Assembly: GCA_017644105.1 (NCBI GenBank)
Contig: JAEPMD010000028.1
Location: forward strand, 1-41,385
Length of the DNA: 41,385 nucleotides
From: Rhizobiaceae bacterium
GTDB taxonomy: Bacteria; Pseudomonadota; Alphaproteobacteria; Rhizobiales; Rhizobiaceae
Direction: 5' to 3'
A program made the translations under genes and the position numbers. The notes under the pieces are model-generated. The model made no database searches and was not told the DNA's origin. It saw only the letters and a list, made by a program, of their open reading frames with translations. This document shows positions 1 to 41,385 of this stretch, piece after piece; the stretch's first letter is position 1; each line of letters opens with the position of its first letter.

Positions 1-55
1 AATCGTGTGACCATGTTCTTTCTCCTTTGGTACATAATACGTAGTCAAAGAAGCG

Positions 56-520
56 GTGCAAAACCGTGACAAGTCCACATTGATCAGTGGTTTGTATCTT
101 TGCTGGCTTGGTTATCAAGCACTTCGGTTCAAATCATCCGCCCAGGGAGGGAGAAGTCCGTCATATTTCAAAAACCCACTGATACATGGATTAATTTTTG
201 GGTTAACCAATCCAAAGGCATATCCGGTTGCCGTCGCGACACTAAGTGCGCTCCTATCAACCACACTTCACGAGTTGCCCTGGACTATTTTTCCCTTGAT
301 ATTGTTGGTTACCTGCTTAGGGGGGGGTGTCGCCTATTTGGTTTTAATCGCTATTGTCGGCGCTCGCTTAATCATGCAGTCATATCAAAGACATGAAGTA
401 TCGATCGTCCGATTGAGTGGCCTCATATTTATCGGATTTGGTACGCATGCCGTTATCCATTCAGGACCATCACTCTTTGGAATTGAAAATAGTACTCGTT
501 CTGCGCCAGGCGCTATATAA
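56..520 (+). CDS. LysE/RhtB-family amino-acid exporter, C-terminal half only; probable gene remnant
   Basis: GTG-initiated 154-aa ORF. It carries the second-repeat LysE/RhtB motif (GLTNPKAYPVAVATLSALL) and several hydrophobic helices. The in-frame stop at 35-37 leaves no room for the roughly 70 N-terminal residues of a full-length (~205 aa) family member. Truncated or fragmentary. Confidence 0.4.
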   Translation: MQNRDKSTLISGLYLCWLGYQALRFKSSAQGGRSPSYFKNPLIHGLIFGLTNPKAYPVAVATLSALLSTTLHELPWTIFPLILLVTCLGGGVAYLVLIAIVGARLIMQSYQRHEVSIVRLSGLIFIGFGTHAVIHSGPSLFGIENSTRSAPGAI

Positions 521-622
521 TCATCACACATTATTAGGTTATCTCCTATTTTGGAACCTCCGCTCAGTTCAGCCAAAATACAAAGACATTCAAGTGGGCG
601 GTAGCGACATTGATAAATTGAA

Positions 623-964
623 TCAATCTGGCATCAACGATTCATAAAACTCATTGGAAAAGAGATTCTGCAAATGCGATGATATGGGATGTCTAACATT
701 CACCCTCAAATCTCGCTCTATCGGATTTACACCGTCTCTAAGCAAACGCCTTGCATCCGCCGCACGATCTCTGGCTTCAGAAATAGAGACATCTGGCCAA
801 GGCCCCAAACCCATTTCTCGTCGTTTACCAGCAATGTTCAATCGAACTATCCAGCTACCACGATCCTTTCTCCGTTTACAGAGCCAGAGCCGTTGACCGT
901 CGCAATATCGGCCAGCATCAGCATGTTTTGCACCAAGGGCCGTCAAAGCATTAAGCTGTGTCAT
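623..964 (-). pseudogene. P4-type tyrosine integrase, N-terminal arm-binding (DUF4102-like) fragment only
   Basis: 113-aa ORF LTALGAKHADAGRYCDGQRLWLCKRRKDRGSWIVRLNIAGKRREMGLGPWPDVSISEARDRAADARRLLRDGVNPIE aligns with the N-terminus of CP4-57/P4-like integrases (LTD..IKAAKP..Y.L.DG.GL.L...G.K.W.FRY...GK....LG.YP.VSL..AR....AR.LL..G.DP). It stops after ~113 aa and the catalytic domain is absent from all frames downstream. Confidence 0.7.
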
Positions 965-1189
965 AACCCAACTTTCTTTCTACCAAAATGTGCCTAAACC
1001 TATGATTAGCTATAATTTGGTGTATTCAGGCTAATGTCAATAAGCAAAACATAATCAATTACTTAAGAGATTATATGATCAACTATGAGAAGCCCAAAAT
1101 TTGCCTCCCGGGTGCGCCATTTTTCTCATCTAAACATTTCTGAAACCGCTGATATAGCGCGCCATATTGATTTCACAATCTTCGGCTAG

Positions 1190-1960
1190 TTGAAACATAT
1201 GTTGAAAATAGCTGCACATACGACCCGGCTGAGTTTTAAAGTCCTCCTTGTGCTCTTTGTGGTCTTTATCCTGCCAGCATTGGCGCATTTGGGCGTTTGG
1301 GCGTTAAGCGATCGCCCATCAAGTTGGCGCAGTGCTCAATGGACAAGCGCGGGGATCCTGCCGCGTAATCCTTCCAAAAATGAGGCGGCCGTTTATGTAT
1401 TTAATGCGCGCACTGGAGGGCTCAAAGGTGCCGTTGCCACCCATTCCTGGCTCGTTTTAAAACCACATGGTGCAAATTACTACGACCGATATGACGTCGT
1501 TGGATGGGGCACCCCATTGCGCAAAAACGCCTATGATGCCGATGGTCATTGGTATTCGAATAAACCAGTGATCAGTCATCAAATCACCGGCGAACAAGCG
1601 ATTAAAACCATCCCGCATCTCGAAAAAGCTATTGCTAATTATCGCTGGCGTGATCGCGGGGATTATACGCTTTGGCCAGGTCCAAATTCCAATACATTTG
1701 TTGCATCGATCCTGTCGCAATTTCCTGAACTTTCAGCCAATGCACCCAGCACCGCGGTGGGTCGAGATTTCCCAGTTGATGGTAAATGGGTTGGGCGCCG
1801 AAAAGATGGTGCATTTTATGCAACAGCAGGTGGTTATTTTGGATTTGAAATCGGTGGCGACGTTGGATTTGAAATAAACTTCTTAGGTTTGGTCGCCGGA
1901 CTTAACCCCACAAAAGGCGAGTTGATCATTCCCGCGTTTGGGGCTGTGAGCTGGCGTTAG
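1190..1960 (+). CDS. DUF3750-family membrane-anchored protein
   Basis: 256 aa with one N-terminal TM helix. It contains the two family motifs WAL (GVWALSDRP) and HSW (ATHSWLVLKP). Length is in the 252-273 aa family range. Confidence 0.7.
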   Translation: MKHMLKIAAHTTRLSFKVLLVLFVVFILPALAHLGVWALSDRPSSWRSAQWTSAGILPRNPSKNEAAVYVFNARTGGLKGAVATHSWLVLKPHGANYYDRYDVVGWGTPLRKNAYDADGHWYSNKPVISHQITGEQAIKTIPHLEKAIANYRWRDRGDYTLWPGPNSNTFVASILSQFPELSANAPSTAVGRDFPVDGKWVGRRKDGAFYATAGGYFGFEIGGDVGFEINFLGLVAGLNPTKGELIIPAFGAVSWR

Positions 1961-1975
1961 AAAAGCCGAGCTCAT

Positions 1976-3058
1976 TTATTGCAAACGACCAATGTGATTA
2001 TCCCAATTCACATCATGATTTCTGTTGCCAAATCGACCTCTTTCACTGCTGGCGATAAAGCTCTTTTGTGATGGAGATAGACCACATACACCACTGGTAA
2101 AATGGGATTTTACAACGTTGCCACTTTGACTATCGAGGATCAAAACTTGCCCACCTTTTGGAGAAGATAAGGCAACAAGACCCTCTTTATCATTGATCGT
2201 TACTGATCCGATATAATTTTTGAAACAGACATTATGTTTGCTTGGAAGATCTATGAACTGCAAAGATGTTCTCATTGATACCTTGGCCACAAGCGGTGCT
2301 TGATCAAAGGCGCTCCCTTCATATTGCCCACCAATCCAGACAATGCCTTTTTGATCGGTTGCCATGTGGCGCAGGGATAAGAGTGACCAATTGTCGGGTA
2401 ATTGATGCACCTCTATAACGCTGCCTGAATATGCATCGATGAAAACGATGCTGGAGCGCATGCTATCAAGATTAAGTTTCGTGCGTGGAAATTGTGGATG
2501 GGTTTTGATACCGCCATTTGCAACGCAAAGTGTTTTTCCGCCAGGCATCATGATGATCTCATGAGGACCAATGCCAGCAGAGTTGAACTCACCGATCCGC
2601 ACAAAATTACTATGAGCGTCATAAATGCCAATTTTTCCCACACCATTCTCAAAGTCATTTTCAGATGCGTAAAGCAATCTACCATCCGTTGAAAAAGCAC
2701 CGTGACCATAGAAATGACGATCAGCTGGCGTTGAAAAAAGTACGGGCTTTAGATGTGTCTTGGGATCAAATGCCAGCGCGAAATTTTCTGGTCGTCTTGC
2801 AAAAATAATTGCCCAGTTTGAATTTTGATTGGCAGCTATGCCGTGACCGCGCGCGGGGAGCGGGTAGGACTGGATCAACTCGCCATCCTCGCTGAGCAAT
2901 GCCAAGCCAAAATTTCCATCTGGACTTTTAAAACCTGATGCGAAGACCGCATCTTGGTTTCTCAGCTTTGCAAATGCCGGTTTTGCCAAAAGAGAAGCGC
3001 TCAGGCTAGCGCCAGCACCGAGCAAAAATGCGCGCCGATCAAGTTCGAGCTTGTTCAA
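1976..3058 (-). CDS. DUF1513-family periplasmic protein (Tat signal), 4th gene of the imelysin operon
   Basis: 360 aa. Twin-arginine signal DRRAFLLGAGASLSASLLAKPAFA. Length and context are typical of DUF1513. A 4-nt ATGA overlap with the upstream gene indicates translational coupling. Confidence 0.8.
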   Translation of the reverse strand: MNKLELDRRAFLLGAGASLSASLLAKPAFAKLRNQDAVFASGFKSPDGNFGLALLSEDGELIQSYPLPARGHGIAANQNSNWAIIFARRPENFALAFDPKTHLKPVLFSTPADRHFYGHGAFSTDGRLLYASENDFENGVGKIGIYDAHSNFVRIGEFNSAGIGPHEIIMMPGGKTLCVANGGIKTHPQFPRTKLNLDSMRSSIVFIDAYSGSVIEVHQLPDNWSLLSLRHMATDQKGIVWIGGQYEGSAFDQAPLVAKVSMRTSLQFIDLPSKHNVCFKNYIGSVTINDKEGLVALSSPKGGQVLILDSQSGNVVKSHFTSGVCGLSPSQKSFIASSERGRFGNRNHDVNWDNHIGRLQ

Positions 3059-4128
3059 TCGCCATCTCCAAATGAGAAGCCCGCTGATAAACCAAGCTGT
3101 TGCGACATATCATTATCGAGACGTGACATTGCATAACCAACGGAGAGCTTTAGATACTCCATTTGCTTACGATCACTTTCTGAGGTGAGAATCCCAGCAA
3201 TCGGTTTTTGAAGCGAATTTAAAGTTCTGATCGCCTGATGAAATTCAAATCGAGTGCTATCACCCAAACTGTTATTTTCCTCCGGCAGCAAGGTTTCAAT
3301 TGCACTCACATTGAACAATTCAAGAAGACCTTCTAGCCCTTTAGTGATCATCGCTGCGGTGTTTTCAGACCGCCACATAAGAGCCGATTTTGGTCGATCA
3401 AACTTGGCTTCTTCTTTCAAAAAAGCCCCAATGCGTACATCGCGGATCGCTTCTAACCCGTGAATCATGGTGCCCATCAAGACGTTTAATGCTTCCTGGT
3501 CATTTCGAAAAAGCGGGTTTTCAGCACTGGGATTAAGCCAATAATTGCTCGCGATGCTCTCAGAAATCCAAGTGTCCGACAGCGTTTTTGTTATCTCGAC
3601 CATGTTTTGCGTTATGGCTTTTGCAAATGAGCAGCGAAAGGAACTTTCGTCGGTTTGTAATGTCTCAGACCCGGTTCCAAAAAGAACAAATTCCAGCGCA
3701 CCTAAGCCCTGAACTGCGACGCTTTTTTGGGTGATACTTTTGAGACTTGTCACGGTTTGATCTTGTAGCGCGAGCGCGCGTTGAACTTGCTTCAAACCAG
3801 TTGATTTTCGATCAGGGTAAAACAAAATGCGTTCTATTCGATTTTTGGAAATAACAGGTCCAATGCGAAACCATTCAATCTTTGCCCACGAATGGGTGAA
3901 ACTTAGAAAAGACGCCTGCACGACGCCTAAATTGCTGGCAGAAGGTTTGTTGCACAAGTGTTCGGTTTCTGAAGCCAATTTTTGCGCATGTCTATGAAGG
4001 TCTAAATAGCGCGGCTGGATATATTCTATCAGTACATTTGAGAGTACTTTTTTCGTGGCTTCGTCGCTTTGCGCTTGGGATGGCACAAGGCTTAAGAATA
4101 ATAGTATCAAAATTATCGTAATGCGCAT
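3055..4128 (-). CDS. imelysin-like (peptidase M75 family) lipoprotein/periplasmic protein, 3rd gene of operon
   Basis: 357 aa with signal peptide MRITIILILLFLSLVPSQAQ. It has the long helical architecture of the shorter imelysin-like paralogue that follows the di-haem gene in this conserved cluster. Its start overlaps the upstream stop by 1 nt. Confidence 0.7.
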   Translation of the reverse strand: MRITIILILLFLSLVPSQAQSDEATKKVLSNVLIEYIQPRYLDLHRHAQKLASETEHLCNKPSASNLGVVQASFLSFTHSWAKIEWFRIGPVISKNRIERILFYPDRKSTGLKQVQRALALQDQTVTSLKSITQKSVAVQGLGALEFVLFGTGSETLQTDESSFRCSFAKAITQNMVEITKTLSDTWISESIASNYWLNPSAENPLFRNDQEALNVLMGTMIHGLEAIRDVRIGAFLKEEAKFDRPKSALMWRSENTAAMITKGLEGLLELFNVSAIETLLPEENNSLGDSTRFEFHQAIRTLNSLQKPIAGILTSESDRKQMEYLKLSVGYAMSRLDNDMSQQLGLSAGFSFGDGD

Positions 4129-5666
4129 TAGAGACTTTCCAAGAATTTGATAATTGCGTCACGCTCAGTTTTTTCCATACGCGCAAATACATCGCGAGAC
4201 GCTTGCGCTTCACCGCCATGCCATAAAATGGCTTCCGTGAGATTTCGTGCCCGCCCATCATGCAAAAAGAACGTATGACCACTGACGGATTCAGTTAACC
4301 CAATTCCCCATAAAGGTGGTGTACGCCATTCTCGACCAGAGGCTGCGCCCACCGGCTGGTTGTCAGCTAAACCTTCACCCATATCGTGGAGCAAGAAGTC
4401 TGAATATGGCCATATGAGCTGAAACTTCTGCGCCTTATTATTTGCTTTTCGGCTTGTGACAAATTTCGGGGTGTGGCAGGCAATACAGCCTGACTTATAA
4501 AACAGCTCCTTGCCATGTAAGACCTGCGCATCGTCCACGTTTCGTCGTTGGGGAACAGCTAGATTTTCAGAATAGAATGTTACCAGCTCCAAGACAGGGT
4601 CCGGCGCCTCACTATCACCCAATCTTGGTTGAACACCCGTGGGAAAAGCAAGGCAAGCAGCTTGCATTTCTGTGCAATCACCATACGGAGATTTTGCAAG
4701 CGGCGAAGATATCCCGATATCACCAGAAAACGCGCCTGCGCTTTGACCTCTGACCGTTGGGTTTTGCGCCTTCCAACCAAATCGCCCAAGCTCTAAATAT
4801 CCTGTTAGGGGATTATACTTATATTGTGGTTGACCTGAAATGCCGTCACCATCTTTGTCATCAGGATCTGCCAGCGCCAATATGTCTGATGAATGAATGG
4901 CTTCAATTAAACCAAGCCCTATCATTTGCGGCGTCACACGGGGAGACAAAGTGGTGGTTGAGTGCAGTTCACCAAAACCTAGATTTTCAACCCGATAAGT
5001 CGGCGCTCGTAGGGAAACGATGGTGCCATCGGCTAATGAAACAGGGGTTTCTTCATAAGAAATGATCATCTTGCCTTCTGCTGATAGTCCGGGAACAGCA
5101 AGATCCTGCAGCTGACCACCATAATTGGGATCGGGCAATGTTTGCACCACATAATTGGCAAGTGCTACGCGTTCAGCATCATTTACGGGTGCGCGCGCCA
5201 GCCTTAAAAACATCGAGGTTGCATCCGCATCCCCTTCTGGCGGATGACCGCGTCCATCTTTGATGTGGCAAGATTGGCAGGCACGTGCATTAAATAACGG
5301 CCCGAGGCCATCGGAAGCGTGCGTTGATGATGGCGACGATACCCAGAGTTTTCGAAAAAGCGCATTGCCAAGTTTGAAGTTCATTTCTTCTTCAAATGTG
5401 AGATTAGCGCTCGATTGTGAGAAAGCATCCTGATTGACCAGTTTGAGCGACGTGCCTGCACCACCCTGCATGGCTTCAAATCGTTCGGCTTTGGTAAAAT
5501 CTTCTGTGGGTTTTACGATTCTTTGGACGCGTTTGAGATCTTTAGAGACCAGATCATCTCGAACCTGCGGAATATTGTGATCTTTTGCCGGTGCAACAGA
5601 TGAAACCACACAGAGTGTTATGAGCAGTGCGATAATTTTTACTTGCACGATATTGCCCTCAAACAA
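4128..5666 (-). CDS. DUF1111 di-haem cytochrome c peroxidase-like 'thiol oxidoreductase'
   Basis: 512 aa with a signal peptide and two CxxCH haem-binding motifs (CQSCH near residue 130, CIACH near residue 391). This is the conserved second gene of the imelysin cluster. Confidence 0.85.
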   Translation of the reverse strand: MFEGNIVQVKIIALLITLCVVSSVAPAKDHNIPQVRDDLVSKDLKRVQRIVKPTEDFTKAERFEAMQGGAGTSLKLVNQDAFSQSSANLTFEEEMNFKLGNALFRKLWVSSPSSTHASDGLGPLFNARACQSCHIKDGRGHPPEGDADATSMFLRLARAPVNDAERVALANYVVQTLPDPNYGGQLQDLAVPGLSAEGKMIISYEETPVSLADGTIVSLRAPTYRVENLGFGELHSTTTLSPRVTPQMIGLGLIEAIHSSDILALADPDDKDGDGISGQPQYKYNPLTGYLELGRFGWKAQNPTVRGQSAGAFSGDIGISSPLAKSPYGDCTEMQAACLAFPTGVQPRLGDSEAPDPVLELVTFYSENLAVPQRRNVDDAQVLHGKELFYKSGCIACHTPKFVTSRKANNKAQKFQLIWPYSDFLLHDMGEGLADNQPVGAASGREWRTPPLWGIGLTESVSGHTFFLHDGRARNLTEAILWHGGEAQASRDVFARMEKTERDAIIKFLESL

Positions 5667-5711
5667 GTGCGCAAGCAGCGCTCAAAATTCTGAGACACTG
5701 CCTGCATTTAT

Positions 5712-5741
5712 TGGATAGAAACGCGGCAAATCAGACCGCGC
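5712..5741 (-). terminator. intercistronic stem-loop (CGCGG-N9-CCGCG) + U-run between imelysin and di-haem genes; possible attenuator
   Basis: Seen on the minus strand immediately after the imelysin stop: a 5-bp GC stem with a 9-nt loop followed by TTTCTAT. Weak. Confidence 0.35.
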
Positions 5742-5753
5742 TCATTCTAATTT

Positions 5754-7040
5754 TTATTGAAAAACCGCATTTGGATTGTCGAGGCTGTCAGAACCTTCCA
5801 GTTCAATCGCGCCAAGATCAAGAGCTGCAATCGCGCGCTCAATGGATTTTGTTTGTTTCACCAAGCCATCAATTGCCGCTTGTACAATTGCGTTGCCTTC
5901 GACGTTTCCTTCACCGATCATTTGATCATAAGCTTCACCAGCTTCAGCGCGCTTTGCCATAACCTGCATAGCGTCGACTGTCGCGGCCAGATCCGCCTCG
6001 AGCTCAGCTGCAACACTTACATCTTTGGCTTTGACCAGATCCATCAATGAAGCACCGGATACGATGCTGCCATCAATTCGCTTATAGGCGCCAAGATAAA
6101 CATTTTGGATACCCACAGCGTCATAAAGGTGAGAATTGTGGGTGTTGTCAGAAAAACAATCATGCTCTTCTTCAGGATCACCCAGCAAAAGGCCAAGCTT
6201 CATACGTTCACCAGCAAGTTCGCCGTAAGACAGCGAACCCATACCCGTTAAGATCGTTGATAGACTGCCAGATGTGCCAGCGTCTTCCAACGCCTTACGT
6301 GCGGCACCACCTGCAACCCAATTTGCTGCCATTTCTTCAAGATCTGAAATCATCAATTCAGACGCAGCCTTAAGATATTCGCGACGACGCTCGCATGAAC
6401 CATTTGTGCAATCGGTCAATGAGAAATCTGTGGCAGGTCGTTTGCCAGCACCTTGATCATTACCGTTTAAATCCTGACCCCAAAGCAGGAATTCGATCGC
6501 GTGATAACCCGTTGCAACATTCGCTTCGATACCCCCTGCTTCATGCAGAGTTTCAGATAAAAATGCAGGTGTAATAGCAGAAGCGTCAACATCATCACCG
6601 TTGATTTTGATTGAGGCATTGGAAATAACATTGGCTGTATAAAGTGTATTTTCATCGCTTTCGGTGCCATAAGACGCGTCGACATAATCGATGAGGCCTT
6701 CGTCAAGCGGCCAAGCATTAACTTTGCCTTCCCAATCATCAACAATTGCATTGCCAAAACGGTAAACTTCCGTCTGTTGATATGGCACACGAGAGGCGAG
6801 CCATGCACCTTTAGCAGCGGCGAGTGTGGTGTCCGTTGGCGCTGCTAGAAATGCGTCAATCGCTGCATCTAACGCCTTTGCCGTGATTAATGAATCTACA
6901 TATTTTGCTTCAGCAATATTAGCGTAATTTTCAATAACGGCTTCCGGCGTCACGTCCGACATGGCTGCTGCAAAATTGGTTGCGATGAGTGATGTGCTAC
7001 CCAAAAGGACAGCAAAAAGCATGGGTGATTTAACATTCAT
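5754..7040 (-). CDS. imelysin / iron-regulated protein A family (peptidase M75) periplasmic protein, 1st conserved gene of operon
   Basis: 428 aa with signal peptide MNVKSPMLFAVLLGSTSLIATNFAAA. It contains the imelysin HxxE motif (GYHAIEFLLWGQD). Confidence 0.8.
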   Translation of the reverse strand: MNVKSPMLFAVLLGSTSLIATNFAAAMSDVTPEAVIENYANIAEAKYVDSLITAKALDAAIDAFLAAPTDTTLAAAKGAWLASRVPYQQTEVYRFGNAIVDDWEGKVNAWPLDEGLIDYVDASYGTESDENTLYTANVISNASIKINGDDVDASAITPAFLSETLHEAGGIEANVATGYHAIEFLLWGQDLNGNDQGAGKRPATDFSLTDCTNGSCERRREYLKAASELMISDLEEMAANWVAGGAARKALEDAGTSGSLSTILTGMGSLSYGELAGERMKLGLLLGDPEEEHDCFSDNTHNSHLYDAVGIQNVYLGAYKRIDGSIVSGASLMDLVKAKDVSVAAELEADLAATVDAMQVMAKRAEAGEAYDQMIGEGNVEGNAIVQAAIDGLVKQTKSIERAIAALDLGAIELEGSDSLDNPNAVFQ

Positions 7041-7053
7041 AGGAGTAACCTTT

Positions 7054-7605
7054 CTAATGAAGTGTTTGATGAGATCTATTGTTTATGAATTGATGATTTG
7101 CGTGAATTTCTGCCAACACTGATGCGGGGATCGGTAGAAGCAGTGATCCAACTGATTTCAAGATCATCGCATATTCGCCAGCTGGTGCGATGACTTGAGA
7201 ACATTTCGCCCGGCAGGACAGAGCACTGACGCTTTCTTCCATGGCTTCGTCATCGCCATGTTGAATAGAAGCAATTAAGCCGAGCAGCATGCATTCATCG
7301 GAATTAAGATGATCAGAACCTGGCGCATGGCATTTTAATGGGCATGTGGCGCAATGGCCTAAATTACGAACCAGGTGACCCAGTGCATTTGCAGCAAGCT
7401 GACCATCATGCTTGCCCAGAACAGAGATAAACTTTCGCCGGCATCGATCCCAATGTGTATCCACTTGTGTCATGTAACCTGCGACCCAGTTTCGATATCC
7501 ATTGACCGTTAATCCTTCTGGTTCCCGTTCAAGATAAGCTTTTGCTGGACACGCATCATTGCTGCCATTTGATGTGAACATTTGATTTTCCGCAGGAGAG
7601 TTCAA
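7054..7605 (-). CDS. hypothetical Cys/His-rich cytoplasmic protein, co-transcribed upstream of the imelysin operon
   Basis: 183 aa with no signal peptide and 8 Cys, including HCATCPLKCH and CRAKC. Its stop lies 14 nt before the imelysin start. It matches no family I recognise. Confidence 0.5.
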   Translation of the reverse strand: MNSPAENQMFTSNGSNDACPAKAYLEREPEGLTVNGYRNWVAGYMTQVDTHWDRCRRKFISVLGKHDGQLAANALGHLVRNLGHCATCPLKCHAPGSDHLNSDECMLLGLIASIQHGDDEAMEESVSALSCRAKCSQVIAPAGEYAMILKSVGSLLLPIPASVLAEIHANHQFINNRSHQTLH

Positions 7606-7707
7606 TAAACTTGAGTATTTTTGTAGAGTATTATTAAACTGGAGTCAAACAGTATAGTTTATAATGTCTCTAAACTAGATTTAAGCTCAACAAAACCATG
7701 CGCTTAC

Positions 7708-8562
7708 GTGAAAATAAAAGTTAAACTTGCATACAGTGCCTCACTGCTCGCAGGATTGGCTGAATCGTTGGCCAAGCGTGGCTGGGATATGCATGTTGTG
7801 CAAGCTTCGCCTGCTGAGAACGAAGAAGATCTCATCCGGAGATTGATCTCCAGCCACAAAGTCAGTGGCGTAGTGTTGTCGCGTCCACACAAAAAGGATG
7901 CGCGCATTAAATTGCTGCAAGACGCAAAAATGCCATTTATCGTTCACGGGCGCTCTTTGGATTGCAGTGACTATGCCTGGTATGATGTTGATAGCAAATC
8001 AGCATTTGTTGAAGCAGTGGATCATCTGGTTGCCTTAGGTCATCATAGGATCGGATTTATCGGCGCACCAACCTATCACAATTTTGCCCAGACGCGTTTG
8101 GATGGCTATCGTGAAGCGATTGTTGCGAACGGCATTGAACTTGATAATGATCTTGTTCAAATCACCGAGCTGTCTGATGACGGTGGCGAACGCGTTGCGC
8201 ATGATCTGCTGGATCTTGAAAATCCACCAACCGCACTTTTATGCCTGACTGACACGCAAGCTTTTGGCGCATTAGCGGCGCTACATTCGCGTGGGTTAGA
8301 ACCAGGCAAACACGTGTCCGTTATTGGGTATGATGGCCTTCGGTTTGGAAGACACACCAATCCGCCATTGACCACAATGGCGCAACCTCAAGCACATTCG
8401 GGTCGTCAATTGGGAGACATGATCTTATCGATCATTGATGGCGATGATCCGAAAAAACACCAAGTTCTTCGTCGTGCCGAATTGGTGCGCCGAAAAAGCG
8501 ACGGTCCCGTTTGGACCGAGGTAAAAACTCAATCAATGAGTAAATGGGAGAGAGAAAAATGA
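7708..8562 (+). pseudogene. LacI-family regulator lacking the N-terminal HTH DNA-binding domain (ligand-binding domain only)
   Basis: The 284-aa ORF begins with a weak GTG directly in the periplasmic-binding-like domain (LLAGLAESLAKRGWDMHVVQ...GVVL). Only ~100 bp of AT-rich DNA separates it from the upstream gene, and no HTH is encoded in any frame. The in-frame upstream stretch has no ATG/GTG/TTG. The 3' end overlaps the solute-binding-protein start (ATGA). Confidence 0.55.
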
Positions 8563-9899
8563 AATCTTTGAAACTACTTGCCGCTGGCCTGATGCTATCG
8601 GCGTCTACTGTGAGCATGTCACTCGCTGACACGATCACAATGTGGACAATGGAGGAGCAGCCTGACCGTATGGAAGCTCAGGAAAGAATTGCTGCCGCAT
8701 TTAAGGCCAAAACTGGCCATGAGGTAAAAGTTGTTCCTGTGTCAGAAAAAGACATTGCTACACGTGCAACAGCTGCTTTTGGCGCTGGCGACCTGCCAGA
8801 TGTTCTTAATCACACAGTACAGCACTTACTTCCTTTTGCGTCAGCGGGCATGCTTGACAGCGGCGCAGCAACCGAAGTTGTTGAAAATCTAGGCATGGGT
8901 TCCTTTGCATCTGGTCCTGTGAACATGGCCAAATCTAATGGTGAAATCGTGTCTGTTCCAACAGATGGTTGGACACAACTGGTTGTTTATCGTGCAGATA
9001 AATTTGCAGAGATGGGTCTTAATCCTCCCAAGACTTTCGCGGATATCGAAGCTGCGATTGCAAAACTGCACAATCCACCGAACATGTATGGTTTTGTCGC
9101 TGCGACGAAAATCGATGAGACATATATGATGCAGCTTATTGAGCACATTTCATTGGCAGCTGGTTATTCTCCAGTGAATGCTGATGGCTCTATCAACGAA
9201 GACACATCAAAACTGAAAAATGTTTTGACCTTCTATAAGACAATTTCTGACGCATCACCGGAAGGTGACCTTTATTGGAAGCAATCTCGCGAGCTATATC
9301 TCGGCGGTAAAGCTGCCATGATCATTTGGTCACCATCTTTGCTCGATGAGCTTGGTGGTCTGCGTGATAGTGCACCAGTGACGATTAATGATGATCCAAC
9401 ATCTAAAGCATTGGCAAAAGATACTGGTTTTGTGACTGTGTTCTCTGGCCCAGGCAATGATGCGGGTGCTGCTTACGCAGATGTGCGTTATCTCGGTATT
9501 ACAAATGATGCCAACACCGAAGTTGCGCAAGAGTTTGTTGAGTTTGCACTTTCAGAAGGTTATGGCGATTGGCTCGGTATGGCACCTGAAGGTAAATTCC
9601 CGGTTCGTAAGGGTAGTGCAGCGGGCAATACCGATTATGAAGTCATGTGGTCTGGCCTGAATGTGGGTGTGGATCGTAAAGAGCCTTTGGGCAATATTTA
9701 TCCAAAAGCTGTGATTGACGATATTGTTGCTGGCCTATCTGTGGGCGATCGCTGGGGCGTGGCTGATGGTCAGCTCGAAACAGCGTCGAAACTTGTGAAT
9801 GCACGGGTCATGTCACAGGTTATCCGTAAATATATCGATGGTGAAATTGATCTCGATGCCGCAGCGAACGAAATCGTTGCCAAGCATAAAGAACTGTAA
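8559..9899 (+). CDS. ABC transporter extracellular solute-binding protein (family 1, carbohydrate type)
   Basis: Start moved to MKSLKLL, preceded by GGGAGAGAG. Signal peptide ending SLADT. Typical sugar solute-binding-protein length (~446 aa). Confidence 0.85.
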   Translation: MKSLKLLAAGLMLSASTVSMSLADTITMWTMEEQPDRMEAQERIAAAFKAKTGHEVKVVPVSEKDIATRATAAFGAGDLPDVLNHTVQHLLPFASAGMLDSGAATEVVENLGMGSFASGPVNMAKSNGEIVSVPTDGWTQLVVYRADKFAEMGLNPPKTFADIEAAIAKLHNPPNMYGFVAATKIDETYMMQLIEHISLAAGYSPVNADGSINEDTSKLKNVLTFYKTISDASPEGDLYWKQSRELYLGGKAAMIIWSPSLLDELGGLRDSAPVTINDDPTSKALAKDTGFVTVFSGPGNDAGAAYADVRYLGITNDANTEVAQEFVEFALSEGYGDWLGMAPEGKFPVRKGSAAGNTDYEVMWSGLNVGVDRKEPLGNIYPKAVIDDIVAGLSVGDRWGVADGQLETASKLVNARVMSQVIRKYIDGEIDLDAAANEIVAKHKEL

Positions 9900-9957
9900 T
9901 CCCATAACAGCACCGCGCCTTTGTGCGCGGTGCCCATTTTACTGACGGTAATTAAAA

Positions 9958-11256
9958 ATGTCTGCAACTGAAAATCTATCTAAAGGCCCGCCAAAAGGCT
10001 TCGGGGCACTGGCGAAGCGCGAGCAACGTTTGGCATATCTGATGCTGTTGCCGACATTTTTGATTGTCTTGAGCATCGTGCTTGGCCCATTATTGGCAAA
10101 CTTCTGGATCAGCTTCAAGCCAGTGCAACTTGCCGATTTGCGCGCTGCCACCACGCTGGTCAATGAGCAATTAAGACCGCGACCCAAAGCAGCGGGTGAT
10201 GAAGTCATCATGCGCTATCGCGTTCGTAACTCCTCTCAAAAAGATCCAATTGCAAATGTAACGCTCGCGGATACAGTCCCTGTGGGGCTAATTTTGCAGC
10301 TCAGTGACGAACGTTGCTCTCTGGATGGGCGTGCGCTGAGCTGTGATTTTGGTACGATTGAGCCGGGTGGCAGATTTAATTTAGATATTCCCACCACGGT
10401 TGAACAGGCTTATTTGGATAATGGCGAAAGACCACGCGATAGCAAAGCGGTTCTAACGGGTGAGTCTAGAAACGTGCTTACCTCGCTTGAATTCACATGG
10501 GAAAATTTTGATAAGGTCTTCTCCTCCTCAGAGTTCTGGTCGGTTCTAAGGGTTTCCCTTTATTACACGATTTTCGGAACTTTGGGGGCTCTGGTTCTCG
10601 GTCTATTTGCCGCGCAATTGCTCAATACCGCCTTTAAAGGTCGAGCAATCTTACGTGGCTTGTTCTTATTCCCTTATGTCGCGCCTGTGATCGCGGTTGC
10701 CTTCGCTTGGGTACTTTTATTAGACGCAGGTCCTGGCGGCACATTTAACGCCATGCTCATTCGCATGGGCGCAATTGATGGTCCGATCAACTTCCTTGGA
10801 CAGCGCGCTATTCCGATGTCGATTTTGGGGTTGGAATTTGAATTTCCGATGGCGCTAACAACAGTGATCACCTTCGAGGCATGGCGCTATTTCCCATTGT
10901 CGTTCTTGTTCATTTTGGCACGCATGCAGTCCATCTCAACTGACATGTATGAAGCAGCTGAGATTGATGGCGCAACACCATTGCAGCAATTCTGGTATCT
11001 ATCATTACCACAGCTCTTAGGCATTTTGTCGGTGTTATTCCTCTTAAGGTTCATTTGGACATTTAACAAATTTGACGACATTTTCCTTCTCACAGGAGGT
11101 GCGGCGGGCACCCGAACTCTAACGGTGGATGTGTATGAACAGGCATTTGCTGTGTCCAATTTGGGCGCAGGTGCAGCGGTCGCGGTGGTCGTGTTCTTTG
11201 TACTTCTGTTCTTCGCACTCATCTTCTTTAAATTTTCACCACAGGATGACGGCTAA
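9958..11256 (+). CDS. ABC transporter permease (MalF/UgpA-like) with a ~130-aa DUF11-like Ig-fold insertion in the first periplasmic loop
   Basis: 432 aa against ~290 typical. EAA-loop region present (AAEIDGATPLQQFWYLSLP). The insert ANVTLADTVPVGLILQLSDERCSLDGRALSCDFGTIEPGGRFNLDIP matches the DUF11/'conserved repeat domain' consensus. Confidence 0.85.
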   Translation: MSATENLSKGPPKGFGALAKREQRLAYLMLLPTFLIVLSIVLGPLLANFWISFKPVQLADLRAATTLVNEQLRPRPKAAGDEVIMRYRVRNSSQKDPIANVTLADTVPVGLILQLSDERCSLDGRALSCDFGTIEPGGRFNLDIPTTVEQAYLDNGERPRDSKAVLTGESRNVLTSLEFTWENFDKVFSSSEFWSVLRVSLYYTIFGTLGALVLGLFAAQLLNTAFKGRAILRGLFLFPYVAPVIAVAFAWVLLLDAGPGGTFNAMLIRMGAIDGPINFLGQRAIPMSILGLEFEFPMALTTVITFEAWRYFPLSFLFILARMQSISTDMYEAAEIDGATPLQQFWYLSLPQLLGILSVLFLLRFIWTFNKFDDIFLLTGGAAGTRTLTVDVYEQAFAVSNLGAGAAVAVVVFFVLLFFALIFFKFSPQDDG

Positions 11257-12512
11257 TGAAGATCGGAACAATTACATTTTCTGCAGCAATTATTGGTGCA
11301 ATCTGGGGTGCAGTCTGGATGATCGTCATCGGCATTTTGCTGATGTTGGTTTCAGGGATCACAGCATCGCCACCTGCTGGCACCGCGCTAATTGTCGGCC
11401 TGATAGCTGGGTTATCATTCATCCTTTTACCGATAGAAAAACGAACGACCAATCTGTTTGCTATTTTGGGCGTAGGCGTTGCGGTTCTTTTATTTGCGCT
11501 CACCGGCGGACAAGTCTTTGGTGCGTCTTTCTCCGATGGCATGCTTTATCAGATTTTAGCATGGGCCATCTGGACAGCTCTGGTGGTTTTGTCGATCAAG
11601 ATGTGTTTGCATGATTATGCATCTGGTTCCGCAAAGAGATATCGCATGGAGCTCTTGCTCATCCGCGTTCTTAAAGGCCTGGCCTTTGTACTGTTTACGA
11701 TCGTCGTGATCCTGCCCTTTTATGTGATGTTGATGACAAGCCTTAAAAGCCAGCAATCCTTGCTGTCCAACCCGCTTGATTTTTCAATTAACCTATCTCA
11801 GGGACCTGAGCTCCTATTCCGCTCCTATATTGAATTATTCACACAATATCATTTTGGAACATTCCTCTTAAACTCAGCACTTGTGTCTGTCGCAACTGTG
11901 TTCATCACGCTATTATTTGCTGTGCCTGGTGCTTATGCTGTTGCGCGGTTGCGCTTTCCAGGACAAGTCTTTTTATCACGCTCGATCCTGTTGATTTATA
12001 TGGTGCCTGCGATTGTCTTGGTGATCCCACTTTATGCAGTCTTCTCGCAAGCTGGCCTTCGTAACTCGCTCACAGGATTGCTCATCGTTTATCCGGCGAC
12101 CACGATTCCGGTCGCGCTTTATATGCTGCAAGGATATTTCAGAGGATTGCCGGGCGAGTTAGAAGAAGCGGGTCTTATGGATGGTCTTTCACGCGTTGGC
12201 GTGATCGCTAAGATCACCATGCCGCTGTCATTGCCAGCCTTAGCATCCGTTGCGCTTTATGTCTTTATGATTGCGTGGAACGAGTTCTTATTTATGATTG
12301 CGTGGAACGAGTTCTTATTTGCCTTTATGTTCCTCGATGATCTCGACATGTTTACGCTCTCGCGCGGGGTTGTGTCGCTGAATTCGTCTGAAGTACCGCG
12401 ACAACATCTCATGGCGGGTGCTGTGGTCGCCACCGTTCCGGTATTGGCAATTTTCCTTTGGTTTGAAAAGTTCTTAGTTGCAGGCCTCACCGCCGGCAGT
12501 GTGAAAGGTTAA
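11256..12512 (+). CDS. ABC transporter permease (MalG/UgpE-like) with ~125-aa N-terminal extension (about 4 extra TM helices) and an internal 9-aa tandem duplication
   Basis: 418 aa against ~280 typical. The canonical core starts near MELLLIRVLKGLAFVLFTIVVILPFYVMLMTSLK. The extension is stop-free and hydrophobic. The start overlaps the upstream stop (TAATG). Confidence 0.8.
   Translation: MKIGTITFSAAIIGAIWGAVWMIVIGILLMLVSGITASPPAGTALIVGLIAGLSFILLPIEKRTTNLFAILGVGVAVLLFALTGGQVFGASFSDGMLYQILAWAIWTALVVLSIKMCLHDYASGSAKRYRMELLLIRVLKGLAFVLFTIVVILPFYVMLMTSLKSQQSLLSNPLDFSINLSQGPELLFRSYIELFTQYHFGTFLLNSALVSVATVFITLLFAVPGAYAVARLRFPGQVFLSRSILLIYMVPAIVLVIPLYAVFSQAGLRNSLTGLLIVYPATTIPVALYMLQGYFRGLPGELEEAGLMDGLSRVGVIAKITMPLSLPALASVALYVFMIAWNEFLFMIAWNEFLFAFMFLDDLDMFTLSRGVVSLNSSEVPRQHLMAGAVVATVPVLAIFLWFEKFLVAGLTAGSVKG
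12267..12320 (+). repeat. perfect 27-bp tandem duplication (atgattgcgtggaacgagttcttattt x2) inside permease gene
   Basis: Direct reading: units at 12267-12293 and 12294-12320 are identical. They encode MIAWNEFLF twice, in frame. Confidence 0.95.
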
Positions 12513-12515
12513 GTC

Positions 12516-13802
12516 ATGAGTTCGAATTTAGATGAACTTGCTGTCGAAGTGTTGCGTACAAATGATCGCGGTGGTTATACCGTTCCCACAGCTCGTTTAT
12601 ATCCGTATCAATGGAATTGGGATTCAGCCTTTATCGCGCTGGGCTTAGCGACCTTTGATCGGAAACGCGCTTGGCAGGAACTTGAATATCTGTTTGATGG
12701 TCAATGGGACAATGGTATGGTTCCATCGATTATTTTCCGGCGCAATGATCCGGATTATTTTCCCGGTCCCGAGACATGGCAATGCAATGATTGCAAGGTG
12801 CTTTCAACCGGCATTTCCCAGCCACCAGTTGCAGCTTCTGTCGCCAAATCGCTGGTAGAGAGTGGGACCCAGTTTGACCGTGATTATGCCGAGAAACTGT
12901 TTGACGCTTTTTACGGCTGGCACAAATGGTATCACGAAGAGCGCAAGCCTGATAATTGTCCGATTGTGGCAACAGTTCACCCATGGGAAACTGGGCGCGA
13001 CAATTGCCCGGATTGGGAACTTGGCTTGAATAATATGAGCGTTGATCCAGATCTTGAAGCATATACACGCATGGATACCGTTCATGCGGATGCCAATGAA
13101 CGGCCCAGCAAAGAGCAATATGATAAATATCTCACCATTGTAAAATTTGGCCGCGATCATAATTGGGATCAAAAGACGCTGACCAATGAAGGGCCATTTT
13201 TAATGGCCGATCCTTGTATCCATTTTATCCTGCTCCGTGCGGATCGCGACTTATTATGGCTGGCGCAGCAATTTGGCAAGACAGACTATATCAAAGAAAT
13301 CGAAACCTGGATTGCGGACGCTGAGAAAGGGTCTGAATATCTATGGAACCCGAAAATCAAGGCCTATTGCGCGCGCGATGTGAAAACCGGTGAGTTCTCG
13401 GATGGCTTTTCAAATGCCAGCGCACTTGCGTTTTATGCTGGTGTTGGCTCAGAAGAACAGATGTCTGACACGATTGCCAACATGCAACGTGTCCAAGAAA
13501 AAGTTAAATTCATGATCCCAAGCTGGGATCCGGATGCGCCAGATTTTGAACCGCAGCGCTATTGGTGTGGTCCAGTTTGGCCGCAAATGAATTACATGAT
13601 CTCGCTCGGTTTGAAAGAGCAGGGATTTGATCGAATGGCAGAAAGAATTAGATCTGATTACGCAGCGGTAATCGAACAATCTGGTTTTTATGAATGCTTT
13701 AATTCCGTAACAGGTGAAGGTTGCATCGGAAGACAATTTTCGTGGACAGCCGCTTTGTGGCTAGCATGGATTTCACCAAGTAAGAACGCCATCGCGGCAT
13801 AG
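12516..13802 (+). CDS. GH63-like (alpha/alpha)6 glycoside hydrolase, candidate glucosyl-/mannosyl-glycerate-type hydrolase
   Basis: 428 aa cytoplasmic protein. Motifs YPYQWNWDSAFIALGL and WCGPVWPQMNYM resemble MGH/GgH-type GH63 enzymes. It is embedded between the permease and ATPase genes of the ABC operon. Confidence 0.55.
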   Translation: MSSNLDELAVEVLRTNDRGGYTVPTARLYPYQWNWDSAFIALGLATFDRKRAWQELEYLFDGQWDNGMVPSIIFRRNDPDYFPGPETWQCNDCKVLSTGISQPPVAASVAKSLVESGTQFDRDYAEKLFDAFYGWHKWYHEERKPDNCPIVATVHPWETGRDNCPDWELGLNNMSVDPDLEAYTRMDTVHADANERPSKEQYDKYLTIVKFGRDHNWDQKTLTNEGPFLMADPCIHFILLRADRDLLWLAQQFGKTDYIKEIETWIADAEKGSEYLWNPKIKAYCARDVKTGEFSDGFSNASALAFYAGVGSEEQMSDTIANMQRVQEKVKFMIPSWDPDAPDFEPQRYWCGPVWPQMNYMISLGLKEQGFDRMAERIRSDYAAVIEQSGFYECFNSVTGEGCIGRQFSWTAALWLAWISPSKNAIAA

Positions 13803-13810
13803 GAGATACC

Positions 13811-14869
13811 ATGGGATCTATTCGTTTAGATGCAGTTGAAAAATGGTTTGGTAACCTGCAGGTCATCAAAGGCATTGATCTTGAAATCAACAATGGCGAA
13901 TTTGTCATTTTTGTCGGACCATCAGGCTGCGGGAAATCAACATTATTGCGCATGATTGCCGGTCTGGAAGAAACCAGTCGTGGTAAAATCTTGCTTGATG
14001 AAAACGACGTGACCGATCGCGTACCAAGCGAACGTGGCCTTTCAATGGTGTTTCAATCCTATGCGCTTTATCCGCATATGAGTGTGCGCGAAAATGTTGG
14101 CTTTGGTTTAAAAACAGCCGGCGCACCAAAATCGGAAATTGACGAAAAGGTCAATCACGCTGCAGAAATTCTCGAGCTTGGCGCTTATCTGGATCGCAAG
14201 CCAAAAGCACTTTCTGGTGGCCAAAGACAGCGTGTTGCCATTGGCCGCGCGATTGTTAGAGAACCAAAAGGCTTTTTGTTTGACGAACCGCTTTCAAACT
14301 TGGATGCGGCATTGCGTGTGCAGATGCGTTTTGAAATTGCCAAGCTGCATGACACGCTAAAAACAACCATGATCTATGTGACCCACGACCAAGTGGAAGC
14401 AATGACGCTCGCTGACAAAATCGTCGTTCTAAAAGACGGTTTGATTATGCAAGTCGGTTCCCCGCGTGAGCTTTATGAACGGCCTGATAATCTATTTGTC
14501 GCGCAATTTATCGGAAGTCCGAAAATGAATGTCATGCCGTGCAGCGCTGACGGTGCGAAATTTAAGTTGCCCGGACAGGGAAGCGCAGCTCACGGTTTGA
14601 GCGGAGATGTCTCCAATCTTGATAAGCTCGGTGTAAGACCAGAACATATTAAGCTTGGCGATAAAAAAGGTGCACATTGTTCGGGCATGGTTGAAGTCGC
14701 TGAATATTTAGGTTCCGACACCTTCCTTTACATCAACGCCGGTGAGCTTGGCACCATTGTTGTGCGCACCAATGATGTGGGCGCTGAGATCAAAGGACAG
14801 GAAGTGCATTTGCATTTTGATCCGGATCGGCTTTATTTCTTCGGCTCGGACGAGCAAGTAATCAGATAA
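13811..14869 (+). CDS. ABC transporter ATP-binding protein (MalK/UgpC type)
   Basis: Walker A GPSGCGKST, signature LSGGQRQR, Walker B LFDEPLSNLD, and a C-terminal regulatory/TOBE-like domain. Confidence 0.9.
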   Translation: MGSIRLDAVEKWFGNLQVIKGIDLEINNGEFVIFVGPSGCGKSTLLRMIAGLEETSRGKILLDENDVTDRVPSERGLSMVFQSYALYPHMSVRENVGFGLKTAGAPKSEIDEKVNHAAEILELGAYLDRKPKALSGGQRQRVAIGRAIVREPKGFLFDEPLSNLDAALRVQMRFEIAKLHDTLKTTMIYVTHDQVEAMTLADKIVVLKDGLIMQVGSPRELYERPDNLFVAQFIGSPKMNVMPCSADGAKFKLPGQGSAAHGLSGDVSNLDKLGVRPEHIKLGDKKGAHCSGMVEVAEYLGSDTFLYINAGELGTIVVRTNDVGAEIKGQEVHLHFDPDRLYFFGSDEQVIR

Positions 14870-14870
14870 A

Positions 14871-14910
14871 AAAGCATTGCGCCCAAACGGGCGCAATCAT
14901 TCTTTTCTCG
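14871..14910. terminator. bidirectional rho-independent terminator
   Basis: AAAA-ATTGCGCCC-aaac-GGGCGCAAT-cattcTTTTCTC: a 9-bp GC-rich stem flanked by an A-run and a T-run, between convergent genes. Confidence 0.75.
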
Positions 14911-14938
14911 ATCAATATTTCAGATTATTTCGTATTCG

Positions 14939-16030
14939 TTACAAATAAGCTGGCACACAAACTTTGCCGTCAAATAGCTTTCGCGATGTGCGCAATAATC
15001 CAGCTGAACGCAAATCAAAGCCTTGCTGACCGACATCATAATCAAAGATCACATCAATTGATCCTGTGGGGTGTTCGATATTGATCTTAACCGGATTTCC
15101 TTTAGGGATTTGTGCTAACCCTTGCGCGACTGTGCCATCCGCCAATAGACAAGAACCCGTACATATTGAACCCGTTACGGCAAAGGCCGGATGCGCTGTC
15201 CAGGGCATAAAATAACGCGCGGCGACCGCACCGCCATCCCTCGGCTCAGCAAATAAGCCAAATTTGGGAACCACAGATTTTGACACATCGCCCAAACCCA
15301 TTTGCTCACCTGCCTTGATGCGAAGCGGTTCAATCATTTCAAATAATTTCTTATTTGCATCGAGCTCCTCACGGCTTTCATAACCGGTAATGCCAAAATC
15401 AGCGGCGCGGCCAATCACCATAGGCATAGCAACATCAATACAGGTGAGCTCAATACCATCGATCACATCTATCGAATTGCCTGTTGGGAATAATTGTCCG
15501 GTTTTCGATCCCACAACATCCTTAAAGTTTAACACAATGGGAGCTGCGGTCCCGGGCACGCCATTAACGCTCGCCTCGCCCTGATAATTCACATGTGCGT
15601 CTTCATTGTTCGACGGCGTTTCAACAATGGCTTCAACGCGCGCACCTGTATTGGTGCTTAAGATCTTAACCGCCGTTGTCTCACCTTGAATGGGCATGAG
15701 ACCAAGCTCAATCGCAGCTGGTCCAACGCCCGCTAAAATATTGCCGCAAGTCGGCGCGTAATCGACAAGCTTTTCTTCAACAGACACTTGCGCAAAAAAG
15801 TAATCGATGTCTGCCCATTCGTCATCAGATGGAGATAGCATGGCAACTTTGGTTGTGACCGCATTGCCACCACCAATACCATCAATATTCAGCGAATGAC
15901 CGGCACCTACGGCTGCAATTAAAACTTCTGACAATTCATCTAAATCTTCGGGCAGATCTTTACGATTAAAATATGGTCCTTTGGATGTGCCACCGCGCAT
16001 GAGGACACAAGGGATTTCACGTTGCTTCAT
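14939..16030 (-). CDS. prpF: PrpF/AcnD-accessory family isomerase (2-methylaconitate / aconitate isomerase-like)
   Basis: PrpF hallmark N-terminus IPCVLMRGGTSKGPYF and ~363 aa length. Start placed at MKQ (16030); the 16054 alternative would overlap the tctA stop by 22 nt. Confidence 0.75.
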   Translation of the reverse strand: MKQREIPCVLMRGGTSKGPYFNRKDLPEDLDELSEVLIAAVGAGHSLNIDGIGGGNAVTTKVAMLSPSDDEWADIDYFFAQVSVEEKLVDYAPTCGNILAGVGPAAIELGLMPIQGETTAVKILSTNTGARVEAIVETPSNNEDAHVNYQGEASVNGVPGTAAPIVLNFKDVVGSKTGQLFPTGNSIDVIDGIELTCIDVAMPMVIGRAADFGITGYESREELDANKKLFEMIEPLRIKAGEQMGLGDVSKSVVPKFGLFAEPRDGGAVAARYFMPWTAHPAFAVTGSICTGSCLLADGTVAQGLAQIPKGNPVKINIEHPTGSIDVIFDYDVGQQGFDLRSAGLLRTSRKLFDGKVCVPAYL

Positions 16031-16032
16031 GA

Positions 16033-18069
16033 TTAAGCACCCCCTAATGGCCATGGCAATTCAACATAGTCTTGCAGAAGACCCGGAGGAAAATCGCGAT
16101 TTAAAGTCCAAGCCATAAAGCAAATGAAAGCAATGCCAATTGCCGTTAGAATTGCAGACTTACTCCAGTTTTCACCAGCACGAATTCTAAAGAAGCTAAT
16201 GAGGAAGATTGCCAGCGCGATGATGAACCCAAACAAGCCACTTAGAATAAGTAAGCCGGCAAACCATGCGAGCGTTGGCCATAGACCATGGGCTGCATCT
16301 GCATCATCACCATCAGCCTCGCGATCCGCAAAGACCATATCCGTTTCCGGTTGTCTGATCATGCGCACAAGCAGAACGAGACAGCAGATGATCGCCACGA
16401 TTGAGACAACCATCGGGATGATTTTATCGCCCATCAAGCGGTCACTGATTTGCGAGGCATTCCAATAAGTCACGATGAAATAGCCCATGATGAGGCTGAG
16501 GAAAATAAACGGCGCACGTTTGGAACCGTATTTGACATCACCTTCTGCAAGGATCGATTTAGCCTGACGAATGCCAACGGCAACTGAGACAACCGTGATG
16601 ACCAATAGGATCAACACAATTGGGCTGAAGATGTATTCAAGCCCTGCTTCCATGCTTTCGCGGAAACGAAAACGCGCAATCTGAAACGCCTGATTGGTAA
16701 ATTTCTCAACTGGGTTCGACAAAACAAACCCGATAAGGAAAGCTGGGCGTGACCAGTCAAACCGGCGGAGGAATATGCCCAACAATCCTATACCAAACAA
16801 TGCGACGAGATCGGCGAAATTTTGCCCAGATTGAAATGCTGCAAACGAGATGAGCATGAACAAAAATGGCGCCAGCAAGGTAAATCGAATTGTCGTGAGT
16901 TTTGCGATCATGCCAGACGAGGCAATGCACATAACTGTGCCCACTACATTGGCAAGCGCCAGCAGCCAAACAATTGAATAGGTGAAGTTGAGATTGTCCT
17001 TGAGCATAGACGGGCCAACTTCAATGGAACCTGAACCTAACAGCGCAACAGCGCCGATAAAGATCGCCATGGAACCAGAACCTGGAATGCCGAATAAAAG
17101 CGTTGGGACAAGACCGCCACCTTCTTTGGCATTATTTGAGCTTTCAGGCCCGATTACTCCGCGGACTTCGCCATTACCAAATTTCGATTTGTCTTTGGTG
17201 GTTTGCACCGAATGACCATAGGCGATCCAATCGACCACTGAGCCACCCAGTCCGGGAATAATGCCCACAACAACACCAATGATTGAGCAACGGACCGAAA
17301 GCCAGATATTGGCCCACCAATCTTTCACACCTTCAAACCAACCTGCTCCAAGGGTGGCTGATTTCGAGATGGCACGATCCTGTCTTAGAAGCGAAATAAT
17401 TTCGGGAATCGCAAAAATCCCTAAACCCACGATAACCAATTTCAAGCCATCAGTTAGATAGGGGATATCATAGCTGGCCATACGCAGACTTCCGCCCGCA
17501 TCGGCTTCACCAATCGTGCCAACAGCCAGACCAAGGCCCGCAGCAGCAATTCCTTTAATTGCGACGCGCCCCGCAAGGATTGCCACCATGGAAAGGCCCA
17601 AAATGGTGATCATCAACATTTCGGGTAGGCCAAATGACAATACGATCGGTCGCGCAACCAGAATAAAGACTGTTAGAAACGATGCGCCAATTAAGCCACC
17701 AAATAAAGAGGATGCAAAGGCGGCAGACAAAGCGCGTGCTGCTTCACCGTTTTTTGCCATAGGAAACCCATCCAGCACGGTCGCTTGCGAGGCTGATGAA
17801 CCGGGAATGCCCATCAAAACAGAGGCAAACGTATCTGAGGTTGGCACAACAGCGACCATACCGATCATCAATGCGAGGCCCAAAATTGGGTCCATGCCAA
17901 ACATAAAAGGCAACAGAAGAGATAGACCTGCAATGCCGCCCAAACCGGGGAACACGCCAATACATAAACCCATCACCACGCCAAGGACGAGATATCCAAG
18001 CACGATGGGTTGAAGTATAAGCGCAAATGCGTCGCCAAGGGCTGGTAACGCCTGAGTAAAGACGTCCAT
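16033..18069 (-). CDS. tctA: tripartite tricarboxylate transporter large permease TctA with a ~180-aa C-terminal 4-TM extension (TctB-like fusion)
   Basis: Start at MDVFTQALPALGDAF, preceded by GGAGG. The TctA core ends near LRRFDWSRPAFLIGFVLSNPVEKF. A further ~180 aa with ~4 hydrophobic helices follows, whereas typical TctA is ~500 aa. Confidence 0.75.
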   Translation of the reverse strand: MDVFTQALPALGDAFALILQPIVLGYLVLGVVMGLCIGVFPGLGGIAGLSLLLPFMFGMDPILGLALMIGMVAVVPTSDTFASVLMGIPGSSASQATVLDGFPMAKNGEAARALSAAFASSLFGGLIGASFLTVFILVARPIVLSFGLPEMLMITILGLSMVAILAGRVAIKGIAAAGLGLAVGTIGEADAGGSLRMASYDIPYLTDGLKLVIVGLGIFAIPEIISLLRQDRAISKSATLGAGWFEGVKDWWANIWLSVRCSIIGVVVGIIPGLGGSVVDWIAYGHSVQTTKDKSKFGNGEVRGVIGPESSNNAKEGGGLVPTLLFGIPGSGSMAIFIGAVALLGSGSIEVGPSMLKDNLNFTYSIVWLLALANVVGTVMCIASSGMIAKLTTIRFTLLAPFLFMLISFAAFQSGQNFADLVALFGIGLLGIFLRRFDWSRPAFLIGFVLSNPVEKFTNQAFQIARFRFRESMEAGLEYIFSPIVLILLVITVVSVAVGIRQAKSILAEGDVKYGSKRAPFIFLSLIMGYFIVTYWNASQISDRLMGDKIIPMVVSIVAIICCLVLLVRMIRQPETDMVFADREADGDDADAAHGLWPTLAWFAGLLILSGLFGFIIALAIFLISFFRIRAGENWSKSAILTAIGIAFICFMAWTLNRDFPPGLLQDYVELPWPLGGA

Positions 18070-18094
18070 AACAACCTCCAATAAAGCAGAATGT

Positions 18095-18137
18095 AAATTA
18101 CAAAATCGGCCCCGCTGAAATCAGGAACAACGGGGCC
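18095..18137 (-). terminator. intercistronic hairpin (GGCCCCG-N16-CGGGGCC) + U-rich tail between tctC and tctA
   Basis: On the minus strand, a 7-bp GC stem followed by GATTTTGTAATTT. Likely a partial terminator setting the solute-binding-protein:permease ratio. Confidence 0.45.
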
Positions 18138-18151
18138 TGAATTGTGAGCTG

Positions 18152-19237
18152 TTAGTTCAGCTCAACACCATAGGCATCTTTCAGCCAAGTGGTGACAAAG
18201 GCCTTGGCTGAATCCGGCACAGTTGTTGCCACACCAAGCGCTTGGGCTGCTTCCGCACCCACATACATTGGATATTTACCAACGCGTTTTGCTGAGATCT
18301 CTGCAAAATCAGGACGGGCTTTCACGGCTGCAAATGCAGTCACAAATGCATCAATCACGGCTTGATCCGTACCTGCAGGCAGGAAGGCGATTTTCTGTGA
18401 TGGGAAACCTGCCACAAAGAAGGCTTTCCACGCATCCCATGCTTCACCTGAAGTTTCGCAGCCATCTGTAGCTTCGCAAACTTCTTTAAATGTTGGCATA
18501 TCCGGGAATGTCGGATCACGAACGATGTTGCCGTCGCTATCCAGTGAACCCCAGGACATCATTGGAACAGCTGTACCTGCTTCAACAAGCGGCATAGAGC
18601 CACCGAGATAGCCAGATGTTGTTTGATAATCGATATTGGCTTCGCCACGCTCGAACATCAGGCGGCCATCACCGCGACCTTTGATACCAAAGACCGGCTC
18701 AACATTCATGCCAAGCATCTGCCAAGCAAGAAGTGGCACAAGGTCAAGACGTGTTGCGCCTTGTGAGCCATAGATGAAGTTCATGTCTTTTAGACCATTG
18801 GCCGAACCATCAAATTTTGCCCCGGCTTCCGCATTTAAATACGCAACACCACCGGTTCCCGTTGCCATAACAGGGTTCCAGTCTTTGTACTCATATTTTA
18901 CACGTGGATCACCCAACAAATAAGGAAATTGAGTTGAACCCGATGAGCCGAACATCACTGTTCCGTCGCCATCTTTTTGCTGTTGGAACCAGTTCGCACC
19001 TTTGGTTGAACCTGCACCCGGCATGAACTTTACAACAACTGTTGGTGCACCAGGTAGCGCTTCTGAAAGTAATGGAGCAAAGAAGTTTGCCCATTTAGCA
19101 GAACCGCCAGTTTCAGAAAATGGAATGGTCCATTCAATAGTTTTGCCTGACATATCCATAGCGTTTGCAGATGTTGCCATTGAAAGCGCAATCGCAGCCG
19201 CAGACGCAGTCAGAGCGAATTTAGATAGAGTTTTCAT
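18152..19237 (-). CDS. tctC: tripartite tricarboxylate transporter substrate-binding protein (TctC/Bug family)
   Basis: Start at MKTLSKF, preceded by GGAGGA. Signal peptide ...ATSANA. Bug-family PF..GG motif (IPFSETGGSAKWANFF). Confidence 0.7.
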   Translation of the reverse strand: MKTLSKFALTASAAAIALSMATSANAMDMSGKTIEWTIPFSETGGSAKWANFFAPLLSEALPGAPTVVVKFMPGAGSTKGANWFQQQKDGDGTVMFGSSGSTQFPYLLGDPRVKYEYKDWNPVMATGTGGVAYLNAEAGAKFDGSANGLKDMNFIYGSQGATRLDLVPLLAWQMLGMNVEPVFGIKGRGDGRLMFERGEANIDYQTTSGYLGGSMPLVEAGTAVPMMSWGSLDSDGNIVRDPTFPDMPTFKEVCEATDGCETSGEAWDAWKAFFVAGFPSQKIAFLPAGTDQAVIDAFVTAFAAVKARPDFAEISAKRVGKYPMYVGAEAAQALGVATTVPDSAKAFVTTWLKDAYGVELN

Positions 19238-19357
19238 ATATTCCTCCCAAGAATTAATCTCTACGGCAAACGCAAAGGCGCAATGAACCGCAGGCAACGT
19301 GTATTTCTCCCAAATACTATGTTGACAAATGTAGGAGTAAATGGCGAACCTTTCATC

Positions 19358-19372
19358 CAGCTTTCAAATTGA
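19358..19372. promoter_or_regulatory. perfect 15-bp palindrome CTTTCAAaTTGAAAG followed by T6, 30 nt upstream of tctD start
   Basis: Read directly from the sequence. It could be an operator or a weak terminator. Function not established. Confidence 0.3.
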
Positions 19373-19402
19373 AAGTTTTTTAAATTGGGCATTGGGAACA
19401 CG

Positions 19403-20071
19403 ATGAGAATAGCGGTTGTAGAAGACAATAGGCCATTAGCAGATGGGATTGCGCGCGCTTTTCGCGATGATGGTCATGGCGTGGATGAACTTTATGATGG
19501 ATCATCGGCGAGCCAGTTTTTGTCTCAGGAAACGGTTGATCTCATTATCTTGGATATCAATCTTCCAGGCAGGTCCGGCTTGGAAGTTCTAAGTTCTTTG
19601 AGGCGGCAAAATATTCAAACACCGATTCTTATGCTGACAGCCAAAGACACAATTGACGATAAAATTGGCGGGTTGGATCTGGGCGCTGATGATTATATGA
19701 CAAAGCCGTTTGATCTTGCTGAACTCAAAGCAAGGGCACGTGCATTGTTGCGGCGATCTGATAAAGATATCGCAAAAGTAATGCAATTTGGTGCGATTGA
19801 ATTTGATGTAACCGCGCGAGAAATTAAACTTCACGGCGAAGAACTAGATCTTCCTCGACGTGAATTCGCCTTGGCTGAAATATTGCTTAATCGTCGCGGT
19901 CATGTGATTTCAAAACAGCAGATTATCACACACCTTTATGGCGCTGGGGCTGATGTCGAGGATAGCACGGTAGAACTCTATATCCATCGACTTCGGAAAA
20001 AATTTGGTGATCATGGCGGCTTTATCAAAACCGTCCGCGGACTTGGTTATTGCTTTAAGGAATCGTCATGA
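19403..20071 (+). CDS. tctD: OmpR-family response regulator (TctD-like by context)
   Basis: Start at MRIAVVEDN. Receiver aspartate in IILDINLPG. Winged-helix C-terminus (GYCF). Divergent from tctC. Confidence 0.85.
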   Translation: MRIAVVEDNRPLADGIARAFRDDGHGVDELYDGSSASQFLSQETVDLIILDINLPGRSGLEVLSSLRRQNIQTPILMLTAKDTIDDKIGGLDLGADDYMTKPFDLAELKARARALLRRSDKDIAKVMQFGAIEFDVTAREIKLHGEELDLPRREFALAEILLNRRGHVISKQQIITHLYGAGADVEDSTVELYIHRLRKKFGDHGGFIKTVRGLGYCFKESS

Positions 20072-21426
20072 CTTCGATCCGCAGACGGTTATTACTCTGG
20101 CTAATTATTCCGCTAACAGCAGTTGCTGTGATTGTGTCTTTGGAAACATTTATCTCCGCGCGCAAGATCTCAAATGATCTGCATGATAAAACACTGCTCG
20201 CAGCGATGTTAACGATCTCCGAGCATGTTGTTGCATCCAATGGAACGCTGCTCGCGGAACAAACTTTGAAGGTTTTGACCGAAAATTTAGGCGACGAATT
20301 TTTCTATCATGTGCTGGGCCCCAATGGCGCATTTGTAACAGGTTATAGTGGCTATCCCAGATTGCCGGAGGGAACCGAATTAGAAGATGGCGTGCCTATT
20401 TTCTACGATGGTGTTTATCAAGGGAACCCTGTCCGCGTGACGATTATACGACAATTGTTATCGGGGCGCGATCTCAATGGTTGGACAACCATCACCACCT
20501 GGCAGGAAATCACCCAACGCGCTGATTTGACCCTTAGCTTATTTGGCCGTTCGTTGATTCGCCTCATGGCATTGGTGATCGCAGCAGGCGTAATCGTTTG
20601 GTTTGCGGTATCGCTCGGCTTGCAGCCATTACGGCGCTTGCAACAAGCGATTGACAGTCGCACGCCTTTAGATTTGACCCCAATCAAGCGATCCATGCCA
20701 ATTGAGTTAACCGGCATCGTGTCTTCGATGAATGATTTGTTTGCGCGCGTGGCGAGATCCAAAGCTAATCGCGAACGCTTTATCGGCGATGCAGCACATC
20801 AGTTGCGAAATCCAATTGCAGCGTTAAAGGTCCAAGCTGAAGTCGCGCTGCAAGCCAAAGATGGCAAAGCAAGAAATCAAAGTCTGAAACAGGTTGTGAA
20901 TGTCAGCGATCAAACCAGCCAGCTTGTTAGTCAAATGCTCACCAATGCACGTGCAAACGCGATCGAAAAAGATGCCGGTGAAACATTTGATCTCTCGGAA
21001 CTAACTCTGGATGCTGCAAGATCTGTCGCATCAAAAGCAATCGACAAAGATCAGGATTTTGAAACCGATGTATTGGAAGGCATCATGCTCAAAGGCGATA
21101 AGGTTTTAATCCGAGAAGCCGTTGTGAACCTGATCGACAATGCTGTGAAATATTCACCAGAGCGCGCGCAGGTTTCAGTATCACTGTCGTCAAATGAAGA
21201 CGAAATTTCAATCAATGTCAGCGATAACGGTGAGCCGATCACAGAAGAAGAATTCTTCCGTTATTGCCAGCCGTTTTTTACCGATGACAGGGCGCAATCC
21301 GGTTCAGGGCTTGGTTTGGCGATTGCAAAAGATGTGAGCGCCAATCATGGCGGTTATCTATCAAACATCACGCACGAGAATGGAGAAGGAAAAACCATCT
21401 CCATCATATTACCGACGCAAAAGTGA
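20068..21426 (+). CDS. tctE: sensor histidine kinase (TctE-like by context)
   Basis: 2 TM helices flank a ~140-aa periplasmic domain. H-box AAHQLRNPIAAL. HATPase_c N/G boxes (NLIDNAVKYS, GSGLGLAI). ATGA overlap with the response regulator. Confidence 0.85.
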   Translation: MTSIRRRLLLWLIIPLTAVAVIVSLETFISARKISNDLHDKTLLAAMLTISEHVVASNGTLLAEQTLKVLTENLGDEFFYHVLGPNGAFVTGYSGYPRLPEGTELEDGVPIFYDGVYQGNPVRVTIIRQLLSGRDLNGWTTITTWQEITQRADLTLSLFGRSLIRLMALVIAAGVIVWFAVSLGLQPLRRLQQAIDSRTPLDLTPIKRSMPIELTGIVSSMNDLFARVARSKANRERFIGDAAHQLRNPIAALKVQAEVALQAKDGKARNQSLKQVVNVSDQTSQLVSQMLTNARANAIEKDAGETFDLSELTLDAARSVASKAIDKDQDFETDVLEGIMLKGDKVLIREAVVNLIDNAVKYSPERAQVSVSLSSNEDEISINVSDNGEPITEEEFFRYCQPFFTDDRAQSGSGLGLAIAKDVSANHGGYLSNITHENGEGKTISIILPTQK

Positions 21427-21644
21427 TCGCAAATTACTTTTGAAAGCGATCAGATAATTTTGCTGGCAAACCCAGAACATCGAGATCTCTATGGGAGAAT
21501 TTTTTGTTTCGCTCAAATGCATTTGTCATGTTTTGTGCGGCTCTGATTTGGCTGAGGAAATTTAATTGTCTCATATTTACTCTCCTTTTGATGCCTGAAA
21601 ATATATCATAGTACACAGCACTTAAGGTGTGCGTTTTCGATATA

Positions 21645-23156
21645 TCAGGCATGCTCTTGTTTGATAGATTGCGCTGCGCCGTAACCCGCGCGTCGCCCAA
21701 AGACGGCGCCTGATGTTAAGCCGGAACCGCCCGGATATCCGTTGAAAAATACACCGCCGACAAGTTCACCACAGGCAAACAAACCTTCAATAACATCGCC
21801 ATTTTCTTTCAGCACATTACCTTGCTCATTCACTTTCAAACCGCCATAGGTGAATGTGATCCCGCAGGTCACGGGATAGGCCTTGTAAGGTGCCTGATCA
21901 AAGGATTGCGCCCAATTTGATTTCGCAAGTTCAAGACCACTTGTCCCCTTGCCATCTTTAATTGTTGGATCAAATGGTGTGTTTTGATCAACGGCGCTGT
22001 TGAAATCTTCGATGGTTTGAAGTGCTTGCTGTTTATTCTCAATACCATCGAGTTTTTCCACCAGTGCATCCAAAGTATCTGCCTCAACAAAATGGGCATC
22101 GTGGAATGTATATTCGCCGTAAAGAAGATCATCGGTTTTTGCGTCGAAAATTTGCCAGGCAAAATGTCCCGGTTGTTCAATGATCGCGCGGCCGAATTGT
22201 GCATAAGTGTAATTGCGAAAATCGATCCCTTCGTCGACAAAACGCTCACCATTGGCGTTGAGCATGATGCCAAGGAAATAGCAGATCTTGCGGTAATTCT
22301 TGCGCTCAAAATGCGGGATCTCAAGATTGCCAAAATCCTTCATATGCAAGTCCATCGGTGTTGCATGACATCCCTGATAAAAGCCATATTCAGATGCGCC
22401 AAGATCCAGCGCCATTTTCAAGCCTTGCCCGGTATTTAAGGGCGTACCGCGAACTTTCGCCTGATCCCAATCAGAACCGATATATTTTTTTCTCAGTTCA
22501 GGGCTTGCCTCAAATCCACCGGAGCCGAGAATAATTGAACCGGCAAATAACTCGTCTTGATTGCCATCTTTATCCTCAACGCGAATGCCAACCACTTTGC
22601 CTTGGTCAGTTATGAGTTCAATGCCCGCACAATTATATTTAATGCGACCACCTTTCTTTAAAAAAACCTCAAGTTCAGCATCAACCAGACCAACACCTTC
22701 GCCATCAGCGCAAAGGGTTAAGCCACCCCAGAAAACAAACCGTCCGTCTTTTTCAAATGATTGGCGCTCATAGATCGGTTCAAATTTTATGCCGTTCTCG
22801 GCCAGCCACAGCATGGTTTCATAAGAGTGATCGATCAGAATATTCTGCTCAACGGATAAGTCTCGCCCGTCATTAAATCCCAAAAGATCAGAGCGGAACT
22901 TATCTGCTGTATAAGATCCAAAATCGGTATTTGACAGACGGCGGTCATCAGGATTTTTCAACAACGGCATTAAGTCATTATTTGAATTATAGACAAAGCG
23001 CATGGCGCCAGCGGTATATTTTGAATTCCCGCCCGCCAATGCTTCATCACCCTTTTCGATGACGAGCACATCTGCGCCTTTTTCAAGCGCTGCGATTGCG
23101 GCACATAATGCGGCATTGCCTGATCCGACTACAATGATATCGGCAGTCTTGGTCAT
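21645..23156 (-). CDS. FAD-dependent oxidoreductase of the tricarballylate dehydrogenase (TcuA) family
   Basis: N-terminal DIIVVGSGNAALCAAIAALEKGADVLVIEKG...GGNS closely resembles TcuA (VIGGGNAALCAAL...GGNS). ~500 aa. No tcuB-like Fe-S/haem membrane partner is present. Confidence 0.7.
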   Translation of the reverse strand: MTKTADIIVVGSGNAALCAAIAALEKGADVLVIEKGDEALAGGNSKYTAGAMRFVYNSNNDLMPLLKNPDDRRLSNTDFGSYTADKFRSDLLGFNDGRDLSVEQNILIDHSYETMLWLAENGIKFEPIYERQSFEKDGRFVFWGGLTLCADGEGVGLVDAELEVFLKKGGRIKYNCAGIELITDQGKVVGIRVEDKDGNQDELFAGSIILGSGGFEASPELRKKYIGSDWDQAKVRGTPLNTGQGLKMALDLGASEYGFYQGCHATPMDLHMKDFGNLEIPHFERKNYRKICYFLGIMLNANGERFVDEGIDFRNYTYAQFGRAIIEQPGHFAWQIFDAKTDDLLYGEYTFHDAHFVEADTLDALVEKLDGIENKQQALQTIEDFNSAVDQNTPFDPTIKDGKGTSGLELAKSNWAQSFDQAPYKAYPVTCGITFTYGGLKVNEQGNVLKENGDVIEGLFACGELVGGVFFNGYPGGSGLTSGAVFGRRAGYGAAQSIKQEHA

Positions 23157-24127
23157 TTTTTATAAACCTCGGGATTAATCATATTAATAGGTTCTCCAGC
23201 TGCATAAGCGATGATCTGATCATAGATATCGCTAAACTGAAGTTCGTATTCGTCTTCCGTCACAAAGCCGATATGGGGTGTCGACAATACATTGGGATGA
23301 GCTGCAAGCGGATCATCTTTCCAAGTGATGGGTTCTTTATCAAAGACATCAATGGCTGCCAATCCAGGGCACCCTTGATTGAGTGCTTCGAGCAACGCGC
23401 CAGATTCCAAAAGGCCGGCGCGAGATGTATTGATAAAGAGTGCATCTTTGCGCATTTTTGAAAAATCATCGGCGGTAATGATGCCCTTTGTGTTAGGTTT
23501 CATCCGCACATGAACGGAAATAATATCCGGCTTTGAAAAGAACTCAGCACGTGAAGATGCGATGTTTTTTCCATCATTGATAAGGCGGTTCTGGCCAGCT
23601 TCTGATGCCCACCAGATCACATTCATGCCAAAGGCTTGGGCGATATGCTCAACGCCCTTTGCAATGCGGCCATACCCATAAAGCCCCAGCGTTCTACCTT
23701 GTAAGGTGCGGCCCACACCCATCTGCCAATGACCATCTTTAATCGAAGCATTTTGCTGGGGGATCTGACGATATGATGCCAAGATCAACGCCCAAACATG
23801 CTCGACCGTGGCATAAGATGGCGTACCTACATGCATATTTGAGCACAGAAGTACGTTGTTCTTCGTGCAGCCATCCACATCCACATGCGGATAAATACTT
23901 CGCTGGCTAATTAGTTTCAATTTTGGCAACTTATCCAATAAGTTAGCAGTGATTTGAGTACGTTCGCGAAAGAGCACCAACGCATCCATATCAATCAGAC
24001 GCTCAGCCAGCTGATCAATATCTTCGACATGATCGTTAAACACGGTGACATCGTGATCGCGAAGTTTTTCAAACGAAGGTAGCTTGCGCAGCGTGTCGAA
24101 CCAATCGTCTAGAATTGCAATTTTCAT
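23153..24127 (-). CDS. D-isomer-specific 2-hydroxyacid dehydrogenase (NAD-binding)
   Basis: GxGxxG (GLYGYGRIA). Catalytic region with R...E...H (TPHIGFVTED). ATGA overlap with the downstream tcuA-like gene. Confidence 0.85.
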   Translation of the reverse strand: MKIAILDDWFDTLRKLPSFEKLRDHDVTVFNDHVEDIDQLAERLIDMDALVLFRERTQITANLLDKLPKLKLISQRSIYPHVDVDGCTKNNVLLCSNMHVGTPSYATVEHVWALILASYRQIPQQNASIKDGHWQMGVGRTLQGRTLGLYGYGRIAKGVEHIAQAFGMNVIWWASEAGQNRLINDGKNIASSRAEFFSKPDIISVHVRMKPNTKGIITADDFSKMRKDALFINTSRAGLLESGALLEALNQGCPGLAAIDVFDKEPITWKDDPLAAHPNVLSTPHIGFVTEDEYELQFSDIYDQIIAYAAGEPINMINPEVYKK

Positions 24128-24133
24128 TTTGGT

Positions 24134-24355
24134 TTAATGACCTTTTTGGATGAGTTCTGTTGTCTCTGCTTCCAGCACTGCAAGCGCGGATGCTATTTTT
24201 TGGCGCTGCCCCAGCAAATAATTAAACTCACAATCGCAGAGAGCAATGGGTGTTGGATAATTGCTGATTTCGTGCGCCAAGATTTTTCGCGCCACAGTCA
24301 GCTCGGCTTTGGCTAGCGCCAGACATTCTTCTGTCGTCGTCACATCACTTTGCAT
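24134..24355 (-). CDS. small hypothetical protein (73 aa), first gene of the tcuA-like operon
   Basis: Tightly packed, 6 nt upstream of the dehydrogenase start. No recognisable family. Confidence 0.4.
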   Translation of the reverse strand: MQSDVTTTEECLALAKAELTVARKILAHEISNYPTPIALCDCEFNYLLGQRQKIASALAVLEAETTELIQKGH

Positions 24356-24460
24356 GAACAGCTCCTTTCCAATGGGTGAGTTTTTAGAGTGTAGCGGGTG
24401 ACATTATAGACAATCATCATCATTAGAGATATTATATGAAATATGTAAAATTCATATTTT

Positions 24461-25363
24461 TTGGATATGGTTATGGAATTACGACATCTGCGCTATTTCA
24501 AAGCAGTCGCCGAAGAAGAGCATATCACGCGCGCTGCTGAGAAGCTTGAGATGCAGCAACCGCCACTCAGTTTGCAAATTAAGGCGCTGGAGGAAGAGCT
24601 GGGTGTTCAGCTTTTTCGCCGTTTGCCACGCGGCGTAGAGCTCACCGAAGCTGGCAAAGCCTTCTATTCAGATACTGAAAGATTATTGGATGATTTGGAT
24701 CGGGCGATTTCTAAAACACAACGCATTGAGCGCGGTGAGCAAGGTTCCGTCACGATCGGGTTCACGAGCTCGGTGATTTTTCATCCATCGACGAAATTAT
24801 CCATCCAGAACTTCAGAGAGCAAAATAGCGAAATTGAACTGAACCTGACAGAAGATGGCTCCGCCGAGCTTGTGCGCGATGTAGCAGAACAAAAGCTCGA
24901 TGCGGCCTTTATCAGAACCAACATCTCGCATGTTGAAAATGTGAAAACATATAAACTTGCGGATGAAGAAATTATGTTGGCCATGCCTGTTGGTCATCCG
25001 CTCTTGGCATTTAGCAAAATATCCGCAGCTCAAATGGTTGAGCATCCGTTGATCTTGTATCGGCGTTCCTCTGGTCCTAGCATCTATGACAGCGTAATTT
25101 CCGCGCTGAATAAGAGCGATTCCTCACCAAATATCATTCAGGAAGCGCCGCGAGTTGGGGCAGCGCTTAATCTCGTCGCCACTGGCATGGGGATAAGCTT
25201 TGTGCCCGCGTCGCTTTCCAATGCGCATTCGGAAGATGTGCGTTATCGACCCATTGATATTGATCCACCTCTGACAGCGTCCATTTTGTTGGCGTGCCGG
25301 AAGAATGAAAGCGCGGTGTCCGTTCGTTCATTCATAAATATGGCAAGAAAAACGTTTAGCTGA
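24461..25363 (+). CDS. LysR-family transcriptional regulator (TcuR-like position, divergent from tcuA-like operon)
   Basis: HTH LRHLRYFKAVAEEEHITRAAEKLEMQQPPLSLQIKALEEELGVQLF. ~300 aa. Confidence 0.85.
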   Translation: MDMVMELRHLRYFKAVAEEEHITRAAEKLEMQQPPLSLQIKALEEELGVQLFRRLPRGVELTEAGKAFYSDTERLLDDLDRAISKTQRIERGEQGSVTIGFTSSVIFHPSTKLSIQNFREQNSEIELNLTEDGSAELVRDVAEQKLDAAFIRTNISHVENVKTYKLADEEIMLAMPVGHPLLAFSKISAAQMVEHPLILYRRSSGPSIYDSVISALNKSDSSPNIIQEAPRVGAALNLVATGMGISFVPASLSNAHSEDVRYRPIDIDPPLTASILLACRKNESAVSVRSFINMARKTFS

Positions 25364-25376
25364 TCGCGCCCCAATA

Positions 25377-26183
25377 TTAAGAACGCAATTGCGCAATAAT
25401 GCTTTCAATTGTTTCGACGATGGCTTGTGAATGGGCCACATTTGATGCTGATCGTTCGGGACTTGCAAAGCGTCTTGCATCATTATCAAAATATTTGCCA
25501 GACGCATTGGCGAACTCATCAGATAATGCAGCACGACACAAAATATCAGCGCCAATACTTAAATCATGCCCCTCAACACCGAAACCTTCCTTGACCATCT
25601 TGCTCGCCAGTAATGATCCAGGGTTCACCGCGACGAAGAGAGGACCATTTGGCAATTTTTTTGCTAGCTCTTGTGTCCAGATGGTGATTGCAAGCTTGCT
25701 TTGCGCATAGGCTGACATTGCGTCCAACTGCACGCCGCCTCTAAGAGCATCAATATCAACGGGCGCTTGCGCGGCAGATGATAAATTAATCACGCGACCA
25801 TCTTCTGGCATGATGGGCAGGAGCTGTTGAGTGAGCGCATAAGGCGCGATGGTATTGACCATAAAACGAGTATCAAGCCCATCTTTTGTCGTTGTGACAG
25901 GCGTTTTGAATATGCCAGCATTATTGATGATAATATCGATTTTATCGTGTTTTTTAAGGATCTCTTTTGCCATTTGATCAACATCATCAAGCGATGACAT
26001 ATCTGCCAGATATGTTTGTGTATCCCGGCCAATTTGCAGCGCAACGTTCCGCAATTTATCTTTGTTTCGGCCATGCAATAATATGATGTTTCCTTCAGCT
26101 GCGAGCATCCTAGCTGTTTCAAAACCAATGCCATCGGTGGCACCTGTGATTAGAATTATTTTGCTCATATCATTATTCCTCAT
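25377..26183 (-). CDS. SDR-family short-chain dehydrogenase/reductase
   Basis: TGATDGIGFETAR Rossmann motif, NNAG, and the Y..K catalytic pair (YAQSK). Confidence 0.85.
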   Translation of the reverse strand: MRNNDMSKIILITGATDGIGFETARMLAAEGNIILLHGRNKDKLRNVALQIGRDTQTYLADMSSLDDVDQMAKEILKKHDKIDIIINNAGIFKTPVTTTKDGLDTRFMVNTIAPYALTQQLLPIMPEDGRVINLSSAAQAPVDIDALRGGVQLDAMSAYAQSKLAITIWTQELAKKLPNGPLFVAVNPGSLLASKMVKEGFGVEGHDLSIGADILCRAALSDEFANASGKYFDNDARRFASPERSASNVAHSQAIVETIESIIAQLRS

Positions 26184-27111
26184 GTGAGAAGTTTGGTAGA
26201 ATGTCTGATGCCAATTGTTTCATTGTCTGTTCGACATCATTGTTGTTAAAACGCAGATTAAGCGCGACATGATTGACACCGATATTTTCAAGTGAACTGA
26301 GATATTCGATTAGGTATTTTGAACCGGATCGAAAGCCCAAATGAATGGGATGCGACTTCGTGTCCGGATTTTCTGCCAGATCAATATAAAGCGACTGCAT
26401 GACAGGCTTATTTGGTAAGTCGAATGATTTGATCCCCGCACGGTATTTATCAATGATATGTGCCTGTGCATCGACATTGTGCGGATAGGTCATCCAACCA
26501 TCGCCATTTTGTGCAATCCAATCCGGATGTTGTTGGCTGCCACCCGTGATCAATAACGGCAATTGCCCGGATGAAGGTTTTGGCAACATATCAATGCCAC
26601 CAGAGACTTCACCATAGGCATTTGCAAAATGCGGCCGGGAACTTGCCATCTGGCGAATATAATCGACACTTTGCCGGAACCGCTCACCGCGATCCTCAAA
26701 TGTCATATTCATAGCGGGATATTCTTCAGGCCTATCTCCTGAAGCAATACCCAAAAGAAGCCTGCCTCCGGAAAGAACATCAGCGCTTGCTGCGGCTTTA
26801 GCAACTTGAGCCGGATGCCTTAAAGGTAAAACAATGCTGGCGACACCAAGGGCGATTTTGTTTGTTTGGGCGGCTAAATATCCAAGATAAACAAATGGAT
26901 CATAAAGCTGGCCTGCATCCCCGAAGGTCGGTACATTAAATGGCACATCTCGCAACCAAACGGAGGAGAAGCCCAACGCCTCAGCCAGTTGAATACGTTC
27001 GATATGCCGATCCATATTAGCAACGGGATTATTTTGATGCGCTTCGAGCGGAACGACCAAACCAAGTGATAGTCTGTCGGGTTTGAAAACGCGATTATAT
27101 GCGCTGTTCAT
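26173..27111 (-). CDS. LLM-class (luciferase-like) flavin-dependent oxidoreductase
   Basis: TIM-barrel LLM motifs (GFSSVWLRD, LGYLAAQTNKIALGVASIVLPLRHPAQVAK). Overlaps the SDR start by 11 nt. Confidence 0.8.
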   Translation of the reverse strand: MNSAYNRVFKPDRLSLGLVVPLEAHQNNPVANMDRHIERIQLAEALGFSSVWLRDVPFNVPTFGDAGQLYDPFVYLGYLAAQTNKIALGVASIVLPLRHPAQVAKAAASADVLSGGRLLLGIASGDRPEEYPAMNMTFEDRGERFRQSVDYIRQMASSRPHFANAYGEVSGGIDMLPKPSSGQLPLLITGGSQQHPDWIAQNGDGWMTYPHNVDAQAHIIDKYRAGIKSFDLPNKPVMQSLYIDLAENPDTKSHPIHLGFRSGSKYLIEYLSSLENIGVNHVALNLRFNNNDVEQTMKQLASDILPNFSHEE

Positions 27112-27222
27112 AACCTAAAATGAATTGGTCCTTATATCGTCCATGATAATCTTATCTTTCAATGGGTTTGCCGGCACATGATGCACCGGCAAACAATTGA
27201 TCTTTGTTCTTTTCTCAAACCT

Positions 27223-27528
27223 TTAAGAGGCAAGATCATCCTTGCCTTCAATCAGAAAATGCACGCTGTTTGATCCGGCTGTGCGTTCTTTAAGATGGGG
27301 AACATATTCCGGGTCAGACATGAAGGATTTGGCAGCGTCGGCTGATGGCCATTCAATGACAATGCGCAGGGCTGCTTCGCTTTTAGCGCCCTCTATTTGC
27401 TCATGCGTAGATGTGCGCGCTAAGTATTTCCCACCATATTTCGCAACCAATTTGTTGGCCGGTTCAATGTAGCCTGGGATCCATTCATCTGTTGTGGGCG
27501 TAACGGCAAGTACAGAATAATAAGTCAT
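27223..27528 (-). CDS. DUF1330-family protein
   Basis: 101 aa. YYSV...GGKYLARTS pattern typical of DUF1330. Confidence 0.65.
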   Translation of the reverse strand: MTYYSVLAVTPTTDEWIPGYIEPANKLVAKYGGKYLARTSTHEQIEGAKSEAALRIVIEWPSADAAKSFMSDPEYVPHLKERTAGSNSVHFLIEGKDDLAS

Positions 27529-27713
27529 ATAATTGTTCCAAAATCTAAACTGAGACTTTCTCTTGTGGCTCAGCTGGTTAATTCCAAGGGCTATCTGCTA
27601 TTCAAAACGGGATTGCTTGAACGCCAATTCATCCCCAAGAAACAAATAGATTATCTTTGAAAATTGTATAAGATAGCCAAATACGATTTCATAATTCGGA
27701 TTTTAAATATAAT

Positions 27714-28631
27714 ATGGATTTAGACGGCGTACGACTTTTCGTTCTTTCAGCTGATTTGCTCAATATCAGCGCTGCGGGTCGCACTTTAGGCTTGGCGCCA
27801 TCGGTGGCCAGTGCGCGTTTGGCGAAATTGGAAACTGAAATGGGCGCTGATCTGTTGCATCGCTCCACCCGGAAGGTGTCTTTATCTATTGAAGGGGCTA
27901 ATTTTTTACCCTATGCGCGCGAAATCATTGCGCAGGAAGACATGGCAAAATCTGCGCTCGGACTGGGCTCGCCGATAGTCACAGGCACCATTCGATTTGC
28001 GGCACCCAGCACCTTTGCGCAAATCTATATATGCCCGCTCATTCCAAAATTCTTGTCGTAAAACCCGCATCTTGATTTGGATCTGCGCTTGTCTGATTCT
28101 CAATTCGATCTCATTGAGGGCAGCTTTGATCTGGCATTGCGCAATATCGAGATCAGCGATTCAAGTTTAATGGGGCGAAAACTTGCAGATGACAGGCGTG
28201 TCCTATGTGCATCTCCCACTTATATTAATGAATATGGTAAACCGGAAATAGTTGAAGATCTCAAAAATCATCAGATCATATCATTCCGAGATAACTCACC
28301 CAAAACTTTGATCAATCAATCTGGCGAGAAAATAGACATTCCATCTAACAATGACAAAAGAAATGTCATTATAGATGATGGCTTGAGTTTGAAAGTCACT
28401 ACGCAGGCGGGGGCAGGCATATCTATCAACTCTTTGTGGAGTGTGGCATCGGCCCTTGAAGACGGCAGTCTTATTAGAGTGTTGCCAGAATATGTATTAG
28501 CCGATCAAACCGCTTTGTGGCTGATTTATCCAAAATCTAACGTACTGACCGCAAAGGTCAGAGTTCTGATTGATTTTTTGATCGATGAGATCAAAAAGCC
28601 CTTGAAACGTCTCAATCATAAATTTGCGTAA
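27714..28631 (+). pseudogene. LysR-family regulator interrupted by an in-frame TAA (nonsense) at 28059-28061
   Basis: ORFs 27714..28061 and 28077..28631 are in the same frame. Read-through gives ...CPLIPKFLS*NPHLDLDLRLSDSQFDLIEGSFDLALRN, the canonical LysR linker (FL.RYP...LDL). A Tyr (TAY) to TAA change is the likely cause. Confidence 0.7.
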
Positions 28632-28852
28632 CAAGACAGTTGCAATTTTTGTTCGCATAGAAAAATCCCGTCGTCAAACTTTCATATTTCTGACACACGC
28701 AAGCAACAAACTATCGTTTTAAGTGCGTCTAGTCCGTGTCAGTTCATTGATGAAATCTCATCCGTAATGAGAGCTGCGTTCAATCCATGCTGCGCTGACA
28801 AATTCAGTGAAACCAAATACACCAAACTATTTATTTTGAGGAGCTCTTCGCC

Positions 28853-30742
28853 ATGAGCGAGAACATAGAAAACGCAGAAATTACATTTGATGATTTCGAC
28901 GAAATGATCAATCCATCACCTGAGGTGACAGATTTTGATAGTGTCGTGGAAGAATCTATTAGCCGCCGCGGTTTTTTAGGTGGCGTTCTGGCATTTGGTA
29001 GTTTTGCTGTTATGAATTCTGGATTTGTTGGCGAAGCCAAGGCTGCAGATAATCGATTTGCATTTGATCAAATTGCGATCAGCACGGAAGCTGCGATCAA
29101 AGTTGCACCAGGCTATAAGTCAGAAGTTGTTGTTCGTTGGGGAGATCCACTCTTCTCCGATGTTCCTGAATTTGATCACGCAACACGCGGTACAGCTGAA
29201 AGCCAAGCGCGTGCTTTTGGTGACAATATCGATGGCATGGAAGTTTTCGCCCATGATGGCAAATTGATCTATGTGGCCAATAATGAATATACCAACCGCT
29301 CCATCATCTGGGGCAATAATCCAGATGGCAAAGCTGCAAACGACGATGACATTGCCAAAGGTAAGATGGCACACGGCCTAACAGTTGTTGAGATCGCCAA
29401 AGGTGAAAATGGCTGGGATATTGTCAAAGATAGCCCCTATAACCGCCGCATCACACCAGATACTGAGATGGCTTTGACAGGCCCGGCTGCTGGTCATGAC
29501 CTTGTAAAAACAGACGCTGATCCAACAGGCACCGTCTCTTTGGGTACATGGAACAATTGCGGGAACGGCATGACACCTTGGGGCACTTACCTGGCATGTG
29601 AAGAGAACTTTAACGGCTATTTCTCTGCAAGTGATGAAGACCATAAAGTCTCCGCCGAACTCAAGCGCTATGGCGTGTCGTCAAAAGACTGGGGTTACGG
29701 CTGGGCGAAAATCGATGATCGCTTTAATGTTCAGAAGAACCCAAATGAGCCAAACCGCGCAGGTTATGTGGTTGAACTTGATCCACGCGACCCAACGTCA
29801 ACGCCGAAAAAGCGCACAGCGCTTGGTCGTTTCAAACATGAAAACGCTGAAGCTGTTGTCAATAATGATGGCCGCGTTGTGATTTATATGGGTGATGATG
29901 AGCGCGGTGAATTTTTATATCGTTATGTCTCGGATGGTGTTTTCGCGCCTGGAGCTGATACAGATGATTTGATGGAAAATGGCACGCTTTATGCAGCCAA
30001 ATTCGATCCTGCTGGTTCTGGTAAATGGCTTGAATTGTCCCCGGAGGCAACCGGCATGTCCAAAGCTGAGATCTGCATTCACACGCGTATCGCCGCTTCA
30101 AAAGTAGGCGCAACAACGATGGACCGTCCGGAATGGGTCACCTCAAATCCGAACGCGTCGGAAGTTTATTGTGCGCTCACGAACAACAAGAACCGTGGTA
30201 TTAAACCAAATGCAGGTGGTGACCTTACTCCTGTTGAAGGCCCGAACCCACGCGAGGGCAATCCTTATGGTCAGATCGTACGTTGGAAACCAGCTGGCTC
30301 TGATCATACAGCGGATACATTTGCCTGGGATTTATATTGCTTGGCGGGCAATCCAGACGTGCATGATGATGCGCTTGCGGGCTCACCCAATATTAATGCG
30401 GACAATATGTTCAATTCACCCGATGGCTTGAAGTTTGATTCAAACGGTCTTTTGTGGATCCAAACAGATGGCAATTACAAAAACGAAGAGAACTTCGCCG
30501 GTCACGGTAATAACCAAATGCTGGCAGGCGATCCGGTAACGGGTGAAATTCGCCGCTTCCTTGTTGGCCCAAAAGAATGCGAAGTCACCGGGCTCACATG
30601 GTCACCTGATCGTCGCACAATGTTTGTTGGCATTCAACATCCGGGTGAACGCGGTGACAGCCATTGGCCAGAAGGTGGTGATGCTGTGCCACGTTCCGCA
30701 TTGATTGCTATTACCCGCGAAGATGGCGGCTTGGTGGGTTAA
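28853..30742 (+). CDS. phoX: PhoX-family alkaline phosphatase (DUF839), Tat-exported
   Basis: 629 aa. Tat motif SRRGFLGGVLAFG after an acidic 35-aa n-region. Conserved PhoX block NNCGNGMTPWGTYLACEEN. RBS GAGGAG before the ATG. Confidence 0.8.
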   Translation: MSENIENAEITFDDFDEMINPSPEVTDFDSVVEESISRRGFLGGVLAFGSFAVMNSGFVGEAKAADNRFAFDQIAISTEAAIKVAPGYKSEVVVRWGDPLFSDVPEFDHATRGTAESQARAFGDNIDGMEVFAHDGKLIYVANNEYTNRSIIWGNNPDGKAANDDDIAKGKMAHGLTVVEIAKGENGWDIVKDSPYNRRITPDTEMALTGPAAGHDLVKTDADPTGTVSLGTWNNCGNGMTPWGTYLACEENFNGYFSASDEDHKVSAELKRYGVSSKDWGYGWAKIDDRFNVQKNPNEPNRAGYVVELDPRDPTSTPKKRTALGRFKHENAEAVVNNDGRVVIYMGDDERGEFLYRYVSDGVFAPGADTDDLMENGTLYAAKFDPAGSGKWLELSPEATGMSKAEICIHTRIAASKVGATTMDRPEWVTSNPNASEVYCALTNNKNRGIKPNAGGDLTPVEGPNPREGNPYGQIVRWKPAGSDHTADTFAWDLYCLAGNPDVHDDALAGSPNINADNMFNSPDGLKFDSNGLLWIQTDGNYKNEENFAGHGNNQMLAGDPVTGEIRRFLVGPKECEVTGLTWSPDRRTMFVGIQHPGERGDSHWPEGGDAVPRSALIAITREDGGLVG

Positions 30743-30756
30743 TTCCACAATCACTC

Positions 30757-30796
30757 AAAAAATATGCCGGCTAAGTTATCTTAGCCGGCACGTTTA
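30757..30796. terminator. bidirectional rho-independent terminator
   Basis: AAAAAATAT-GCCGGCTAAG-ttat-CTTAGCCGGC-ACGTTT: a perfect 10-bp stem between convergent phoX and sqdC. Confidence 0.75.
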
Positions 30797-30803
30797 ACGA
30801 GTA

Positions 30804-31706
30804 CTAAATCCAAGAAAAATCAAGTTTGCCTCTGGGTTTCCAGCCCAGTGATTTCAGTCGTGTACAATCCATGGCATTATAGTGATCGGCGTTTGCGCGA
30901 ACCGGAAGATAATCTTTGCTCAATTGCTTCACATCCGCATAGGTTTCCCACAATTCACGACGATCGAGCAAGATATCAGAGACATTGAAGATTGGCGCAA
31001 TTTCCTCAGATGCTGCACGTCTGATGTCATCTGCTGATGCATCCAGCAAAAGTCCCACAGCATTGGCGAGATCCTCGCCATAAACTTCAGTACCGACCCT
31101 TGGTGCTATCTCTTTGCCATTGTCAAAATCATGAAATAACTCCGTCCATTTATGTTTAAGTGGCCGCTTGGCGGGGCCATAAACGCCTGTTGCGCGCAAA
31201 ATGATGGGAAGAAAATTCTCACCTGCGAGATCTTCAAGCGCGCGTTCGGTTCTAAGTTTCACTTCGCCATAAAGCGTATCTGGTTTGGGTTCTTGTGTTT
31301 CGTGTAAATTCACGCCCGGTTCCTGCGTGCCATAAACAGCGCGGCTGGACAGAAATATCGCGCGCGGCACACAAGCAGCTTTCACCGCATTAAACAATTG
31401 CATGGAACCATCATGGTTGAGGTGCATAAATGCATCAGGATCATCACCCTCGCCACCACGATATTTTCCGGGTACATGATGAAATGCTGCATGCACAAAA
31501 CCATCGCAACCTGAAAAAACACTTGGATCATAATCCGTCTGAGACAAAGACATGGATTGAAATAAAACCGGCTTGCTGAAAAAATCTGGTCGTGGGGCTT
31601 TGCGACCCAAAATGAGCACTTGGTGGCCTGCTTCTAGGAGCCCCTCCACAATGAAGCGTCCGACATAGCCCGAAGCACCGCTGACGATAATCCGCTTAGC
31701 TGTCAT
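30804..31706 (-). CDS. sqdC: NAD-dependent epimerase/dehydratase-family protein, SqdC-like by operon position
   Basis: IIVSGASGYVGRFIVEGL Rossmann motif. ~300 aa. Third gene after sqdB and sqdD, as in the Rhodobacter/Sinorhizobium sqd operons. Confidence 0.6.
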   Translation of the reverse strand: MTAKRIIVSGASGYVGRFIVEGLLEAGHQVLILGRKAPRPDFFSKPVLFQSMSLSQTDYDPSVFSGCDGFVHAAFHHVPGKYRGGEGDDPDAFMHLNHDGSMQLFNAVKAACVPRAIFLSSRAVYGTQEPGVNLHETQEPKPDTLYGEVKLRTERALEDLAGENFLPIILRATGVYGPAKRPLKHKWTELFHDFDNGKEIAPRVGTEVYGEDLANAVGLLLDASADDIRRAASEEIAPIFNVSDILLDRRELWETYADVKQLSKDYLPVRANADHYNAMDCTRLKSLGWKPRGKLDFSWI

Positions 31707-32539
31707 TGGTTATTTTCTGTTTGAGGGTTTGGCAAATTATCTATATCCGGAATATCTTTCCCAGAATAATAAGCCCGCCACAAATCAATCAATAGACTCA
31801 ATTGTTGTGATTTTGGATGCTCGGATTGCCAGGGTTTTTCATATTGATAATGAACAATGTGAACGGATTTCCAATCCCACAATTCTGGCAAATTGAACCA
31901 GACATATTGCAGCATGTTGAAGAATACCGGCAGCCCATGCCAGTCTTTAAAGTAATGCTCCAAAAAGCTCTGGTCCGTGCGGCGCCAATAGGCTTCGGGT
32001 TGATCAAGTTCTGCGAGCATCGCTTCAAATGTGCGTATCGATGGCGTTGCAACAAACACACCAGAATTTAAGCGATGAAAATCCGCCAAGGTCTCATAAA
32101 CATTTGGCGCTGCAGAAAATTCAGGATAGCCAAATAGTTTATCAATATTGCGAACGACAATCGTATCTGCATCTAAAAATACCACACGATCATATTCATC
32201 CATCTCCCACAATCGAAGCTTGATGAAATTATCCAATGGTGTGTGAAACTGTGGTTTCTCGCCCTTTAAAAAGGGTGATTTTGTATGGATTTTTTTCTTG
32301 GCATGACGCTGATTAAACGCCTCTGACATTGGCAAATGAGACACCCGCTGCAATTGCGCCCCAAGCGCGTCCAGTGGTTCAAGAGCGCTTTGCGGAACAG
32401 CGTCTGTATATAGCACGACAATCGCAGCTTCAGAGCCCGACAATAAGATAGAGCGGACAAGCGCGACCGCTGCCATGGCATAGTCGCTATTGGTCACCAA
32501 TGTCACATAGGCATGTTTTTCAGGCATGTTATGAGACAA
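31703..32539 (-). CDS. sqdD: GT8 glycogenin-like glycosyltransferase, SqdD-like (SQDG synthase)
   Basis: GT8 motifs AYVTLVTNSDY, KLRLWEMDEYDRVVFLDADTIV (DxD), LNSGVFV. Overlaps the sqdB stop. Confidence 0.7.
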   Translation of the reverse strand: MSHNMPEKHAYVTLVTNSDYAMAAVALVRSILLSGSEAAIVVLYTDAVPQSALEPLDALGAQLQRVSHLPMSEAFNQRHAKKKIHTKSPFLKGEKPQFHTPLDNFIKLRLWEMDEYDRVVFLDADTIVVRNIDKLFGYPEFSAAPNVYETLADFHRLNSGVFVATPSIRTFEAMLAELDQPEAYWRRTDQSFLEHYFKDWHGLPVFFNMLQYVWFNLPELWDWKSVHIVHYQYEKPWQSEHPKSQQLSLLIDLWRAYYSGKDIPDIDNLPNPQTENNQ

Positions 32540-33761
32540 TTTTTAGGCCAAGATTTTCCGGGTCCGTTTCAACGGTTTTGGCAATGTCTTTGGTCCAGGC
32601 GGACGCTGCAGGAATACGACTGCGATCGACGCGGTATGAGAATTTCTTCGCCACTTCGAGCACCTCGTCCAACAAACCTTCCTCAAGCGTAATTGGATTT
32701 AAACCCAGTTCAAGGAATTGATCGTTCTTCACAACGAGATCGTTTTCAACCGCTTCCTTGCGTGGATTAGGCAGATAAGCGATTTGCGCACCCGTTAGTT
32801 TTGAAATCAACTCTGCCAGATCGCGCACGCGATGCGTTTCAGTCATTTGGTTAAAGATGCGCACCTGGTCGCCTGCTTTTGGCGCTTCATCGAGTGCAAG
32901 CTCAATACAACGAACTGAATCTTGAATATGGATAAAGGCGCGCGTCTGACCGCCTGTGCCATGGACAGTCAATGGAAAATCGATCGCGGCTTGGATCAGG
33001 AAGCGGTTCAAAACTGTTCCATAATCACCGTCATAATCAAAACGGTTGATCAATTGCGGGTGTTTGCGTGTTTGCTCTGTATGCGTCCCCCAAACAATGC
33101 CCTGATGAAGATCAGTAATACGCAGCTGGTCGTTCTTCGCATAGAACTGAAACAACAGCTGATCCAGACATTTCGTCATGTGATAGATCGAACCAGGATT
33201 GGCCGGATATAAAATATCCTGCTGTTTCACCTCGCCATCCATGGTTTTTATGCCAACTGGTAGATATCCTTCTGGAATAGCGGCGCCAACTGTTGAATAA
33301 CCATATACACCCATAGTGCCGAGATGCACCAAATGCGCGTCTAGACCAACCTCAACCATCGCGCTTAAGAGATTATGCGTACCGTTGACATTATTGTTGA
33401 CGGTATAGTTTTTATGCCGATCGGTTTTCATGGAATAAGGTGCAGCGCGCTGTTCGGCAAAATGCACAATAGCGTCAGGACGGTGCTCTGCCAGCCAGTT
33501 TTTTAATACATCATAATCTTTGGCAAGATCAATGAGATGAAAATGAATGCGACGGCCCGTTTCAGCATGCCAAATACGTGTGCGTTCCTGAATAGAATCC
33601 ATTGGGGTCAGCGACTGAACACCCAGCTCTGTATCAATCCAGCGGCGTGAGAGATTGTCGATGATATGAACATCGTGGCCTTTTTCAGATAAATGAAGTG
33701 ATGTTGGCCAACCCACAAAGCCATCTCCACCAAGAACTGCGATTTTCATATCATTCTCCAA
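32529..33761 (-). CDS. sqdB: UDP-sulfoquinovose synthase
   Basis: Strong resemblance to SQD1/SqdB throughout (IAVLGGDGFVGWPTSLHLS, HFAEQRAAPYSM, VHLGTMGVYGY, YHMTKCLD). ~410 aa. Confidence 0.9.
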   Translation of the reverse strand: MENDMKIAVLGGDGFVGWPTSLHLSEKGHDVHIIDNLSRRWIDTELGVQSLTPMDSIQERTRIWHAETGRRIHFHLIDLAKDYDVLKNWLAEHRPDAIVHFAEQRAAPYSMKTDRHKNYTVNNNVNGTHNLLSAMVEVGLDAHLVHLGTMGVYGYSTVGAAIPEGYLPVGIKTMDGEVKQQDILYPANPGSIYHMTKCLDQLLFQFYAKNDQLRITDLHQGIVWGTHTEQTRKHPQLINRFDYDGDYGTVLNRFLIQAAIDFPLTVHGTGGQTRAFIHIQDSVRCIELALDEAPKAGDQVRIFNQMTETHRVRDLAELISKLTGAQIAYLPNPRKEAVENDLVVKNDQFLELGLNPITLEEGLLDEVLEVAKKFSYRVDRSRIPAASAWTKDIAKTVETDPENLGLKIVS

Positions 33762-33947
33762 TCAGATATTAACAACGCGGTCTCAATAACAGGCTTTTTT
33801 GACAGAATGAAGATAGTCACGTCGACAATCTTATTTACAACCCATTATTTGTGGATGGGTAACAGATCGCAACGCGCGCTTTAGACACAACCTCATAATT
33901 TTGTGGTGCTAACTTTGAGATTCGACCAAGTGCGCCAACTAAACTTT

Positions 33948-33976
33948 CAAAAGAAAGGCCCCCAAAATGGAGGCCA
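33948..33976 (-). terminator. rho-independent terminator after the Amt-MCP gene
   Basis: Minus strand: GGCCTCC-atttt-GGGGGCC followed by TTTCTTTTG. It separates the Amt-MCP gene from the sqd operon. Confidence 0.6.
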
Positions 33977-34009
33977 TTCTAACGTTTGGATTATTGGTCA
34001 CCTTAGTGA

Positions 34010-36622
34010 TTAAGCCGCTGCAACATTCGCCGCTTCATCCTCGGTTTCAAAATGAGATACATCATTATGAAGAGCCGCAGAGAAACTCCTTAACAAACTT
34101 GTCACCTCTGATGTTTTGCGCGCTTCGCCGAGCGTTGACTGCATCAGCTCTTCGATATCATCCACAAGACGTTTTATGGCGGAGATATTTTGCGTATCAG
34201 ACTTCGACGCTTGGCTTATTTCAGAGATGATTTCAGCCGAATTTTGCGCGACATCTGTGATTTGACCCAGCGAGTTTTTGATCTCATCCATCACAGTTAC
34301 TCCGCCCTGGATCAAGACATTATTCTCTTTCATGATATCTCCGATTTCCTGCGAAAGATCAGCGACACGGATTGAAAGATCGCGAATTTCCTGTGCAACA
34401 ACAGCAAATCCCTTGCCTGATTCTCCAGCCCGCGCCGCTTCAACGGCTGCATTAAGCGCAAGAATATTGGTCTGGAACGCAACGTCGTCCACGAGCTCGA
34501 TAAACTTTTGCGCTTTTTCAGACGATTCTTTGATCTGATGCATGCTTTGTAAAGCAGCATTTGCTTTTTCATGAGACATGCCGGAAAGCTTGCTCGTTTC
34601 CGAAGCCGCTAAAGACGCATCCTCTGCATTTTTGGCCGTGCCATAAATTGCAGATTCCATCTCAGTCAATCGTTGGGTGGACTCATTGATTTTAGCGCCT
34701 TGAATTTCAGACTGATTTCGTACTTTCGAGGCTGTTTCATCCAACTGACCTGCAGATCCGTCAATTTCTTTTGAACTTGAACTGATCGTATTGATGACTT
34801 TCGTCATTTTGGATGTGGCCTCATTATAGGACAGTCTAATATCGGCAAAGTCGCCTTGGGCATCCTGCATCTCGACGGTTTTAAGACGGCCATTTGCAAG
34901 CTCTGAGAGGGAGACCTTCATATCCCCCACAACATTTGATGTTGCGTCAAGCAGTCCATTTAAGCCCTCCGAGATGGTTTTGATCACACCCGTTTTGCCT
35001 TCAAGATCCATGCGACCTGCGAGCTGACCTTTTCGTGCCGCATCGATGATTTTAGAAATTTGCATAACGGCATGCTTTTCCTGTTCCGCATAGGCCGCGC
35101 GTTCGGCAGCATCACGGCTCTTGGCTTTTTCTTCATCCTCCAAATTATTGAGTAGAAGATTAAATAATTCCGCAAGCTCACCAGCTTCATCACCTGGCTC
35201 CACCTTTAAGCGCGTGCCAAGATCAGCATCGCCTGTCACCAAAGTTGCAAGCACTTTTTGCAATTCACCCGTTCCCAAAGACGCGCCATGCTCTGCAACA
35301 TTTAACCCATCATGCTCTTCTTCTTGGGTCACGCGCAATCCAACGACGATATCCACCAATTTAAAGACGATAAATGCAAGTGGGAAAGCCCATGCAAATG
35401 CCACTGCGACACCTTGCGCCTGAACGAGGAACTGATCCCAGCGTGTTGCGGCCACAAGATTTTCCTGCGTTGCAAATACAGCCACAAGCAATGTGCCAAC
35501 CACGCCACCGATCCCGTGAACTGAGACCGCGCCAACGGCGTCATCAAGCTTGAAGAACCTTAGCAAAATTTCTTCGCTGGCGACGACACACATGCCACAT
35601 AACAGGCCAATAATTGCAGCGCCTTGCGGGTCGACCGCAAAACAGCCAGCCGTAATACCAACTAGACCACCAAGCAAACCATTGATCGAACGCGTTGGAT
35701 TATAAAGTCCATCGTAAAAACGACCGATAAACATGGCCGCAATACCGCCAAATGCAGCGGCGATGACCGTGTTTGCCACAACACGGGCAAAGTCGGGTGT
35801 GCCTGCGGTTGTGGAACCACCATTAAAACCGATCCAACCGACGAGTAGCACAATAGCGCCACCTGCAGATAGCACTGTCGAGTAGCCTTGAATTTCAATC
35901 GGTTTTCCATCTTTGCCAAAGCGGCCAAATCGCGCACCCATGACAACAATACCAGCAAGACCAACCCAAGCACCTACGGAATGCACGACGGTGGAACCTG
36001 CAAAATCAATAAAGCCAGCATCTGCAAGCCAAGCCGGATTATCGCCTATGAGCAGATTGCCCCATGCCCAATGGCCGTATACCGGATAGATAAATGCGGC
36101 GATGACGATGGAAATTAAAAGATAACCGCCAAATTTCATCCGTTCGGCCACTACGCCTGACACAATGGTGGCTGCCGTGCCGACAAACACGGCTTGGAAG
36201 ACAAAGAATGTATAGGGCCATTCTTCCATCTTGTTGAACATGCCAAGCTCGGACACGCTGCCCAGCCACCCGCTTTCGCTCGCGCCAAACATGATACCAA
36301 AACCAAAGAGATAGAATACGACGACTGCAAGGAAGAAATCTGAAATATTCTTCTGCGCAACATTGATCGAGTTCTTTGAACGCACCATACCAGCTTCAAG
36401 AAGCAAGAATCCAAACTGCATCATCAACACCAGCGCTGCCGCGGTCATCGTCCAAATATGATCTGAATTTGTTTGTTGCGCTTCAATTTGCGTCTGAAGT
36501 TCTGCAGCCCAATCGGCCAATTGTTCTGTTGCTGCCATTGCAGCATCAGCGGTGAAAAGAGCGACCATTAAAAAAAACGAAAAAAACGAAAAAAACGAAG
36601 ATTTTACAAAAGAAATACTCAT
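34010..36622 (-). CDS. single-chain fusion: Amt/MEP ammonium transporter domain + HAMP + methyl-accepting chemotaxis signalling domain (putative ammonium transceptor chemoreceptor)
   Basis: Amt part (~aa 62-445 of the 880-aa ORF): signal peptide, 11 TM helices, Amt signature [26 protein letters not shown], twin His (VVHSVG, SVHGIGG), C-terminal region [21 protein letters not shown] (~aa 462-505): [40 protein letters not shown] core (~aa 724-765): [35 protein letters not shown], with heptad-rich flanks. Start is either 36652 (MSIYK) or, preferred, 36622 (MSISF, preceded by AGGGTTGGAG). Confidence 0.85.
36570..36597 (-). repeat. 3 tandem copies of 9-nt unit CGTTTTTTT (coding strand) giving (SFF)x3 in the signal peptide; homopolymeric T7/T7/T8 tracts
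   Basis: Read directly: plus strand A8CG-A7CG-A7CG. Confidence 0.9.
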
Positions 36623-36839
36623 AGCTCCAACCCTAGTCTTATAAATTGACATGCAAAAGCAGGCTACGGCATCATACCAGCGTAAAATTACGCCCCTAAA
36701 TCCTAGTTATTTCGATTAAACCTTAATTAACTATGAAGACAAACCACGTGATTCCACGGTTTGAACAAGAAAACCATCCGAAATACAATCCAGAATTTTG
36801 ATACTATTTATCTCAAAATTTATAAGCGCAATTTTAAGT

Positions 36840-36935
36840 TGTTGAATATCTTGTCTGCACTAGGAGGTCACAAGCATATCTGAAGTGCTTCTCTCCCGAC
36901 CCATTCACATTACCGAGAGGGATTTGGATATTCAA
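36840..36935. repeat. perfect 12-bp inverted repeat TTGTTGAATATC ... GATATTCAACAA separated by 72 bp in the Amt-MCP / flotillin-like divergent intergenic region
   Basis: Read directly. Arms at 36840-36851 and 36924-36935. Confidence 0.85.
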
Positions 36936-37067
36936 CAAGACCCCACATACAAATAGTCGTGGACAAAAATTTATGAACACGCATTTCGTGTAATCACGGC
37001 TTGCGGTTCGTTGGACACATAGGATATTTCCCATACTGATAAAACGACCACTCTTTAAGGAAATATC

Positions 37068-38492
37068 ATGTTAGCTTGGCCAATTTTCAGCCTTTTCATC
37101 ATCGCGGCGGGTTTTGTTATTCGAAAAAATCTTGATTTCCCCGATAACAAAAACCTTGATGGCATGGTCAATATGGCTGGCTGGGGCGTTAAAGTGGCTG
37201 GTTTACTGTTATTTTTGGTCACTGCATTTAATGGCATGTTTTTCTACGCGGAACCCGGATTTAAATATCATGTCCGTACGATCACGGGTGAAGAAAAAAT
37301 GGTCGCAGATACCGGCTACAATCTTTATCTGTTTGGGCGCTATAATGCCTGGAAAAATGCGATGTCGGTGCAAGCCGTCTCAAGCGGCGATGGCCGCATA
37401 ACCGCCGAGGCCGATGCCGCAACCACAAGCGCAAATTTAGGTCCGAAATCGCTGGTGTTTCTCGACCAGGTTGACGCTGATGTATCTGCCACAGCACGAT
37501 TTGAACTCCCATCCGATGAAGAGGGGTTTTTAAAAATGGCACGGCTTTATCGGTCACCTGAAAATCTTCTTCGTACAGAACTTGTTCCCGCATTCGAAGA
37601 AACATTGGGTGCAAATGCAGCGCTGATGTCTGCGGAAGATTATTTCCAAGGCGGGAAAACAGAATTTAACAATGAATTCGAACGGCAACTGTCCGACGGT
37701 ATTTATCTCGTGCGCCGCCTTGAAAAACGCATCAAGGTCGAAGCCAATCGCACTGGAACAGCGAATGCAGCCTTGGGTGAAGATCAAACCCAATTTGGTG
37801 ATGAGTTTAAAACTATCTTCATCGTTGAAAAACGTCTTGATGACACAGGACAACCGCTGAGAAAGAAACAATCTTTTGAAAAATTTGGCATTAGCGTCAC
37901 CTCTGCACGTGTCACAGATGTAAAACCCAATGTAAAATTCCAGGAACGCATGGGTCTTCGTCAGCAAGCCGCCGCTGATCGCGCCATTGCCCGCGAGCAA
38001 CGCGTTCAAGAAGAAGAACAGCGTCTCTTAGCCATTACGCGTGGTGACAGAGAAGTTGCCGAACGTCAGGCGGCAGCGAAAGTTGAACAAATTCAAAAAA
38101 CAACGGAAGCGGAAACGGAAAAACAATTGGCGATCACCGCCGCCGAACGTGAGCGGGAATCAGCACGCATTCGCCAGGAACGCGCGCAAATTTTGCTTGA
38201 AACGGCGCGCATTGATGCTGAAGCAAGACAAGTCGCAGCTGATGCCGCAGCCTATGAAAAAACGGCTATTTTGGAGGCTGATAATGCGCTGGCGCAAAAA
38301 CTCGAAGCCTATGTCCAAGTGCAAAAAGTCTGGGCCGATGCGTTTGCTAAAAGAAATGTGCCCACCACCATTTTTGGTGCATCCGAAGGGGGCGCAGGCA
38401 CAGATGGCGACATCTCGCGGTTCGTTGATTTGTTGACCATGCAAGCAGCTAAAGGCTTAGCGGTTGACCCCTCAATAGAACGAACACAATAA
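37068..38492 (+). CDS. SPFH/band-7 flotillin-like membrane protein (YqiK-like) with Ala/Glu/Arg-rich coiled-coil tail
   Basis: Two N-terminal hydrophobic segments, a central globular region, then a ~150-aa EA/ER-rich heptad region (AERQAAAKVEQIQ...AERERESARIRQERAQ...) like flotillin C-termini. Confidence 0.45.
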   Translation: MLAWPIFSLFIIAAGFVIRKNLDFPDNKNLDGMVNMAGWGVKVAGLLLFLVTAFNGMFFYAEPGFKYHVRTITGEEKMVADTGYNLYLFGRYNAWKNAMSVQAVSSGDGRITAEADAATTSANLGPKSLVFLDQVDADVSATARFELPSDEEGFLKMARLYRSPENLLRTELVPAFEETLGANAALMSAEDYFQGGKTEFNNEFERQLSDGIYLVRRLEKRIKVEANRTGTANAALGEDQTQFGDEFKTIFIVEKRLDDTGQPLRKKQSFEKFGISVTSARVTDVKPNVKFQERMGLRQQAAADRAIAREQRVQEEEQRLLAITRGDREVAERQAAAKVEQIQKTTEAETEKQLAITAAERERESARIRQERAQILLETARIDAEARQVAADAAAYEKTAILEADNALAQKLEAYVQVQKVWADAFAKRNVPTTIFGASEGGAGTDGDISRFVDLLTMQAAKGLAVDPSIERTQ

Positions 38493-38562
38493 GCGGGCTC
38501 AATACCTCTTTTCATCCATAATTCTGATTTAGGATGGTCTTTTAAACATTCGGTGGGCTGAT

Positions 38563-39309
38563 ATGTTGCGCGTTCTATGCCACTTTTTGGTGATTATGTT
38601 TTTGACCATCCTAACGCAGATCGGTGGGATCGCATGGGGGATCGCGCTATTTTTCAGGTCGAGAATTCTTGCCTTTATCCTCACATATACAGCGCTTTCA
38701 ATCGCAACCATATGGGTTGCACCCAATTTTGGTCGCGTGGCACTGAACTGTTTTGATGACGGGTCGCTGCAAGTACAAAGCGTTATCTACTGCGCGTTAA
38801 ACCGCAATTATGTCTCCCCTCAACTTGCTCAGGTTTTAATCGAAACTGCGGATGCGGTGGATAAAGGTTTTCCCGGAGCTAAAACGCTTGTTTTGGACGC
38901 AAATTTTCCGTTTTTTGATGGATTTCCTTTGCTCCCACATCTGTCGCATGATGATGGAGATAAAGCTGATCTTGCGTTTTACTATAAAGATGAAAACGAT
39001 TATTTGCCTGGTGTCGTACGGTCTCCGATCGGCTATTTTGCATTTGAACAGGGACCGACAAACTGCGTTCCAAAATGGCCGACATTGAGATGGGATTTTA
39101 AATTTCTGCAACCATTCTGGCGAAGTTATGCGATAGAACCAGAACGCAACAAAGCCGTGTTGCAAATCCTGTCTGATGATGCACGCGTGGGGAAAATATT
39201 TGTTGAACCGCATCTCGTTAATGCGCTTGATGTGGCGCATCCAAAAATCCGCTTTCAGGGCTGCCGCGCTGCCCGACATGACGATCATATTCACATGCAA
39301 TTGAAATGA
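38563..39309 (+). CDS. LAS-family metallopeptidase resembling penicillin-insensitive murein endopeptidase MepA (M74), membrane-anchored
   Basis: HLSHDDGDKADL (compare MepA H.SHQ.G.DADI) and C-terminal HDDHIHM (compare MepA HDDHFHV). Has N-terminal TM helices instead of a cleavable signal. Confidence 0.5.
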   Translation: MLRVLCHFLVIMFLTILTQIGGIAWGIALFFRSRILAFILTYTALSIATIWVAPNFGRVALNCFDDGSLQVQSVIYCALNRNYVSPQLAQVLIETADAVDKGFPGAKTLVLDANFPFFDGFPLLPHLSHDDGDKADLAFYYKDENDYLPGVVRSPIGYFAFEQGPTNCVPKWPTLRWDFKFLQPFWRSYAIEPERNKAVLQILSDDARVGKIFVEPHLVNALDVAHPKIRFQGCRAARHDDHIHMQLK

Positions 39310-39312
39310 GAG

Positions 39313-39330
39313 CATCCGTTACCGGATTTT
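39313..39330 (+). terminator. weak hairpin ATCCG-ttac-CGGAT + TTTTG after mepA-like gene
   Basis: 5-bp stem only. Confidence 0.3.
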
Positions 39331-39399
39331 GACTGGGATCATCAAATCAGGAAATGACAGAAACGGGTGCAAATTCGAGAAAATTGCCAAAATGCGAAT

Positions 39400-40326
39400 T
39401 CACACATTTCTCATACCTGTTTGTTTCGAGACTATTTCAACGACCAAGTCTCGAAACCACATGTGAAGCGCAGATTGTTTAACAACGCGACCCCAGATTA
39501 GCTTCAACGTAAATGCCGGGACATCAAAGGGAAGCTTGTGAATATCAATAGAGTTCTTCATTTGCATTTTTTTGGCAAGAGAATTTGGTACTACTGCTAT
39601 CAATTCACTTTCAGTAATCAACTCAGGTAAAGTCATAAAATTTGAAACGGTTACCGATGCCTCTCGTTTTTGCATCGTCTTTTCAAGCGCATCATCAATC
39701 CGTCTATATGTGTCGCCTGAGTGAGATACGGAAACATATTTACATTTTACGTATCGTTTCGTGGACATTCCCTGTCTTAGTATTGGATGACCTTTTCGGC
39801 AAATGCATACAGGAAAATCGCTCATCAGTTCTACATATTGCATGGATGGGCTTGGTTCTGGAAAGGCGGCGATCGCGAAATCCACCTGTCCTTTTTCAAG
39901 AGATGGTCCATATCGATCTGGTGGGACAGGACGCGTGATAATACGTATATTTGGCGCACTTTGACGAAGCTCATTTAAAATTGGCGACAGAAAAACCAAC
40001 TCGACGTAGTCGTTGACTAAGATACTGATATCTGCGGAAATAGTTTTAGGATCAAACTCCCGGCCAATATTGACGGCACTTTGGGCCTCGCTAAGAGCAA
40101 TCTGGATATGGTTTGCTACTTTTTCTGCCAGTGGCGTCGGAACCATGCCGCCGGATGTTCGTACAAATAATTCATCATTAAAAAGTGCACGAAGGCGCGA
40201 TAGAGCGTTGCTCATAGAAGGTTGCGCTAGACCAATGCGATCGGCAGCTTTTGTCACATTGCGTTCTAAAAATAGCGCGTTAAAGGCCACCAACAGATTA
40301 AGGTCAATTGCAGTAATATTCTTCAT
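39400..40326 (-). CDS. LysR-family transcriptional regulator
   Basis: HTH IDLNLLVAFNALFLERNVTKAADRIGLAQPSMSNALSRLR. 308 aa. Divergent from the small membrane protein gene. Confidence 0.85.
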   Translation of the reverse strand: MKNITAIDLNLLVAFNALFLERNVTKAADRIGLAQPSMSNALSRLRALFNDELFVRTSGGMVPTPLAEKVANHIQIALSEAQSAVNIGREFDPKTISADISILVNDYVELVFLSPILNELRQSAPNIRIITRPVPPDRYGPSLEKGQVDFAIAAFPEPSPSMQYVELMSDFPVCICRKGHPILRQGMSTKRYVKCKYVSVSHSGDTYRRIDDALEKTMQKREASVTVSNFMTLPELITESELIAVVPNSLAKKMQMKNSIDIHKLPFDVPAFTLKLIWGRVVKQSALHMWFRDLVVEIVSKQTGMRNV

Positions 40327-40416
40327 ATCAATGTTAAGTATAGTAAATATCTATTTCACAAATATCGTAACATCAACTAGTTCATTGTCAAATGATGAAG
40401 CAAATGGAGACATGCA

Positions 40417-40821
40417 ATGGCTGATGAACGATCATATCCGATGTGGATATATTACTACCTTTGGTTCGTGACATGTGTATCGACTTTGCTCGCAATCATC
40501 ATTTACATTGATCCTTCAGCTATTTGGAGCCATTGGGAAGCATCAACAGCAGTTGGTGCTTTCAGCCTTAGCGGTCCGGCGGGCCTGTTTTGTGCTCGTA
40601 ACCTGGGTACCGCCGTTATGGGTGCGTATGTGCTCATCAATAAATCGAAACCCATGATGGAAGCTTTCCTTTTATTCAGAATTGTTGTGGACCTACTTGA
40701 CGGCATCCATGCAGCCATTGGCGGAAACACACCGATCATCTTTATCGGTTTTTCAACTGCCGCCATCGAACTGTTCACGTTTGTCAGATTGCGCAGATAC
40801 GCAAGACATAGATCTACTTAA
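40417..40821 (+). CDS. small 4-TM membrane protein (DUF4345/DoxX-like)
   Basis: 134 aa with four hydrophobic helices. Divergently paired with the LysR regulator. Confidence 0.4.
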   Translation: MADERSYPMWIYYYLWFVTCVSTLLAIIIYIDPSAIWSHWEASTAVGAFSLSGPAGLFCARNLGTAVMGAYVLINKSKPMMEAFLLFRIVVDLLDGIHAAIGGNTPIIFIGFSTAAIELFTFVRLRRYARHRST

Positions 40822-41385
40822 TAATTGTTTTGGGGTGAAATCGGACGAATACAGCTTGGGTATAAAATCCGGTTCGAATCAAACATCGGATGGCTTAGTG
40901 ATCCCAACGAACACCCAACAAGAATAATCACTGTAATAATGTGCAGCTACAGTTTGAAACTAAGTGCTATCAGGTAAGATGATCTGGGAATATGGGGCCG
41001 ATTTATGAGAATTCATGGCGGAGAGGAAGGGATTCGCCGCCAAGTTGGCTGTAACTTATTGATTCGTGGTCGCCAAAACTCGGTCGGGTACGATATTGGG
41101 TACATTAGCAAAAATATAGAGCTCAACTGTTGGAGTCAATTATATATACGTGCATATTGCTAATTTCATTGAGAATCAGCAAGTACAGCATCCAAGAGGC
41201 TAAATTATTAAAGGCAGATTGTGAATCTTGCTCAGCCATTTATTCCTGGCAGATGAAAGAACAAGTTTCAAACATTGCCCATTTTAGTGGTCGGTATAAA
41301 TTGCTATGGAGAAGTGGTTCGGTTTTTCTGAACAGTTTTGATCTGTTTTATAAGTGCGTTCTGACCCTTATTAAGCTGCCACCGG

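Follow-up and report, generated by a model that had tools for sequence, protein, structure and literature searches.

Does a bacterial polypeptide that joins an ammonium-transporter fold to a chemoreceptor signalling domain serve as a receptor for ammonium, as a transporter, or as both? The question is raised by one gene in a Rhizobiaceae contig of 41,385 nucleotides, analysed over its whole length and called here the window. The initial annotation described its product as an Amt domain fused to HAMP and methyl-accepting chemotaxis protein (MCP) signalling domains, and named it a candidate ammonium 'transceptor' chemoreceptor. The fusion of Amt, HAMP and MCP in a single polypeptide, and its standing as a candidate ammonium chemoreceptor without a periplasmic ligand-binding domain, survived every computational test run. 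The protein is probably an Amt-like receptor of the AmR class, comparable to Ks-Amt5 and Sd-Amt1, in which the output is an MCP signalling module. Its features are collected in Table 1.

Table 1. Features of the Amt-MCP gene and its flanks (window positions; residues counted from the first ATG)
Feature	Residues	Positions	Strand	Basis
Whole ORF, Amt-HAMP-(linker)-HAMP_2-MCP fusion	880 codons from first ATG	34010..36652	-	
Probable start codon	11	36620..36622	-	GGAG upstream and N-terminus of homolog P0001
Signal-peptide-like N-terminus (31 residues)		36530..36622	-	Hydropathy and homolog N-termini
Amt/Mep/Rh membrane domain, 11 TM helices	67-457	35282..36454	-	Pfam Ammonium_transp, E=1.5e-102
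N1/N2 ammonium-receptor signature region	79-177	36122..36418	-	Exact match to published signature
Conserved Amt C-terminal region (17-residue motif)	440-456	35285..35335	-	Runs directly into HAMP1
HAMP1, canonical	463-506	35135..35266	-	Pfam HAMP; right behind Amt C-terminal region
Variable linker, possibly an extra HAMP-like unit	507-554	34991..35134	-	Gap profile; low AlphaFold2 confidence
HAMP_2-like unit, adjoins signalling hairpin	555-614	34811..34990	-	Pfam HAMP_2 and likeness to 3vol
MCP kinase-control hairpin	601-866	34055..34852	-	Tsr alignment, AlphaFold2, Foldseek
Pfam MCPsignal core	684-835	34148-34603	-	E=6.7e-30; 104.6 bits vs 34.6
Hairpin tip, CheA/CheW-interaction region	726-760	34373..34477	-	Nearly identical to Tsr tip
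Intrinsic-terminator-like hairpin and T-run		33947..33975 (hairpin 33957-33975)	-	35 nt past stop codon
Upstream intergenic region, divergent from SPFH/Band-7 gene		36653..37067	.	Promoter-motif scans

The reading frame is uninterrupted, as had been claimed, and the terminator assigned to the gene was recovered as a terminator-like hairpin followed by a T-run. The length of 880 residues applies to the frame as counted from its first ATG; the protein itself is likely to begin at the ATG at 36622 and to have about 870 residues, because a GGAG lies just upstream of this codon and the 94%-identical homolog P0001 opens with an identical MSISFVK. A perfect 9-nt tandem repeat (3.2 copies, 36571-36599) encodes part of the signal-peptide-like N-terminus, whose hydrophobic segment and A-x-A motif, kept in kind among homologs, make a cleavable signal peptide plausible.

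An architecture of this kind could also arise as an artefact, from a frameshift or a chimeric contig joining two genes, but no support was found for this explanation and its probability is close to nil. The full-length architecture recurs in hundreds of independent assemblies, among them those of the isolates Roseibium, Terasakiella pusilla, Roseospirillum parvum and Leptospira perolatii, and base composition runs along the gene without a sharp discontinuity. The homologs of the same architecture also rule out a chimeric join or a frameshift at the junction itself, which the initial annotation had left to be excluded: across 121 fusion proteins, residues 440-506 are almost free of indels and contain residues that are invariant across the Amt-HAMP junction.

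The fusion is in fact widespread. All 120 best homologs share the Amt-MCP architecture, and after clustering at 50% identity it was present in 119 of the 150 top-ranked representatives, hence in at least 119 clusters. Among GTDB species it was found at about 18 loci, which represent four phyla, and its carriers include Alphaproteobacteria, spirochaetes, Myxococcales and Planctomycetes. An exact look-up of the 880-residue protein in public assemblies gave no record; the nearest relatives are a Rhizobiaceae metagenome-assembled genome (90%) and a Logan contig (94%). Databases name these homologs 'ammonium transporter' only, and no paper describing Amt-MCP was found in a literature search. The novelty attributed to the protein was nevertheless overstated, as it belongs to a large conserved family and has in Sd-Amt1 a near relative of Amt-HAMP-GGDEF architecture.

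That the N-terminal part is an Amt domain is borne out by Pfam Ammonium_transp (PF00909; 343.7 bits against a threshold of 23.2) and by NCBIfam TIGR00836 'amt' (357.6 against a cut-off of 343.3, passed). The AlphaFold2 model, a monomer with a low-confidence linker, places 11 membrane helices behind the N-terminal hydrophobic segment, with a pLDDT of about 85-96 in the Amt domain. When aligned to EcAmtB and Af-Amt1, all the pore residues are conserved: F156, W197, D216, H224, F276, S280 and H379 correspond to EcAmtB F107, W148, D160, H168, F215, S219 and H318, and H224 and H379 are the twin histidines already recognised in the initial annotation. The 12-residue Amt signature (residues 216-227) and the 17-residue C-terminal motif that it listed are likewise present. 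The best PDB sequence matches of the module are Ks-Amt5 (300.9 bits) and Sd-Amt1 (297), with Af-Amt1 and EcAmtB at about 160; Foldseek comparisons of the Amt domain give TM scores of 0.88-0.95, the best fold matches being again Ks-Amt5 and Sd-Amt1 (0.92-0.95).

Both of these proteins are receptors. Ks-Amt5 of 'Ca. Kuenenia stuttgartiensis' (PDB 6eu6) is an Amt-histidine kinase ammonium sensor whose fused kinase is regulated by NH4+ (PMC5764959), and Sd-Amt1 of Shewanella denitrificans (PDB 8qj3, 8qj4, 8qpf) is an Amt-HAMP-GGDEF ammonium receptor in which NH4+ regulates the fused cyclase (PMC11152129). Ks-Amt5, which had been put forward as the precedent, is indeed the top match of the Amt module in sequence and in fold (TM 0.95); it, too, has the N1/N2 site and a transducer fused at its C-terminus. 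It differs in having no HAMP (PMC5764959), in its DHp/CA kinase output, and in a switch made of Arg/Asn instead of Lys/Tyr. The precedent has to be shared with Sd-Amt1, which is also closest and has a matching Amt-to-HAMP junction: the Amt modules are 41-42% identical (TM 0.92-0.93), there is no difference in the N1/N2 ligands or in the Lys44/Tyr119 switch, and HAMP begins about 3 residues past the shared '...E(H/F)G' with which the Amt C-terminal region closes. The output of Sd-Amt1 is a diguanylate cyclase, whereas that of Amt-MCP is a non-enzymatic MCP hairpin predicted to act through CheA/CheW; Amt-MCP also has an extra HAMP_2-like unit, a variable linker of about 50 residues and a longer signal-peptide-like N-terminus. 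AmtB with GlnK and fungal Mep2 resemble Amt-MCP in their fold, in their pore residues and in having a conserved acidic C-terminal region as coupling element. Their signalling depends, however, on a PII protein that is a separate molecule or on phosphorylation of the C-terminal region, and involves no fused transducer; the assimilatory transporter AmtB and Mep2 belong to 'cluster 1', where the N1/N2 site is absent (PMC11152129).

The published AmR signature, QX6EX15NX2D[F/T]X54-60TX2[S/T] (PMC11152129), is matched exactly by residues 79-165 in a regular-expression search. The N1/N2 ligands are Q79, E86, N102, D105, T162 and S165, all in columns that are invariant or nearly so among the 121 fusion proteins, and the switch residues K101 (120/121) and Y177 (121/121) are the equivalents of Lys44 and Tyr119 of Sd-Amt1. 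The transporter-class markers of Af-Amt1, Tyr27 and Ser251, are here Glu86 and Asn324, as they are in Sd-Amt1. As a discriminator between sensors and transporters the signature fails, as every related Amt domain retrieved has it (87/87), including 39 without an output domain, and it also occurs in plant AMT1 transporters (PMC11152129). Being common to fused and stand-alone Amts, it marks a subfamily and not sensor-only behaviour.

Transceptor behaviour has been proposed for fungal Mep2 and plant AMT1. A true transceptor, in which the Amt domain would conduct ammonium for assimilation while the MCP reported flux or occupancy, agrees with the intact pore, gate and twin-His residues, with the N1/N2 signature that the stand-alone Amts of the same subfamily share, and with the position of transporting plant AMT1 proteins in the N1/N2 cluster (PMC11152129). 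It is nonetheless unlikely, because the nearest characterised relatives, Ks-Amt5 and Sd-Amt1, give charge displacement and not translocation, and because Glu86 stands in place of the exit-vestibule Tyr of assimilatory transporters; the equivalent Glu in Sd-Amt1 seals the pocket off from the pore. The 'transceptor' label is thus not assertable: the module resembles non-conducting or binding-dominated receptors, yet its N1/N2 signature is common to stand-alone Amts. Amt/Rh proteins have also been linked to other substrates, which would speak for a different ligand, such as methylammonium or small amines, K+, or pH/NH3. This is quite improbable, since the residues for NH4+ recruitment, the gate and the N1/N2 site are all conserved, and Sd-Amt1 and Ks-Amt5 are stricter than transporters in telling NH4+ from methylammonium, K+ and Na+.

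The Amt C-terminal region is followed by HAMP1, which contains the 27-residue motif noted earlier (residues 474-500) and is modelled by AlphaFold2 as a helix (462-472), a connector and a second helix (489-513). All three profiles proposed for checking the architecture (PF00909, HAMP and PF00015) were found, HAMP exceeding its Pfam cut-off of 25 only when the segment is scored alone (26.4 bits, compared with 22.5 in the whole-protein context). The variable linker lies within a block, residues 507-573, that is missing from about 85 of the 121 homologs, and a candidate third HAMP at residues 516-578 had no Pfam match when scored alone and low AlphaFold2 confidence. The HAMP_2-like unit scores 23.5 bits, below the cut-off of 24.3. 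The signalling module is modelled as a single long hairpin with helices 601-741 and 743-866, the C-terminal arm having 124 residues or about 18 heptads. Its alignment to Tsr 228-520 has zero net indels, which assigns it to the 36-heptad length class, as Tsr, and Foldseek gives a TM score of 0.91 to the HAMP-Tsr structure 3zx6. The 35-residue tip that the initial annotation listed as part of a full signalling domain is present.

Amt-MCP therefore resembles E. coli Tsr and Tar in its hairpin length, in its near-identical CheA/CheW-binding tip and in the HAMP upstream of the hairpin. The two receptors have a sensor of 2 TM helices plus a periplasmic four-helix bundle where Amt-MCP has an 11-TM trimeric transporter fold, and they possess a methylation consensus and an NWETF-type pentapeptide, which are both absent here. 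The CheR/CheB consensus [ASTG]xx[EQ][EQ]xx[ASTG][ASTG] had no match in the protein, while the identical expression recovers 4 known sites in Tsr; it is also absent from 75 of 121 homologs and from 83 of 119 representatives. In the alignment, the Tsr methylation positions 297, 304, 311, 493 and 502 are not conserved, and the C-terminus has no NWETF-type pentapeptide. The methylation consensus is not universal among MCPs, as E. coli Aer is without it. Given the joint absence of consensus, Tsr sites and pentapeptide, classical adaptation in Amt-MCP is doubtful, and the CheR/CheB-dependent methylation assay suggested for this protein may well come out negative.

The receptors of the Aer2 type, known from P. 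aeruginosa and Vibrio, also have HAMP_2-type units ahead of a hairpin of 36-heptad length. Aer2 is the top NCBIfam match for residues 521-877, and there is a weak match to the Aer2 poly-HAMP structure 3vol; in contrast to Aer2, Amt-MCP is membrane-integral and has no PAS-haem domain. This relation raises the possibility that the protein is an ammonium sensor that feeds a non-flagellar pathway, of the Che2/Aer2 type or of the 'alternative cellular function' type, acting on biofilm formation, c-di-GMP or gene expression. The missing methylation sites would fit such a non-classical pathway, as would the Aer2-like HAMP_2 units and the preference of the cytoplasmic module for the Vibrio Aer2 model, with 184.8 bits compared with about 100 for Tar/Tsr-type models (NCBIfam). 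The same score is, however, far under the Aer2 family cut-off of 1200 (NF041847), and many Proteobacteria also use 36-heptad receptors in their main flagellar pathways. Genomic context bears on this point as well. When 24 homolog loci were probed with che proteins, 2 had complete or partial che clusters no more than 10 kb from the fusion gene, and at one of the loci, from Myxococcales (L019), a che cluster is divergently adjacent; this proximity speaks for a link of the family to Che pathways in general. The gene order of the L019 cluster, cheA-cheW-mcp(poly-HAMP)-cheR-cheD-cheY-cheB, is reminiscent of the P. aeruginosa che2 cluster, which argues for a non-flagellar role, but Amt-MCP genes are mostly orphans. 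A pathway of this kind is possible without being likely.

As had been claimed, no che and no glnK gene lies in the window: Pfam annotation of its ORFs of at least 134 residues revealed neither of these, nor any flagellar gene, and the gaps that flank the fusion gene are too short for a glnK. The eight annotated homolog loci likewise contain neither a glnK nor a conserved gene partner. The missing glnK would agree with reverse coupling, that is, with a working ammonium transporter that carries the MCP tail for array placement or regulation instead of GlnK, and the fused cytoplasmic module would probably cover the face on which GlnK docks in AmtB. This alternative is very improbable. A HAMP together with a complete kinase-control hairpin and a Tsr-like tip is an output architecture, and the direction from Amt to output has been demonstrated experimentally in Ks-Amt5 (PMC5764959) and Sd-Amt1 (PMC11152129). 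Furthermore, the Amt-HAMP cassette is joined in other genomes to GGDEF, PAS-GGDEF-EAL, hybrid histidine kinase, Hpt-HATPase and SpoIIE modules, and enzymatic outputs such as the GGDEF, kinase and SpoIIE of these paralogs are sensible only with Amt as the input.

The initial annotation had also placed the gene, next to phoX and sqdBDC, in a phosphate-starvation or nutrient-limitation neighbourhood, a suggestion that finds no support. The adjacency is lineage-specific, with no sign of co-regulation: phoX lies in a 5.7-kb segment that is missing from the locus of the closest relative, and the proximity of sqdBDC is confined to the nearest relatives. Pho-box-like sites occur upstream of phoX (28668-28696) and sqdB (33799-33816), but none in the intergenic region upstream of the fusion gene (36653-37067), and the window-wide count of 6 is not above the 3.6 expected by chance. 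A link to the Pho regulon was rejected on these grounds. A sigma-54/NtrC promoter was rejected as well, since the -24/-12 motif TGGCAC-N5-TTGCW, with up to 2 mismatches, has no match in the same region.

The model that follows from the AmR-class reading relies largely on homology. Amt family members form trimers, and the membrane part of Amt-MCP would form the usual one. Periplasmic NH4+ would be recruited at the conserved Trp/Ser site, pass the Phe gate and the twin His, and occupy the lateral N1/N2 pocket (Q79, E86, N102, D105, T162, S165), as the ON and OFF structures of its homolog Sd-Amt1 suggest. By analogy with the same protein, binding would flip the E86/K101/Y177 switch and move the cytoplasmic C-terminal region, which a fixed-length linker would couple to the canonical HAMP. 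A change in HAMP packing or pairing could then pass via the second HAMP-like unit to the 36-heptad hairpin, whose tip is almost identical to that of Tsr and would therefore be expected to engage CheW and CheA and to govern the kinase. With no canonical methylation sites in the protein, adaptation probably proceeds without methylation or relies on neighbouring receptors.

Three chains in an Amt trimer fit neither the MCP dimer nor the trimer of dimers, a mismatch that leaves the entry of Amt-MCP into canonical arrays hypothetical. Sd-Amt1 presents the same problem of a trimeric sensor with a dimeric output, and its authors have already discussed this symmetry break (PMC11152129). It is conceivable, though not likely, that the family forms a separate class of methylation-independent, dedicated ammonium chemoreceptors, in which an intramembrane NH4+ site in a three-fold transporter fold would control the pairing of HAMP and MCP hairpins. 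Hairpins would in that case pair within one trimer or between neighbours, replacing the piston signalling of constitutive dimers, and the array stoichiometry could be unprecedented, for example if two trimers together made up a single trimer of dimers.

Bacterial taxis to ammonium has been observed, and no identified bacterial receptor for it was found in the literature searched. The conserved Amt-MCP family offers a concrete candidate, and cultured carriers exist (Terasakiella pusilla, Roseibium spp., Roseospirillum parvum and Leptospira perolatii). Since chemoreceptor arrays have a strict geometry, the problem of passing from trimer to dimer symmetry is also especially acute here. The annotation of these proteins as 'ammonium transporter' alone implies slight errors in the numbers of chemoreceptors, and in the ammonium uptake capacity, that are estimated from genomes. 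Amt-MCP probably represents an additional output type of the already known Amt-like ammonium receptors, and would bring the chemotaxis machinery into a receptor concept whose outputs had been kinases and cyclases.

The Amt-MCP gene is a single unbroken ORF, as the initial annotation had read it, and Pfam assigns Amt, HAMP and MCPsignal domains within it; the motifs quoted in that annotation are all found at their expected positions, and a terminator-like hairpin with a T-run after the stop codon agrees with the gene having its own terminator. The protein also scores above the curated cut-off of the NCBIfam 'amt' subfamily model. The first HAMP domain (HAMP1) falls just under the Pfam threshold in the context of the whole protein, and reaches 26.4 bits versus 25 as an isolated segment. 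The true start is more likely the ATG at residue 11, since GGAG lies directly upstream of it and P0001, a 94%-identical homolog, opens with the same MSISFVK. The SFF-SFF-SFF stretch of the signal-peptide-like N-terminus is encoded by a short tandem repeat that would be an in-frame slippage-prone site, and P0001 has a different sequence at this position.

Coordinates of features in the window and in homolog loci (L numbers); residues are those of the fusion protein counted from the first ATG
Feature	Position	Details
Fusion ORF	34010-36652, minus strand	880 codons from first ATG
Ammonium_transp	residues 67-457	Pfam, E=1.5e-102
HAMP (HAMP1)	residues 463-506	Pfam
HAMP_2	residues 555-614	Pfam
MCPsignal	residues 684-835	Pfam, E=6.7e-30
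Probable start codon	36622	ATG
Tandem repeat	36571-36599	perfect, 9 nt, 3.2 copies; T7 runs on coding strand
Terminator-like hairpin	33957-33975	
Segment missing from L001	25365-31064	phoX, luciferase-like monooxygenase, another ORF, LysR fragment
LysR fragment	28077-28631	substrate-binding domain only
Pho-box-like direct repeats	28668-28696 (+)	two overlapping matches, ~160 nt upstream of phoX
Pho-box-like direct repeat	33799-33816 (-)	~40 nt upstream of sqdB
Imelysin cluster	1976-7040	two imelysin (Peptidase_M75) genes, di-haem oxidoreductase (DHOR), DUF1513 gene
TctA-TctB ORF	16033-18081	682 aa
che operon, L019	368-9187	cheA-cheW-mcp-cheR-cheD-cheY-cheB
Amt-MCP gene, L019	9839-12292	
Amt-Hpt-HATPase_c gene, L030	9995-12733	913 aa
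Tandem Amt genes, L049	7309-9459 and 9875-12118	
Amt-MCP locus, L083	5304-8429	LuxR-type autoinducer-binding regulator; protoglobin-MCP (globin-coupled sensor)

A frameshift or an assembly join at the domain junction had been named in the initial annotation as what would undo the fusion. Residues 440-506, the stretch that begins at the last TM helix, covers the Amt C-terminal region and extends into HAMP1, are near indel-free and include invariant residues across 121 sequences, and the same architecture recurs across homologs, so that an assembly or annotation artefact is ruled out. PF00909 and PF00015 are both present in 120/120 best matches from a 5.8-billion-protein collection, with identities ranging between 94% and 38%, and an exhaustive search of 50%-identity representatives returned 119 Amt+MCP fusions of 617-968 aa among the top 150. 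The architecture is common in public data. Full-length fusions were also found in GTDB species representatives of several phyla: in Alphaproteobacteria (Roseibium, Terasakiella, Roseospirillum, Methylobacterium, Curvivirga and sphingomonads), in Spirochaetes, including Leptospira perolatii, in one Myxococcales MAG and in one planctomycete. Within named genomes, the closest relative comes from a Rhizobiaceae MAG (90% identity). The DNA of the window probably belongs to a marine bacterium of the Rhizobiales. Amt modules from the fusions have one another as nearest neighbours and fall in 3 or 4 clades, which indicates that the fusion is old and has been inherited as a unit.

The Amt module most resembles known ammonium receptors. 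In sequence, the solved structures closest to it are those of the two ammonium receptors that have been characterised by experiment (PMC5764959, PMC11152129), namely the Amt-histidine kinase Ks-Amt5 (300.9 bits) and the Amt-HAMP-GGDEF protein Sd-Amt1 (297 bits), while the transporters Af-Amt1 and EcAmtB reach about 160 bits. Fold comparison with the AlphaFold2 model, whose Amt core is predicted with confidence (pLDDT about 85-96), ranks the structures in the same order, with TM scores of 0.95 to Ks-Amt5 and 0.92-0.93 to Sd-Amt1, both ahead of AmtB. The defining feature of the receptor class is a site within the membrane, N1/N2, for a pair of NH4+ ions, and QX6EX15NX2D[F/T]X54-60TX2[S/T] has been proposed as its signature (PMC11152129), which residues 79-165 of the query match exactly. 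Q79, N102, D105, T162, S165 and the switch residue Y177 are invariant across 121 fusion proteins, and E86 and K101 are each conserved in 120 of them; the same eight residues are present in 87/87 related Amt domains retrieved, 39 of which have no output domain. Tyr and Ser line the cytoplasmic exit of assimilatory transporters; in the query these positions hold Glu86 and Asn324, in agreement with Sd-Amt1. The Phe gate and the twin His are intact, as are the conserved Asp and the recruitment site on the periplasmic side. As the signature is shared with stand-alone Amts and with plant AMT1 transporting proteins, which fall in the same cluster (PMC11152129), it shows that the pocket exists, and not that pore conduction has been lost.

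In other genomes, sensor-type Amts, often with the same HAMP1, are fused to GGDEF, PAS-GGDEF-EAL, GGDEF-EAL, hybrid histidine kinase, Hpt-HATPase or SpoIIE phosphatase modules. Given these many alternative outputs, Amt-HAMP acts like a transferable cassette for ammonium input, with the MCP as one of its outputs. In a Spirochaetia MAG (L030), the Hpt and HATPase_c domains may make up a kinase (CheA-like or Hpt-containing) that is directly attached to the ammonium sensor. Two Pelagibacteraceae single-cell genomes (L049 and L059) carry tandem genes, each coding for an Amt with a C-terminal tail of about 300 residues; the tail of the second L049 gene contains a SpoIIE/PP2C phosphatase domain, and this Amt-SpoIIE/PP2C protein of SAR11 is another uncharacterised output of the module. 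For other outputs, the literature already describes the receptor class and its ligand site as well as the HAMP link and the symmetry break. A literature search, incomplete in coverage, found no paper describing or testing an Amt-MCP and none identifying a bacterial ammonium chemoreceptor, and chemotaxis is absent from the Ks-Amt5 and Sd-Amt1 receptor papers (PMC5764959, PMC11152129) and from a 2023 review of prokaryotic Amts.

On the cytoplasmic side, HAMP1 begins three residues past the 'EHG' that closes the Amt C-terminal region, and in Sd-Amt1 the HAMP domain holds the same position relative to that region. Residues 507-573 are missing from about 85 of 121 homologs, so the subfamily of the query carries additional linker sequence here, or possibly one more HAMP-like unit, that neither Pfam nor AlphaFold resolves. 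Aligned to residues 228-520 of the E. coli chemoreceptor Tsr, the signalling hairpin shows no net indels and has a nearly identical tip; it is modelled as a single hairpin (arms 601-741 and 743-866; TM 0.91 to the HAMP-Tsr structure). The length and the model place the protein in the 36-heptad class, and it would be expected to bind CheA and CheW. The methylation-site positions of Tsr are not conserved, and no methylation consensus was found anywhere in the query (it is missing in about two thirds of the family), the same pattern recovering four known Tsr sites as a positive control; the query also has no C-terminal pentapeptide.

The initial annotation had noted the absence of che and glnK, and there is indeed no che, flagellar or glnK gene in the window. 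It had also read the adjoining phosphate-starvation module as suggesting a nutrient-limitation neighbourhood; as far as can be told, this setting is coincidental. The downstream-side neighbours are sqdB, sqdD, sqdC and phoX, with a divergent SPFH-family gene on the other side; the locus of the nearest relative (L001) keeps sqdBDC and lacks a 5.7-kb segment with phoX, the more distant homologs have unrelated neighbours, and no Pho-box-like site precedes the fusion gene. The missing segment resembles an insertion or deletion specific to the strain. Outside it L001 is collinear with the window, and the nucleotide sequences flanking it on either side are about 83% identical. Pho-box-like repeats (CTGTCAT-N4-CTGTCAT, 3 mismatches in each match), whose count across the window is not above chance, lie at positions that would fit PhoB control of the phoX and sqdB units. 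No sigma-54 promoter match was found upstream of the fusion gene either. From this context it is a stand-alone receptor gene, as MCP genes mostly are. Elsewhere in the window are an imelysin/DHOR/DUF1513 gene set, unrelated to Amt-MCP and of a kind usually tied to iron uptake, and a single ORF joining the TctA and TctB domains of a tripartite tricarboxylate transporter, which adjoins a PrpF gene and a two-component system.

Of 24 fusion loci, 2 have a che cluster no more than 10 kb away. In L085 the distance to the fusion gene is about 5.5 kb; in the Myxococcales MAG (L019) the fusion gene has a complete che operon, with a poly-HAMP mcp and an additional REC protein, as its divergent neighbour. 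This supports a link of Amt-MCP to Che signalling, and the order of genes in the operon hints at a pathway of the Aer2/Che2 type. In the locus of a 59%-identical homolog (L083), genes for a LuxR-type regulator and a protoglobin-MCP come after the fusion gene.

The most likely route of signalling starts with an Amt trimer, which would admit NH4+ to the N1/N2 pocket; the Glu/Lys/Tyr switch would then displace the Amt C-terminal region, HAMP1 would alter its packing or pairing, and the signal would travel down the MCP hairpin to CheA. Both the residues and the domain architecture that underlie this mechanism are observed, the conformational steps are proposed by analogy with the ON and OFF structures of Sd-Amt1, and control of CheA is suggested by the likeness of the tip to that of Tsr. 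Because in the AlphaFold2 model no continuous helix connects TM11 with HAMP1, which hangs from the C-terminal region of about 25 residues, signalling by a Tsr-like piston in a transmembrane helix is unlikely. Ligand-controlled HAMP pairing, as proposed for Sd-Amt1, would be a better model. The most interesting point is that such a receptor would bring three chains per Amt trimer to chemoreceptor arrays that are based on dimers.
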